Source of the DNA: an uncultured Chroococcidiopsis sp.
GTDB lineage: Bacteria; Cyanobacteriota; Cyanobacteriia; Cyanobacteriales; Chroococcidiopsidaceae
Length of the DNA: 64,000 bases
NCBI GenBank assembly: GCA_964248365.1
Contig: CAXTYC010000008.1
Span: 64,001 to 128,000, forward strand
Direction: 5' to 3'
How positions within the stretch are numbered: position 1 is the stretch's first letter; each line of letters starts with the position of its first letter. The translations under genes and the position numbers were made by a program. The notes under the pieces were generated by a model, which saw nothing but the letters and a program-made list of their open reading frames with translations, made no database searches and was not told where the DNA came from. Shown here one piece after another: positions 1 to 64,000 of this stretch.

Positions 1-174
1 CTCTGAACAAGTCTGTTGCTACTCGAATCTGGAATAAGTCTACTCCTGTAACATTTTGGACTGACTGGAGTGCCAGAAAAGCTAAACATCTGAGCAAGGC
101 AGAGGGCGCTATAAACACAGGCAGTTCATGCTGAGCATAATCGCAGCTACAATTACGTCTACTAAAAAAATTTT

Positions 175-705
175 ATGTCGTCACAAAACATAGGCGAAGA
201 AATCGCTGGTCTTTACCTCCAGCTTGAGCATAAATGCGCCTTCGTTCAATATAATCTCTACACTCCCGATGTCCAAGGCGAGATCGATGTCATAGCTATC
301 AATTTTACCGATAAGATCGTCTACATCTGTGAAGTTGCCGTACATTTGGTTACAGGATTGCAGTACGCTGACAACTACGAGCGGCTGGTCAAAAAGTTTA
401 AAAAAGACATCGATTACGCACAGAAGGCGTATCCAGAATATGAGAGAGTGTATATGCTCTGGTCTCCTATTGTAAAGAAGGCTGGATCAAACGCTAAACA
501 CAATCAACTAAAGGCTGTCGAGCAAGTACGCGATCATCTACGAACGACACGCGGCATCGAGATTCAGCTTATTATTAACGAAGCTTATGAAAAATGCCTG
601 GAGAGACTCCGCGATTACGCAGCGAAAGAGACAAAAGAACTCAAATCTCTAGTCTTACGCTTGTTTCAAATTGAGGAATTTCTTGATCGGCATCTTCAGA
701 AATGA
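175..705 (+). CDS. PD-(D/E)xK nuclease-fold hypothetical protein (YraN/NERD-like)
   Basis: GEEIAGLYL helix, then GEIDVIA and ICEVA motifs; the usual Lys is replaced. Confidence 0.6.
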   Translation: MSSQNIGEEIAGLYLQLEHKCAFVQYNLYTPDVQGEIDVIAINFTDKIVYICEVAVHLVTGLQYADNYERLVKKFKKDIDYAQKAYPEYERVYMLWSPIVKKAGSNAKHNQLKAVEQVRDHLRTTRGIEIQLIINEAYEKCLERLRDYAAKETKELKSLVLRLFQIEEFLDRHLQK

Positions 706-896
706 TCTATGAGCAACACAAAATTTCATCCCTCGCCAGATCTAACTGATTGTAGCCCAGTCTGATCGCTCATCCCACGCTCATGTTAGACATCCTACCT
801 CGGTAAGCGATCTGATCGCCGTCAAAATGCCATCATGCCGAGGATCGCCCCATCTCCCACCTATGAGACCATAAAGTAAACAAAGGCTTTACTAGT

Positions 897-1472
897 ATGG
901 TTAACCCTACCATCGCTATTCCCACAACATTCAAAGTTACTCACGAGCAATTCGAGCAACTTGCCGCCGTTAACCGCGACTTAAGGCTAGAGAGAACCGC
1001 ACAGGGAGAGTTAATTGTCATGCCCCCCACTGGTAGCGATACAGGCAACCGCAACCTAGATATCGAAGGGCAGCTTTGGCTGTGGAACCGTCAAACTAGG
1101 CTAGGTAAGGCGTTTAACTCTTCTAGTGGTTTTCACTTACCCAATGGAGCCTTTCGCTCTCCTGATGCTGCTTGGATTAAGTTAGAGCGATGGGAAGCTC
1201 TCACACCAGAGGAACAAGAAGGCTTTGCTCCTATATGCCCGGATTTTGTTGTAGAATTGCGCTCAAAGTCTGACAACATGGAACCCTTACGGGCAAAGAT
1301 GAGAGAATACATCGAAAATCAAGCTGTTTTGGGGTGGTTGATTGACCGGAAAAATAGGAAAGTTGAAATCTACAGGCAAGGACAGAATGTGGAAGTGTTG
1401 GATAATCCTACCACCTTGTCAGGAGAAAATGTACTGCGGGGATTTGTTTTGGACTTGACAGAGGTTTGGTAG
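897..1472 (+). CDS. Uma2 family endonuclease
   Basis: LRLERTAQGELIVMPP, RSPDAAW, CPDFVVELRS motifs. Confidence 0.93.
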   Translation: MVNPTIAIPTTFKVTHEQFEQLAAVNRDLRLERTAQGELIVMPPTGSDTGNRNLDIEGQLWLWNRQTRLGKAFNSSSGFHLPNGAFRSPDAAWIKLERWEALTPEEQEGFAPICPDFVVELRSKSDNMEPLRAKMREYIENQAVLGWLIDRKNRKVEIYRQGQNVEVLDNPTTLSGENVLRGFVLDLTEVW

Positions 1473-1662
1473 TAACACCCTGTCTCGATCGCCCTCACCC
1501 TTTGAAACTACCCCATTTCTCTATCTGTAGAGCTATAGACTTTTGAGAAACTCTTTATTTCTCTTCATTATTGTTAAAAATTTTTAGGAATTGCCGAATT
1601 GGCTGCAATTTGCAGTAGATTCATCTTCAATGACAGTATTATTCCATTAGGAAACTTCAATT

Positions 1663-1806
1663 ATGATTTCAGCTTCGTACTTAATGTTGTTCTCAGCTTC
1701 GTATCTACCCTCGCTTCTGGTTCCTCTATCTTGTCTAGTGTTTCCCGGTATAGCTATGGCGCTCTTGTTTTTGTACGTTGAACGCGAAGATCCTTCAGGA
1801 ATCTAG
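1663..1806 (+). CDS. psaI: Photosystem I subunit VIII (alternative ATG at 1684)
   Basis: Manual translation MISASYLMLFSASYLPSLLVPLSCLVFPGIAMALLFLYVEREDPSGI*; not in the ORF track. Confidence 0.9.
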   Translation: MISASYLMLFSASYLPSLLVPLSCLVFPGIAMALLFLYVEREDPSGI

Positions 1807-1894
1807 TAGCTACCTGCTTTCTTCCTAGGCGTAGTCTAAGAACCAGAAAGTTAGAGATGTCTATTTACTTAGCCATCTCCCATCCCTATCAAGG

Positions 1895-1931
1895 AAAAAA
1901 CCGCTCATCTTATTAAGATCAGCGGTTTTTT
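1895..1931. terminator. Bidirectional intrinsic terminator between convergent psaI and psbJ
   Basis: AAAAAACCGCTCATCTT-ATT-AAGATCAGCGGTTTTTT hairpin with A/T tails. Confidence 0.75.
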
Positions 1932-2012
1932 ATGTTAAATGAGTGATAAAACACTCACACTTGTTTTTGAGAGATCGCTAATAAATAAGCGCGATCGCCA
2001 CTTTACACCACT

Positions 2013-2132
2013 TTACAAAGAAGAACCTAAATGAGTGTAGGAACCATAAAAGAAAGTTCCCACCACAACAATTACACCTAAACCTGCTACTGTGGCTACA
2101 ACCCACAGAGGAATTCTTCCACTTCCAGACAC
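2013..2132 (-). CDS. psbJ: Photosystem II protein J
   Basis: Manual translation (GTG) [48 protein letters not shown] upstream. Confidence 0.95.
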
Positions 2133-2195
2133 AGTTTCTCCTCCTTAAATAACTTGCATCAACACTCAAATGAGCAATATATTAACCTTTTCCAG

Positions 2196-2318
2196 TTAGT
2201 TAAAGAAATAACTGGAAAACAGAATACCCAGAACAAAAACCAGCAACAAACCTAAGTAAAGTGAAGTTCGATTTAATTCAACTGGTTGATTATTGGTATT
2301 GCGAGTTCTTTCAGGCAT
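2196..2318 (-). CDS. psbL: Photosystem II protein L
   Basis: Manual translation [40 protein letters not shown]. Confidence 0.96.
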
Positions 2319-2327
2319 AGATATCTC

Positions 2328-2462
2328 CTAGCGTTGAATAAACTGCATGGAAGCGATCGCACCCAAAAAGAATACTGTTGGTACAGCCAAGGTGTGAACC
2401 GCCAGCCATCTTACTGTAAAAATCGGATATTGAATTGGTTGATTTACGTTGCTATTAGTCAT
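2328..2462 (-). CDS. psbF: Cytochrome b559 beta subunit
   Basis: Manual translation [44 protein letters not shown]. Confidence 0.97.
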
Positions 2463-2472
2463 GTCAAACTAC

Positions 2473-2718
2473 TTACTTAAGGAATTGGTCAATTTGTTGT
2501 TTACCTTCAAAGCGATCGCTAATGATCGGTAATTCTTGGCGTGTTTGGGTGTAATACTCGTTTGGACGAGGTGTACCAAACGTATCGTATGCTAGCCCAG
2601 TGCTAACAAATAGCCAACCAGCAATAAATAATGCTGGGATGGTAATACTATGAATCACCCAGTAACGGACACTAGTAATAATATCCCCAAACGGACGTTC
2701 TCCTGTTGTCCCCGACAT
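2473..2718 (-). CDS. psbE: Cytochrome b559 alpha subunit
   Basis: [28 protein letters not shown]. Confidence 0.98.
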
Positions 2719-2777
2719 CTACATTCCTCCATTAAGAACTAATGCTTTATTACTTATTATCCTACGAAACCCTACCA

Positions 2778-2824
2778 ACTGGTAACTGATAACTGGTAAC
2801 TGGTAACTGGTAACTGGTAACTGA
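2778..2824. repeat. STRR heptamer array (ACTGGTA)n
   Basis: Tandem aactggt units between ycf48 and psbE. Confidence 0.85.
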
Positions 2825-2825
2825 T

Positions 2826-3827
2826 TTAAGCTGATTCGGTCTGCCCTTGATATCGCAGCAAAACACCACGTTGACCAATAATATATCCTTGCTCAGGTGT
2901 GAGAAAAACAATCTTGTAAAAATTAGAGGCAACATCTTCAATTTTGCGGTCTTTTTGCCAAGTTTTGCCCCCATCTAAACTACATAGCAAGTTTCCACTA
3001 CCGCCACCTATCCAAATTTCATTTGGTGTCCGGTATGCCAAATCTAGCAACCCCCAACTAGTAGAAAACTCTGGATTGTGAGCTTCTTCCCACTCCTCCA
3101 GGTTGTCTTCTTTGGTAAACTGCACTTGACCACCCCTAGCAAGCATCCAAATGCGTCCATCTTTACCAAAGCCCATATTTTGGACACGACGGGAACTATT
3201 ACGGTTATGTCCTTGCCATACACTCTGACCTGGTTCCCAAGTAGAATAAAAGTTACCCTTAGCCGAAACCGCTATATATTTTCCATCTGGGGAACGGGCA
3301 ATGTTACGTAACACACCTACCGCTTCCTGTACCATTGCCTTCCAATTTTTACCCCCATCAGTTGTCCGATAGATAGCTCCAATATCAGTAGTCATCTCGG
3401 CGGACTGCGGTCCCAAAGCCACAATCGTATTAGGATTGCCTGGTAACTTTTCACTTAAAGCGATGCGCGTCCATGATTTGCCGCCATCTGTTGTATGCAA
3501 CAGCAGCGCTGGTTCTCCTACAACCCACCCTTCTTGACCAGAAAAATTGACAGAAGACAAGAGATAATTATCTTCTAGATCTAGGTTTTTCGGCTGCCAA
3601 GTTTTACCCCCGTCTGTTGTTTCCAACAAAGTTGATTTACTACCCACCAACCAACCATGGTTCGGGTCATCAGTAAAACCAATGTCTTGCAAGTTTGCCT
3701 CTGCTGGCACAGAAATCACTTCCCAAGGGTTGTAACTAGTAGAGGGTACACTACTACAACCAATACAAAATAAGACAATTGCTGTAACCAGAACAACCCT
3801 TTGCCAAAGTTTGAATAGTGAAGCCAT
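2826..3827 (-). CDS. ycf48: PSII assembly factor Ycf48/HCF136 (lipoprotein)
   Basis: Repeated TTDGGKTW BNR motifs, lipobox IGC, position between rubA and psbE; start chosen at MASLFK (ORF extends to 3866). Confidence 0.95.
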   Translation of the reverse strand: MASLFKLWQRVVLVTAIVLFCIGCSSVPSTSYNPWEVISVPAEANLQDIGFTDDPNHGWLVGSKSTLLETTDGGKTWQPKNLDLEDNYLLSSVNFSGQEGWVVGEPALLLHTTDGGKSWTRIALSEKLPGNPNTIVALGPQSAEMTTDIGAIYRTTDGGKNWKAMVQEAVGVLRNIARSPDGKYIAVSAKGNFYSTWEPGQSVWQGHNRNSSRRVQNMGFGKDGRIWMLARGGQVQFTKEDNLEEWEEAHNPEFSTSWGLLDLAYRTPNEIWIGGGSGNLLCSLDGGKTWQKDRKIEDVASNFYKIVFLTPEQGYIIGQRGVLLRYQGQTESA

Positions 3828-3980
3828 TAGTATTTGTAAGTTTTCTTTTAGACGAATTGAGCGCATAAATGTCCGATCGCAGTTATATCCGAATAATCGC
3901 TTAATTGTTCACAGCATAATTTCGCCGCTTGCAACAGTGAAGCGCTCCTAGTCCTTCCTTTGCTTTACTTGTAAGCGGGT

Positions 3981-4316
3981 TTATTGTATCCCATAGAGAC
4001 TAAGGAAAAACAAAAAGGCGATCGCCAACCCACCAAAAATTAGTAAATTCTTTTGTGTTGGCGTTAGGTTATTAACACCTAAACCGAAATTCAAATTGTC
4101 TTGGAAGCCAGACGCTTTACCTACCTGACCAATATTCTGGAACTGAGATTTTTTCACTCCACAAACCGGACAACGCCAAGTATTGGGCAGTGAGGCAAAA
4201 GGTGTCCCAGGGGCAACAGAATATTTGCTGTCTCCCTTGGTTGGTTCATAAACATAACCGCAGGCAAGACATTCGTAGCGGTCTAACGCTTGATTTTCAA
4301 CAGCAGGTTCGTTCAT
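3981..4316 (-). CDS. rubA: Membrane-anchored rubredoxin
   Basis: CLACGY...WRCPVCG plus C-terminal TM helix; upstream of ycf48. Confidence 0.95.
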
Positions 4317-4513
4317 GGCTTGACAGGAGGAGGAGAAAGCTTAAATGTCTGTTAAAAATTATGACATAAGTGTTGAAAACAAGTAAGCAGGGGCAAGGTA
4401 TACCTTACCACTACTTTGAAGTGTGTAAGTGTTGCGGCGGGGAACGCAAAAAGTAGTAATTTCCCCTTTCCCCTTTTATTTACTACTTAAGAGGTTTGTG
4501 AACAGCAAAAAGA

Positions 4514-4519
4514 TATAAT
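4514..4519 (+). promoter_or_regulatory. Candidate -10 box for ndhCKJ, 11 nt upstream of the intron insertion site
   Basis: Perfect TATAAT; no well-spaced -35 seen. Confidence 0.4.
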
Positions 4520-5161
4520 GTAAATCTAAGTTGCGATTCGATGTCCCACGAAAGAGTGAGTCCCTAAGAACGACTCCCGGCTAGTGTCCAAGCCAGTACC
4601 CGCCTGAAGGAGCAAACAGAGTAATCCGTTTGTTTCACAGCTAGAAGGTTAAGTGTCCAAAGTCCTGTTAGCCAAAATACGGGATAAGGGCGCTTGGTAA
4701 GACTGACACGGTTAACGCAAGTGAACCTTTGATGAGGCACCGTTATTACAGGTTATCGGAATTGGCTTATACGATAACATGGAGGTTAAGAAAAAGTAGC
4801 CTCCATACTACTTAGCATAACTCATTCACTTAGATGAGTTATTGGACACCATAAAGCCTCCGGTGTATAGAAGGAACCTAACCCAGTCGCATCTCAAACG
4901 TGTGGAACGAAGAACCCCGGTAGGGTCTAATGCTAGATTCTATGCAATTAGTAAGGGAGCCGCAAGGCAACCAGAAACCCCTAGCGGTGGCAGGAGGCTA
5001 CAAAAAGCGAAAGCTACCAAACCGAAAGGTAACGAAAATACATAATCGGGTGGATAGGGTAATGCCCAAGTTGAAAGACTGCTGACGTGTAGCTGGTAAG
5101 TCTCCTAAAAGCTCAAAGAGAGAGCAACGAACTCAAAGGGAAAAGTTAGACGCACCCAGCT

Positions 5162-6871
5162 ATGGATGTGAGCGTAACCGAGAGGACGTGCGATTGGAAT
5201 AACGTAAATTGGCGTAAAGCCAATCGTATTGTTAGAAACTTAAGACAGAGAATTTTTAGGGCTACCCAAGAGGGCAATTTTCGCAAGGTCAGAAGCCTAC
5301 AAAGACTAATGATGCGTAGCTACTCCAACATCCTAATAGCGACCAGGAGAGTCACGCAAACCAACAGCGGAAAGAACACGCCAGGGGTGGACAAACTGGT
5401 AGTCAAAGCACCAGAAACCAGAGGAATATTAGTGGATGCATTAGCAAAACACATCCCCTGGAAACCACTTCCCACAAAAAGGGTTAACATCCCTAAAGCC
5501 AATGGAAAGAAACGCCCTCTAGGAATACCTAGCATAATCGACAGATGCCTACAGGCGATTGTAAAAAACGCATTGGAACCATTTTGGGAATCCAAATTTG
5601 AAGGCAGCAGCTATGGATTTCGACCTGGCAGAAGCGCCCACGATGCAATTGGTAAAATATTCTTAATTGCCCGTCCTAACAAGACAAAAAAGTGGGTATT
5701 AGATGCCGATATCAAAGGGTGTTTTGATAACATCGCCCATGAACCACTAATGCAGACCATTGGCAACTTTTCCGCCAGGAAAATCATTTATCAGTGGTTA
5801 AAAGCGGGGTACATGGACAAAGGGGGATTCCAGAATACCCATTCGGGAACTCCACAAGGTGGAATAATCAGCCCCCTTTTGGCTAACATTGCCTTGCATG
5901 GGATGGAAAGCGCATTAGGAATAAAGCACAATAACCGAGGGCAAATCATCGGCAAACGAGCAATAGTCCGATACGCAGACGACTTGGTTGTGTTTAACGA
6001 AACCAAAGAAGATGCTGAAAAATCCAAAACTATTCTCAATGAGTGGTTAGGAAAAACAGGACTGGAATTGTCAGAAGACAAAACCAGAATTACCCAACTT
6101 AAAGACGGGTTTGATTTTCTAGGTTTCAACATAAGACACTACGCAGATAACAACACCAAAACGGGTTGGAAACTACTAATCAAGCCAAGTAAAAAATCCA
6201 TCCTATCTATGCGGGAGAAACTCAGACAGGAATGGCTAAACCTGAAAGGGAAAAGCGTTCAAAGAGTTATAGAAAAGCTAAACCCCATCATTCGCGGGTG
6301 GGCTAATTATTTCCGCATTGGAGTATCTTCAGTAATATTCCATTGAGCAGACAATTGGATGTACAGGAGAGAATGCAGGTATGCAAAAAGGACACACCCG
6401 AATAAAAGTGACAAATGGCGCAAACAAAGATACTGGGGTAGATTGACCCTTCGACTTCGCTCAGGGCTTCGCCTCACGCGCTCAGCCGAACGGTCGAATC
6501 TGGAAAGACAGGATAACTGGGTATTTGGCAACAAAGACTCAGGAAATTACCTACTTAAGTTTTCATGGTTCAATATAGAAAGACATACTCTGATAAAGGG
6601 AAAAGCATCACCAGATGACCCATCCCTTAAGAGCTACTGGGTGAACAGGGAAAAGGAAAAGACTAAAATCCTAATTCCGAGCTACCAAAAGATAGCAAAA
6701 AATCAGGGATTAATATGTCCAAATTGTGGAGAAAGTCTCTTTAACAAAGAAGAAATCCACAAACATCACATAATACCCAAGTCAATTGGCGGAAAGGACA
6801 CGTATTCCAATTTACAGTTGGTACACCTCCTTTGCCATCAGCAAATCCATCTTGGAAATATAGCTCAATGA
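5162..6871 (+). pseudogene. ltrA: Group II intron RT/maturase/HNH protein interrupted by in-frame TGA (6344-6346) and a 51-nt insertion
   Basis: RT motifs GTPQGG and YADD, domain X RGWANYF; the reading frame continues after the stop (ADNWMY...) to an HNH motif CPNC...HHIIPKSIGG...NLQLVHLLCHQQIH. Confidence 0.88.
6446..6496 (+). repeat. Small dispersed palindromic repeat pair inserted in frame into the intron ORF
   Basis: CCCTTCGACTTCGCTCAGGG plus TTCGCCTCACGCGCTCAGCCGAA, splitting WGRL/NLERQD. Confidence 0.7.
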
Positions 6872-6992
6872 CTTGCTCAAGCCGGATACTTGGAAAACTT
6901 GTACGTCCGGTTTCTAGGGGGGAAAGAGACACAAATGTCTCCGCCCTACCCACCAACAAATTTATTGACTCTAGCAACGGTAATTATCCATC

Positions 6993-7355
6993 GTGTTTGT
7001 TCTTAGTGGCTACGAGTACTTACTAGGCTTTTTATTAGTCTGTAGCTTAGTGCCTGCACTAGCTCTGTCCGCATCCAAGCTTTTGCGACCAAGTGGTCGT
7101 AACCCAGAACGCCGCACAACATACGAATCAGGTATGGAACCAATTGGCGGAGCCTGGATTCAGTTCAACATCCGCTACTATATGTTTGCCTTGGTCTTCG
7201 TCATTTTTGACGTAGAAACAGTATTCCTATATCCTTGGGCAGTGGCGTTCCACACCCTAGGACTGTTGGCGTTTGTTGAAGCCCTAATTTTTATTGCAAT
7301 TCTTGTTGTTGCCCTTGTCTATGCTTGGCGTAAAGGAGCCTTGGAATGGTCTTGA
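6993..7355 (+). CDS. ndhC: NDH-1 subunit 3
   Basis: [22 protein letters not shown] motifs. Confidence 0.98.
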
Positions 7356-8071
7356 ATCCTAACACAGCAGAGCCTCATCGCATCATTAACCCGATTGAAA
7401 GACCTACCGTTACACAAGAACTTTCTGAGAATGTTATTCTCACAACGGTTGACGACCTTTACAACTGGTCTAGGCTTTCGAGTTTGTGGCCTTTACTGTT
7501 TGGTACTGCCTGTTGCTTCATTGAGTTTGCGGCTTTGATTGGTTCACGGTTTGACTTTGACCGCTTTGGGCTGATTCCCCGTTCTAGTCCCCGTCAAGCC
7601 GATCTGATCATTACAGCCGGAACCATTACGATGAAGATGGCTCCCCAGTTAGTGCGTCTTTATGAACAGATGCCTAACCCGAAGTATGTGATTGCTATGG
7701 GAGCTTGCACGATCACTGGCGGGATGTTCAGCGTTGATTCGCCAACAGCCGTGCGTGGTGTTGATAAACTGATTCCCGTAGATGTCTATCTACCTGGTTG
7801 TCCTCCGCGTCCAGAGGCGATTATTGATGCCATTATTAAGCTGCGGAAGAAGATTGCTAATGAGTCAATGCAAGAGCGAAATCCAATTAAGCAAACCCAT
7901 CGCTACTACAGTACTACTCATAACATGAAGGCGATCGCGCCAATCTTAACAGGCGAGTATTTGCAGTCTAGCACTCGCTCCCAACCGCCCAAGGAATTGA
8001 CCGAAGCGATAGGAATGCCAGTACCACCCGCGCTACAATCCGCCCAAAAGGAGGAGATTCGACGTGGCTGA
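7346..8071 (+). CDS. ndhK: NDH-1 subunit K
   Basis: [23 protein letters not shown] Fe-S ligands. Confidence 0.98.
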
Positions 8072-8609
8072 AGAATCTAACCCTGCACCTGCACCAGAAT
8101 CGGCAGGAAATGCTTCTGCATCACAGCTAGTTGAAGCTGGAAAGGTTTCTCGATGGTTGAGCGAAAATGACTTTGAGCATGAGTCAATGGAACCCGATCA
8201 TCAAGGTGTTGAGATCATTAAGGTAGCTCCCGACTACCTACTGCCCATTGCTACGGCACTTTACGCCTATGGCTTCAACTATCTCCAGTTTCAATGTGGC
8301 TACGATTCTGGTCCTGGGCAAGATTTAGTCAGTGTATATCATTTAATAAAAATGACTGATAACGCTGACCGACCAGAAGAAGTGCGAGTCAAGGTGTTTC
8401 TTCCCAGGGAAAACCCCCGTCTGCCTTCAGTATATTGGATCTGGAAGACAGCCGACTGGCAAGAGCGCGAATCCTACGATATGTTCGGCATTGTCTATGA
8501 AGGACACCCGAACCTAAAACGAATTTTAATGCCAGAAGACTGGAGAGGCTGGCCTTTACGTAAGGATTACATCTCGCCTGACTTCTACGAATTACAAGAT
8601 GCTTACTAG
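8064..8609 (+). CDS. ndhJ: NDH-1 subunit J
   Basis: [13 protein letters not shown]...[14 protein letters not shown]. Confidence 0.97.
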
Positions 8610-8684
8610 AGACTAGGGGCTAGAGGAACTAGAGGCTAGAGGAACTAGAGGGAAATTATAAATGATGAATTCATAATTTTGCAT

Positions 8685-9203
8685 TCACCATTCATCATTC
8701 TGGCTCCTGTCTTCTGTCTCCTGACTCCTAACTTTCTTGACATAAACCCGATCGCAGCGTGCTGTTTCTACGCCTTGTGCTGGCAGATAGCCGCTGCTTT
8801 CATATAACTTAACTGCTTCAACTAATACGCTGGCTGTTTCAATCCAAATTTGCTCAAAACCCTTTGCCGCGATCGCACTCTCCAACTGTTGCAATAAAAA
8901 TTTACCTAATCCCAGTCCCCTCACATCTGCCAAAAGGTACATTTTACGAAGTTCTACGGCTTTTTCTCCACGCCAGGTGGGATAATAGCCGCCAGTACCA
9001 ACAAGCTGATCTTGTTTTTCAATTACCCAGAACTCGCCGCCAGCTGATAGATAAAAATTTTCTACCTCCAACACATCCCGATCAGCTCCGGTTGGTTCCC
9101 AACTCAAACCATATTCAGCTAAAACAGAACCGATCACACCAGCAGCAGCAGTGCGATCGCTTTGTTCCCAGTCACGAATCAAAAAATCTTGATAGTAAAT
9201 CAC
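8685..9203 (-). CDS. GNAT family N-acetyltransferase
   Basis: ELRKMYL...RGLGLG acetyl-CoA motif, KLYESSGY; probable GTG start at 9203. Confidence 0.88.
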   Translation of the reverse strand: MIYYQDFLIRDWEQSDRTAAAGVIGSVLAEYGLSWEPTGADRDVLEVENFYLSAGGEFWVIEKQDQLVGTGGYYPTWRGEKAVELRKMYLLADVRGLGLGKFLLQQLESAIAAKGFEQIWIETASVLVEAVKLYESSGYLPAQGVETARCDRVYVKKVRSQETEDRSQNDEW

Positions 9204-9237
9204 AATTCCTCTTACCCTAGCCCCAGCGCCCCTAGCC

Positions 9238-9840
9238 CTAACTGTGAATTCGGGGTTCACAAATGAAGAGTTGACAGTAATTGACTTTCCACAATTGCTA
9301 ATTCTGACAACCGCTCAGTAACTAGGGAACGCTCAAAATAAGTATCAGCTAACACCCAATAGATACCGTAATGACGTGCCTCAGATGCCATTAAACTGCG
9401 ATAAAATTTGCTAACTCAGGCTCCGGACAACTCGCTGCCAAAAGCCCTAACCGTTCATGACTACGAGCTTCAATTAGACCAGAAATCAGCAAGGAATCCA
9501 GCATTCTTGCTGGTTCTTAGGTTCTAATTTGTGCTTTTAAACCTGCACCATAGGGAGGTGGAGAAAGAGGATCTAGGGGAATTCCTCGCCGTTCTAGCCA
9601 CTGATTAACTTGCTCAAAGTGTTCTAATTCTTCCTGGGCGACAGAGGTTAGCATTCGTACTAACTTTGTACTCGATGGATAGCGAAACATCAAGTTCAAA
9701 GCTACGCCCGCCTTACGTTCACATTGGGAGTGATCTAATAAAATGGTATCCAAATGGGCGATCGCTTGTGTTACCCACTCCCTGCTAGTAGGCGTAACAA
9801 GAGCGTTAATTGAATTTGTTGTAAAAGTGGACACATTCAT
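9238..9840 (-). pseudogene. miaE: tRNA-(ms2io6A) hydroxylase pseudogene
   Basis: LLDHSQCERKA, EELEHF, LIEARSHERLGLL, ASEARHY and EPRIHS motifs recoverable only across a TAA (9517-9519) and two frameshifts (~9408, ~9261). Confidence 0.88.
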
Positions 9841-10001
9841 ACTTACTTGTTTTCACTAAAGCGGTTATTGCTTGTTCAAGGCATAATTAAACATAAATTT
9901 ATATTCCAGAAATATTTTTTACTGATTCTTTAACCAAGATGGGGCAACTATAGATACGCTGGATATAAGTGGGTCAGTATTATTATTAACTAAAAATTCG
10001 T

Positions 10002-10742
10002 ATGAGCGTAGCGAATCACCGTCGCATAATTATTGGGGATGTGCATGGACACTATGATGGTCTCATGACGTTACTAGAGGCGATCGCCCCTGGCTCAAAC
10101 GATCAAGTATACTTTTTGGGGGATCTAATTGATCGAGGTCCACAAAGCGCTCAAGTAGTTGATTTTGTCATGAAAAGTCCCTACAAATGCTTGCTGGGAA
10201 ATCATGAACAAATGCTGCTTGAGGTGTTGACTGGACGCGCTTCGAGTCAAGTAAGGCAAGCTTGGCTATATAGTGGTGGGTATGAAACTTTAACGAGTTA
10301 CCAAACAGTTACTATTCCCCACGAGCATATAGACTGGATACAAAACTTGCCCACCTATCTAGATTTAGGTGATATTTGGTTAGCTCATGCTGGTGTCGAT
10401 CCAAAACTCACGGTAGAAGAACAAACGATTGACCAGCTTTGCTGGGTACGCCATGAATTTCATAGTACGAGCAAACCTTATTTCCCTGATAAGCTGATTA
10501 TCGTTGGTCACACCATCACCTTTACTTTACCTGGGGTTCGTCCTGGTGAACTAGCCGCAGGACAAGGCTGGCTAGATATAGACACAGGTGCTTATCACCC
10601 AAAAAGCGGTTGGTTGACTGGAGTAGATATCACAAATCGGTTGGTATATCAAGTAGATGTTTATGATAAGTTAGTTCGTAAACTGCATCTTAAAGACGCA
10701 GTGACGCGGGTCAACCCCGCGCAGATACTAGCTAAGCTTTAG
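10002..10742 (+). CDS. Metallophosphoesterase (PPP/ApaH-like Ser/Thr phosphatase)
   Basis: GDVHG, GDLIDRG, GNHE, GHT, IDTG motifs. Confidence 0.92.
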   Translation: MSVANHRRIIIGDVHGHYDGLMTLLEAIAPGSNDQVYFLGDLIDRGPQSAQVVDFVMKSPYKCLLGNHEQMLLEVLTGRASSQVRQAWLYSGGYETLTSYQTVTIPHEHIDWIQNLPTYLDLGDIWLAHAGVDPKLTVEEQTIDQLCWVRHEFHSTSKPYFPDKLIIVGHTITFTLPGVRPGELAAGQGWLDIDTGAYHPKSGWLTGVDITNRLVYQVDVYDKLVRKLHLKDAVTRVNPAQILAKL

Positions 10743-10744
10743 GT

Positions 10745-11599
10745 TTAGCTTATTAAAGGTCGGATATTCGCTCTATAATCCGCACTGTCTAACCCGTTAC
10801 CCACATTCGCCTTTTGCGGATCAATTGCCTGTCTAAGTCTGACAATGCGGCTCTTTGTAGCTGGATGGGTACTCAAAAATGTTGGGGTAGAACCACCTAG
10901 CTTAAGTAACTTCTCCATAAATGAAACCATAGCAGATTGAGCATAACCAGCACGTCCTATAGTCTTCAGTCCAGAGGAGTCAGCTTCATATTCGTGTTCA
11001 CGGCTGTTAGGACGGCGCAGTGCTAACTCTACACCAATTTGCACTGCTTGGTTACGGTCTACTCCAGCTGCCGTCGCAACGCTACCTGCGATCGCAGTTT
11101 CTCGCATCTGCTTGATCAAATGCCGACGAGCAATATGACCAATTTCATGACCTAAGACACTGGCTAACTGGGCCTCATTATCAGCGGTTTTTAGCAATGC
11201 GGTTGTGACATATACATAGCCGCCAGCTGTAGCAAAAGCATTAACACTATCACTTTCCACCACTTGGAATTTATAGGGGAGATTGGGGCGATCGCTATAT
11301 TCTGCCAACCGCTGACCAACTCGATTGACATAATCATTTACACTTTTATTGCGATAAAGCTGAAACTCTCTCCCCACCATTTGTTCATTAATCTGCTTCC
11401 CAAGCTGAATTTCCTCTTGGTCGGAAACATTAGAAAGTTGAATCACTTGAACTCCCTGACGAATCAAGTCAAACCAAGGAACGGCTTGTGATGGTTGGGG
11501 CGAATTTGCGATTAAACCGAACGCCACCAAGAAAGACAGTAAAGGATAAATCCGGCGGTGCTGGAAACGACGGGAGAAAAAAGACAACAGGTTAAACAT
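10745..11599 (-). CDS. M48 family Zn metalloprotease
   Basis: NAFATAGG, HEIGH, EYEAD, STHP motifs; signal peptide. Confidence 0.93.
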   Translation of the reverse strand: MFNLLSFFSRRFQHRRIYPLLSFLVAFGLIANSPQPSQAVPWFDLIRQGVQVIQLSNVSDQEEIQLGKQINEQMVGREFQLYRNKSVNDYVNRVGQRLAEYSDRPNLPYKFQVVESDSVNAFATAGGYVYVTTALLKTADNEAQLASVLGHEIGHIARRHLIKQMRETAIAGSVATAAGVDRNQAVQIGVELALRRPNSREHEYEADSSGLKTIGRAGYAQSAMVSFMEKLLKLGGSTPTFLSTHPATKSRIVRLRQAIDPQKANVGNGLDSADYRANIRPLIS

Positions 11600-11917
11600 G
11601 ACACCCAGTTATGTTAACAAGATTGAAAATATAAGAAGATTCCTGAACTAAGACACCCAGGAACCCCGAATTATGCTTAAAAAATAGACGGACAAAAATA
11701 GCTCTGAGTTGCCATTTCCCACTCTCGATCTAAAAATGCATATTTGCCTCACACCCCAGGCTGCTGTAAAAAAACATCTCACCACTACTAGCCAAGATAT
11801 GAAGCTCTAAGCTAAGCTTACCCCGATCCTAAAATATCGACCGTTGCCCCCGTCGTGTTAATCTGGCACAAGACAATTGCCAGAAAGCTTTTTTACATTT
11901 AGCTTTCTTTGGACTAT

Positions 11918-12442
11918 ATGAAAATTTTGGATTCTCAAGGGCGTTTATTTGGTAAGGTCAGCATCCTCGATCTCGGAGCAACCTTAGTAATTTTGCTGGT
12001 TGTAGTGGGCATCTTTTTCTTTCCTGGTACTTCCGGCGCTCAAATCGGCGCTACTACCAAACCAGTAGAGATTGATGTAGTTGCTAGAGGTCTTAGTATA
12101 CGCGATCCACAACAACTGTTTGAACAAGGCTTGAAACCAGGCGGTAAGACAAATATCATTATCCGCAATCAGCCTCACGGACAAATTGACGTTAAATCTG
12201 TCCAACAGCTACCCAGAACTACACTTGTACCTCAACCCGATGGATCAGTTAAAGATTTACCTGATCCTAGAGATAACCAATACGTGATGGATATGCTAGT
12301 GACATTGGCAGGTAAAGCTCAAATCACAAGTAATGGTCCAGTAATAGGCAACAGCAAACTCAAAATCGGCGTTCCTGTCGAGCTAGAAGGCTTCAACTAC
12401 GACTTTAACACCACTGTTATTGATATGCGGTTCAAAGAATAA
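11918..12442 (+). CDS. DUF4330 family protein
   Basis: MKILDSQGRLFGKVSILD N-terminus plus TM helix. Confidence 0.8.
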   Translation: MKILDSQGRLFGKVSILDLGATLVILLVVVGIFFFPGTSGAQIGATTKPVEIDVVARGLSIRDPQQLFEQGLKPGGKTNIIIRNQPHGQIDVKSVQQLPRTTLVPQPDGSVKDLPDPRDNQYVMDMLVTLAGKAQITSNGPVIGNSKLKIGVPVELEGFNYDFNTTVIDMRFKE

Positions 12443-12474
12443 TCGTTTCGAGTTGGATATTCCTCATGATGGCA

Positions 12475-12592
12475 GCAGGGGGGCAGAGGGGCAGAGGAGC
12501 TTCAGGTGCAGGGGAGAAATCCTCTCTAGCCTCTGGTTCCTCTGGTTCCTCTGGTTCCTCTAGCCCCTAGCCACTAGCCTCTAGCCCCCAGC
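12475..12592. repeat. Mixed STRR arrays (GGGGCAG/CCTCTGGTT/CCCCTAG)
   Basis: Tandem 7-9-mers; a near-identical block recurs at ~24433-24522. Confidence 0.75.
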
Positions 12593-12611
12593 CGACCGCC
12601 CCTTAGTATGG

Positions 12612-13535
12612 CTACTGGAGTGCAACTGTCTCGGATTGGGTGAGCAAGGGGAAAAATTGCCGAATTAAGCCAATCGTTACCGCTGGTAGTTCTAATTGGG
12701 GTGTCAATCCGACTTCTTCTAGGGGTTGAAAAATCTTGATTGCTTGGGGATTTATAGCAGCAAATCGCCGACCAATTTCTGGACTGGTGAACTGAGACTT
12801 TTGACCCCAAATAATCGCTGTAGGAACGGTTAACTGAGGAATATAAAGCGATAAATCAAAGCACAAGTCGCCGCGCACAAAAGATAGTGCGGCGTACTCA
12901 GCGTTGGGCTGGGAAGCAGATTCTAGGTAAGCGTCTACAATCTCTTGGTAGATTCGTTCTGGGCGGGCGAATTGACGCTCCTCTAGGAAAGAGCGAATGC
13001 CGTTACTGTTGGCAACGCCCGTGCTGTAGAGTAATCGATCTAGAATCGGGACGCTGATTATTTGAGCAAAAAAGCTGCGAGTATAGTTTTCCCCAAAGTC
13101 GGATAGTCCAGCAGGAGTGGTTAAGATTAAAGACTTGAATAATTCAGGACGGGCGATCGCCACTCTAATTGTAAATGCAGCAGTCAAGGAAGAAGCAATT
13201 ACTCTAACTGCACCGTTACAGGTTTGTTCTAAGAACTCTGTAATAGTAGTCAGGTAATCTTCTATGCGGTAGTTTCGTGCAGGATGCTCCGAACGACCCC
13301 ACCCGATCAAGTCTGGCGCTATAATGCGATATTCTGCTGCGAAAGCCGGATAAACCTTTGACCACTCATAAGCAGAAGACCCACCACCAAAGCCATGCAA
13401 AAATACCAATGTCTCCAAATTTTCTGATTCAATAGCTTTTGATTGACTCCAAGGCAACCCAGAATTTGTATAGTAAACCATTCTGCCCTTGCTCGTCATC
13501 ACAGAGCGTTGTTCAAACCCAGGTGGCACAAACAT
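12612..13535 (-). CDS. Alpha/beta hydrolase fold protein
   Basis: LVFLHGFGGG, APDLIGWGRS motifs. Confidence 0.88.
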   Translation of the reverse strand: MFVPPGFEQRSVMTSKGRMVYYTNSGLPWSQSKAIESENLETLVFLHGFGGGSSAYEWSKVYPAFAAEYRIIAPDLIGWGRSEHPARNYRIEDYLTTITEFLEQTCNGAVRVIASSLTAAFTIRVAIARPELFKSLILTTPAGLSDFGENYTRSFFAQIISVPILDRLLYSTGVANSNGIRSFLEERQFARPERIYQEIVDAYLESASQPNAEYAALSFVRGDLCFDLSLYIPQLTVPTAIIWGQKSQFTSPEIGRRFAAINPQAIKIFQPLEEVGLTPQLELPAVTIGLIRQFFPLLTQSETVALQ

Positions 13536-13619
13536 GGATCTACCTCATGTAAGCTATTTCTTCTATGGTGGTTGATTTTTCTGTCAATTATCAATAGACT
13601 TCTTGCCACGCCCGATGAA

Positions 13620-13760
13620 TTGGGAAAAGGGAAAAGGGTAAAAGGGTAAAGGGTAAGGGTAAAGAGGTATTGCGGTAATTTCTCCCCCTCTCCCTCTGCT
13701 CCCTCTGCTCCCTCTGCTCCCCTGCCTTCCCTAGCCCCTAGCCCCTAGCCCCTAGTCCCT
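13620..13760. repeat. STRR arrays (AAAGGGT, CTCCCTCTG, CCCCTAG)
   Basis: Tandem short units in intergenic DNA. Confidence 0.75.
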
Positions 13761-14289
13761 ACTTTAAAGGTTCTGCTTTCTCGACTGATTTATCATTTAC
13801 TCCCAAAGTTAGCTGCAAAGGTATCTTTTGCGGATAAGCTTTGACTACTTGCCTGTATACCTGATAGTTTGTAGGCAAAGTGAAATTGCGATCGCCCTGG
13901 CGATAACTCATCTGATACTCGACAGACTTCACTAACTGGGGTGTAGTTGCTTGTTCCCCTGGGCGTTTTCTTTGTTCAACCTCGTCTACAGTCGGTCGTG
14001 GCGGTAGATGGGGCCACCACAACCCTCTATCATCTGGACCAATTACCGCCCCGTCTGGTTTAATGCCGTTACGATTTAGCAACGAAGTAGAGGTAAAAGT
14101 TTCAAATCGGGGCATTTTATCACTTGTCGGGTTGATAGAATATTTAACTTGCCAAGTGTAAGTAGTTTTCGCTGTCGCTTCATATTGGTCAGTAGTCACA
14201 TTAGAGCAGCCAGTAAGGGTAATGGCACTCAAAATCACACCACCAATTACCACTTGCTGACTCCGCCAGAAATCGCTATTAGGACTCAT
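13759..14289 (-). CDS. Hypothetical lipoprotein
   Basis: Lipobox LTGC after a hydrophobic stretch. Confidence 0.75.
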   Translation of the reverse strand: MSPNSDFWRSQQVVIGGVILSAITLTGCSNVTTDQYEATAKTTYTWQVKYSINPTSDKMPRFETFTSTSLLNRNGIKPDGAVIGPDDRGLWWPHLPPRPTVDEVEQRKRPGEQATTPQLVKSVEYQMSYRQGDRNFTLPTNYQVYRQVVKAYPQKIPLQLTLGVNDKSVEKAEPLK

Positions 14290-14471
14290 AATACTTAGCC
14301 GGACATTTTGAAAGACAAATTGATACCATTTCGTTTTAGTGCTGCTATATTTGGAGCGCTAGAATTTCCACATGGTAAGGGCGGGTTTAAAAAAAGCCCT
14401 GTGCAAAAACAGACACCTTAGAAAAACCAGCCCCAACCTATGCCAAAATCTAAAATCCAAAATTCTATCAG

Positions 14472-15173
14472 ATGCATCTGGCTCCGTTTTTACCCCTAAT
14501 GTACCGAATTCTTCAGCCCACTTTTCCTAGCTGCTTGTGGTCAGGGAATCCCAATTCAAAAGCGATCGCTTTGACTTTTGACGACGGTCCCCATCCAAGC
14601 TATACTCCTCAACTGCTGGAAGTTTTAGACCACTACTCAATTCCCGCCAGTTTTTTTTGGTTGGGTGCTTGTGTTAACCGTTCAAAAGCGATCGCCAAAG
14701 CTATATATCAACGGGGACACTGGATCGGCAATCACGGTTACGATCATCGCTCTTTTCCCTTACTCACAACCGCTCAACTTAAGCAAAGCTTGCAAGCAAC
14801 CGAAGAAGCGGTAGCAAAGGCTTGCTGTGAGCCTAATTTGAGCATCCGCGACGTTCGACCACCCAATGGTTTATTTACACCCCATACCTTAAACTTATTA
14901 CACCAATGGGGCTACAGACCTGTAATGTGGAGCGTTGTTCCTGAAGACTGGGTTCGACCTGGTATTTCTGTCGTCGTGCAGCGAGTCCTCCACCAGGTTG
15001 AAAACGGTTCACAAATTGTATTACACGATGGTGCTTGCGGTGGACAAGACGTTGCCGCTACTGTTGCCTTACTAGTTCCCCAATTACTTAACATTGGTTA
15101 TGAATTTGTAACGGTAGATACTCTGTGGCAAAAAGCCCAATCCCTTACAGATAGCGCCAGAGCGCGATTTTAA
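14472..15173 (+). CDS. Polysaccharide deacetylase (NodB/CE4)
   Basis: LTFDDGP, GNHGYDH, RPPNG, IVLHDG motifs. Confidence 0.93.
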   Translation: MHLAPFLPLMYRILQPTFPSCLWSGNPNSKAIALTFDDGPHPSYTPQLLEVLDHYSIPASFFWLGACVNRSKAIAKAIYQRGHWIGNHGYDHRSFPLLTTAQLKQSLQATEEAVAKACCEPNLSIRDVRPPNGLFTPHTLNLLHQWGYRPVMWSVVPEDWVRPGISVVVQRVLHQVENGSQIVLHDGACGGQDVAATVALLVPQLLNIGYEFVTVDTLWQKAQSLTDSARARF

Positions 15174-16073
15174 CTCTACCTCAATTACCAAGATTTGCTT
15201 AGAAACAGTGAATTTCTCATGATCTTGCTGTCAGACCGCTTCTGAATTCACTACAATGGCAAAGAAAAGTTTATCAATTTGTCAAGCGCATTTATGTTGA
15301 AATTTTAGCACTTTCTCGGTTAACTTGTGATTATGACTGAAAGCTTGAATTTCAGTTAATCTACAAACAGGTGCGATGTTGCTGTTGCTATTGCCGCAAC
15401 TTTTAAGTTAAGGCATGATGCAAAACTCGGTTGTTTGCTAGCTTAAGAGCTAATCAAATAGCAAGAAAGCGCTAATGACAGAGGTAGCTCGAAAGTCAAT
15501 AAATGAAGAAAGGGTAAAGATAGGTGACTCAAAACCTCTTTGCTTGCCAAACATAAACAGGCAAAAACTGACTAATCACCCTCTTCACCCTGACAAACTA
15601 GAATTGAATGCAAAGGTTCTCTTGTGTTTTAACTAATGGGTAAAATCACGCCAATTTTCTCCAAATTTTTGGAGATGTCTCTAAAATAAAACAGCAGGTG
15701 TGACTGCGGCTTTTGAAAAATTAGACTCGACTCACATTCTGACTACATGATTAGAACATTAAATGCGTGCAATTTTTGTGAAACAGGCTACAATCGGAAG
15801 GGTCTTTACGATACCCAAAGATTAATAGAGCCATTGGTGCTTTTATTAATCGCCAGATTTTACAACTTAACTAGAAGTCAGTTCTAGATTAATCAGCCAG
15901 CTACTGTGTGTTTCAAGGGTCCACAATCTAGCTGATCCTATGCTGGAATTCGCTAATGAATCTCCAAGCTACAATCGCTCTTCGCCATACGCCTTTGGCT
16001 GACATCATAAGAGCAATAAATAAATTTTGAGTGACTAATTGTTTGTTGAATCAAGGAGCATGAGGAACGCGGC

Positions 16074-17261
16074 ATGAACCAGGCTAATAACGTACTACTC
16101 GCAAACATTGAGCAGCCCCACCTCGAAACAGTTCATCAATCTGATTCGGAGAGCGATTTTGAATTCTTAATCGATGTAGAAGAGGAGGAATTGCAAGCCA
16201 TAAACGTTGATGAAAATGATGAATTTTTAGAGGCTCAGCCTGACGAGGATGACGCTAAGTCTGGGAAAGCCGGAAAGTCTCGGCGGCGGACACAAGCTAA
16301 GAAAAAGCAATATACAGAAGACTCAATTCGTCTCTACTTGCAAGAAATTGGTAGAATTCGGCTGTTGCGGGCAGACGAAGAAATTGAACTAGCGCGGAAA
16401 ATTGCCGATTTATTGGAATTAGAGCGAGTTAGAGAAAGACTTTCCGAACAGTTGGAACGCAGCCCCTCGGATAGCGAATGGGCTGAAGCGGTAAAGTCGT
16501 CAAGTTTGAAAACATTTCAAAATCGCGTCCACATCGGACGACGGGCAAAGGAAAAGATGGTACAGTCTAACCTGAGACTGGTGGTTTCCATTGCTAAGAA
16601 ATACATGAATCGGGGTTTGTCGTTCCAAGACTTGATTCAAGAAGGCTCTTTAGGTCTGATTCGGGCGGCGGAAAAGTTTGACCACGAAAAAGGATACAAG
16701 TTTTCAACCTACGCTACATGGTGGATTCGTCAGGCAATTACCAGGGCTATAGCTGACCAATCTCGCACGATTCGACTACCAGTTCACCTTTACGAAACCA
16801 TCTCTCGGATCAAGAAAACTACTAAACTGCTGTCTCAAGAAATGGGTCGCAAGCCGACAGAAGAAGAAATTGCTACCCGTATGGAAATGACCATTGAGAA
16901 GCTGCGGTTTATTGCTAAATCCGCTCAACTGCCAATTTCCCTAGAAACGCCCATCGGTAAAGAAGAAGATTCCCGACTGGGCGATTTTATTGAGTCTGAC
17001 GGGGAAACGCCAGAAGATCAAGTTTCTAAGAATCTCTTGCGTGAAGATTTGGAAAAAGTTTTAGATAGCCTCAGTCCCCGTGAACGGGATGTTTTAAGAC
17101 TGCGCTATGGTTTAGATGACGGTCGGATGAAGACTCTGGAAGAAATTGGGCAAATCTTTAACGTCACAAGGGAGCGAATTCGGCAAATTGAGGCGAAAGC
17201 ACTACGCAAGTTGCGCCATCCCAATCGCAACAGTGTATTAAAAGAATACATCCGCTCGTAG
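16074..17261 (+). CDS. sigA: Principal RNA polymerase sigma factor
   Basis: Regions 1.2-4 intact ([36 protein letters not shown]); cyanobacterial SigA N-terminus. Confidence 0.97.
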
Positions 17262-17348
17262 AGAGCAAAGGGGAGCGGGGGAAGCAAAAGGAAGCTGGGG
17301 GGAAAAGCCATTAGCTATTCCCTAACACTAGTCTCTAAGATAGCCACT

Positions 17349-17390
17349 AAAAAGACTTGGGAGTGTTTACATGACTTCCCAAGTCTTTTT
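17349..17390. terminator. Bidirectional terminator between sigA and hli
   Basis: AAAAAGACTTGGGA...TTCCCAAGTCTTTTT. Confidence 0.8.
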
Positions 17391-17416
17391 ATTTCAGGCG
17401 ATTTGTAATTTTAAAC

Positions 17417-17596
17417 CTACATGATACCCCAGTAGTGGAGAAATCCTTGACCAGAAAACAGTTCAATTAGGGCGGCGGCTAGAAAGCCAATCATTGCTAA
17501 ACGACCGTTCCAAATTTCGGCTTGAGGAGTGAAACCCCAACGCCAAGCATTGCGATCTTCCATTACGGGAGTAGTAATTTTTGTTGTGTTTTGCAT
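17417..17596 (-). CDS. hli: High-light-inducible protein (HLIP), copy 1
   Basis: Manual translation ...WGFTPQAEIWNGRLAMIGFLAAALIELFSGQGFLHYWGIM*; 59 aa, below the ORF cutoff. Confidence 0.95.
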   Translation of the reverse strand: MQNTTKITTPVMEDRNAWRWGFTPQAEIWNGRLAMIGFLAAALIELFSGQGFLHYWGIM

Positions 17597-17741
17597 AGTT
17601 GCTGCTCCTGATTAGTTTTTGTAACATTTTGTTGAACTCTGTAAACTAATATAATATATGCTTGCCAAAAATGCAAGCATTTTTCTAGGAATTATTATCA
17701 ACTATTTGGCTGAAATAGTAACAAGATATATCTATAAAAAA

Positions 17742-17773
17742 CCGGTGGGAGCTAGTTTCCACGCTCCCACCGG
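17742..17773 (-). terminator. Hairpin terminator after hli copy 2
   Basis: CCGGTGGGAGC...GCTCCCACCGG with A-run on the left (U-tail on the minus strand). Confidence 0.7.
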
Positions 17774-17818
17774 AATTAATTACTGATACTTTATGCTAAA
17801 TATTGTAAGAATTAATAG

Positions 17819-17998
17819 TTACAGAATGCCCCAATAGTGGAGGAAACCTTGACCAGAAAACAGTTCAATTAGGGCAGCAGCTACGAAGCCAATCATTGCT
17901 AAACGACCGTTCCAGATCTCGGCTTGAGGAGTAAAACCCCAACGCCAAGCATTACGGTCATCCATCACCAAAGTAGTGATTTTTGTTGAGTTTTGCAT
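17819..17998 (-). CDS. hli: High-light-inducible protein (HLIP), copy 2
   Basis: Manual translation MQNSTKITTLVMDDRNAWRWGFTPQAEIWNGRLAMIGFVAAALIELFSGQGFLHYWGIL*. Confidence 0.95.
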   Translation of the reverse strand: MQNSTKITTLVMDDRNAWRWGFTPQAEIWNGRLAMIGFVAAALIELFSGQGFLHYWGIL

Positions 17999-18033
17999 GA
18001 TTTTGTTAAGCGTTGAGTTTAGTTTTGTGAAGC

Positions 18034-18062
18034 AATGTAAGTTGTATGTAAATAAATGTAAC
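18034..18062 (-). promoter_or_regulatory. HLR1 (RpaB-binding) direct repeat
   Basis: Minus strand GTTACATT-TA-TTTACATA matches (G/T)TTACA(T/A)(T/A)-N2 repeat; third half-site CTTACATT. Confidence 0.8.
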
Positions 18063-18213
18063 AGATTAGCTGGCCAGTTATCTCTCTCTTAGGTAGTTGA
18101 TGAGGGAATAAGGAGACAGAAGTCAGAAGTCAGAAGTCAGAATTCGGAATATTTAATTCCCCTCTGCTCCCAAAGCGCGAACCTGCTCCCCTGCTAAGAT
18201 CGCCCCTAGCCCC

Positions 18214-19524
18214 TCAGTTTGATGCTTTGATTGCTTTGCCAGTGTCAGGGTCAAAGAAATGGATCTTCTCCGGTGTGAGCGATAGCCATAATTGCTCACC
18301 AATACTCACAATGCGGTCAGGGGGAATTCGCACTTGTAGGGGAGTGGTGGCGGTATTGGTTGTACCAACTGGAATAACAGAAAGATAAGTTTCGTTACCC
18401 AGAGCTTCTACAAGTTCGACTTGAACTGGCAAATTTTTAGTCGCGGCTACACTCAAGCTTAGGTGTTCTGGTCGGATACCCAAAATTAAAGATCTTTGGT
18501 CGTACTTTTGTAGTTCCTTTGCCCAGATATCTGGGAGAGTAAAGCGAAACTGGGGATGATTAATTAACAGTGGGGCATGAAACTGTACTGGGAGGAAGTT
18601 CATCGGCGGTGAACCAATGAATTCGGCGACAAATTGAGTAGCAGGGCGATTGTAAAGTTCCAAAGGGTGAGCAACTTGTTCGATCTGACCTTGATGCATG
18701 ACAGCAATACGATCGCCCATCGTCATTGCTTCTGTCTGATCGTGAGTAACGTAAATAGTTGTTGTTCCAAGCTGACGCTGGAGTTTGACGATTTGGGCGC
18801 GGGTTTCGGCGCGGAGTTTAGCATCGAGGTTGGAAAGCGGTTCATCCATCAAAAAGACTTGAGGATTACGAGCGATCGCCCTACCCAATGCTACCCGTTG
18901 CTTTTGTCCGCCGGATAACTGCTTTGGTAAACGCTTTAACAAAGATTCGATTTGTAATAACCCTGCCACACTCCGCACTCTTTGATCGACTGCGCGTTCG
19001 CAGGCGGTCATATAACGCAGCCCTTTGGGTAGCGATCGCGTCATCCCCACTAATAAATTCTCAGTCCATACGGGAGTTTTTGCTCCCCCATCCCCTCTTG
19101 CTCCCCCAGCTCTAGTTCTTCGCAGTCCAAAAGCGATGTTGTCATAAACACTCATGTGGGGATAGAGGGCATAGTTTTGAAACACCATAGCGATGTCTCT
19201 TGCCTTTGGCGGTAGATCGTTAACTAGGCGATCGCCTACCCAGATGTTGCCCCCGCTAATTTGCTCAAGTCCGGCAATTAACCGCAAAAGGGTACTTTTA
19301 CCGCAGCCAGAAGGTCCCACCAGCACCATAAACTCTCCGTCTGACACTGTCAAATTAATACGCTGCAAGACGTTGATGTTTTCTGACTGGGCAACGTCAC
19401 TTTTTAGCTTAGAAGTTGCCTCGACTGGGGTGAGGAGCGGTTCTGCTGCTACTGGGACTACGGCTCGTTCACCAGGACGAGCGGGAAAGCTTTTGTAAAC
19501 GTTTTCTAGAACAACCTGCGCCAC
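18214..19524 (-). CDS. Carbohydrate ABC transporter ATP-binding protein (MalK/UgpC-like)
   Basis: GPSGCGKST, LSGGQKQRVALGRA, FLMDEPLSNLD; C-terminal TOBE region. Confidence 0.93.
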   Translation of the reverse strand: MAQVVLENVYKSFPARPGERAVVPVAAEPLLTPVEATSKLKSDVAQSENINVLQRINLTVSDGEFMVLVGPSGCGKSTLLRLIAGLEQISGGNIWVGDRLVNDLPPKARDIAMVFQNYALYPHMSVYDNIAFGLRRTRAGGARGDGGAKTPVWTENLLVGMTRSLPKGLRYMTACERAVDQRVRSVAGLLQIESLLKRLPKQLSGGQKQRVALGRAIARNPQVFLMDEPLSNLDAKLRAETRAQIVKLQRQLGTTTIYVTHDQTEAMTMGDRIAVMHQGQIEQVAHPLELYNRPATQFVAEFIGSPPMNFLPVQFHAPLLINHPQFRFTLPDIWAKELQKYDQRSLILGIRPEHLSLSVAATKNLPVQVELVEALGNETYLSVIPVGTTNTATTPLQVRIPPDRIVSIGEQLWLSLTPEKIHFFDPDTGKAIKASN

Positions 19525-19744
19525 AAGCTTTAATTGCTAATCGCTAATTGTTAAATTGCTAACAGCTTTTGATCGTAACTTTGACCTACAAGAAGAATTA
19601 CGCTACTTCGCAATTCTCAAATCAATCCTATAGGGGTGCAAAATATTTACCACAAATTTAATTAAAATGCAAATAAAAGTTGAGAAAACAGCACTATCTG
19701 TAAAAGGAAGACTAGAGTGATGTTAAGTCTGTAAGGAGTCTGCT

Positions 19745-21013
19745 ATGGCTACTGACTTTATTCCTACTGCATCCCCAAATGACACCCTAACAGCAAACCA
19801 TGAAATTCTAGACGTGCAAACGATAGACTGCTGTATTGTAGGTGGTGGTCCAGCGGGAGCCGTATTAGCGTTGTTGCTGGCACGTCAAGGCATAGCAGTG
19901 ATGCTGCTGGAAGCACACAAAGACTTTGAGCGAGAATTTCGAGGCGACACAATTCACCCATCAGTCATGGAGATTATGGAGGAATTGGGTTTAGCCGATC
20001 GCTTGCTTCAATTGCACCATTCCAAGCTACGCCAAGTAAATATTCAGACCCAGGAAGAAACCTTTACCCTGGCTGATTTCAGTCATTTGAAAACAAAGTA
20101 TCCTTACATCACCGTGCTACCCCAAGCACGCTTTTTGGAGTTCATCACTGGGGAGGCAAAACATTATCCAAACTTTCAGCTTATTTTGGGTGCAAATGTA
20201 CAAGAACTAATTGAGGAAGGAGGGGAGATCCGAGGTGTGCGCTATCGGGGGCATGGTGGCTGGCACGAAGTTAGGGCGCTCCTTACAGTCGGTGCAGATG
20301 GTCGCCACTCCCGTCTGCGACAACTAGCAGGGTTTAAGCCGATTGAAACCTCGCCACCAATGGACGTTTTGTGGTTCCGTCTGCCAAGATCGGCAGATGA
20401 AGCTGAAGGTTTGAATGGTCGTATAGGTAGAGGTCACATTATTGCTATGGTCGATCGCTCTGATTACTGGCAGATTGGCTTTGTCATTCCAAAAGGCGGC
20501 TACCAACAGTTGCGTACTGCTGGAATGGAGACGCTAAGACAGTCGCTGGTTGAGGTAGTAGGGGAATTGCGCGATCGCGTAGAACTACTAAAAGATTGGT
20601 CACAAGTGGCGTTTCTTTGTGTTGAGTCAAGTCGCCTGCCTCAATGGTATCGTGCTGGCTTACTGTTAATTGGTGACGCTGCCCATGTCATGTCACCTGT
20701 TGGCGGAGTTGGGATCAACTACGCGATTGGGGATGCAGTTGCAGTAGCCAACGTGCTGAGTGAAAAGCTGAAGACGGGTAAATTGCAACCACGCGACTTA
20801 GCCAAAGTACAGCGGCGACGCGAGTTACCAATACGGTTCATTCAAGCTTTTCAATCCTTCATTCAAGAGCAAATTTTTGTCCGAGCGCTTAACACACAGC
20901 AACGTTTTCAGCCTCCAGCTTTCTTGCGAGTGCCAATTTTGCGCGATCTGCCAGCACGGTTGATTGCTTTTGGGTTGTGGTCACCTCATGTGAATAAAGC
21001 AATTAGGAATTAG
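19745..21013 (+). CDS. FAD-dependent oxidoreductase/monooxygenase (UbiH-like fold)
   Basis: GGGPAG, GADG, GDAAH...GGVGIN motifs. Confidence 0.9.
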
Positions 21014-23493
21014 CTAACAGTGTTCACAGGTGTGACAGTAATGATTTTTTCATTTTCCTTCAGGGAGGGGAGGCGATCGCCTGTTCCTTCTTTACCGGAT
21101 AAATTTACACAATCCACAGGTATTCGCAATACTCGCTGATTATTCGTCACTAGAGCTACTTCAGATTCTGGTGTTGCCACTACCATTCCAGCCAAACCAT
21201 CTGACTTGTTACTAAAAGACAGCACTTGCATACCAATAGCACCGCGATTAGCCGATCGCAAGGCACTCGCGCTCAGTCGTTTAGCATATCCTAATTCAGA
21301 AACTAGCAACAGATTTTCATCCCTCTTGTCCAACGTCACACAACCAACTAACTGTTCTTGCTTCCGTAGACGCAACGCTTGCACACCAACAGCTGTCCGC
21401 CCCATAATTGGCAGTTGCTCATCATTTACAGCAAAGCGTAGCAACCGCCCCCCACCAGTTGCCAAAATTAGATTTGACGAATGCTGTGTAAGCTGTACAG
21501 ACAATAACTGATCGTCATCCTTAAACTTAATCACTGTCAAACCGCGATTAGTCAAGCTAACCAACTCTGTTGTCAGCAGGCGCTTAATTCGCCCTAATTT
21601 AGTTAGCAAAATTATCTGGGTATTTTCTGGCTCTTGCGGCAGCAAAAAGTGAGAAACTATAGTTTCACTAGCAGCAGAGTTGGGCAGTAAGCCGATCAAT
21701 GGCGTTCCTCTTGCAGCTCGACCGTTGGTTGGGGGAATGTCTGCGACGTTAACTGGGTACACCTTACCGCCGCTGGTAAATACCACTAAATTCTCATCGG
21801 TTTTAGCAATTTGGGTTTGAATCACCAAATCGTTTTCAGGCAAGCCATTATCAGCCTTCTGCTTTTTCCCTGAACGCTGAGCATTGGCTCCCAACCGTCT
21901 TACATACCCTCGCTGGGTAAATTCTAGCAACACTTCTTCAGAATTCTGATTTTGGATAGGGGATTTTGGATTTTCATCCTCCCCCAGCTCCCCCAGCTCT
22001 CCCATTCGCGTACGACGCTCATCCCCGTACTTACGCTTGAGACTTCGCAAATCTTTTTTCAACGCCTTGAGCAACGTGGGGCGATCGCTTAATAACCGCC
22101 GCAACATTTGAATCTGCCCACTCAAAGATTCAAATTCTGTTTGTAAATTCTGCTGTTCCAAATTTGTCAGCCGTCGCAATGGCATTGCCAAAATTGCATC
22201 AGCTTGCGCCTCACTCAAATTAAATCGGTTTTGAAGAGTAATTTTTGCCCCACTTCCATCGCTGGCTTGCCGCAAAATCGTAATTACTTCATCCAGATGA
22301 GATAAAGCACTTAGCAAACCTTCAACTAGATGCAGGCGACTTTCAGCCTTATCCAACTCATGAGTATAGCGACGGCTTAGTGTTTCTTCCCGAAACTTTA
22401 AAAACTCCTGTAATAGCTGGCGTAAAGATAGTTGACGCGGCTGCCCATCTACCAAGGCTAAGAGAATTGCACCAAAATTCGTTTGCAGTGCTGTTTGATG
22501 GTATAATTGCCGCAAAACGTCTTGCCAGTTAGTGTCCCGTTTAAGTTCTATCACCACCCTGATGCCATCGCGATCGCTTTCATCGCGTAGATCGGCAATT
22601 CCTTCAATCTTGCCGTGATTGACTCCTTCGGCTACCTTTTCAATCCAGCCAGCCTTATTCACCTGGTAGGGTAATTCTGTCACTACAATCGCTGTGCGAC
22701 GCGATCGCCCTCGCCCAGATTGAATTTCCTCGATTTGGGTGATTCCTCTAATGGTAATACTGCCCCGACCTGTTGTATAAGCCTCTCTTACGCCTGCTAA
22801 CCCTACAATTTCGCCTCCTGTGGGGAAGTCTGGTGCAGGGATCAACTCAAATAACTTCTCATCCGATAATTCTGGCTGTTCGATCAAAGCGATCAAACCA
22901 TCAACCACCTCACCTAAATTATGGGGCGGAATATTAGTTGCCATACCAACAGCAATACCAGATGATCCATTGAGTAACAGCAACGGTAACTGGGCTGGTA
23001 GTACGGTTGGTTCCTGTTGGGAATTGTCAAAATTACCGATAAATTCAACTGTTTCCTCGCCTATTTCCGCTAGCATTGCCTCATGGCTAATTGGAGCTAG
23101 CCGCGTTTCTGTGTAACGCATAGCTGCTGGTGGATCGTTGTCCACACTGCCAAAGTTGCCATGTCCCGCAAGTAAGGGATAGCGGCTAGAAAATTCCTGT
23201 ACCAACCGCACCAAGGCATCGTATACGGCTTGGTCGCCATGAGGATGGTATTTACCTAGCACGTCGCCCACTACCCGCGCACACTTACGAAATGGGCGAT
23301 CGGGAGTTAGCCCCAACTCATGCATGGCATACAAAATGCGCCTATGCACAGGCTTTAATCCATCCCGCACATCTGGTAATGCACGACCGACAATTACACT
23401 CATGGCATATTCCAGATAAGACCGTTGCATTTCTGTATGCAGGGCTATGGGAATTACCTGTCCCTGTGAGAGAAGGTTTAACTGTTTTGCCAT
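21010..23493 (-). CDS. gyrA: DNA gyrase/topoisomerase IV subunit A paralog
   Basis: [29 protein letters not shown]; beta-pinwheel CTD; GyrA-box degenerate, so may be ParC-like. Confidence 0.85.
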
Positions 23494-23795
23494 GAATTCT
23501 GTTTCCTGATTGATAACAACAAAAAAGTTTGAGTTACTTTACAAAGCTTACCCAAGCACCACAAATGAATTGCTAACAAAACTCTATTTATAGTAGCCGT
23601 TGGGTAATTTGCAGTATTATGCTTGATTAGCGATCGCGCTGTTGAAAATGTTTGAGTCACCAACTTGTTAAGCTCAAAGTAATTCTTGCACCCATCGGGG
23701 TTTAAATTTCCATAATCTTATGAGTGTTGGGCGATCGCCAACCTCCCCCGATCGGCTATCAAATCTTAATATTAAATTTAGGGTGACAAATTCTG

Positions 23796-24185
23796 ATGAA
23801 AACTGTATTGATTGTGGAAGACGATCCGATTAATGCCCGTGTTTTTTCCAAAATTTTGACCAAGCGAGGGGGTTTGGATGTAAAGCACACGGAAAATGTA
23901 GAAGAAGTGATGGATATTGCTACCTCTGGAAAAGCTGACATTATTTTGATGGATGTTTCTCTCTCTCGCAGTGTTTATCAAGGTAAAGCAGTTGACGGCA
24001 TTAAAATTACCCAAATGCTCAAGGCAAACCCTCAAACTGCGCAGCTACCAATTATCCTCGTTACGGCACACGTAATGGAAGGCGATCGCGAAAACTTTCT
24101 CAAGCTCAGTGGCGCTGATGGCTACATCTCAAAGCCAGTTGTTGACCATCAACAGTTTGTCGAGCAAATTCTGGCAATGCTATAA
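23796..24185 (+). CDS. Single-domain response regulator (DivK/CheY-like)
   Basis: VLIVEDD, ILMDV, VTAH, YISKP. Confidence 0.92.
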   Translation: MKTVLIVEDDPINARVFSKILTKRGGLDVKHTENVEEVMDIATSGKADIILMDVSLSRSVYQGKAVDGIKITQMLKANPQTAQLPIILVTAHVMEGDRENFLKLSGADGYISKPVVDHQQFVEQILAML

Positions 24186-24521
24186 AAAACTAGCAACACC
24201 TGCTCTAATAAACTTTTAACTTAAGAAAGCTGATTTGCAACCCTATGTTACCCAGCTTGAGGCTGTTCTCAACCCTCTGTGTAGGGGCAAGGCACTGCCT
24301 TGCCTCTACTGCCCTATATCTTAATACAGACGTACTATATTTATCACAATTTATGATGATCAGAGCCTAATAAAAATACACCGCGAAGGGGCGATCGCGG
24401 TGTCATACCGTCTCCGGTTAAATACTTATAAGAGCAGGGGGGCAGGGGGGCAGGGGAGAAATCCTCTCTAGCCACTGGTTCCACTGGTTCCTCTAGCCCC
24501 AAGCCTCTAGCCTCTAGCCCC

Positions 24522-25820
24522 TCACATACTCGACATCACATCCCGTGCTGCTGCCAAAGTCCGGTCAATATCTTCTTCTGTGTGAGCCAAAGAGGTAAAC
24601 CCAGCCTCAAACTGAGATGGAGCTAGATAGATACCGCGCTCTAACATACCACGATGAAAACGGCTGAACTTGGCTAAATCAGACTTTTTGGCATCCTCAT
24701 AGTTATGAACAGGTCCAGCGGTAAAGAAGAAGCCAAACATAGCGCTAATTTGACCGCCACAAGCTGCATGACCAGTTTCTTTGGCAATTTGCAGCATCCC
24801 GTCGGCTAATTTCTTGGTAATGCGATCAAGAGATTCATAAGTACCAGGCTTTTGCAGTAATTCCAAGGTTTTAATTCCAGCAGTCATGGCAAGGGGATTA
24901 CCAGAAAGCGTACCCGCTTGATAGACTGGTCCTGCTGGGGCAACCATCGACATAATATCCTGACGACCGCCATAAGCTCCTACTGGCAGACCACCACCGA
25001 TAATCTTACCTAGTGTTGTCAAGTCAGGAGTGATGCTGAACCTTTCCTGAGCGCCACCATAGGCAATACGGAAACCAGTCATCACTTCGTCAAACACTAA
25101 CAATGCCCCATGCTCTTGGGTAATTTCCCTCAAACCTTCCAAAAATCCAGCATCAGGGACAATGAAACCAGCATTTCCTACTACTGGTTCTAAAATTACT
25201 CCAGCAATTTGATCTGGGTTTTCCTCAAACAACGCTTTGACTGCTTCCAAGTCATTGTAAGGTGCACTCAGGGTGTTGCTAGTGGCAGATTTGGGAACAC
25301 CAGGGGAGTCAGGTAAGCCCAAAGTGGCAACGCCAGAGCCAGCCTTAACCAAGAACATATCAGCATGACCGTGATAACAGCCTTCAAACTTGATGATTTT
25401 ATCTCGTCCGGTAAAGGCGCGCATCAAGCGTAGTACTGCCATACAAGCTTCAGTACCAGAGTTAACAAATCTTACCATTTCAATACTGGGAACGGCATCT
25501 ATAACCATTTCTGCCAGTACGTTTTCCAAGGCACAGGGCGCACCAAAGCTAGTGCCTTTTTCTAGGGCTTCATGCAATGCACCAATCACGTCTGGATGAG
25601 CATGACCACAAATGGCAGGTCCCCAAGTGCCTACGTAGTCAATGTATTGGTTGCCATCTACATCCCAGATGTACGCGCCTTTGACTCGATCAAAAACGAT
25701 CGGTTGTCCTCCCACAGATTTAAAAGCTCGGACTGGAGAACTGACTCCACCAGGCATTAGTTTCTGTGCTGCGGTGAAAATTTCTTCTGATTTGGTGGTT
25801 TTAATCGTGGTATTAACCAA
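24522..25820 (-). CDS. hemL: Glutamate-1-semialdehyde 2,1-aminomutase
   Basis: [28 protein letters not shown]. Confidence 0.98.
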
Positions 25821-25927
25821 GGTTTTCTCCTAAGTTGGAAGTCTAAAGATCTATCTTTTGACTGTTGTGTACTGTGTTTAGAACTTCTATTTTCAAGGAA
25901 TTAGTGCAGCATTGGAAAAATAAAATT

Positions 25928-26116
25928 ATGTTATATCAAACTAATCAAGATTTACCTTTAGAAATTCGCAATCGCCATGAGGAAGCAGCGCAGGATTTAT
26001 ACAGAGCTGCCTACAATTCGGCAATTCAGTGGTACGGGGAAGCAGCTAAGGCGCATAAAGTCGCTCTGAGTGCTGTAAAAATTCATTGTGCCAGAACAGG
26101 GGCTGTATTGGTTTAA
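25928..26116 (+). CDS. ChaB family protein
   Basis: YQTNQDLP...AQDLYRAAYNSA...AHKVALSAVK. Confidence 0.8.
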   Translation: MLYQTNQDLPLEIRNRHEEAAQDLYRAAYNSAIQWYGEAAKAHKVALSAVKIHCARTGAVLV

Positions 26117-26227
26117 GCTAAAACATTTTGGTTAGGCGATCGCCCCTGTTAAGACGAGAAAAAACCAGCTGACACATTCTCAATGGTATCTTGAATTGAT
26201 AGGTTATTGCCATTCGTGTCAGCTGGT

Positions 26228-26881
26228 ATGTCATCTACTTTTGAATTGAACTCATTCCACCAAGCTATTCCTATAGCACAAATTCGCTACGATGAGCGGG
26301 GATTAGTGCCTGCAATTGTGCAAGATTATTTGGATGGCACGGTTCTGATGTTAGCGTGGATGAATCAAGAGTCGCTGCAAAAGACTTTGGAGACAGGGGA
26401 AACCTGGTTTTGGAGCCGTTCTCGCGCGCAGTTGTGGCACAAAGGAGCCACTTCAGGACATATTCAAAAAGTGCAAAGTATCCGCTATGACTGCGATAGT
26501 GATGCCCTCCTGGTGGGAGTGGAACAGGTGGGTGATATTGCCTGTCACACTGGTGAGCCTAGTTGTTTTCATCAGGTAGATGGCTCAGTTGTACCGCCCC
26601 CAGCAGATACATTGAGTCAATTATTTGAGACTGTGCGCGATCGCCGCGACAATCCAACTCAAGGCTCTTATACGTGCCAGCTATTGGCTGGGGGAGACAA
26701 CAAGATTTTGAAAAAACTGGGCGAGGAAACCGCCGAGGTAGTCATGGCTTGTAAAGATGATGAACCAGAGGCGATCGCATCTGAAGTTGCTGATTTGCTA
26801 TATCACACTTTGGTAGCATTAGCTCACCATCGAGTTGATTTGAAAGATGTATATCGGAAGTTGCAAGAACGTCGTAAATAG
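26228..26881 (+). CDS. hisIE: Phosphoribosyl-AMP cyclohydrolase / phosphoribosyl-ATP pyrophosphatase
   Basis: [29 protein letters not shown] motifs. Confidence 0.96.
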
Positions 26882-26894
26882 TGGCGAGTTGTAA

Positions 26895-27110
26895 TTGGTA
26901 GTTGGTAGTTGGTAGTTGGTAAAAGGGGAAAAGGAGTCAGGACTCAGGACTCTGGAGTCAGAAGACAGAAGACAGGAGACAGAATATTTAATCTTCATTT
27001 CCCACTCCCCCACTCTCCCCCTCTCCCCCTTGCCCCCTAATCCCCACAACGCGAGTGAAGAGCGAGTTCCCCCTCTCCCCCTCTCCCTACTCCCTACTCC
27101 CTACTCCCTA
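26895..27110. repeat. Cluster of STRR arrays (TGGTAGT, CAGGAGT, GACAGAA, CTCCCCA, CTCCCTA)
   Basis: Several tandem heptamer families between convergent hisIE and the MFS gene. Confidence 0.8.
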
Positions 27111-28355
27111 GACTTGTAGCATTCGATGTAAATATTGCAAAATCGCAATCGTTACAACTACACTGCAAGCTAAGCCTAGCCAAAAACTGTCTGCTACTAG
27201 AGGCGACTGATCTAACGCCCAACCTCCCAAAGGTGGACCAATGAAATATCCAACCGCCCAGCATAGGGAACTCAGGGAAAAATAAATCCCACGTTGAGAT
27301 TCGGGTGCTAAGTCTGTAACTAGGGAGGAAGCAGAGGGTGTGTAGGAGACGATCGCAATTGCAAATAATCCTAAACTCAAAACCGCACAAACTACCTGAC
27401 CTGATGAAATAATGCCTGTAACCCAAATACAGATGAAGCCTAATGCCCATACCAAAGCAGACACGGTTAGAGCTTGGGCATGAGTAAAGCGTCTTAAAAT
27501 ACGGGCAACGGGTAGCTGACAGAGGATAGCTAGGGCAAGATGCCAAGCGAATAGCGCACTAATATTTGATTCGGTAAATCCTTTCCCATTTCCTACTGGC
27601 ACAAAGTTTTTGAGGTAGAGGGGTAGGGTGCTTTGCAGTTGAGAAACATAGGTAGTGAAGATGATATTAACTACCAGGTAGACGAGAAAACGGCGATCGC
27701 TCAGTGCTGTTGCCCAACGTTGTGGTAGAAAGCTTGATTTATTCGCTAACGGTCGATAAGTTTCTTTGATAGCAAAGTAAACCACCGCCAAGAATACCAC
27801 AAAAGAAATTGCATCAATTACAAATAGCGCTCGATAAGCTCCGGTTGTGCCAATCAAAGCCCCGCCTAAAACAATTCCCATCCCCATCCCAAGATTATCT
27901 GCTAGTCGGGTGATTGCGTAAGCCTCCCCGCGTTGCTCAGGTGGAGTCAAATCTGCTACTAATGCCTCATTTGGAGGCCAGTATAAACCTTGCCCTAATC
28001 CCATTAACAAGTTACCAATAACTAGGGTAGGAAAATTGATCGTTGTAGCTAAAACCAGAGAAGCGATCGCGGCAATAGCAGATGAAAGTAACAGCGTCCG
28101 TCGCCGCCCCCACTGGGGAGAATCAGAAAACGAACCGCCTAAAATTCTCCCCAACACCCCAGAAATCGAAGCACTGCCTAAAGCTAAACCTACGGCTGTG
28201 GAAGAAAAACCTAACTGATTAACAAAAAAGATGGGAGCGTAAAACAGAGTAAATCCAGTGCCTACTTCCGTGAGTAATCGACCGATCACCAGAATCCATA
28301 CTTGGGGGTTCAGCTGAGGCAACCGGAATCTTTGTCTAGATTTGCTGAAATTCAT
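27108..28355 (-). CDS. MFS transporter
   Basis: About 12 hydrophobic segments; GGSFSDSPQWGRR motif A variant. Confidence 0.9.
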   Translation of the reverse strand: MNFSKSRQRFRLPQLNPQVWILVIGRLLTEVGTGFTLFYAPIFFVNQLGFSSTAVGLALGSASISGVLGRILGGSFSDSPQWGRRRTLLLSSAIAAIASLVLATTINFPTLVIGNLLMGLGQGLYWPPNEALVADLTPPEQRGEAYAITRLADNLGMGMGIVLGGALIGTTGAYRALFVIDAISFVVFLAVVYFAIKETYRPLANKSSFLPQRWATALSDRRFLVYLVVNIIFTTYVSQLQSTLPLYLKNFVPVGNGKGFTESNISALFAWHLALAILCQLPVARILRRFTHAQALTVSALVWALGFICIWVTGIISSGQVVCAVLSLGLFAIAIVSYTPSASSLVTDLAPESQRGIYFSLSSLCWAVGYFIGPPLGGWALDQSPLVADSFWLGLACSVVVTIAILQYLHRMLQV

Positions 28356-28476
28356 TCAATCTTTAAGTATAAAGGCTATTTTAACGTAATTAAAGTAACC
28401 CCTTCGGGAAATATAAGTACAGATTGATAGTTGCGCGAGTTATAGAAACTACTAAATCTTATTTTCTATTACCTAT

Positions 28477-28869
28477 ATGAATATATCCCTCTTAATACTA
28501 GGAGTAGTCATCCTCCTAAGTACTCTCCTATTCGGGCTAATCTTTATTTACTTGGGTAATGCTAATCAAGGAGTAAATAGGGCGCGAGGAAAGCAAAAGA
28601 AAAGATCCCCCTTAAAGACTAAGCGCCTTGATAACAGGAGTTCAAATAGGGTAAAGTTTAAACCGAGTTATGTTAACGACAACAGTGAAATAAGGATAGA
28701 GCAGGTTAGCCGACCGTTGCAAAACAAACTCCTGCTGCTTTTGAATGGCGATCGCAACACAGCCAACAGACTGCTTAATTTAGCAAAAACCCGCAATCCC
28801 CAAAAGTCAGTTCAATGGTGTGCCGAGAAAGTAATTTTTGACTTGCAGCGCGATCGCGGTAGGTATTAA
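28477..28869 (+). CDS. Membrane-anchored hypothetical protein with C-terminal GDR...W..EKVI.DL.RDR module
   Basis: N-terminal TM helix; C-terminus similar to that of 29162..29908. Confidence 0.75.
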   Translation: MNISLLILGVVILLSTLLFGLIFIYLGNANQGVNRARGKQKKRSPLKTKRLDNRSSNRVKFKPSYVNDNSEIRIEQVSRPLQNKLLLLLNGDRNTANRLLNLAKTRNPQKSVQWCAEKVIFDLQRDRGRY

Positions 28870-28994
28870 TACTATAGATTTTAGATTTTAGATTGGGAAA
28901 GCTACATCACTAGCAAGTTAGAAAAATCCAAATGTTGGGATAGAAATATCTAACTAAGTATTTTTTAGTAAAAACGATGTTAAATACATTACTT

Positions 28995-29100
28995 ATACCG
29001 TTTCTCCATAAACTTGCACTTTTTACGATCTCCCAAACCCCCTTTATAAGGGGGCTAGGGGGATCGCTCTTTGTGTCATCATCTAGGAAAATTGGTATTA
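28995..29100. repeat. Possible MITE-like element containing a CCCCCTTTATAAGGGGG palindrome
   Basis: Ends TATACCGTTT / AAATTGGTAT; internal GATCTCCC...GGGGGATC hairpin. Confidence 0.4.
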
Positions 29101-29161
29101 CTTGGGAAATATAAATAGTAGGAATTATTGAAAAAATTATCGCTCGTCACACAAGTAAATT

Positions 29162-29908
29162 ATGAATGCAACAGAAACAGCTAAAAATACTGAGTATTTT
29201 TTAAGCCAAGGATTGAATAAGGCTATAGAAGGAGACTTTAAGGGAGCGATCGCCCACTTCGATCAAGCAGTACAGGTTAATCCTCACAACGCTGATGCTT
29301 ACCACAACCGAGGGCTTGCTCGCTTTAAAATTGGAGAAACTCACAAAGCTATAGAAGACTTCACTCAAGCACTGCGACTCAATCCCAATTATACGGAAGC
29401 TTATGTAGGTCGAGGTAACGCTTATCGTCAATTACAAGATTACCTGGGAGCCATCATCGATTATACTTATCTAGTGCGGCTTAATTCAAAAGACGCTAAA
29501 GCTTACTACAATCGTGGGTTTGTCTACTCACGAGTGGGAGAAAAGCAAAAAGCCATAGAGGACTATCAAACAGCTGTCAAACTCTTTTATGAACGAGGGG
29601 ATGATGTCAACAGTAGACGTGCTTGGGAAAATCTCAAACAGCTTCAGCTATTAATTCCTATTAAAAGTCAAGAAAATACTACATCTACTCATTTTAGTTC
29701 AAAGCATAGCTGTAAAAGTCAAAAAAGTAAACACGGATTTGACTGTGCTAGCCAAAATCTTCTATTTAAACTGATAGGAATATTGCAAGGCGATCGCGAA
29801 GGGGCTATGCGATTGATTTCTCAAGCCAAAATGAAAAATCCTGACAAGTCAGTTGATTGGTGTGTTGAGAAAGTAATTTATGATTTGGAGCGCGATCGCA
29901 GCAGGTAA
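29162..29908 (+). CDS. TPR protein with the same C-terminal module
   Basis: AYHNRG/AYVGRG/AYYNRG TPR repeats. Confidence 0.85.
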   Translation: MNATETAKNTEYFLSQGLNKAIEGDFKGAIAHFDQAVQVNPHNADAYHNRGLARFKIGETHKAIEDFTQALRLNPNYTEAYVGRGNAYRQLQDYLGAIIDYTYLVRLNSKDAKAYYNRGFVYSRVGEKQKAIEDYQTAVKLFYERGDDVNSRRAWENLKQLQLLIPIKSQENTTSTHFSSKHSCKSQKSKHGFDCASQNLLFKLIGILQGDREGAMRLISQAKMKNPDKSVDWCVEKVIYDLERDRSR

Positions 29909-29922
29909 ACGTCAGTTTGGCA

Positions 29923-30768
29923 TTAGCTTGCTTGACTATTCAACCAATCTGTTAAATCTGTTGCACCAGAAAAATCTAACAGTGCTTCCGCTAAATCTTC
30001 TAGCTGAGCGATAGATAACTGGCGCAGACGCTCTTGTACTTCAGGGTCAACACTACCAATACGACGGGTAAGCAAGCGTAGAACCACTGCTAACTCTCCT
30101 TCCTGCTTGCCTTGTTGTAACCCCTGTTGTAACCCCTTTTGAAGAATATCTTGATAAATTACAGATTCACGCATAATTTCCTCTCTAAAAAGTTGTCGAA
30201 TCAAATTCTTCTCAAACCGCAAACCTGCTAGCATCTGTACACACGCCGATACATTCTGCTGCTGATTGGTTGATTCAATATTAGCTACTTGTGTTGCTAC
30301 TGGCTCTAATAAACCTCTAGGTGAACCTGTCTGTGCTAAAGGAGCTAACGGTAGTAGAGCAGAATCTGCTAGAAGTGGCTCTGGCTCTTGTTCCCACATC
30401 CGAATAACTCGATATCGATGCCGAGTATTAACCGCTACAAATTGCTCAACAAATGCAGACTCTGAGGTTGTGTACTTTAAAAAAATAACTACTTGCTCAA
30501 CCGGACAGCGATACTGCCGATGCAGCCTTACCCAATAATCTAGCATCCTTAAAGGCATAGGCGGATCTGTTGGGGGCAGTGTTTGAAACTCTAGGTGTAA
30601 GATTTGGTTGGAGGTTTGCAATAAAGTGACAGAATCAGCACGTATTGGTTCTACGCTAAGCTCTGTCTTGAGTACTTGAATTTCCCCAGACTCGGCTGAA
30701 AATAGCCAGCGGACAAAATTGCTGGGATATCGTTCAGCTAGGTATTTGCAAATGTTGTCGTAAGTCAA
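29923..30768 (-). CDS. Rpn family recombination-promoting nuclease with DUF4351 C-terminus
   Basis: YDNICKYLAE, IRADSV, HLEFQ, RMLDY; GLQQGLQQG repeat; QLEDLAEALLDF. Confidence 0.9.
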   Translation of the reverse strand: MTYDNICKYLAERYPSNFVRWLFSAESGEIQVLKTELSVEPIRADSVTLLQTSNQILHLEFQTLPPTDPPMPLRMLDYWVRLHRQYRCPVEQVVIFLKYTTSESAFVEQFVAVNTRHRYRVIRMWEQEPEPLLADSALLPLAPLAQTGSPRGLLEPVATQVANIESTNQQQNVSACVQMLAGLRFEKNLIRQLFREEIMRESVIYQDILQKGLQQGLQQGKQEGELAVVLRLLTRRIGSVDPEVQERLRQLSIAQLEDLAEALLDFSGATDLTDWLNSQAS

Positions 30769-30813
30769 TTGATATTGTTGTCTGTTTTCCTGTCAAATTA
30801 TTAACTAAAAGTC

Positions 30814-31563
30814 GTGACACCATTTCTCTTCGTAACCGATCTCGATAATACCCTCGTGGGTGATGACCAAGCCTTGGTAGAACTAAATCAAAGATTAAGT
30901 CAGCATCGCCAAGAATATGGGACTAAAATTGTTTATGCGACTGGGCGATCGCTCGCTCTTTATCGAGAACTGCAAGCACAAAAGCAGTTGTTGCAACCTG
31001 ATGCTTTGGTTGCAGCAGTAGGTACAGAAATTTACCTCAATGGTAGTGAAAATCCTGATCCTGCATGGTCAGAAAAGCTCACTCAAGGATGGAACCGAGA
31101 CTTGATTGTAGCTACAACCGCTCATTTTGCCGATCTCGTTCCCCAACCCGAAACAGAACAGCGTCCTTTCAAAGTAAGTTTTTTCTTGACAGAGGCGATC
31201 GCACAGGAAGTTCTGCCAGAACTAGAGTTGAGGTTGCAAAAACAGGGTTTAGATGTCAAGCTGATCTACAGTACAGGTCAAGATCTGGATATTTTACCCC
31301 GCCATAGCGATAAAGGTTTAGCAGTGGAATTTCTACGCCAACAGTGGGGAATTGCACCAGAGCAAACAGTTGTGTGTGGTGACTCTGGTAATGATATTGC
31401 ATTGTTTGCCTCTGGCTCGTCGCGGGGTATTATTGTCGGCAATGCTAGTTCTGAGCTACTCCAATGGCATAATGCTAATCAGGTAGATTACCATTACCTG
31501 GCTGGGGCGGATTGTGCTGGTGGTATTCTAGAAGGCTTGAAACATTTCGGTTTTTTAGGATGA
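30814..31563 (+). CDS. spp: Sucrose-phosphate phosphatase
   Basis: HAD motifs TDLDNTL, YATGRS, DKG, CGDSGND. Confidence 0.92.
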
Positions 31564-32186
31564 TTAGCTTTCTTAAAGGCACAGTCGCCACTATTCAAAA
31601 AAGCAGCAATCGCGTCATTCTTACCCTAGAAGTTAATTCCTGCGGCTTAGAAATGCAAATTTCTGGTCGTCTAGCGGCTGGGTTATCAGCAGGTGAACAA
31701 GTGCAGGTTTTCACTCATTTGCAAATTCGGGAAGAAGTGCCACAATTGTATGGATTTGGAACGCTGGCTGAGCGAGATTTATTTCGCCAGTTAATCAGTG
31801 TGAGTGGAATTGGTGCAGCAGGTGCGATCGCTCTATTGGATACTCTGGAATTACCAGAACTTGTGCAGGCGATCGTCAGCGGTAATACTCAACTGCTAGT
31901 ACAAGCTCCTGGTGTGGGTGGTAAGACAGCCGAGCGCATCTGTCTGGAACTGAAAAATAAGTTGGTTTCTTGGAGCCACACCTTCGGATTAGCCGCAGCT
32001 ACTGCATCTGTAGCGCTTCCACCGTCCATATTAGAAGAAGTGCAAATGGCATTACTGGCGGTAGGGTATACACCGAATGAAATCGCTCAAGCACTTACTA
32101 GCATTAGTCAAAACGCTCTGGTTGGCAAAAACGCTGCTTCAGAAGATTGGATTAGACAAGCGATCGCCTGGCTTAGCAGTCAATAA
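31560..32186 (+). CDS. ruvA: Holliday junction branch migration protein
   Basis: [36 protein letters not shown] overlap with spp. Confidence 0.96.
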
Positions 32187-33204
32187 TTTCTCCCCCTACT
32201 ACATCAACAGGTACTCCTTCCTGGCTTGAGAGTATCTGATCTGGTTCCTTACTTGAACCATATAAGTGGGCAAATCTTCTCATTAGCCACATTGTTTCAT
32301 GATTGTTCGTTTTACTTAAATTGACTATACGGTCTATATTTCTTTGGGCTAGTTTACGTAAATAAGGCAAATCTTCAAATAGTGTCAAACTAGAGGCGAA
32401 ATGCAAGATTAATTTCAGTAACGGCTTGGGCCACTTCAGATTACTGTAAATATCTATAAATAACTTATGTTCATTGTTATTTATAGGAAAGGCATTGAAT
32501 AATACAGTTATATGTTTGTTGTTATAAACCGGAATAACTAATTCAACAGTATAGGGAGTATGCAATATTAATTGCACTTCAACCGTTGGTTTCCTCCAAA
32601 TTCTAAGAGGATTGATCGGCGAATCTAAAACTGTTTGAAACTTAATTATCCCACCGCTTGTTGTAGGCTGAAAATTGCTGACTTTGATTACTCTTAGATT
32701 GTTGAGACTAAAAGCGTGAATTGTTTCTAAATGTTTTAAGTTCAAGAGATGATAGATTTGGCAGAGATAGGGAAAAGGCAAAATATATTCCTGCCTAATC
32801 ATATGTTGCTCTTGCAACTGAAGCATTCTATTTGCAACTATTCCTTTATATACTTCAAGCTGGTAAGGTTCTACATCGAATTGGTAGCTTGTTGTACCTT
32901 CGTCTGCACTATTCAAGCTCAGTTCTGGCTTTAAATAAATCCAACTCAAAAAGAAGAAACTCGCCGTAAATAGTTGTACAAGTTCTAGGGTAGATAAATA
33001 GCCATCAGCAAATGAAGCAAGTGTTCTATCGGTAATTCCAAACAACCAAGATGGAAGCCCAAAGAACCAAATACCATTTCTTAAATTGTATACAAACAGA
33101 GAAATTTCTCTAGTTTGTTCGTTTTTTATGACTTCACAGTCATTAATTGCAAATATATCGTTAGACATAGAAATTAGTAATTGTTCGCTTACTTGTACTT
33201 GCAC
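32173..33204 (-). CDS. Hypothetical membrane-associated protein
   Basis: 343-aa ORF, two hydrophobic N-terminal segments; start uncertain. Confidence 0.65.
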
Positions 33205-33541
33205 AAGTCATCATCCAAGTTACCAAACGTTAAATCTGATTGACTTAGAAGTTTATTTGTGCATAAAGCTAAGGTAACAATTATAACTTTTCTTGCCTTC
33301 TACCACAAGTAGGGGCTGACCTTCTATCCAAATGATGAGGTACTGGCTCTAGGTAAAGCTCAATGTATTTTTATATACAAATAGACAAGTTTATTCAAAC
33401 ACTCTGGCACTTACTCACTAGCATTTGGGTTTACATTTCGTCTAATTCGAGAAAGCGATACCTACGGCTGCTGATTTGTGTGCAGTAAAAAATCAGTCTT
33501 AAGACATATTTTTTAAGAAAGGCATTGTGCAATATTTTGAC

Positions 33542-33602
33542 GTATGCCACCCATGCCCACCTTACTTTTTGATCGAGTAGGGTGCGTTAATAACGCACCC
33601 TA
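33542..33602. repeat. GTAG-type REP-like palindromes
   Basis: GTATGCCACCCATGCCCACCTTAC (near reverse complement of 48332-48355) and GTAGGGTGCGTTAATAACGCACCCTA; relatives at ~24281, 35578, 45628, 53228. Confidence 0.7.
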
Positions 33603-33850
33603 ATATTTGATTATTTAAAATTATCTTTTTGATTACTCTATAAATTAATTACCAGGCTGAGTCTGGTAACGAAAGCTGCTCTTTTAATTACCTAAATATC
33701 AGATATTCAACCGAAAAATTTAGAGATTTCACAACCTGTACAACACTAGGAATAGTATTTTGTGTAAAATTACACCCCAAGATTGATTTTCAAAAAGAAG
33801 TAGATAACCGGACAATACAGATATACGCATTTTCTACTTAACTAACTTAT

Positions 33851-35503
33851 ATGGCAGCTTTAATTGAGTTTAATTTATTTGCCCCTTATAACAAAGGAGC
33901 AAAATTAATTGGATCTTTTTCTAACTGGGAAGAAATCCCAATGGAAAAAGGTAAAGATGGTTATTTTCGGACTAAAGTTGAACTGGAAGATGGCGTTTAT
34001 CAATATAAATTCCGTGTTCAATCAAAATCTTGGTTCTTTGAACCAGACCAATGGGTAGACGTTGTAGATCCCTATGCAACAGACATTGATAACCCTACTC
34101 AAAATGGCGTAGTGCGGATCAAAGATGGTGAAAGAATTGTCGATACTTATGTTTGGCAACATGATGACAAACCATTGCCACCAGACAACGAATTAGTGAT
34201 ATATGAACTGCACGTAGGTGACTTCTCTGGTGGTGAAGACGATCCAGATGGTCATGGTAAATATAAAGATGCTGTCGCAAAATTAGATTACTTGTGCGAA
34301 CTGGGTATCAATGCAATTGAATTGATGCCAGTAAAAGAATATCCAGGCGATTATAGTTGGGGATATAACCCGCGCTATTTTTTTGCAACTGAATCTAGTT
34401 ATGGCACAACTGAAGAGTTAAAAAATTTAATAGATGAATGCCATGCTAGAGGCATTCGCGTGATTATGGACGGAATTTATAATCATTCAGAAGCATCTAG
34501 TCCACTCACGCAGATTGACCATGACTACTGGTATCACCATTCTCCACGCGATCCTGATAATAACTGGGGACCAGAGTTTAACTATGAATTCTACGACGAA
34601 AATTTGAAGACATTCCCAGCACGGCGTTTTATTGGTGATACTGTTCGCTTCTGGATTCAAGAATATCACATTGACGGTATTCGCTTCGACGCTGCACGGC
34701 AAATAGCTAACTACGACTTCATGCACTGGATAGTTCAGGAAGCGAAAAACACTGCCAGTATGAAGCCTTTCTATACCATTGCCGAATATATTCCTGAGAC
34801 ACCTAGCATCACCAATGCAGACGGTCCTATGGATGGTTGCTGGCACGAGAGTTTCTATCACTGCATTCGAGAACATATATGTGGTGACACTTTCGATTTA
34901 GAACGTCTCAAAAATGTCATCGACTGTAAGCGTCAAGGCTTCATGGGTGCAACTAATGTGGTCAATTACCTAACAAATCATGACCACAATCATCTTATGG
35001 TAGAGTTGGGCGATCGCGGTATTTTTGACGAAGAAGCCTTCAGACGCATTAAATTGGGTGCTGCCATCCTAATGACGGCAGTTGGTGTACCCTTAATATG
35101 GATGGGTGAAGAGTTTGGCGAATACAGACGCAAAACATCTGATTCATCTAAAATTGATTGGAAATTGCTAGGCAACAACTTAAATCACGGCTTGCTTGAA
35201 TACTACAAAGGTTTGGTTAACCTGCGTGAACACAATCATGCCCTTTATACAGAAAACATTGACTTCATCCATGAAAATCCAGAAGCCAAAGTACTAGCAT
35301 ACAGCCGTTGGAATGATCAAGGTTCCCGAATCGTTGTCGTGGCAAATTTCTCAGATAATTTCCTAGCTGGATATCTAGTTCCTAATTTCCCCGCACATGG
35401 TATCTGGCACGAGTGGACAGGTAATTATAACGTCGAATCTGGGGAACACGACATTATGCTTGACCTAGGTCCTCACGAAGCCAAAGTCTTTGTTTGGCAG
35501 TAA
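33851..35503 (+). CDS. GH13 alpha-amylase family glycoside hydrolase with CBM48 (TreZ/GlgB-like), paralog 1
   Basis: IYELHVGDF, AIELMP, WGY, DGIRFDA, IAEY, NHD catalytic motifs. Confidence 0.92.
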   Translation: MAALIEFNLFAPYNKGAKLIGSFSNWEEIPMEKGKDGYFRTKVELEDGVYQYKFRVQSKSWFFEPDQWVDVVDPYATDIDNPTQNGVVRIKDGERIVDTYVWQHDDKPLPPDNELVIYELHVGDFSGGEDDPDGHGKYKDAVAKLDYLCELGINAIELMPVKEYPGDYSWGYNPRYFFATESSYGTTEELKNLIDECHARGIRVIMDGIYNHSEASSPLTQIDHDYWYHHSPRDPDNNWGPEFNYEFYDENLKTFPARRFIGDTVRFWIQEYHIDGIRFDAARQIANYDFMHWIVQEAKNTASMKPFYTIAEYIPETPSITNADGPMDGCWHESFYHCIREHICGDTFDLERLKNVIDCKRQGFMGATNVVNYLTNHDHNHLMVELGDRGIFDEEAFRRIKLGAAILMTAVGVPLIWMGEEFGEYRRKTSDSSKIDWKLLGNNLNHGLLEYYKGLVNLREHNHALYTENIDFIHENPEAKVLAYSRWNDQGSRIVVVANFSDNFLAGYLVPNFPAHGIWHEWTGNYNVESGEHDIMLDLGPHEAKVFVWQ

Positions 35504-35601
35504 AGACAGAGTGTAAGGTGGGCAATGTGGAGATGATGGCATCATGATTGATATTGGTTTTCACCAATAGACATATTGTAAGGTGGGCAATGCCCACCCT
35601 A

Positions 35602-35871
35602 CTATTTTGGTTTTTCCATCCGAAACAGGAAAATCATCAAGGCAACTACTCCCACCTGGAGGGCAAAGTTAGGTAGGGCGCTAGCTACTTCACGTCCGGC
35701 GGCTAACTGGGTTAAGAAAATGAATGCGCCAATAAAACCAGAGGCTCCGAAAGCAACATAGACAAATTTTCTTAGTCCCTGGTAAGGGGCTGCTGCTTCT
35801 GCTTTCAATCGGGCATATTGTTCAGGTGTGAAACGCTTATCGCTGCGATTTTTTGAATTTTGCTTTATCAT
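35602..35871 (-). CDS. DUF3493 (LPA1-like) protein
   Basis: RLKAEAAAPYQGLRKFVY plus two TM helices. Confidence 0.8.
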   Translation of the reverse strand: MIKQNSKNRSDKRFTPEQYARLKAEAAAPYQGLRKFVYVAFGASGFIGAFIFLTQLAAGREVASALPNFALQVGVVALMIFLFRMEKPK

Positions 35872-35906
35872 AGAACTCTTAGATGGTATGATTATAGATT
35901 GGCAGT

Positions 35907-35978
35907 GCCGATGTGGCTCAGTGGTAGAGCAATTGATTCGTAATCAATAGGTCGCGGGTTCAAATCCCGCCATCGGCT
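35907..35978 (+). tRNA. trnT: tRNA-Thr(CGT)
   Basis: GCCGATG/CATCGGC acceptor stem, anticodon arm ATTGA-TTCGTAA-TCAAT, GGTTCAAATCC T-loop; no encoded CCA. Confidence 0.96.
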
Positions 35979-36211
35979 TTTTCAAAACCGTTACTGGGTC
36001 TAGACTTTTAAGTATTGCTCAATTTAGCAGGGAGTAGGGAGTAGGAAAAGACAGCGAGGCAACAATTGATTCATAGTAAATTGAGTTGTCCTAATCTATT
36101 TACTCACTGCTATATTTCTAGTTCCCCCGCTGAGGCTCTAGCGAGGTCAACTCGTTACCCAGCTAGTGCCTGGTAACGAGTATTTGGATGCAGAGCATCG
36201 GGCAGATGGAA

Positions 36212-38122
36212 TTACAAAATTGTCGGGATTTCCTTCAAATAAACTCGACTAAAGGGTTCAGTCGCTCCCAATTCGTACTGTTCGATCAAACCCTCGCGGC
36301 GAATTGAAGCATTATGTCCCTGCTTAATTACGACGGTAGAGCGATCGAAAATGTCCCGCGCTAGCATCATTTCGTTCTCTGTGGGATGATCTAGAACTAC
36401 CATATTGCTACCGTAGTAAAACATCCCCTGCTGTTCCAGAACATCTTCCCTGTATTCGACAATTAATAAATCAAGTTTAGGATTACGCAGTAAGTTTTGC
36501 ACATTGGTGTTGTAATCCTTCTTCATCACTTTCTGTGAGCGGTTGAGAAATACTGCATCACGACAAACAGCACCAATTGTCCAGTGGGGATGCTGGAAAA
36601 GAATTTGGTCAATTGTTTCTTCGAGTTCTTCAACTGAGACTCGGTTGAAAGTAATAATTGGTATCCTTGCTTGTTCCCCTGAATCAAAAAAGGTTTCTAA
36701 GATCCGCGCAGGTACATCAACGCTTTCACCAACAGCAGGATTAAGATGCATAAAAATGCCTGGAGCGGCATTAATTTCAAGGATACTAAAGTTACCAGAT
36801 TTCCATGATGTTGCCAGGTCTGGGGCAATTACATCAATTCCCAGGCAAGTAAGACGAAAATGTTGAGCAATGTCTTGCGCCAAGATAATGTTATCAGGAT
36901 GAACTGTCGGCGTTGCATCTATACTCACTCCGCCAGCAGAAAGATTGGCTACTTTGCGTAGATACACAGTACGCCCCTCTTCCAGTACGCTGTCTAATGA
37001 CAAGCCTTGTTCTTCTAGATACATATCCATTGCTTCGTCCACCTGGATCTTACTCAGCGGCGAAGTTGGTGTATCCATTCGAGCTGGTAAGCGGTTTTCG
37101 CGCTTGATCAGATCAGCTATAGCACTTTTTCCATCTCCTACAACCGATGCTGGACGGCGTTGGGTAGCAGCAACAAATCTGCCATTGACACATAACAAGC
37201 GAAAATCTGATCCAGAAATACTTTTCTCAACAATTATCCGCGTTGGTTGATCCTCTGGAATTGCTTTGACAGCTCGATTAAAAGCAGATTTTAGTTCCTC
37301 TGCGTCTTGCACATCAGCTGTCACTCCGATGCCTTTGTGTCCTTCCACTGGCTTAACTGCTACAGGATAACCAATGTCTCTTGCTACATCCAAAGCTCCT
37401 TCCCTGGTGGTCACAATATCACCTTGAGGTACTGGAAAGCCAAGGGTATTCAAAAAAGCCTTGCAGTCATCCTTGCGGGTAGTAAAATCTGAATCGAGAT
37501 GACTATCGCCATCAAACGTTGTCGCTACACCACGAACTTGTTTTCTCCCGTAGCCGTATTGCATTAGTCCTTCATCCCACAAATAAAAGGCTGGGATACC
37601 TTTTTGGTAGGCTGTGCGTAACAAAGCATAGACTGTGGGACCGCCATAAACCGATTTGCGAAATAAGTTCTGAAGGTGCTTGATCTGCTCATCCAAGGCG
37701 ATATCAGAGTCTTGGGTAAGAGATTCAAACCAGTCCCAAACTAGGTAAACTATTCCCCGACTTGTCCGTTCGTGGATTGATTCAAAGCTAATTCTGACAA
37801 AATCTGGATAAGGTTTTACACTCCAACGGTGGAAGTGCAAACCCATGTCCAGCTTGCCTACTTCTGATACTGTACGCGCAAATAAATCGGCATGGGTAGA
37901 GTATTTTTCATCGCGGATATGAGGATAGCGATCGCCAATCTTCTCTATATATTCGTCGATGGGCAGAGGCTGCCTATACCCAGTTAGAGAAAAATCAAAT
38001 GTACAAGCCGCCGTCTCTAAATAGGGGTTTGGACCAATGTAATGTCTGAAGTTGAATATATCGAATACATCGGTTTTTCTAGCGTTAACGCGAACGACAT
38101 CGGTGCTTGTGTCAATAACCAT
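36212..38122 (-). CDS. cphA2: Cyanophycin synthetase CphA2 (beta-Asp-Arg dipeptide polymerase)
   Basis: 636 aa; ATP-grasp (VKPVEGHKGIGV, ANLSAGG, LEINAAPG) with truncated Mur-like C-terminus; divergent from cyanophycinase. Confidence 0.9.
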   Translation of the reverse strand: MVIDTSTDVVRVNARKTDVFDIFNFRHYIGPNPYLETAACTFDFSLTGYRQPLPIDEYIEKIGDRYPHIRDEKYSTHADLFARTVSEVGKLDMGLHFHRWSVKPYPDFVRISFESIHERTSRGIVYLVWDWFESLTQDSDIALDEQIKHLQNLFRKSVYGGPTVYALLRTAYQKGIPAFYLWDEGLMQYGYGRKQVRGVATTFDGDSHLDSDFTTRKDDCKAFLNTLGFPVPQGDIVTTREGALDVARDIGYPVAVKPVEGHKGIGVTADVQDAEELKSAFNRAVKAIPEDQPTRIIVEKSISGSDFRLLCVNGRFVAATQRRPASVVGDGKSAIADLIKRENRLPARMDTPTSPLSKIQVDEAMDMYLEEQGLSLDSVLEEGRTVYLRKVANLSAGGVSIDATPTVHPDNIILAQDIAQHFRLTCLGIDVIAPDLATSWKSGNFSILEINAAPGIFMHLNPAVGESVDVPARILETFFDSGEQARIPIITFNRVSVEELEETIDQILFQHPHWTIGAVCRDAVFLNRSQKVMKKDYNTNVQNLLRNPKLDLLIVEYREDVLEQQGMFYYGSNMVVLDHPTENEMMLARDIFDRSTVVIKQGHNASIRREGLIEQYELGATEPFSRVYLKEIPTIL

Positions 38123-38436
38123 TAATTCTCTCCGTTTGGCGAAAACTTGCTAAAAATTCAGGGCAGCTGTTGAGTCGATCCTAACTTAGCAATTTCTCTG
38201 TGCCAGGAAACGTCTTGAAAGCTCGACAATCATCTATTCGATGTACGGATTTTAGTATAGACGCAAGAGAGCAAAACATCTCAATGGCAATTTAATTTGT
38301 TGCTCAAATAAGAAAAATTATAAAAAATCATATTTTATGACTAATGTATCTTGACAAATTTATAATTATCAGTTTAGTAAGCGTATTCACACTTAATTAA
38401 GTATTATGACCTATTAAATTAGATAGACATATTAAC

Positions 38437-38452
38437 TGTATTACAAAATACA
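38437..38452. promoter_or_regulatory. NtcA-binding site
   Basis: TGTA-TTACAAAA-TACA perfect consensus between cphA2 and the small ORF/cphB2. Confidence 0.7.
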
Positions 38453-38526
38453 ACTTTGGAAGGGTGGCAATAGGCGGGCAAGTTTCATATAAATAAAGAA
38501 TAAAAAACTTTTGGGATCAGCAGCAT

Positions 38527-38715
38527 ATGAATGGCACAATAGCTGATTTGAGACATGAAATTCGGCAACTTGCTGAAGAAGCTTTTCACCGGAAACTTAT
38601 TTCCGGCTATGGCGATGGTCAAAATAACAACGAGTTTCAGGTTGTTTACAACGGCAAACCAAGGCATCTTTCCCTACAAGAGGCATACTCCTTCTTAAAT
38701 AAGTTGCTCAAGTAG
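38527..38715 (+). CDS. Small hypothetical protein in the cph2 cluster
   Basis: 62-aa ORF with protein-like composition, followed by a hairpin at ~38751-38784. Confidence 0.65.
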   Translation: MNGTIADLRHEIRQLAEEAFHRKLISGYGDGQNNNEFQVVYNGKPRHLSLQEAYSFLNKLLK

Positions 38716-39042
38716 CCAAATTGTAAATAGGTAACAAAATTGGAGTATGCTTATGTTTTGAGGAAAACATTGCTCAAAACATAATTAATACTTCCCTAAA
38801 AAAAGCTTCTGATCTATCCCTTGGATTAGGGGTATTTTTTTGACTATACATTATTGAAAAATGCGAAAGTTAGTTAGCAAAAATCACCGTAAAGGATTTA
38901 TTTAATACCAGCAAACATCTTTACTATACTTATTTTTATATTTCTGTATTAAGATCTACCGAATGGATGTTTTGACCAGCCCAATTATGATGTTTTATTG
39001 AAATTGACAGTTTTACTAACTAAAAGCAATAGCAATATACTT

Positions 39043-39876
39043 ATGAGTGAACCACAAGGGCAACTGATGATTATTGGCGGTGCTGAAGACAAGCAGGGAG
39101 ATTGCCAAATCCTACGGGAATTTGTTCGACGCGCTGGGGGAACCAAGGCTCGAATTGTCGTCATGACAGCAGCAACAAGCTTGCCTGAAGAAGTGGGTGA
39201 TAACTATATCAGAGTGTTTGAGCGACTCGGAGCTGAGGATGTTCGAGTCGTTGATACCAAAGAGCGGAGAGATTCAGAAGATTCCAGAGCCATAGAAGCA
39301 GTTGAGCAAGCTACTGGCGTATTTTTTACAGGGGGAGATCAAGCTCAAATCATCAGAGCAATGAAGGATACCCCGCTTGATGAAGCTATTCACAGGCGTT
39401 ATCAAGAAGGCATCATAGTGGGAGGCACAAGCGCAGGAGCTGCTATGATGCCAGATATCATGATCGTTGAAGGCGACTCCGAGACGAATCCTCGGTTTGA
39501 CGTTGTAGATATGGGTCCTGGTATGGGCTTTTTACCTGGGATAGTAATTGACCAGCATTTCTCACAGCGCGGACGTTTGGGACGCTTAGTTGCAGCTTTG
39601 GCACAGCAACCTGCTGTTTTAGGATTCGGTATTGACGAGAATACCGCTATCCTAGTGAGAAATAACCAATTTGAAGTGATTGGTGCAGGTGCTGTCACCG
39701 TTGTGGATGAGTCAACGGTTACATATAGCAATGCTGATGAAATCTTAAAGGATGAGCCTTTGGCATTTTGCGGAGCAAGGCTTCATATTTTGCCCAATGG
39801 TTACAAATTTGACATGAAAACCCGCAAGCCTATCATAAATAATGGCACTGTACTAGCTGGTCAAGCAAGCGCCTAA
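39043..39876 (+). CDS. cphB: Cyanophycinase
   Basis: IIGGAEDK, GGTSAGA (Ser), IDQHF (His), GIDEN (Glu). Confidence 0.95.
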   Translation: MSEPQGQLMIIGGAEDKQGDCQILREFVRRAGGTKARIVVMTAATSLPEEVGDNYIRVFERLGAEDVRVVDTKERRDSEDSRAIEAVEQATGVFFTGGDQAQIIRAMKDTPLDEAIHRRYQEGIIVGGTSAGAAMMPDIMIVEGDSETNPRFDVVDMGPGMGFLPGIVIDQHFSQRGRLGRLVAALAQQPAVLGFGIDENTAILVRNNQFEVIGAGAVTVVDESTVTYSNADEILKDEPLAFCGARLHILPNGYKFDMKTRKPIINNGTVLAGQASA

Positions 39877-40360
39877 TTTTTAGTAGCGTCAGCTAGACTT
39901 CAATAAATCTATAAATGTCTATATCCCTCCTAAGCCTTGATTGCAAACCTGTGCTAGGCAACCAGAAAGGTGAATTAAAGGAGGGATTTAATTTATATAT
40001 AGTTTGTGTGTTAATTAAGTAAATTTTAACAGGTGCGTCTGAAAAAAGTCGAAAGTAGTTAATGATACTTCCGTCTAGTTTCATTTCGTTTATTGTTTTA
40101 ATTAACTTGCAGTCAAAAAAGTAGCAGCGATCGCTTGCCAAAATCCAAAACGACCCAGATTTTATCCTGAGCCGCTGTTTAAGTGTGGGTACGATGCGAT
40201 CGCATCGGGAGAAGAAGTGCGATCGCTTACATTTTATCTGTGTGAGGATGTATCAGAGTGAATTCCAGTTCTAAGTGCTTCAACTCATGGTCTGCTGCTC
40301 TTTTTTATGCAGTAATAACCTGCACTTGAGACTTAATAACTTCCTTCACACTATCTTTAA

Positions 40361-41026
40361 TTATTGACCGCTGCCACCACTTGTGCCGCCACTGCCGCCA
40401 GCAGATCCAGATCCGCCAGAACTGCCACCGCCGCCCATTGATCCACCATTCATGCCGCCACTGCCGCTCGGTTTATTAGCGCCTCCTGTAGGACTACCAG
40501 GGTTGGTGGTTGTGCCGCTAATTCCGTTATTGGTCGAACTGCCGCTAGTTCCGGTGCGGTGCTTTTTAGTGCCGCTGTGATGTTTCTTAGTACCAGTTGA
40601 GCTGCTCGTACCAGTTCTGGTTGTACCAGTTCCGGTTGTACCAGTTGAGCTTGTACCACTTCCGGTTGTACCAGTTGAGCTTGTACCACTTCCGGTTGTA
40701 CCAGTTGAGCCTGTACCAGTTGAGCTTGTACCACTTCCGGTTGTACCACTTCCGGTTGTACCAGTTGGGTCGCTCGTACCCATTCCGCCTGTACCACTTC
40801 CGCCTGTACCAGTTCCGGTTGTACCACTTCCGCTTGTGGACGAACCGCTACCCATTGAACCACCGCTACCCGATGACCCACTTCCACTGGAGGACTGAGC
40901 AATCAAAAGCTTAGAATTTGTATTGGGCTGTGCCAATACAGGGAGACTAAGTAAAGCACTAGCGCCTGCAACTCCTGCTAGGCAAGCAAGCTTTTTGAGC
41001 AAATTTTTATTATTGTGTCCGCTCAT
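40361..41026 (-). CDS. Secreted Gly/Ser/Thr-rich low-complexity repeat protein
   Basis: GAGGAG RBS, signal peptide ending VLA-Q, 15-nt tandem repeats. Confidence 0.8.
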   Translation of the reverse strand: MSGHNNKNLLKKLACLAGVAGASALLSLPVLAQPNTNSKLLIAQSSSGSGSSGSGGSMGSGSSTSGSGTTGTGTGGSGTGGMGTSDPTGTTGSGTTGSGTSSTGTGSTGTTGSGTSSTGTTGSGTSSTGTTGTGTTRTGTSSSTGTKKHHSGTKKHRTGTSGSSTNNGISGTTTNPGSPTGGANKPSGSGGMNGGSMGGGGSSGGSGSAGGSGGTSGGSGQ

Positions 41027-41596
41027 TAGATATCTCCTCACTAGTCATACTAAAAGATTTGGGGCTTTTGCACGCATCAGATCAAAATTGGACAAAGTGT
41101 TAGTTACAACCAAAAAAAGAACTGACTAAGCGTATTGTTGAACTTGCTATTCAAGCCCACCGTTTAAAACCTAACTCGCTTGAGTTTCTTACTCGTCTGC
41201 CAAAAGACGTATTTCGCCACAAGCAATCATCCCATAGCAGCTAGGATATTGGCAACAGTTAAACCTAAGAAAGTTGTTTTATATTTCTTTGCCAAGAAAT
41301 AAATAAGACGTTTGCTTTTCCTACCTCAATTAGAGGCTAGACAAAGCAATAATGTTATCTACAAAGCTATTAATTAACCTTTAAAAGAAGATAGCACTGC
41401 CTAAACCAAAGGGCTTGACAGCGATAAAAAGTCTAATTTGATTCTAACAGATTCTTCCAAATTTGAGTAGTAAGTTGTTAGCTCTAATTGCAAATTTGTG
41501 TAATTTTATTTATTTCTTAAGATAGAAGACGAGCTTCCCCATTCATGAAATAATACGGCAAATTTGTTTGTGATTTAGTCTTTTTAATGAGGGAAA

Positions 41597-43267
41597 ATGG
41601 CTGCTATTGAATTCGATTTGTTTGCTCCTAACAACAAAGCTGCTACGTTAATTGGCTCTTTTTCTGAAGGTCAAGAAATTCCAATGGAAAAAGGTGAAGA
41701 TGGTTATTTTCGGACAAAAGTATCGTTAGAAGATGGGGTATATCAATATAAATTTCGCATTCAAACCAAAAGTCCAAATTTTGAATCAGACCAATGGGTG
41801 GATGTAGTCGATCCTTACGCTACAGATGTTGATGACGAGAAGCAGATCGGTATAGTACGAGTTAAAGATGGTAAAAAAGTTGTTGATGCTTATGTTTGGC
41901 AACATGACGATACACCGTTGCCACAAAATCATGAATTAGTAATATATGAAATGCACGTTGCAGATTTTACTGGTGGGGAAGTCGATCAGTACAGACGAGG
42001 AAAATATGTAGATGCAATAGAAAAGTTAGATTATTTGAAGGAATTGGGAATTAATGCGATCGAGTTGATGCCAGTTAATGAATATCCTGGTGATTATAGT
42101 TGGGGATATAAAGTACGACACTTTTTTGCCACAGAATCCAGCTATGGTTCAACAGAAGATTTGAAGCGGTTTATTGACGAGTGTCATGGTAGAGGCATTC
42201 GCGTCATCATAGACGGAATTTATAATCACACTGATGAAGAATGCCCGTTAATGTTGATTGACCGAAATTACTGGTATTACAAGTATATGCACTATCCCGA
42301 AGATCCCCAGAACTACTGGGGACCAGAGTTTAATTACGATAATTATGATGAAAAATTAGATGTTAAGCCAGCGTGGAAATATGTTGGAGATGTGGTAAAA
42401 TATTGGGTGGAAGAGTTTCATATTGATGGTATTCGCTTTGATGCAGTGCGCCAATTAGCGAATGATGAATTTCTAGAGTGGGTTGCCCAACAAGCGAAAA
42501 AAAATACTGCACCTAAACCGTTTTACAACATTGCCGAACATATTCCAGATACAAGCAAAATTACGGCTCCAGAAGGACCATTGGATGCTTGCTGGCATGA
42601 AAGTTTTCGCTACTTTGTAGTTCCCCATATTTGTGGGGAAACATTTGAATTAGAAAGACTTAAGGAGGTTTTAGATCCTAAACGGCAAGGGTATGCAACT
42701 GCTATAAATGTAGTAAATTATTTGTCAACTCACGATCGCGAACACTTGTTTAGAGAGTTAGGTGATCGCGGCATTTTTGGCGAAGCAGCATTTCGACGCG
42801 CCAAGTTAGCAGCTGTTATGTTAATGACAGCTATGGGTGTACCGATGCTGTGGATGGGAGAAGAGTTTGGCGAACACAAGCGTAAAAGTGAAACCGTAAC
42901 TCAGCCCAAGAAAATAGCATGGGCTTTGTTGGAAAGACCAGAAAATCATGATTTATTTGAGCATTACAAAAGCTTGATCGCCCTACGTAAAAAATCTCCC
43001 GCGCTGCAAAGCGACAACATTGAGTTTTTTCACGAAAATCCAAATAACAAAGTGTTTGCCTTCGTGCGCTGGAACGATATGGGCGATCGCGTTGTTGTCA
43101 TTGCCAATTTCTTCGCTCAAACCCTGAATGGCTATCAAGTTCCTCACTTTCCAGCTGCTGGTAAATGGCTTGATTGGCTGAGTAAATCCGAAATCGAGGC
43201 AACACAAGATAGACTAGCGATCGACCTACCAGAGTATGAAGCCAAGGTATTAGTTTACATAGCTTAG
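41597..43267 (+). CDS. GH13 alpha-amylase family glycoside hydrolase with CBM48, paralog 2
   Basis: IYEMHVADF, DGIRFDAV, IAEH, THD; colinear with 33851..35503. Confidence 0.92.
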   Translation: MAAIEFDLFAPNNKAATLIGSFSEGQEIPMEKGEDGYFRTKVSLEDGVYQYKFRIQTKSPNFESDQWVDVVDPYATDVDDEKQIGIVRVKDGKKVVDAYVWQHDDTPLPQNHELVIYEMHVADFTGGEVDQYRRGKYVDAIEKLDYLKELGINAIELMPVNEYPGDYSWGYKVRHFFATESSYGSTEDLKRFIDECHGRGIRVIIDGIYNHTDEECPLMLIDRNYWYYKYMHYPEDPQNYWGPEFNYDNYDEKLDVKPAWKYVGDVVKYWVEEFHIDGIRFDAVRQLANDEFLEWVAQQAKKNTAPKPFYNIAEHIPDTSKITAPEGPLDACWHESFRYFVVPHICGETFELERLKEVLDPKRQGYATAINVVNYLSTHDREHLFRELGDRGIFGEAAFRRAKLAAVMLMTAMGVPMLWMGEEFGEHKRKSETVTQPKKIAWALLERPENHDLFEHYKSLIALRKKSPALQSDNIEFFHENPNNKVFAFVRWNDMGDRVVVIANFFAQTLNGYQVPHFPAAGKWLDWLSKSEIEATQDRLAIDLPEYEAKVLVYIA

Positions 43268-43427
43268 GGGCTAGAGGCGAGAGGCTAGAATTACTCCCCC
43301 TCTCCCCCTTGCCCCCTTATCCCCAGAGGGGAAGATCGAGTTCCTCCTCTCCCACTCCTCCCCTCCCCCAAACAGGCTGTGATAGAATGAAAAACTGCTG
43401 CATTTTAGAGAAAAAATAGAGTAAATC

Positions 43428-43697
43428 ATGGCACTGACGCAACAGCGCAAACAAGAGCTAATTTCTGAATACCAAGTTCACGATACCGATACAGGCTCCT
43501 CAGAAGTCCAAATCGCCATGCTCACCGAGCGGATCAATCGGCTGAGCGAACACCTCAGAGGCAATCAAAAAGACTTTTCTTCTCGGCGCGGATTGTTGAA
43601 GCTGATTGGTCAACGCAAGCGCCTTTTATCCTATGTTCAGAAAGAAGACAGACAAAAGTATCAAGCTTTAATAACTCGATTGGGCATTCGAGGCTAG
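43428..43697 (+). CDS. rpsO: 30S ribosomal protein S15
   Basis: [13 protein letters not shown]...[16 protein letters not shown]. Confidence 0.98.
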
Positions 43698-43711
43698 GGA
43701 GTATCAAGTTT

Positions 43712-44209
43712 ATGGCATCTGAATCAGAACCGAATCGATTGCCGTTTGAACCAGCCAAAAAGCGTAAAAAACCAGCAGCAAAAACAAAAACGAACGCTCC
43801 ACCTGAAGCTGTCAAAAAGCCAGAAAAAGCATCTGCTGCAAAAGAGACTAAACAGCCCCAGCAGGTGAGACGATATACTAAAGAAGAAATGGCTATTCCC
43901 AAAGTTGTGAGCGATCGCATGGCGCGGCGGGCAGCTTTGTTTAGTGGAACACCAACATTTTTGGGCGTAGCTACATTTTTTGTCAGCTATTTCATTGTTA
44001 GTCATGGCTGGGTTAAACTACCCAACGTTGCCGTCTTGCTAGTGAGCATGGGCTTTTTTGGCTTGGGTGTGTTGGGTTTAAGCTATGGTATACTCTCAGC
44101 TTCCTGGGATGAAGACAGACTAGGAACTAAGATAGGCTGGCAAGACTTTAAAGTGAACTGGGGAAGGATGGTATCAACTTGGCGCTCAACGAGACAAAAA
44201 AATGTCTAA
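43712..44209 (+). CDS. pam68: PAM68 family PSII assembly protein
   Basis: IPKVVSDRMARR, LSYGILSASWD; located after rpsO. Confidence 0.92.
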   Translation: MASESEPNRLPFEPAKKRKKPAAKTKTNAPPEAVKKPEKASAAKETKQPQQVRRYTKEEMAIPKVVSDRMARRAALFSGTPTFLGVATFFVSYFIVSHGWVKLPNVAVLLVSMGFFGLGVLGLSYGILSASWDEDRLGTKIGWQDFKVNWGRMVSTWRSTRQKNV

Positions 44210-44554
44210 CTGAGCTATCAGCTAGATAAGGTGCGTTCGCTTGGAACTGTTGTACTTTAAAAAAAATAGATTCTTTGCCTAACGCACCCAACCTACTGAT
44301 AAAAATTTATAATTAAAACTTACTTAAATTAAATACATAATAAACAACAGCAAAGTATTTCAAAGCTATATTAAAAAATAGTGTTTATTGATTATTTTTA
44401 ATGTCAAGACATTATTGAAATCTTGGTAGCTAATTAACGGGTGTGCCTCGTTCTAGTTCCTACGCTCTCGTCTGGAAACTAGATCTATGAGGTTCTATCT
44501 CCCCAAACGCAAAATGTCACATTAAAAATAAATTAATTGAGCGAGGAATTTAAC

Positions 44555-45613
44555 ATGATTATTGTCATGAAAATTGGTTCGCCAGAAGCGGAAATCACCC
44601 GCATCAGCGAGGAAATGCTTACTCGTGGGCTAACTCCAGAAAAAATTGTTGGGAAGCACAAAGTAGTATTGGGTCTAGTGGGGGAAACAGCGGCATTAGA
44701 TCCATTACAAATTCAGGAAATAAGCCCTTGGATTGAACAAGTGCTGCGTGTGGAGCAGCCGTTTAAGCGAGCTAGTTTGGAGTTCCGTCACGGACAAGCC
44801 AGTGAGGTGGTGGTAGGAACTCCTAACGGGCAAGTTCATATCGGTCAAAACTATCCTGTTGTAGTGGTAGCAGGTCCTTGCTCAGTAGAAAACGAACAAA
44901 TGATAGTCAAGACAGCGCAGCTTGTCAAGGCAGCAGGGGCGCAATTATTGCGGGGTGGAGCATACAAACCTCGTACTTCGCCCTATGCCTTCCAAGGACA
45001 TGGTGAAAGCGCCCTGGGTTTACTAGCAGCAGCACGGGAAGCAACTGGACTGGGTATTGTCACAGAAGTGATGGATACAGCAGATTTGGACAAGATAGCC
45101 GAAGTAGCAGATCTAGTCCAGGTTGGCGCTCGGAATATGCAGAATTTTTCCCTGTTGAAAAAAGTTGGAGCGCAACCAAAGCCAGTGTTATTGAAGCGGG
45201 GAATGTCGGCAACGATTGAAGAATGGCTGATGGCAGCAGAATATATTATGGCAGCTGGCAATCCCAATGTGATTTTGTGTGAACGGGGAATTCGCACGTT
45301 TGACCGCCAGTATGCACGTAATACCCTGGACTTGTCAGTATTACCAGTGTTGCGAAGTCTTACTCACCTACCAATAATGATCGATCCTAGTCATGGTACA
45401 GGTAAAGCAGAGTATGTACCATCGATGGCAATGGCAGCGATCGCAGGTGGTACAGATTCTCTAATGATTGAAGTTCACCCCAACCCTGCCAAAGCTTTAT
45501 CAGATGGTGCGCAGTCACTGACACCGGAGCGTTTCGACCGCTTGATGCAAGAACTAGCAGTAATTGGTAAGGCAGTTGGACGCTGGACACAGCCAACTGC
45601 GGTTCGTTGTTAG
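44555..45613 (+). CDS. aroF: 3-deoxy-7-phosphoheptulonate (DAHP) synthase, type I-beta
   Basis: AGPCSVE, RGGAYKPRTSPY, VGARNMQN, DPSHGTG. Confidence 0.95.
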   Translation: MIIVMKIGSPEAEITRISEEMLTRGLTPEKIVGKHKVVLGLVGETAALDPLQIQEISPWIEQVLRVEQPFKRASLEFRHGQASEVVVGTPNGQVHIGQNYPVVVVAGPCSVENEQMIVKTAQLVKAAGAQLLRGGAYKPRTSPYAFQGHGESALGLLAAAREATGLGIVTEVMDTADLDKIAEVADLVQVGARNMQNFSLLKKVGAQPKPVLLKRGMSATIEEWLMAAEYIMAAGNPNVILCERGIRTFDRQYARNTLDLSVLPVLRSLTHLPIMIDPSHGTGKAEYVPSMAMAAIAGGTDSLMIEVHPNPAKALSDGAQSLTPERFDRLMQELAVIGKAVGRWTQPTAVRC

Positions 45614-45664
45614 CTATTATTAGCTGTTAGGTGGGCATTGCCCACCCTACTTAATTAATCGCTC

Positions 45665-46564
45665 CTAACGTCTTCGACTACCGAAACCACCAGACGAGCG
45701 ACTTCTGCTACCTCCAAACGATCGCCCACTACCAAAACTACCAGATGATGGTTGTCTGAAGGTGGAATTTGACCTACCAGAAGGACGTAAGGTACTGCCA
45801 CCAAAGCCCGAACCAGTAGCACGGCTACCTGTGTTAATACGGGGGGTATTTATTCCCGCAGAAGGCGTTCTGATTCGTCCAGTTGTACGGAAAGTCTGCC
45901 GATTTCTGACAGCCGCAGGTGGAGCATTATAACGTGTGCGGTAGCGATCGACTGCTTGACCGTAAGTGCTGCCATAGCCGCCATAACCAGTTATTACCGA
46001 AGCTCCTGGCTGATAAACAGGTGGTACATAGTACTGGGGTCTAAACAAGAGGCTTCCTATAGCTTGACCTGCTATGCCGCCTGCTACAGCTCCAGCAAAC
46101 GGAGCCCAGAAACCATTTTCTCGCCGCACTACGACAGTTTCTTGCTGTCCGGTTTGGGGGTTGGTTTGTGTCTGGGTAACGTTATGAACGTACTCAATTT
46201 TGAAATCTTCCGTTAGATATAAAGCTGGTTGTCCGTTTTCAACCTTTAGATAGGTTTTTTGACCATTCTTAATTTCTTCATCGGTCAGCCGAGCCATCTG
46301 TAAATTTTCGGTGCGAAAAACGGGAGGTGTACCAGATGGTGTATTCAGTAAAACTAGGCTGTACTCTCCAGTACCATCGTCATATTCGACTTGTTGCACT
46401 GGATATTTACCATCGCTGATCCTAGTAGGAGCAGCAGGTGTATTTGCATTCCTTGCTGCACTTGTATTCCTAGCCTGGGGAGTAGTTTGATTGGGTCCTC
46501 CACAGGCTACAGTTGTCCAGCACAAAGTTAAGGTTAAAAACAGAATTGTGAGTTTACGCAACAT
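45665..46564 (-). CDS. Hypothetical lipoprotein with Arg/Gly/Ser-rich C-terminal tail
   Basis: Lipobox VAC; ends SSGGFGSRRR. Confidence 0.8.
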   Translation of the reverse strand: MLRKLTILFLTLTLCWTTVACGGPNQTTPQARNTSAARNANTPAAPTRISDGKYPVQQVEYDDGTGEYSLVLLNTPSGTPPVFRTENLQMARLTDEEIKNGQKTYLKVENGQPALYLTEDFKIEYVHNVTQTQTNPQTGQQETVVVRRENGFWAPFAGAVAGGIAGQAIGSLLFRPQYYVPPVYQPGASVITGYGGYGSTYGQAVDRYRTRYNAPPAAVRNRQTFRTTGRIRTPSAGINTPRINTGSRATGSGFGGSTLRPSGRSNSTFRQPSSGSFGSGRSFGGSRSRSSGGFGSRRR

Positions 46565-46751
46565 GAAGGTATAGATCGTTAATTCAGCTTTCACTCTACC
46601 TTTAGTGTAAGCAGATACAAGCAATGATTGCTGACTACATCAACCAGGGGCTAGGGGCTAGTGTTGAGGACAACAAGGGCAAGGGGACAAGGGGGAATTA
46701 AATATTCTGTCTTCTGTCTTCTGTCTCCTGACTTCTGACCTGAAGCGTGGG

Positions 46752-47348
46752 TTACAAAGGCACTAATTCGGGAAAATTTTGCAACAGTTGGTCGTTGGTG
46801 AGTTCGTCACCCAGTTGAGCGGGAGAGAAATGCACTTGGATTGCCCGTAGCCGTTCTTGGTAGTGTAGGTTAATCAAAGCTTTCAAACCAGCTTTCAAGG
46901 CACTGATATCCGCTAGATTTGTTTCTAATTGTGGGGCTTCTCCCTCAAAAGCCACCGTAATCATGACAACTAAGTTACGTGTCACTGGCAAGGAAAGAGG
47001 ATCATCCGCCCTACCTATGGGAGCATTTAAATCAGGTTCACTTAAGTAGCGTTGGGCTGAGTCGGTAAATAATTCATTGACATAATCTCCTGCTGCACCT
47101 TCATCCCAAAATACATCCCCTTCATTAGCAGCAGAAAGCCAGTATTCATCATATTGTAGCAGACTTTGGCAGATTTCGACTAGTCCTTCTCCCAAAATTT
47201 CTAAATCCCCATCAGCATCAATAGCTTGTCGAGCTGTACGATTGAGAACTCCCAATAGTGGTGCTACCTCTTGTCCTGCAAGATGGAGAAACAGACGACA
47301 GACTACAAAGCGAGTGCGTCCTGTCATGCGATTGAGCCATGAACTCAT
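46752..47348 (-). CDS. DUF1517 domain protein
   Basis: VCRLFLHL...ALINL...AIQVHFSP...DELTNDQLLQNFPELVPL. Confidence 0.8.
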   Translation of the reverse strand: MSSWLNRMTGRTRFVVCRLFLHLAGQEVAPLLGVLNRTARQAIDADGDLEILGEGLVEICQSLLQYDEYWLSAANEGDVFWDEGAAGDYVNELFTDSAQRYLSEPDLNAPIGRADDPLSLPVTRNLVVMITVAFEGEAPQLETNLADISALKAGLKALINLHYQERLRAIQVHFSPAQLGDELTNDQLLQNFPELVPL

Positions 47349-47492
47349 GGTTATTCCTCTCTAGAGCTACATTGCCTTCATACCAAATTTATCGCCCAAA
47401 CTCTAAATATTTAAGTTTATGTTTAGGTAGAAATTATTAAAACAGTGACCAGGGGTAACTGGTAGTTGGTAGTTGGTAGTTGGTAAAAGCAA

Positions 47493-48335
47493 ATGAATAT
47501 TGGTATTGTTGGACTAGGACTGATTGGCGGCTCGTTGGGTTTAGACTTAAGAGCGCAAGGATACAAGGTTTTTGGAGTTAGTCGGCGCGAATCAACTTGT
47601 GATAGGGCGAAAGATCTTGGTGCTGTAGATGATGCTAGTGTTGATCTGGCAAGTCTCAAAGCTACCTCAGTAGTATTTATTTGCACCCAGTTAGCTGCAA
47701 TTCGCTCGACAGTAGAGCAATTAATTCCCCATCTTGCTCCTGCTACAGTTTTAACTGATGTGGGTTCAGTCAAAGCAGCAGTAGTAGAAGAGATAACTTC
47801 TTTGTGGGCTAATTTTGTGGGCGGACATCCAATGGCTGGTAAAGCAGATAGTGGGATTGAAGTTGCTCAATTAAAATTATTTGCCAACAAACCTTATGTG
47901 TTAACACCAATAGCAACTACCCCACCATCCGCCCTCGAAACTGTAGAAAAAATTGCGCGAACTCTAGGAGCTAATATCTACTATTGTCAACCAGAAGAAC
48001 ATGACCGAGCAGTCAGTTGGATTTCTCATTTACCAGTTATGATTAGTTCTAGCTTGATTGCTGCTTGTATGAGTGATAACTCGGATGTTGTGAAATTAGC
48101 ACAGCAATTGGCAAGTTCTGGATTTCGAGATACAAGCCGTGTAGGTGGCGGTAATCCTGAATTGGGCGTAATGATGGCACAATATAATCGACAGGAATTG
48201 CTGCGAAGTCTTCTACAATATCAGCAGCAATTGGAAGTTTTAACTAATTTAATTGAACAAGAAGATTGGCTTGCTCTAGAGCAACATTTAAAATTTACCC
48301 AGTCAGCAAGACCTGAATTTATTCATGAGTTGTAG
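47493..48335 (+). CDS. tyrA: Prephenate/arogenate dehydrogenase
   Basis: GLGLIGGS, DVGSVK, GGHPMAG, ISHLP, GFRDTSRV. Confidence 0.95.
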   Translation: MNIGIVGLGLIGGSLGLDLRAQGYKVFGVSRRESTCDRAKDLGAVDDASVDLASLKATSVVFICTQLAAIRSTVEQLIPHLAPATVLTDVGSVKAAVVEEITSLWANFVGGHPMAGKADSGIEVAQLKLFANKPYVLTPIATTPPSALETVEKIARTLGANIYYCQPEEHDRAVSWISHLPVMISSSLIAACMSDNSDVVKLAQQLASSGFRDTSRVGGGNPELGVMMAQYNRQELLRSLLQYQQQLEVLTNLIEQEDWLALEQHLKFTQSARPEFIHEL

Positions 48336-48498
48336 GGTGGGTATGGGTGGCATACTTAATAAAAACCCTCCCAATATATAAAGGGAGGGCAGAGAAATTG
48401 AAATCAGGTGTGAGGCACAAACTAATTGTCTGTTAATAAATAGCTTAATGGGTGAATGTGACAGCAAAATGACAATCAAATGTCGATTGTGTCATAAT

Positions 48499-48833
48499 TT
48501 AAATTGGTAAACGATTAATATCTTTGTTGCAGCCCATTACCAGCATAGCTGAACCTTTTTCTTGGCGCTTTCTGGGGTCAGGATTAATTTCAAACTTGCG
48601 ATCGTGACTCACCGCCTGCAAGTTCAAACCATAGCGATTACGCAGTTGCACACTGATAGTTTTGCCGTGAAATTCGTCTGGGACAATGATTTCGACAATT
48701 CTATGATCTGGGTCGAGGTCAAATCGATCTAGGATAGATGGCTTGGTGAGCGATCGCGCTAGCGCACAACCCGCCTCATACTCTGGAAAAACAACGCGCT
48801 CGGTTCCCACTCTTGTCAACAGCTTGCAGTGGA
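48499..48833 (-). pseudogene. ktrA: KtrA/TrkA C-terminal fragment
   Basis: HCKLLTRVGTERVVFPEYEAG plus RCK_C-like tail; NAD-binding N-terminus missing. Confidence 0.8.
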
Positions 48834-49157
48834 ATGGTTAATAGTAATAATGTGGTAATTGTAGCTACTTTAAAATCGAGAGAAAATCCCATCCATTGTG
48901 GTTTTTTTGTAGGCGATCGCGTCCCCAAAGGTACATTTCCAAAATTACCTGCTCCCCAATTACCCCAAATATAATTAAAAGAGTTACTACAAGATTTAAT
49001 AATATTGATGTTGACTAGCCAATCAAGCCATCTTTAAACAGACTAAAACCAGCATTATTCCATGAATTAATACTGGGATTTGTTAACCAAAGTCCTTGTT
49101 GTAAGCCATACTTGGGTGCGAAAACTAGTATAAGTAAGAAAATACCTGTAATTTAAA
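48834..49157 (-). pseudogene. ktrB: KtrB/TrkH internal fragment with stops and a frameshift
   Basis: Manual translation F*ITGIFLL...QGLWL..SINSWNNAGFSLFKDGLIG*...LIIFGVIGEQVILEMYLW / FSLDFKVATITTLLLL. Confidence 0.8.
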
Positions 49158-49244
49158 AAAAATTTTCTCTCCCTTTGCTCCCCCATATCCCCTTTGCTCC
49201 CAATGTTTGCTACGCTAATTGCGGTTTGGCTGGACAGCTGTAAC

Positions 49245-50096
49245 ATGACTACGTCACTTTACGAACGAATTGGGCAATTTTATGACTCATCCTCTGGTTT
49301 GTGGGAGCAGATCTGGGGAGAACATATGCATCATGGCTACTATGGCATAGATGGCAAAGAGAAAAAAGAGCGACGAATTGCGCAAATTGATTTAATTGAA
49401 GAACTGCTCTCGTGGGCAGAGGTACAGCAAGCACAGAATATTCTTGATGTAGGCTGTGGGATTGGTGGTAGTTCTCTTTACTTAGCCCAAAAGTTCAACG
49501 CTAAGGCGACTGGGATAACGCTCAGTCCATTTCAAGCGGCTAGGGCATCCCAACGCGCCCAAGCCGCCCAATTGAGTGCTAGAACTCAGTTTTTGGTAGC
49601 AAATGCTCAAGCTATGCCTTTTGCTGACAATAGTTTTGATTTGGTTTGGGCGCTGGAAAGTGGCGAACATATGCCGGATAAAGTTCAGTTTATGCAGGAG
49701 TGCTACCGAGTGCTCTGTCCTGGGGGAAAGTTGATTATGGTAACTTGGTGTCATCGACCTACGGATGTAGAATCTGGTGGGATGCTGACGGCTGATGAAC
49801 AAAAGCATTTGGCTGATATTTACCGAGTTTACTGTTTGCCTTATGTGATTTCTTTACCAGAATATGAGGCGATCGCAAACCTTTTATCTTTACAAAATAT
49901 TCGCACGGCTGATTGGTCAACTGCTGTTGCGCCTTTTTGGAATGTGGTGATTGATTCGGCGTTCAATTTAGAGGCGATTTTGGGTTTGATTCGTTCGGGT
50001 TGGGGAACAATTCAGGCGGCTTTGTCTCTAGGGTTGATGCGTCGGGGTTATGAACGTGGTTTAATTCGGTTTGGTTTGTTATGTGGCAATAAGTAA
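49245..50096 (+). CDS. vte4: Gamma-tocopherol methyltransferase
   Basis: FYDSSSGLWEQIWGEHMHHGYY, LDVGCGIGGS, ESGEHMPDK; next to hpt. Confidence 0.9.
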   Translation: MTTSLYERIGQFYDSSSGLWEQIWGEHMHHGYYGIDGKEKKERRIAQIDLIEELLSWAEVQQAQNILDVGCGIGGSSLYLAQKFNAKATGITLSPFQAARASQRAQAAQLSARTQFLVANAQAMPFADNSFDLVWALESGEHMPDKVQFMQECYRVLCPGGKLIMVTWCHRPTDVESGGMLTADEQKHLADIYRVYCLPYVISLPEYEAIANLLSLQNIRTADWSTAVAPFWNVVIDSAFNLEAILGLIRSGWGTIQAALSLGLMRRGYERGLIRFGLLCGNK

Positions 50097-51058
50097 TGAA
50101 ACGAACCGCAGAGGCGCAGAGGGCGCAGAGAAAAGAGGAGTTGTTATCTGGTAGTGGGGGTTTAGGAGGGTGGTTGTATGCTTTTTGGAAGTTTTCTCGC
50201 CCTCACACGATTATTGGTACTAGTTTGAGTGTGTTGGGTTTGTTTTTGATTACTTTTTCCCTCACCCCTCGCCCCTTACCCCTCGCCCCTCTTCTAGGGG
50301 CTTGGATTGCTTGTTTGTGTGGCAATGTTTATATTGTGGGGTTGAATCAGCTGGAGGATGTGGCGATTGACAGGATTAATAAGCCACATTTGCCGTTGGC
50401 TAGTGGGGAGTTTTCACGGCAAACGGGTGAAATTGTTGTTGCAGTTACGGGGATTTTGGCGCTGTTGTTGGCGTGGTTAAGTGGACCGTTTTTGTTTGGA
50501 ATGGTGGGAATTAGTTTATTGATTGGTACTGCTTATTCTTTGCCTCCAATTCGGTTGAAGCGGTTTCCTTTTTGGGCGGCGTTGTGTATTTTTTCGGTAC
50601 GTGGGGCGATTGTTAATTTAGGCTTGTTTTTGCATTTTAGTTGGGTGTGGCGGGGAAGTTTGGTGATTCCGCTCTCGGTTTGGGCTTTGACAGGGTTTAT
50701 TTTGGTGTTTACGTTTGCGATCGCTATTTTTAAGGATATTCCCGATCTGGAGGGCGATCGCTTGTATCAGATTACTACTTTTACGATTGCTTTGGGTAAA
50801 CCGCGAGTATTTAATCTCGCACGAATGGTTTTGACTGTGTGTTATTTGGGTATGGTTATTGCTGGTATCTTCTGGCTACCAGAGGTAAATTCAGTTTTTC
50901 TCGTCAGTACTCATCTGGTATTACTGGGTTTAATGTGGTGGTACAGTAGTCAGGTGGATTTAGAGGATAAGGTGGCGATCGCCTCTTTTTATCAATTTAT
51001 CTGGAAGCTGTTTTTTCTCGAATACTTAATTTTCCCCGCTGCTTGTCTATTAGCTTAA
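50096..51058 (+). CDS. hpt: Homogentisate phytyltransferase
   Basis: FSRPHTIIGT, VGLNQLEDVAIDRINKPHLPLASG, FKDIPDLEGD, YQFIWKLF. Confidence 0.94.
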   Translation: MKRTAEAQRAQRKEELLSGSGGLGGWLYAFWKFSRPHTIIGTSLSVLGLFLITFSLTPRPLPLAPLLGAWIACLCGNVYIVGLNQLEDVAIDRINKPHLPLASGEFSRQTGEIVVAVTGILALLLAWLSGPFLFGMVGISLLIGTAYSLPPIRLKRFPFWAALCIFSVRGAIVNLGLFLHFSWVWRGSLVIPLSVWALTGFILVFTFAIAIFKDIPDLEGDRLYQITTFTIALGKPRVFNLARMVLTVCYLGMVIAGIFWLPEVNSVFLVSTHLVLLGLMWWYSSQVDLEDKVAIASFYQFIWKLFFLEYLIFPAACLLA

Positions 51059-51086
51059 AACAAATCCATTCCCCGCTATCAAATTG

Positions 51087-51551
51087 ATGGAAACGCCTAA
51101 TTTTTCTCTGCTGGCTATAGCTGTTGTCGGTATTGGGTTAACTATCCTGGGTTGGTTCGTGCGTGACTCATTTATCACCTCTAATATCTACAAACAGGGA
51201 GTCAAATTATATCAGGAAAAGAATTACAAAGGTGCAGAGGTGGCTTTTCGTCAAGTAATTTCACGTCACCCTAGTAATGATGTGGTTCACTTGCTGTTGG
51301 GAGACTGTCTGATGCAGCAAGATAAGTTAGAGGATGCGACGGCTGTATTTCAAGAATTGAGCGATCGCGCACCCAAAAACGTTGATGCTCATTTAAGATT
51401 AGGGATGGCTTTGGTGAAACAAGAAAAGCTACAAGAGGCGAAAGCTCCTTTAGAAAAAGCTAGAGATTTACTTCTGGCAGGGCGTAATACTCAAAAAGCT
51501 GAATCTGTTGAACAGCTCTTACAGCAAATTAGCAAGAGGCAAATACCCTAG
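51087..51551 (+). CDS. Membrane-anchored TPR protein
   Basis: N-terminal TM helix plus about three TPR-like repeats. Confidence 0.8.
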   Translation: METPNFSLLAIAVVGIGLTILGWFVRDSFITSNIYKQGVKLYQEKNYKGAEVAFRQVISRHPSNDVVHLLLGDCLMQQDKLEDATAVFQELSDRAPKNVDAHLRLGMALVKQEKLQEAKAPLEKARDLLLAGRNTQKAESVEQLLQQISKRQIP

Positions 51552-51580
51552 AATCGATTGTGTGACCCAAAGCAACAATT

Positions 51581-53215
51581 ATGAAGCAAAGTGGTAAAGT
51601 CTACCTGGTAGGTGCGGGACCTGGAAATGTTGCTTACCTGACGGTGAGAGCGCAACAACTACTAAGTGTTTCAGAAGTACTAATCTATGATGCATTGGTT
51701 GATGCTCAGTTATTGGGTTTAGTACCGTCCAATTGCATCAAGGTGGATGTAGGTAAACGGGGAGGAAAACCCAGTACACCGCAAGCAGAAATTAATCAAC
51801 TCTTGGTAGAGCATTGTCAAGCAGGTTCGCAGGTGGTAAGGCTCAAGAGTGGCGATCCGTTCATTTTTGGTCGCTCTGCTGCCGAAATCGAGGCATTAAT
51901 CGCCGCAAGTTGTGAATTTGAGGTCGTACCTGGGATTTCCTCAGCGTTAGCCGCTCCCGCACTCGCCGGAATTCCTTTGACAGATCCAGTCCTCAGCCGC
52001 TATTTTGCTGTTTTAACTGCTCATGAACCAGATCAGCTAGACTGGGAGGCTTTGACACCCATTCAGACATTGGTAATTTTAATGGGAGGACAGCAGCTAG
52101 GGGAGATTGTACATCAGTTGCGGCGACATGGGCGATCGCATCACACACCCGTCGCCGTTATTCGTTGGGCTGGTACTCCTCAACAGCAAGTATGGACAGC
52201 AACGCTTGAAAATATTGTCTCGCAAACTGTCGGAGTGTCGCTTTCTCCAGCAGTAATTGTGATTGGCGAAGTTGTCCGCTTGCGTAACTATTTACAACCA
52301 CAGAAGTCAGAATTCAGGAGTCAGAATTCAGGAGTCAGGAGTCAGGAGTCAGGAGAATTCCCCCCATCACAGGCGAGAGGTGAGAGGCGAGAGGCGAGAG
52401 GCTTTTCTCCCCCCCTCCCACTCTCCCCCTCTCCCACTCTCCCTCTTGCAGGTAAAACAATATTGGTGACGCGCTCTGTTGGACAGTCAAGTCAATTTGG
52501 CGATCGCTTGACAAAAGCTGGCGCTAATGTTCTAGAAATGCCAGCTATCGAAATTGGTTGTCCTTCGAGTTGGATAGGGCTGGATAATGCGATCGCCCAT
52601 TTATCAGATTTCGATTGGTTAATTCTCACTTCCACTAATGGCGTAGACTACTTTTTTGAGCGGCTGGAAACACTAGGTAAAGATGCAAGAGCTTTAGCCC
52701 ATGTAAAAATTGCTGTCGTAGGTGAGAAAACAGCATCAGTTCTGAAACAACAAGGTATACAGCCAGATTTTATCCCGCCAAACTTTGTAGCAGATTCCCT
52801 GGTTGAACACTTCCCAGAACCATTAGAAGGTAAAAAGGTGCTGTTTCCCAGAGTGGAAACTGGAGGAAGAGAGGTTTTAGTGAAAGAATTTACAGCTTCG
52901 GGTGCAGAAGTAATAGAGGTTGCGGCGTATGAATCTCGCTGTCCTCTTGCGATCGCCCCAGCTGCACTGGATGCGCTACAACGGCAAGCAGTAGATATAA
53001 TTACCTTTGCCAGTTCCAAAACTGTCAAGAATTTCTGCCAGCTTATACAACCTCACGCTGATATTAATTTGGATCGGGTTTGTATCGCCTCAATTGGTCC
53101 CCAAACTTCAAAAGACTGTGTTTCTCTGTTGGGACGGGTGGATGTAGAAGCAAAAGAATACACTTTGGATGGTTTAACCGAAGCAATTATCCAGTGGGCG
53201 CAAAATAAAGGATGA
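51581..53215 (+). CDS. cobA: Uroporphyrinogen-III C-methyltransferase / uroporphyrinogen-III synthase fusion
   Basis: VYLVGAGPG, RLKSGDPFIFGR; HemD domain GKTILVTR, TSTNGV, FASSKTV. Confidence 0.95.
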   Translation: MKQSGKVYLVGAGPGNVAYLTVRAQQLLSVSEVLIYDALVDAQLLGLVPSNCIKVDVGKRGGKPSTPQAEINQLLVEHCQAGSQVVRLKSGDPFIFGRSAAEIEALIAASCEFEVVPGISSALAAPALAGIPLTDPVLSRYFAVLTAHEPDQLDWEALTPIQTLVILMGGQQLGEIVHQLRRHGRSHHTPVAVIRWAGTPQQQVWTATLENIVSQTVGVSLSPAVIVIGEVVRLRNYLQPQKSEFRSQNSGVRSQESGEFPPSQARGERREARGFSPPLPLSPSPTLPLAGKTILVTRSVGQSSQFGDRLTKAGANVLEMPAIEIGCPSSWIGLDNAIAHLSDFDWLILTSTNGVDYFFERLETLGKDARALAHVKIAVVGEKTASVLKQQGIQPDFIPPNFVADSLVEHFPEPLEGKKVLFPRVETGGREVLVKEFTASGAEVIEVAAYESRCPLAIAPAALDALQRQAVDIITFASSKTVKNFCQLIQPHADINLDRVCIASIGPQTSKDCVSLLGRVDVEAKEYTLDGLTEAIIQWAQNKG

Positions 53216-53271
53216 AGGATGAATTTTGTAGAGACGTAATATATTACGTCTTTACACAAGGATGAAGAATA

Positions 53272-53877
53272 ATGAGGTTTTCCGAATTGGGTTGTCGCCG
53301 TATCATTGGCTTAACTGGTGGTATTGGTACTGGAAAAAGTACAGTTTCACATTATCTAGCTACTACTTACCAGTTACCAATTTTGGATGCAGACATATAC
53401 GCAAGAGAAGCTGTAGTAAAGAGTTCACCGATTTTAAGCGCGATCGCTTCTCGCTACAATTCCAATATTCTCCTACCCGATGGTACACTCAACCGAAAAA
53501 AGCTAGGTGAGATTATCTTTCATAATATAGATGAGCGACGCTGGCTAGAACAGCAAATTCATCCATATGTACGCGATCGCTTTATCCAAGAAATTGATAA
53601 ATTACCCCTACAAACAGTAGTATTAGTCATACCTTTACTATTTGAAGCCCAAATGACAGATTTGGTGACAGAAACTTGGGTAGTGTACTGTTCAAAGCAA
53701 CAGCAACTAGAAAGATTGATGCAGCGCGATCGCCTCAGTTTAGCACAAGCACAAGCTCGGATCAACAGTCAAATGCCGATAGAAGAAAAGTGCGATCGCG
53801 CAGATATTGTTTTAGATAACTCCTCCACCCTATACGCATTACTTAAACAAGTGGATACAGCATACCATCACTGTTGA
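53272..53877 (+). CDS. coaE: Dephospho-CoA kinase
   Basis: IGLTGGIGTGKST, IHPYV, IPLLFE, RINSQMP. Confidence 0.96.
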   Translation: MRFSELGCRRIIGLTGGIGTGKSTVSHYLATTYQLPILDADIYAREAVVKSSPILSAIASRYNSNILLPDGTLNRKKLGEIIFHNIDERRWLEQQIHPYVRDRFIQEIDKLPLQTVVLVIPLLFEAQMTDLVTETWVVYCSKQQQLERLMQRDRLSLAQAQARINSQMPIEEKCDRADIVLDNSSTLYALLKQVDTAYHHC

Positions 53878-53982
53878 TGAGAAGGGCGATCGCTCTTAAT
53901 CTTGCTATGCTGTTTAGCTATGGTTTTGAAGAGTAGACATCTTGCATAAACCGAATTGTTCCCATAGATCTGTATTGTTAGG

Positions 53983-54423
53983 ATGTTTAAATCTATAAGT
54001 AAAAAAATGGATGATAATAAAACACGTCACACATTGCTACTAATTCTATTAATTATCAATGTAATTTCCACTAGTCTTCACTACACGGATAATTTTCTGA
54101 ACAATGACAAATATCCAGAACCTGCTTGGCTCACTCCTAATAGTGTTTATATTAGCTGGATCATACTGACATTGTTTGGAGTGGCAGGTTACTTGTTGTA
54201 TGTAAAGGATGCTTTCTGGCTTACTTATTTCTGCCTTGCTATTTATTCAATTACTGGCATTTCAAGTACAGCGCATTACTTTTTTCCCGCTACCGAACCA
54301 TTTTCTTTGAAAATGAATGTGTTGATTTGGTTTGATGCGATCGCAGGTATTTCCCTACTCATTTTTATCTTATGGTCAGGATTAATATTAAGAGAGTGGG
54401 AAAGTGCGATCGCCGATCAATAA
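53983..54423 (+). CDS. Hypothetical 4-TM membrane protein
   Basis: Four hydrophobic segments with polar HYTDN and AHY residues. Confidence 0.75.
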   Translation: MFKSISKKMDDNKTRHTLLLILLIINVISTSLHYTDNFLNNDKYPEPAWLTPNSVYISWIILTLFGVAGYLLYVKDAFWLTYFCLAIYSITGISSTAHYFFPATEPFSLKMNVLIWFDAIAGISLLIFILWSGLILREWESAIADQ

Positions 54424-54424
54424 T

Positions 54425-56962
54425 CTATTCAATTCGTACAAATTTACCACCTTGAATTTTAATTACTGCATCATTTTGTGCGAGAGACACTCTTTCTCCT
54501 GTACCGCTATCGAACCTAAATTTTCCAGTTGCACCATTAACTTCAAATTTAGGGTTTCTGAGTAAACTGTTTATCTCTTGACGATTTGGCTGTCGTAGTT
54601 GCTCTAAAGCAGTTGCGATCGCCTTTGTTGCATCATAAGCCATAGGCGATCGCCAGGTAATTGTTTTTGGATGCCAACTCGACTGAAACTTGCTGACAAA
54701 AGAATTTTTCTCTGCATTCGGATACCAGGGAACTGATAATGTTAAACCTTCTACTGCTTTCCCGCCTAACTCAATTGTTTTATTTGTATTTAGAGTAGGG
54801 CTACCAAACAGCCTCACTTGTAACTTATTGGAGCGCACTGCTTTGAATATTTCTGTTGCCTTGGCAATTCTATCGACATGAGGTGACATCAGCAAGGCAT
54901 TAACACTGTTCTTTTTAATTTCCGCTACTACACTACTAGGTTTGAAATTTGGGTTGGAAAAGTCACAGTGTAAATCTATTGACTGTCCTTTATCGGCTCT
55001 GAAAACTTGCTCAAATTGGTTTTTAAAGAATTCATTATCTGGTGCATCAGGATCTAAACAAATGCCAACTTTGGGATTAGGGACTTGATGGCGAATAAAA
55101 TTTGATAGCTTCGCTGCAAAATAAGTAATCTGGGGAACCATCCTAAAAATATACGGCTTGTCTTGCAATTTGTCAGAAAAACTAGTCGGCGATATCATTA
55201 CTAGTTCTCTTTGGTTATATATGTCAGCAGCAGCAACCGAGGCATTCGAGGCATTATGCCCAACTACGGCTAAAATTGTGGTGTCTTTGACAAATTTATC
55301 AGCAACTTTTCGAGCCAGAACGTCGTTGTTATTGTCATTGGCAATTACTACTTGTAATAGCTTGCCATTGATTCCATCATCGTCTTTAATTTCCTCTTGA
55401 AGTTGAGAAACAGGCTGTAACATCTCTTCTGCTACAGGTTGATTGCTACCAATAGGTACGCTAACCGCAATTTTTAAAGGTTCTTCTTTTCGAGTTGCTG
55501 CTATTGCATTGTTTAAATAAATTCGTGTTTCTGAATCGTTAGGGTTACGCTTGAGAGCAGCTTTGAAATTAGCGATCGCATTTGAATAATCTTGCTGTGC
55601 AAATGCTTTCACACCTGCTTCTTTCTCAGGGCTACTATTTTTAAATAGAACTTCTTCCCCCAAACTAATTCCAGGTGCAGATTCCGCCGCCCGATGAAAT
55701 AAAGAATTATATATCCAGTAGGCAGCAGGTATTGATAGCACGGCAGCTGATAATATGATTAATAGCTTTACTTTTTGTGCAGTTGCAGGATTTGGCAATG
55801 ATTTAGTTGCTTTTGCTACTGGCTGCTGTGAAGGTTTTGCTTGAGGATAAAATAGCCCCTGTTCTTCGGGATTTTGGAAAAGCACAGGTAGCCAAGAGGC
55901 GTTAGGGGAGCGATTTTCGATTAACCTGAGCTTGTCACGGGCTTCACGCACTGCTTGATGTAAAGAAGCACCACCAGCAAAACAGGTGAGAAAATCATCT
56001 AAAAATTTTTGGGCGACGTTATCGTGAATCGGCTGCCGCATTACGATAACATGAGGAATCTGTAAAGAAGCTAGTTGTCGTGCCAATCCTAACCCATCAC
56101 AAGAGTTAAAAATTGCCAGTTTCAAACCATTTTCTACCGCTGTTTCTAGAGCAGTATTTAGTTGTTTAGGGGATAAATATTCTTGGTCATTGATCCAAAT
56201 TCGTGCATTGTTACCTGCTGGTTCAGTTGCACTATGTCCGGCAAAGAAAACAATATCCCAAGGCTGACTCCTCAGTTTTTCTCTTAGCTCAGTTGCTCTA
56301 GGTTTTCGTAGCAGAACTAATTCGGCGAGTGGTAAATTCTTCTGGATAATGTTCCAGTCTGTTTCAATATCAATATGTTCATCGCTACCCAGAATTACTA
56401 GAAGTTTGACAGGTTCGCTCAGAGATCCTCTTGGTGGTACTCTAATGCTGCTCAGAGCAACTTCGGCATAACGATAGCGCTTTCTAAGTAACCCCCATAA
56501 CTCCCAAGGTATTTTTTGTAATTCTGAGTTTTCAGTTTCTATAATGAAGCTGACAGAATCATTTTTGCCCACTGTATGTAGCAATTCATCTCGTATATCC
56601 TTAATGGCAGAACGATCTAACCAGTCATTTAGGGCAAGCTCAAACTTGGGAGCAATTTTACTAGTATTATCCTCACTATCTCCACTTGAATAATTTTTGA
56701 TTATTTGGTTTGGAACACTAATTTGCCGAGTACTTTCCCGCCACCAGCGGCAGCTTTCTCCCCAAGATATGTGTTCTTCTAGCCAGTCATTCAAAAGTTT
56801 GACTATTTCTGGTGCTGGTGACAAACTACCCTTAACTTCTGAAACACAAAGCCGACCATTTTCTCTAATTTGTAATCTGACAGGAAAACCATTCTCAAAA
56901 TCACCGCCTCCAATTTGAAAAACAACTTGCTTGCTCCTTTCTACTAAGTTTTGGGCATTCAT
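54425..56962 (-). CDS. CHAT (caspase-like) protease - TM - TPR - type I periplasmic binding domain fusion
   Basis: IPWELW, VFFAGHS (His), IFNSCDG (Cys), SWLPVLFQN; TM LLIILSAAVLSIPAAYWIY; PNDSETRIYLNNA; LivK-like AVVGHNAS, MISPTS, AYDA. Confidence 0.88.
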   Translation of the reverse strand: MNAQNLVERSKQVVFQIGGGDFENGFPVRLQIRENGRLCVSEVKGSLSPAPEIVKLLNDWLEEHISWGESCRWWRESTRQISVPNQIIKNYSSGDSEDNTSKIAPKFELALNDWLDRSAIKDIRDELLHTVGKNDSVSFIIETENSELQKIPWELWGLLRKRYRYAEVALSSIRVPPRGSLSEPVKLLVILGSDEHIDIETDWNIIQKNLPLAELVLLRKPRATELREKLRSQPWDIVFFAGHSATEPAGNNARIWINDQEYLSPKQLNTALETAVENGLKLAIFNSCDGLGLARQLASLQIPHVIVMRQPIHDNVAQKFLDDFLTCFAGGASLHQAVREARDKLRLIENRSPNASWLPVLFQNPEEQGLFYPQAKPSQQPVAKATKSLPNPATAQKVKLLIILSAAVLSIPAAYWIYNSLFHRAAESAPGISLGEEVLFKNSSPEKEAGVKAFAQQDYSNAIANFKAALKRNPNDSETRIYLNNAIAATRKEEPLKIAVSVPIGSNQPVAEEMLQPVSQLQEEIKDDDGINGKLLQVVIANDNNNDVLARKVADKFVKDTTILAVVGHNASNASVAAADIYNQRELVMISPTSFSDKLQDKPYIFRMVPQITYFAAKLSNFIRHQVPNPKVGICLDPDAPDNEFFKNQFEQVFRADKGQSIDLHCDFSNPNFKPSSVVAEIKKNSVNALLMSPHVDRIAKATEIFKAVRSNKLQVRLFGSPTLNTNKTIELGGKAVEGLTLSVPWYPNAEKNSFVSKFQSSWHPKTITWRSPMAYDATKAIATALEQLRQPNRQEINSLLRNPKFEVNGATGKFRFDSGTGERVSLAQNDAVIKIQGGKFVRIE

Positions 56963-57066
56963 ATATGTCTTCCTTGGGGCGGTATAATCTTAAAATTTAA
57001 GTCAAAAAGAAGGAGCATAAATGAAAACTCAATAATTCTTTAACTGCTAGTTTCCACTAGCTAAAA

Positions 57067-58428
57067 TTAAACTATAAAGTATTCGGTAATACTTGAAGAA
57101 GCCAGAACAAGACGAACACCAAAGCGATCGCCCACGTCAGCTCTAAAATAAAGAGAAATGTAATCGTCTTGTGGCTCATTTCTCGCTACAGCTTCCAACC
57201 CAGAAATGCTTGCGCCATTTTCATTTACTCCTAGTAATTGCAAAAGGGGTGGTAATTTAGTTTGGCTACCTGTAGGATAAGCTCTTAGCAACACGCCAAT
57301 TCGACTATCTGGTTTACGTAAAACTGCTACCATCAAAGCAACAGGATACCCCATTAGTTGAATTCCTAAATCCATCACTCTTCTAATAGCAGCATCGGGA
57401 TGATGGGGATTGATCGCCCACAAATATTCAGCCGCCTGCCAACAAGTGGTATCATCTTCAGTTGTCTGCATTAGATGAACTAAGGCGGATTCTGGTTCAA
57501 AATTGGCAGGGAGAGCAACCATGTTTTGACTACTATACAACTGCGCGATCGCTCGTTTCACCAATTCTTGTGTATCCAATCTAATTCCTCTGACTTTTTT
57601 CGAGCGAACTGCTGGAGTTAGAGTCTTTGCATTCAACCAATTTTCGATTGTCTGCCAACCAGCTTCAACTACACCATCAAACCAAGCTCCCAGCCGCACT
57701 AATTGCGGTTGAACTCGTTCCATGCGCCGCTGGTATAATTTTTGTAACCATACTTGCCGATCTAGTAATGCTCCCCACTGCTCAAACTTCACTTCTAGCC
57801 TGGGAGAATAGGACGATGGTTGGCTCAGTTGCTCAATTAAAGCTTTAGCATCATCATTTGACAACGAAGTTAATAAGGCTACTTCTCCTTTTTCATCAGG
57901 ATAATCGAGTGCAACCCACAGCAAATCTAAGTTTGCAATTACGGCATCTTGCTCTACATAATAAGTATTCGCTGTCGCGTCATACTCACCTTTAGCTTTC
58001 AAACTGCGGCGAGAAACAAAGCCCCAAATATGCAGGTATTTCTCAGTAAGATCGAATTGTACGGGTAAATAATAATCTGCTGCCCAACTGGGTATATCTA
58101 CCCATTCTTGAGGTACAGCAAAATCCTCGGTGTCTATAGCATCACTGGGAATCAGCACTAGTCGCTTTTGCTCTAGCTCAATTGCTATACCATTTACTAC
58201 TTCCCAAGCGATTTCACCTGGAAACAAAGTGAAATTAGCGGATAAACCGAAATCCTGTATCAATTTTACCAACAAATTAAAACACAAACGAGCAATTTTG
58301 GCATGATTGCGTCCAGTTTGGTTAGAGTAACTTCTGGTTGCAGCTTCAGCGATTTGCAAATCGCTGTCGGAAAATTCTAACCAAATGTGTTCAGAATAAA
58401 TTTTGCGTAATATTTCTATCGACTTCAT
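57067..58428 (-). CDS. DUF1822 family protein
   Basis: WEVVNG, LVLIPS, VPQEWVDIPSWAADYYLPVQ, IWGF; C-terminal LRAYP...GDRFGVRL...EYFIV. Confidence 0.85.
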   Translation of the reverse strand: MKSIEILRKIYSEHIWLEFSDSDLQIAEAATRSYSNQTGRNHAKIARLCFNLLVKLIQDFGLSANFTLFPGEIAWEVVNGIAIELEQKRLVLIPSDAIDTEDFAVPQEWVDIPSWAADYYLPVQFDLTEKYLHIWGFVSRRSLKAKGEYDATANTYYVEQDAVIANLDLLWVALDYPDEKGEVALLTSLSNDDAKALIEQLSQPSSYSPRLEVKFEQWGALLDRQVWLQKLYQRRMERVQPQLVRLGAWFDGVVEAGWQTIENWLNAKTLTPAVRSKKVRGIRLDTQELVKRAIAQLYSSQNMVALPANFEPESALVHLMQTTEDDTTCWQAAEYLWAINPHHPDAAIRRVMDLGIQLMGYPVALMVAVLRKPDSRIGVLLRAYPTGSQTKLPPLLQLLGVNENGASISGLEAVARNEPQDDYISLYFRADVGDRFGVRLVLASSSITEYFIV

Positions 58429-58440
58429 TGTATTTCCTGT

Positions 58441-59829
58441 TTAATCCAAATGTTGACTGAAAGAATGCATTCCAGATTCGTTTAACCTTTGTTCTACCAA
58501 CATAGGAATTTTGGCGATCGCACATCCTTGTTGATCTAGTTTTAATTCAATGTGTTGCTCAATTTGTCTTGTTAGGCGATCGCACAAATAAACGAGCGGT
58601 TCCCAAGGTGCAATTCGCATTTGTGGTAGTGAGTCTATTGATGAATCCCAAAATTTATCTATGATTTCGCTGCAATAACTACCTAGCAATGATTCCATCT
58701 CTGATAAGCCTTCAGAACTCGGTTCAATATTTAGATTTTGTCTTACCCAATTCCAAATTTGAGGCAAGATTTTCTTGTATACCGATTGCAGATGACGACA
58801 GATTTGATATTGCTTTAATCCTAGTTCAGTGGCAACTTCATTTTGTGTTAATTCCAAACCATAGCTAAGAAAAAGAATTTGGTATTTTTGCACTGGCTGA
58901 ATTTTTAGTTCATTTATCAGGCGCTCTATCTCCTGCTTCAATTCACCTAATTCTTCTATATCCATGCTCGATTCTGAGGAAGGCATTACAAAACTAGCAT
59001 TTTCCTCACCGCGCTCAAGAGCAGCATCTAGAGAAGTAGTTTGTGGAGCTAATAATTCTCGAATTGCTGCTCCGATATTTTCTAGCCAAGTTTTGATCTG
59101 TTCTCCATTTATATTTTGTCCGTGTAATTGGTTGTAACGTTCAGCAATTTTCTGGTAATGTTCCACCAAAATATTATTTACCGCCAGATTGCTAGCATTT
59201 TTTACTTCTTGAAAACATTGCCAAGCCAGTAAATATTGAGATAATTGTAGCCCTCCGTAATTTGAATTTTGTATAGCTTCTTTTACTCGTTTGCGGCTGG
59301 CGCGTGCCACCAAAGCCAAGTTCGAGCGCCCCAAAGTTTCGATTTGGGTAATTTTTCTTACTTGGGTAAGTAAAAGATACTTAATTTTTTGCTCGGTAAA
59401 CTTCTTTAACGTGGGATACCAATAGACAATTTGAGAACGCCTAATATCGAACTTAGCCAAAAATTTTTCCGGCTCGATTGTAGCTTGATAACCTATGATA
59501 AATAAGTCAGAGAAACAATCAAACCGTAAATGATCGGGTAGTAGCCACATAATTTTGTTAGCTACTTTTTCACAGCTTCTTTGAAGAAAAGCAATCCAAT
59601 GTCTACGGCATAATTCATCGGGGGGATGCTGCTGTAACTGCTCGAATAAATATCGAGCTAGTAATGCTTCTAGTCTCTGTTCATCTAATTGTGCTGATGG
59701 ATCTATTTGAGTAGCGCAACGATTAATATGCTGTAATAACTGTTGGTCAACTCGCCAGATAATGCGACGATTTTCTATGCTGCTGGGTATGGTATAAAAG
59801 CACTCAAGGGGCATGGCGTGTGTAATCAA
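58441..59829 (-). CDS. Sigma-70-like (region 4 HTH) protein, HetZ-related type
   Basis: SLDA motif then ILFLSYGLELTQNEVATELGLKQYQICRHL HTH; adjacent to DUF1822. Confidence 0.72.
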   Translation of the reverse strand: MITHAMPLECFYTIPSSIENRRIIWRVDQQLLQHINRCATQIDPSAQLDEQRLEALLARYLFEQLQQHPPDELCRRHWIAFLQRSCEKVANKIMWLLPDHLRFDCFSDLFIIGYQATIEPEKFLAKFDIRRSQIVYWYPTLKKFTEQKIKYLLLTQVRKITQIETLGRSNLALVARASRKRVKEAIQNSNYGGLQLSQYLLAWQCFQEVKNASNLAVNNILVEHYQKIAERYNQLHGQNINGEQIKTWLENIGAAIRELLAPQTTSLDAALERGEENASFVMPSSESSMDIEELGELKQEIERLINELKIQPVQKYQILFLSYGLELTQNEVATELGLKQYQICRHLQSVYKKILPQIWNWVRQNLNIEPSSEGLSEMESLLGSYCSEIIDKFWDSSIDSLPQMRIAPWEPLVYLCDRLTRQIEQHIELKLDQQGCAIAKIPMLVEQRLNESGMHSFSQHLD

Positions 59830-59842
59830 AGAGTGGAGTTAA

Positions 59843-61225
59843 TTAATCTGCCGTAGGGAGCTTGACAAATTCGTAAACAGAGCCTTTAGATTGAACTTGG
59901 ACAATCACAGGCTGACCGATGCGATCGCCACTAGGTGAAAATCTAACCGCAACACCAGCTCCCTCAACTGCAAACTGGGGACTTCGCAACACTTGCTCTA
60001 AACCATCACGAGTATTACTTTGCTGCAATCCTGCAATAATCGCTCTTGTTGCATCATAAGCCGTAGCCGAGCGCCAACTTACCTTACCGCGCCATCTTTG
60101 ACTCATCTTGTCTGCAAAAGAATTGCGCGGATTAGCTTGGGGATGCCAAGGTGCAGCTAGCACTAATCCTTCAACACTTTGCTGCCCAAGTTGTAAGGTT
60201 TTAATGGTATACATTGTCGGGCTGCTAAATAGAGCTAATTTGCCCTGATTTTGATTTGCTCTTGCAAGATCGATCCCAGCTTGTAAGCGATCGACATGAG
60301 GAGAGATAAATAACCCATCCGCACCACTGCTTACAGCTTGATTTACTGCCGTAAAAGCGTTAAAGTTAGGAGCAGATAAATCGCAAACGGTGGGGACTAA
60401 TTGACCTCCCTTTGACACAAAAGCTGCCTGAAATTCATCTTTGAATGAGACATTATCTGGGGCTTGGGAATCGTAACAAAAAGCAATTTTGGTTTTATGG
60501 GCAGTTTTAACTGTATAGTTGGCTAACGCTGTTGCTGTTACTTTGGTAGTGAGAACAGTCCGAAAAATATAATTACCAATTCCAGAGAGATTATTAGCAA
60601 AACTAGTAGGTGACACCATCACTAAACCCCCCTTTTGATAGATGGGAGCAGCCGCCAAAGATGCATCTGAGGCATTATGTCCTACAACTGCTAATACTTG
60701 CGAATCTTTAACTAATTGTTCGGCTACCTGACGGGCAATTTCAGGTTTATTTTCATCATTCACAATCTCTACAAGCAATTTTTGCCCATTGATTCCACCC
60801 TGCTGGTTAATTTCATCCTGCGCCTGGGCGACACCTCGAAGGATTTCTTGAGCAACATTGAGGTTACTGCCGATTGGTACGCTTACAGCTATTTTGAGAA
60901 AGCGATCGCCTACTTGGGCGTTATTTAAATAGATCAGTGTTTCGGGATCGTTAGGATACTGGAGGAGGGATTTTTTAAAATGTTCAATTGCCTCAGAGTG
61001 ATCGCCCCCCGCAAATGCTTCAATTCCCTTTTGTTTGTCTGGTGTAGCATCTTTTTGGATTAATAAGCGATTACCGATACTGACGCGATCGCTACTACTA
61101 AATCTGTCTTTGTTAACACTTTCGCGCAGTTTTGGAACTAAGAAAATCAATAACAATCCCAGGCAGATGTAGACAATCGGAGGTAGTCCACCTTTCTTAG
61201 TTTTTACATCATGTGGTTGCGACAT
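59843..61225 (-). CDS. Membrane-anchored TPR + LivK-like type I periplasmic binding protein
   Basis: N-terminal TM helix, PNDPETLIYLNNA, KIAVSVPIGSN, AVVGHNAS, AYDA; no ABC permease or ATPase nearby. Confidence 0.88.
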   Translation of the reverse strand: MSQPHDVKTKKGGLPPIVYICLGLLLIFLVPKLRESVNKDRFSSSDRVSIGNRLLIQKDATPDKQKGIEAFAGGDHSEAIEHFKKSLLQYPNDPETLIYLNNAQVGDRFLKIAVSVPIGSNLNVAQEILRGVAQAQDEINQQGGINGQKLLVEIVNDENKPEIARQVAEQLVKDSQVLAVVGHNASDASLAAAPIYQKGGLVMVSPTSFANNLSGIGNYIFRTVLTTKVTATALANYTVKTAHKTKIAFCYDSQAPDNVSFKDEFQAAFVSKGGQLVPTVCDLSAPNFNAFTAVNQAVSSGADGLFISPHVDRLQAGIDLARANQNQGKLALFSSPTMYTIKTLQLGQQSVEGLVLAAPWHPQANPRNSFADKMSQRWRGKVSWRSATAYDATRAIIAGLQQSNTRDGLEQVLRSPQFAVEGAGVAVRFSPSGDRIGQPVIVQVQSKGSVYEFVKLPTAD

Positions 61226-61286
61226 ATGTAATTATTGAAATTTGAATTATGAATTGTATAAACTGATATCTTGCACCTGTTGCAAC

Positions 61287-61409
61287 AGCCGCTCTCGAAA
61301 TTAATTTCCCAGCTTACAGCTAAAATCGATTGAAATCGGTTCAAGCCTTCCTGGTAGTCTACTTCAGTAGACTTCTGCTATGAGCCGTGAACTTAAGTTT
61401 ACGGCGGAT
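61287..61409. repeat. REP-doublet/MITE-like palindromic element
   Basis: Hairpins AGTCTACTTCAGTAGACT and CCGTGAACTTAAGTTTACGG, with degenerate mirror copies on the left. Confidence 0.6.
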
Positions 61410-61433
61410 TTAGTTCCCTACGAAGCAAGAAGT

Positions 61434-62168
61434 CTAATTAGTATTTTTCAACTTGGCAAGACGACGGGAAATTTCATCATCAAGCGTCAAGCGTTCTAAA
61501 TCTGTTTGCAGCTTATCCGTGTGACTTTCAGATAGTTCTGCTTGAGCATTAACTTTCAAATATCTGCCTTCGATTGCTGCTTGTGCAGATTCAAATTGAT
61601 CGCTAGCTGCACTGAGGTTTAAACTACTATCAACTTTGGCAATTGTCGCTAAGGCTTCATTGATTTCTGATAAAGCCTTCAGATTTTGCATTTCTGTTTT
61701 ATAAGCCTCTACCTTTTCTCGTTCCCGATAGAGTTTTTCTTTAGCGGCAATTACTACTTTTTCAGCAGAGGCAACTTGTTCGGCAATTTTGGGTAGTAGC
61801 CGTTCAATTGCGATCGCCCGGCTCATTGACAATCTTGCTGCTTCTTCATTACCTTGTTCATAGGCAAGCCTTGCCCCATTTTCTGCCTGTTTCAACTCTT
61901 GAAGTTTGGCTGCGTATTTAGTTTGAGCTTTTTCATAAGCAGCTACTACTGTGGCGACAGATTCAGTAATTTTGGCGATCGATCTTTGCATCGATTCGAG
62001 AGATTCCTGCGCCACTTCTTGTGCAATTTTGCCTCCAGATTCGACTGGAATACCCCATAGCCAATTCCAGATCCCTACCAAAGTACGTCCAGATCTGTCC
62101 CCAATTAACCAATATATGACCAGTTTTAACTTACCTTCGCCAATTAACCAATAAATCAGTTGCTTCAT
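61434..62168 (-). CDS. PspA/IM30 family protein
   Basis: Long coiled coil, ARLAYEQGNEEAARLSM motif, C-terminal LDDEISRRLAKLK. Confidence 0.82.
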   Translation of the reverse strand: MKQLIYWLIGEGKLKLVIYWLIGDRSGRTLVGIWNWLWGIPVESGGKIAQEVAQESLESMQRSIAKITESVATVVAAYEKAQTKYAAKLQELKQAENGARLAYEQGNEEAARLSMSRAIAIERLLPKIAEQVASAEKVVIAAKEKLYREREKVEAYKTEMQNLKALSEINEALATIAKVDSSLNLSAASDQFESAQAAIEGRYLKVNAQAELSESHTDKLQTDLERLTLDDEISRRLAKLKNTN

Positions 62169-62392
62169 TTCTCACCACTTCCAACCCATCTGATTAAGTA
62201 TTGGGATGGAGTAAGAAAAAAATGCAGCCTGTTTCTGCCTGCGATTATTAACTTATATTAAATCCGGCTAAACACCCATAAATTCTATAGGGGCGGGTTT
62301 AATGATACATCTGGCTCGAAGACAAATTACCTAGTTAACCCGCCTCTACTAAACACTATTTTTACAGGTATTTCACCCTTCCAACCTTCATA

Positions 62393-62567
62393 ACAGACGC
62401 AATATATTGCGTCTGGAACACCTTTGTTTTCCTTAGCGCCTTTGCGCCTACTGGAGCGAGTTGCCGCTAGCCTGCGGCAACGCTCCGCGAACGCGTCTAT
62501 GCGTGACATTATCCTCCTACCTTCGTGCAACGCTACAGACGCAATATATTGCGTCTGGAACACCTTT
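62393..62567. repeat. 33-nt palindromic direct repeat pair flanking a 109-nt insert
   Basis: ACAGACGCAATATATTGCGTCTGGAACACCTTT at 62393-62425 and 62535-62567. Confidence 0.85.
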
Positions 62568-62576
62568 CGGGTTTCA

Positions 62577-63998
62577 TCATTCAGGCGCTTCGCCCCCAAC
62601 TACCACATTACGAATCCTTAAGCTGGGACCACCACAACCCACAGGTAAGCCACTTTGTCCACCCTTACCACAACCACCAGATTCATCCCAATAGAAATCA
62701 TCTCCAATCGCCTCAATATCACCTAGAGTTTGGAAGACATTTCCAGAAAGAGTGACATCGCGCACAGGTTCTGCAATCTTTCCATTGCGAATCATCCAAG
62801 CTTCACCCGCACTGAAAGTAAACATCTCGCCATTGGTCATTCCACCCAACCAGTTACTAGCGTAAACTCCTTTTTTAATTCCATTAAACAAGTCTGCTAC
62901 TGGTGTTTTTCCCCGCTCAATCCATGTATTAGTCATACGAACAATTGGGGCATAGTGGTAGTTAAGACAGCGAGCATTTCCTGTCGGTGCTTCTCCCAAT
63001 TTTCCAGCTGTTTCGCGTGAATGCAGTCTTCCCACTAGAACGCCATCTTTAATTAATTGCGTAGTAGTGGCGGGAGTGCCTTCATCATCATAGAAGTAGC
63101 TACCGCGATGTCCTTGGGGTGCTGCACCATCGAAAATTTGTAATTCTTTAGGTCCAAATCGCCGCCCCATGCTCATCACTTCTAACAAATCAGGGTTTTC
63201 ATAAGCCGAGTCTGCTTCTGAAAGATGACCAAAGGCTTCGTGGACAAACAAACCAGTCAAAATTGGGTCGATAACTACAGTGTAGGTGTTACCTTTGACT
63301 GATGGCAGAGATAGAGCTGCAACAGCTCTTTGGGCAGCGCTGCCCACTTGCTCATCTAATGTGGTTAAATCTTCATAAGCCTTGCGGGAACCACTGGTTT
63401 CGCGTCCTGTTTGCACAGTGTCGCCGTTTCGAGCTGTAGCGGCGAAGCGCATTTCCATATCTACCCAAGACTGATCGATTAATGTGCCTTCTGAAGTGGC
63501 AAAGATCACCCGTTGCATAATGTCGCCATAACGCACCGAAGTAGTGGTAATCTTAGGGTCAAAGCTTTTGAGAATTTCGCTGTAGTGATCGCACAGTTGC
63601 TTTTTCTGCGTTAGGGAAATATGGCGTGGATCAGTGCCAGTTAGCGGTACAAAGCAAGTTGTTTGAACTGGTTCAATCGGGGCTAGAAGAGTTTCTCCAT
63701 CCCCAACTATTCTAGCTGCGGCGATCGCTTCTTCTATTCTTTCAGTAATACTTGACAGCTGGTTAAAGCTACTCTGTCCCCAGCCACCTTTATAACAAGC
63801 TCGTACTTGTCCACCAATAGCAATACCTTCACTCAAGGTTTCCACTTTCTCACTACGCAAAAAGATATCAGTTCCCTGAGATTCTTCGAGTCGAATCATC
63901 AGATAATCTACGCGGTGTGAATAACGGGCGATCAAGTCAGCAAGTAAGTTTTGGGCATCAGCAAGTGCATTCGGCATGGGAGAGAGCAACAATGACAC
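62577..63998 (-). CDS. tldD: TldD/PmbA family metalloprotease (start may be ATG 63977)
   Basis: FVHEAFGHLSEAD, YDDEG, GNAR, RMTNT, GGCGKGGQ. Confidence 0.93.
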   Translation of the reverse strand: MSLLLSPMPNALADAQNLLADLIARYSHRVDYLMIRLEESQGTDIFLRSEKVETLSEGIAIGGQVRACYKGGWGQSSFNQLSSITERIEEAIAAARIVGDGETLLAPIEPVQTTCFVPLTGTDPRHISLTQKKQLCDHYSEILKSFDPKITTTSVRYGDIMQRVIFATSEGTLIDQSWVDMEMRFAATARNGDTVQTGRETSGSRKAYEDLTTLDEQVGSAAQRAVAALSLPSVKGNTYTVVIDPILTGLFVHEAFGHLSEADSAYENPDLLEVMSMGRRFGPKELQIFDGAAPQGHRGSYFYDDEGTPATTTQLIKDGVLVGRLHSRETAGKLGEAPTGNARCLNYHYAPIVRMTNTWIERGKTPVADLFNGIKKGVYASNWLGGMTNGEMFTFSAGEAWMIRNGKIAEPVRDVTLSGNVFQTLGDIEAIGDDFYWDESGGCGKGGQSGLPVGCGGPSLRIRNVVVGGEAPE

Positions 63999-64000
63999 AC

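Follow-up and report, generated by a model that had tools for sequence, protein, structure and literature searches.

We found that the window, a 64,000-nucleotide stretch of DNA from an uncultured Chroococcidiopsis sp., carries on its minus strand a gene cluster which, in our judgement, stands an even chance of being an alternative-sigma switch, gated by a protease, that responds to membrane (envelope) stress. The cluster contains four ORFs in the order A-B-C-D, and the unit includes, besides these genes, an upstream pspA/IM30 gene and a promoter-like motif. New here are the sigma2 and sigma4 folds of the product of gene B, its predicted complex with the DUF1822 product of gene C, a conserved arginine (Arg275) in C, and the promoter motif with pspA. 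The features are:

62200..62226, minus strand: candidate promoter of the sigma factor encoded by B, with a -35-like TGCAT at 62226-62222, 14 nt, and a -10-like ATCCCAAT at 62207-62200
61434..62168, minus strand: PspA/IM30-family protein, 244 aa (PF04012, E 2.7e-12, above cut-off)
59843..61225, minus strand: gene A, anchored TPR + LivK-type binding protein, 460 aa (PF13458)
58441..59829, minus strand: gene B, divergent sigma70-family factor, 462 aa (fold and TIGR02937 evidence)
57067..58428, minus strand: gene C, DUF1822 protein, 453 aa (PF08852)
57604-57606, minus strand: codon of Arg275 of C
56963..57066, minus strand: intergenic gap C-D, 104 nt, with a TATTAT/TATAAT-like hexamer in relatives (weak)
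54425..56962, minus strand: gene D, CHAT protease + TM + TPR + LivK-type domain, 845 aa (Pfam)
56234-56236, minus strand: codon of His243 of D (FAGHS)
56099-56101, minus strand: codon of Cys288 of D (FNSCDG)

Gene content and conservation of the locus

The ORF coordinates bear out the four co-oriented genes with gaps of 13, 12 and 104 nt described in a sequence-only reading of this DNA, and most of its domain assignments also held. Gene A, N-terminally anchored and without a protease, matches Peripla_BP_6 (PF13458, E 3e-43) and, weakly and below the cut-off, TPR; C is a DUF1822 protein (PF08852, E 1e-75); and D joins a CHAT domain (E 3e-15), with the expected His/Cys dyad at His243 and Cys288, through a single hydrophobic helix (residues 400-420) to weak TPR matches and a LivK-like Peripla_BP_6 domain (E 1e-26). 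The 462-aa length of B is counted from a TTG, the start in relatives being an ATG five codons further in. As a side observation, the ORFs between 46 and 64 kb read, from the ORF list, as metabolic genes. The HIP1 content (10 sites in 6.8 kb, or 1.47/kb, vs 1.0/kb genome-wide; P 0.15) fits a cyanobacterial origin; the long residence in the host genome previously read from these sites was an overinterpretation and is rejected, the site rate not being above that of the genome.

The linkage of the three families, the lack of which would have counted against that reading, proved to be conserved, although the relatives are kin and their locus counts are therefore not independent. B is followed by C in 18/19 loci of relatives, and a CHAT-TM-binding-protein gene comes next after C in 12/12 close loci with room, two of these genes being split and five of the loci carrying two or three tandem receptors with diverged outer domains. 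In a wider sample, a sigma-like gene lies upstream in 55/60 DUF1822 loci and a CHAT gene directly downstream in 37/60, the dyad being intact in 36 of these 37 genes. In the host genome, all six DUF1822 genes have a co-oriented upstream ORF, with a sigma profile match in four, and five of the six are followed by a CHAT gene, whose sensors are CHASE2 (three copies), nSTAND1+WD40 and LivK-type. Similarity-rank co-variation was 0.65 for sigma-DUF1822 and 0.34 for DUF1822-CHAT. The trio is widespread, DUF1822 being present in 89 of 151 genomes sampled from the phylum, with as many as 11 matches in one genome. Gene order varies among relatives' loci, and a search of 300 further genomes sampled from the class turned up no close relative of B.

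The trio of sigma factor, DUF1822 and caspase-sensor was catalogued computationally in eLife in 2021 (PMC8195603), so the linkage itself is not new. This description, the pspA gene and the promoter motif were all absent from the sequence-only reading. In the literature covered, with subscription journals mostly outside it, we found no experimental study of DUF1822 or the trio; in PMC9679502, for example, DUF1822 appears in a mutation table only.

A predicted sigma/anti-sigma pair and a promoter-like motif

On the evidence of its predicted structure, B is a sigma70-family (ECF-like) factor with sigma2 and sigma4 folds. The region-4 HTH noted earlier is present, but structure comparison revealed a sigma2 fold as well, giving the layout sigma2 (~6-164), helical insert, sigma4 (~295-361) and the remnant of a second sigma4-like HTH; the second sigma4 copy is found in 53/59 relatives, and 29 aa of the duplicate have been lost in B. 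In Pfam, B yielded nothing but a weak Sigma70_r4 match (E 0.055), and its match to TIGR02937 (E 3e-10, 40.0 bits) fell below the 42.9 cut-off, which is passed by the paralogue C64 (118 bits); B is 25% identical to a clear TIGR02937 paralogue in the genome (E 2e-19). With the AlphaFold2 model of B (pLDDT 86), the first 42 ranks listed by Foldseek were sigma factors or sigma-containing RNAP complexes, and the superpositions gave Z 8.4 and rmsd 1.6 over 63 residues for sigma4 and Z 7.1 and rmsd 3.0 over 96 residues for sigma2, values that are middling for helical folds.

Fold matches place in C an N-terminal alpha/beta domain, a linker with Arg275, a helical insert and a C-terminal beta-sandwich. 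No solved DUF1822-like structure was among the structure matches listed for C, nor any TRADD-N or TPR structure, which excludes neither; the whole model gave low-TM matches only in Foldseek, and an atlas search with residues 343-453 returned no usable match. C is predicted to be the anti-sigma of B, in agreement with the binding supposed earlier: the complex prediction scored 0.86 vs 0.00 for the best control, a mark reached by ~116/157 solved pairs and ~2/215 mismatched pairs, with at least 86% of contacts in agreement between runs and a partner pLDDT of at least 82. The predicted interface spans residues 3-211 of C, wholly N-terminal to Arg275, and covers residues 144-163 and 340-356 of B, the helices expected, as in sigma70 proteins generally, to read the -10 and -35 elements.

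We located a bipartite motif, TGCAT-N14-VTCYCAAT, before the sigma gene in 12/13 close relatives, the exception having a transposase-like gene inserted. The copy in the window lies ~58 nt upstream of the start of pspA, the first gene downstream of it, and scored 37.3 against a matrix built from 19 sites in relatives, the window left out; it was the sole match above 12 in the 5.58-Mb genome, the best score of column-shuffled matrices being 22.3. When the matrix was built solely from sites upstream of sigma genes, the window site ranked fourth (16.6, top 20.9). The strict pattern gave 23 sites, 16 of them belonging to training loci, in 10/10 B-carrying genomes, none in the reversed-pattern control and one chance match in 300 other genomes without a close B; the sequence flanking the motif is only 22-37% alike. 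The motif was not found before six distant sigmas, nor before 13 pspA genes at loci without a close B relative. Orthologues of pspA (about 70%) follow the trio in four loci (L013, L014, L016 and L019) and keep the motif even on other contigs. Scans for generic sigma70 promoters (27 vs 22.1) and terminators (10 vs 7.6) remained at chance level.

The genes behind the motif in relatives encode PspA, flotillin, a membrane kinase, a subtilase and other membrane proteins and, as far as these products indicate, the motif regulon is one of membrane repair, not toxins. In the host genome the motif occurs once, and it is missing before the best homologues of the targets encoding the kinase, DUF4359, subtilase and HTH proteins. 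We infer that B reads TGCAT-N14-VTCYCAAT as its own autoregulated promoter.

A candidate cleavage site and the putative receptor protease

Arg275 in the linker of C mirrors the HetF site of PatU3 and, by this analogy, is likely to be a protease site. It is conserved in 100/111 relatives of C and lies where the model is least confident (residues 271-273 below 50). A hydrophobic-Arg-small motif, defined post hoc after looking at the sequences, is present in the linker of 48/66 diverse DUF1822 proteins (26/34 clusters), vs 18.2 expected and a maximum of 31 in 2000 shuffles, and is as common without a CHAT gene within ~6 kb (18/22) as with an adjacent one (28/42). In PatU, an Arg occupies an equivalent kind of place in 149/150 sequences, at a median of 142 residues from the protein end (98 rows), a distance matched by R117 of the 258-aa PatU3, the HetF site (PMC9457339, PMC13342950). 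Since the interface lies wholly before Arg275, release of the sigma factor would probably need a second, degradation step, and the "one-step" switch put forward in the sequence-only reading is doubtful. That reading is, overall, partly supported: of its four refuting conditions, the three examined, on linkage, sigma fold and sigma-DUF1822 binding (by prediction), did not refute it. The conserved Arg site lends some support to the putative Cys-dependent cleavage of C and ligand gating, the single step is questionable, and the HIP1 argument does not hold.

In the model proposed in section 9 of PMC8195603, the sensor would trigger self-cleavage of the EACC2-caspase protein in a counter-invader system, with DUF1822 as an adaptor, the sigma factor downstream, and C not a substrate. 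The patchy distribution, the shuffled gene order, the paralogues with nSTAND1/WD40 sensors and the hydrophobic-Arg-small sites in D itself, one of which (231) is within the CHAT domain, all agree with such a model. We nevertheless consider it unlikely, because the flexible linker of C bears an Arg site common to the whole family, the substrate that the related HetF cleaves after Arg is a separate, anti-sigma-like protein (PMC9457339), and the regulon is not one of toxins. The systems of PMC8195603 share with the present locus a caspase-like domain, a variable C-terminal small-molecule sensor with a TM, adjacent ECF sigma and DUF1822 genes and, judged by position, perhaps the constant N-terminal domain; they differ in the proposed autopeptidase activation and in that DUF1822 is called a TPR protein. 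The passages available from that paper name no substrate, cut site, promoter or regulon, and contain neither pspA nor the protease-less A.

For D, three K/R residues before the helix and one after favour a cytoplasmic protease. Residues 1-130, ahead of CHAT, are conserved among relatives (32-55%) and match EACC2 by position only, and the match of D to the HetF profile NF045509 (E 1e-5, 24 bits) is far below the cut-off of 1200. A is 45% identical to residues 432-826 of D (E 3e-99) and, by this similarity, is a paralogue of D's outer domain; its best relatives lie directly behind a pspA gene in 13/20 loci. In the 104-nt gap before D, TGCAT-N14-VTCYCAAT is absent (best score -21), and relatives keep the TATTAT/TATAAT-like hexamer (13 upstream regions aligned), a weak hint of a separate housekeeping promoter for D.

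This apparently separate promoter, the lack of a nearby CHAT gene at 21/60 DUF1822 loci and the weak sigma-CHAT co-variation (0.16) would be expected if B and C were a true sigma/anti-sigma pair freed by some other protease or signal, D being a co-inherited sensor with other substrates. We think this improbable, given the regular place of a D-type gene after C in the close loci, the tandem receptors in five of them and the retention of the dyad; several CHAT genes per genome could, moreover, act in trans, like HetF. That C is a chaperone or co-activator which delivers or stays on B, the cut at Arg275 altering location or activity without freeing the sigma factor, seems more improbable still: the interface survives the predicted cut and the N-domain weakly resembles PD-(D/E)XK nuclease folds (Z 5.6-7.3) and might contact DNA, but the predicted contacts mask the presumed promoter-reading helices of B, C is acidic (net charge -14), and PatU3 inhibits sigma-HetZ (PMC13342950).

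Proposed mechanism and related systems

In the protease-gated switch that we prefer, C at rest is predicted to hold B, masking the sigma2 ends along with the recognition helix of sigma4. The LivK-type domain of D would sense a periplasmic cue, perhaps with tuning by A, and so activate the cytoplasmic CHAT domain, which, as HetF does with PatU3, may cut C after Arg275 in the linker; the sigma-bound N-terminal piece would then be degraded. Freed B may take RNA polymerase to promoters bearing the observed motif, the targets being its own operon (positive feedback and inhibitor re-synthesis), pspA-A and, in relatives, flotillins, the membrane kinase, the subtilase and other membrane proteins. The mode would be like that of HetF/PatU3/sigma-HetZ, and the outputs like those of Bacillus sigma-W.

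In Anabaena PCC 7120, the membrane CHAT protease HetF likewise cuts a soluble inhibitor after Arg, and PatU3 is co-transcribed with and inhibits sigma-HetZ, an ECF-type factor with insertions (PMC9457339, PMC13342950). However, the HetZ promoter differs (TCCGGA-N16-17-TGNA, or DIF1; PMC13342950), HetF has outside TPRs and no LivK-type domain, the output is heterocyst fate, and the passages available from these two papers do not describe hetF within the hetZ-patU operon. Profile similarity to D, C and B is weak in all three parts, and for PatU-DUF1822 and HetZ-B it stays in the twilight zone. B had no match to the HetZ profile NF037963 at E 0.1, the best match of this profile in the host genome being E 1e-25, below cut-off, and the first alignments of direct profile comparisons were not significant (HetZ-B E 0.24; PatU-C E 0.1). 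HetZ weakly matched the second sigma4-like HTH (E 0.007-0.04), and PatU the C-terminal sandwich of C (score 25.0, E 0.011, 83 columns; reversed 13-15). Rank tests for PatU-DUF1822 gave 33/70 vs 1/18 and 27/40 vs 4/19; a C-terminal-only PatU profile failed its reversed control (18.3 vs 18.0-18.9), and an atlas feature match of C to PatU (0.80), absent from the structure rows, is a lead only.

Three further systems share parts of this design in the passages available. In type III-E CASP (Csx29/Csx30/CASP-sigma), transcription is regulated by a CHAT protease that cuts the inhibitor of a sigma factor at a flexible site outside the inhibitor's N-terminal domain, but the trigger is target RNA on Cas7-11 and there is no membrane receptor (PMC10028731). 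DdvA/DdvS of Myxococcus xanthus is a signalling unit that likewise combines CHAT, a single TM helix and an ECF sigma, but its CHAT domain lies in the periplasm, lacks a complete active site and belongs to the anti-sigma (PMC11506125). Sigma-W of Bacillus subtilis is an ECF sigma that, under membrane stress, drives the genes for PspA and flotillins, but it is freed by intramembrane proteolysis of the membrane anti-sigma RsiW, and its trigger proteins are unrelated (PMC8581546).

These results narrow the 2021 prediction to definite points, namely the predicted sigma/anti-sigma interface, R275, C288 and one candidate promoter. We tentatively suggest, as a broader possibility that we hold with less than even confidence, that the trios form a large diversified family, including the heterocyst HetZ/PatU/HetF switch, and a third class of transmembrane signalling in bacteria, where interchangeable receptor-caspases would cleave soluble anti-sigmas at a conserved Arg and each sigma would read a private promoter; the present subtype might then be an ECF-type response of cyanobacteria to envelope stress that drives PspA/IM30 and flotillins, A serving as a feedback decoy or co-receptor. 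If the model for this locus is right, it would name a regulator for the cyanobacterial PspA/flotillin membrane-stress response, place the heterocyst HetZ/PatU3/HetF circuit within a broad family, and offer modular ligand-gated parts leading from protease to transcription.

Gene layout and conservation of the trio

The four minus-strand ORFs A to D, with gaps of 13, 12 and 104 nt, were confirmed from the window sequence, and D carries FAGHS and FNSCDG, as the sequence-only reading had stated. By Pfam, A and D have the expected binding domains, C is a DUF1822 protein and D contains CHAT; the proposed TPRs gave weak matches. Protein A is a protease-less paralogue of the outer part of D (45% identity, E 3e-99). 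The HIP1 sites, previously taken as a sign of long residence, can no longer be read in this way, their density in the genes not being above the genome's own. We found a fifth gene next to A:

window 62168-61434, minus strand (the same), PspA/IM30 gene (Pfam), 208 nt upstream

The pspA-A gap contains a 9-pair hairpin (window 61384-61405) which, lacking a run of T in the coding strand, is perhaps a processing or stability element. A convergent gene (window 53983-54423), whose 146-aa membrane protein could not be placed confidently in a family, ends 1 nt from the stop codon of D, and a 106-aa ORF lies at window 48499-48819, which seems to correspond to the C-terminal part of a protein of the TrkA type.

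In the host genome, each of the six DUF1822 genes has a co-oriented upstream ORF (6/6); four of these match a sigma profile at E 0.01 or better, one exceeding the cut-off, and a CHAT gene is next in five of the six loci, with CHASE2 (3), nSTAND1-WD40 or LivK-type sensors. A C-type gene follows the B relative in 18 of 19 loci, and in the 13 loci with close B relatives (38-46%) a CHAT-TM-binding-protein gene is next in all 12 that have room for it. Two of these 12 receptor genes are split into two frames (L021:11078-13580 and L023:10926-13432). Five loci (L018, L020, L022, L024 and L025) carry 2 or 3 tandem receptor genes behind a single sigma/DUF1822 pair, the outer domain being only 27-31% like that of D for one copy, against 54-59% for the other, an arrangement we read as several inputs to one substrate. 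The linkage foreseen by the sequence-only reading also held in a wider sample of 60 DUF1822 loci, chosen across the ranks of about 150 matches listed: the upstream gene matched one of the host's six upstream ORFs in 55, and CHAT was directly downstream in 37, with an intact catalytic dyad in 36 and a truncated gene in the remaining one; in 21 loci the 12-kb region had no CHAT at all. Similarity co-variation among 33 trios was highest for sigma-DUF1822 (0.65), followed by DUF1822-CHAT (0.34) and sigma-CHAT (0.16), values that are only suggestive because kin share ancestry.

Other arrangements were also observed. For example, L143, L144 and L145 have DUF1822 and CHAT without a sigma-like gene directly upstream, and L007:1904-6353 (host site G000:C64) has a clear sigma70 (118 bits) and DUF1822 pair without a CHAT gene behind, its neighbour being a convergent EACC1-type caspase and WD40 gene. 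In family f43 (small genomes, G402-G500), weak DUF1822 matches were present in 45 of 50 genomes; each of the eight matches listed is confined to the N-terminal 150-260 profile positions and lies in a frame of 935-1313 aa, which suggests that the nuclease-like domain forms part of a long fusion protein.

As described in the sections of Kaur et al. (2021; PMC8195603) on these systems, EACC2-caspase proteins carry variable sensors, ECF sigma and DUF1822 genes occur as well in most of their neighbourhoods without TRADD-N, and activation is proposed to be as an autopeptidase. Neighbourhoods of this composition are already known from that catalogue, and the window locus belongs to them, the EACC2 domain of D itself being putative.

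Sigma fold of B and its predicted complex with C

The predicted model (pLDDT 86) supports a sigma fold for B, sigma2 and sigma4 being matched separately and sigma-factor matches in the structure search spanning 300-370 columns; B falls narrowly under the TIGR02937 cut-off. A second sigma4-like HTH (96% probability versus the first) occurs in 53 of 59 relatives and has lost 29 residues in B and its two closest relatives.

Complex prediction gave B-C a score of 0.86, the best of three controls reaching 0.00; the mark used was attained by 116 of the 157 solved pairs and by 2 of the 215 mismatched ones, figures that are only rough with our alignments. Runs shared at least 86% of contacts, with partner pLDDT at least 82. 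At the level of prediction, these results support B-C binding. In the model, C 3-211 contacts B 93-101, 144-163, 176-214, 328-356 and 370-379; judging by sigma70 factors in general and by the fold of B, helices 144-163 and 340-356 presumably read the -10 and -35 elements. Both domains of C show weak structural likenesses, the N-domain to PD-(D/E)XK nucleases, with Z of up to 7.3 and an rmsd of 3.9, and the C-domain to an Ig-like sandwich, not TPRs. Taken alone, the sigma/anti-sigma pairing of B and C is highly probable.

Candidate cut site and relation to HetF/PatU3/HetZ

R275 of C, the candidate cut position (between R and S of A-V-R-S), is conserved in 100 of 111 relatives within a variable linker, the least confident segment of the C model. 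A hydrophobic-Arg-small motif, chosen after inspection of the sequences, is present in the linker of 48 of 66 diverse DUF1822 proteins (background windows, 13%; 18.2 carriers expected from within-linker shuffling, maximum 31 in 2000) and is kept in 26 of 34 DUF1822 clusters; no other central residue came near, Leu reaching 28 (background 30%). Counting against this site, C has five other such triplets, and the motif is as frequent without adjacent CHAT (18/22) as with it (28/42).

Parts of the published work report that HetF cuts PatU3 after R117, the products then being degraded (PMC9457339), and that Csx29 cleaves Csx30, a sigma inhibitor (PMC10028731). Among PatU-type proteins (here, relatives of the protein encoded behind hetZ, which we took to be PatU), an Arg precedes a linker in 149 of 150, at a median of 142 residues from the end, the same as R117 in the 258-residue PatU3. 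Since R275 lies outside the predicted B-C interface, a cut there would probably free B only after further degradation, a step also reported for PatU3. The window locus would be like HetF/PatU3/HetZ in working mode, but by the cut-offs of those families it is not a member of them. Any homology between PatU and DUF1822, or between HetZ and the trio sigmas, stays in the twilight zone: some tests exceeded reversed controls (25.0 versus 13-15; 30.1 versus 17.1; also rank tests), and others did not.

The host genome also has a HetF-like CHAT+FHA gene at L012:4044-6367 (G000:C3:152043-154366), which scores under the NF045509 cut-off (E 4e-50). Immediately behind it is a gene for a 214-aa protein weakly like the PatU middle region (E 0.007; rank 2), and the two lie between a PP2C phosphatase gene and a PrsW+FHA gene. 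They are possibly another protease/substrate pair.

A private candidate promoter motif and the proposed switch

Alignment of upstream DNA revealed a bipartite motif, TGCAT-N14-VTCYCAAT, common to sigma and pspA genes. It precedes sigma in 12 of the 13 close loci, the 13th (L023) having a transposase-like ORF there and no motif, and is absent before 6 distant sigma genes and 13 pspA genes of loci without a close B relative. A loose pattern, run on 10 genomes with B relatives, yielded 32 sites, as against 0 for the reversed control. Of these sites, 23 also conform to the strict pattern and score above 40, and the remaining nine score no higher than 9.3; 16 strict sites fall in matrix-training loci and 7 outside. 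The strict sites precede sigma (8), pspA (7; in two genomes these lie on other contigs), membrane kinase (3) and, once each, subtilase, DUF4359, TIGR04222-like membrane protein and HTH protein genes, and a small gene with two SPFH/flotillin genes behind it. In a further 300 genomes that all lack a close B (best 34%), there was a single strict-pattern match, within an ORF, against 2 for the control.

In the host genome the matrix finds a single site, before pspA, which together with the rearranged gene order suggests that pspA-A-B-C lie behind one promoter; against this, with a matrix from sigma-upstream sites only, the window site ranks just 4th in this genome, and its other target homologues are without the motif. 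The pspA-A pair adjoins other sigma/DUF1822 subtypes too (6 of 20 loci; also locus L157). Taken together, pspA and flotillins form the signature of membrane-stress control by Bacillus sigma-W (PMC8581546).

Our analysis establishes the genes, their predicted folds, their conservation and the motif, the B-C complex being a prediction. In the proposed switch, a ligand would gate D, C would be cleaved at R275, the cut C would be degraded, and B would then read the private motif, a chain that, taken whole, has about an even chance of being right.
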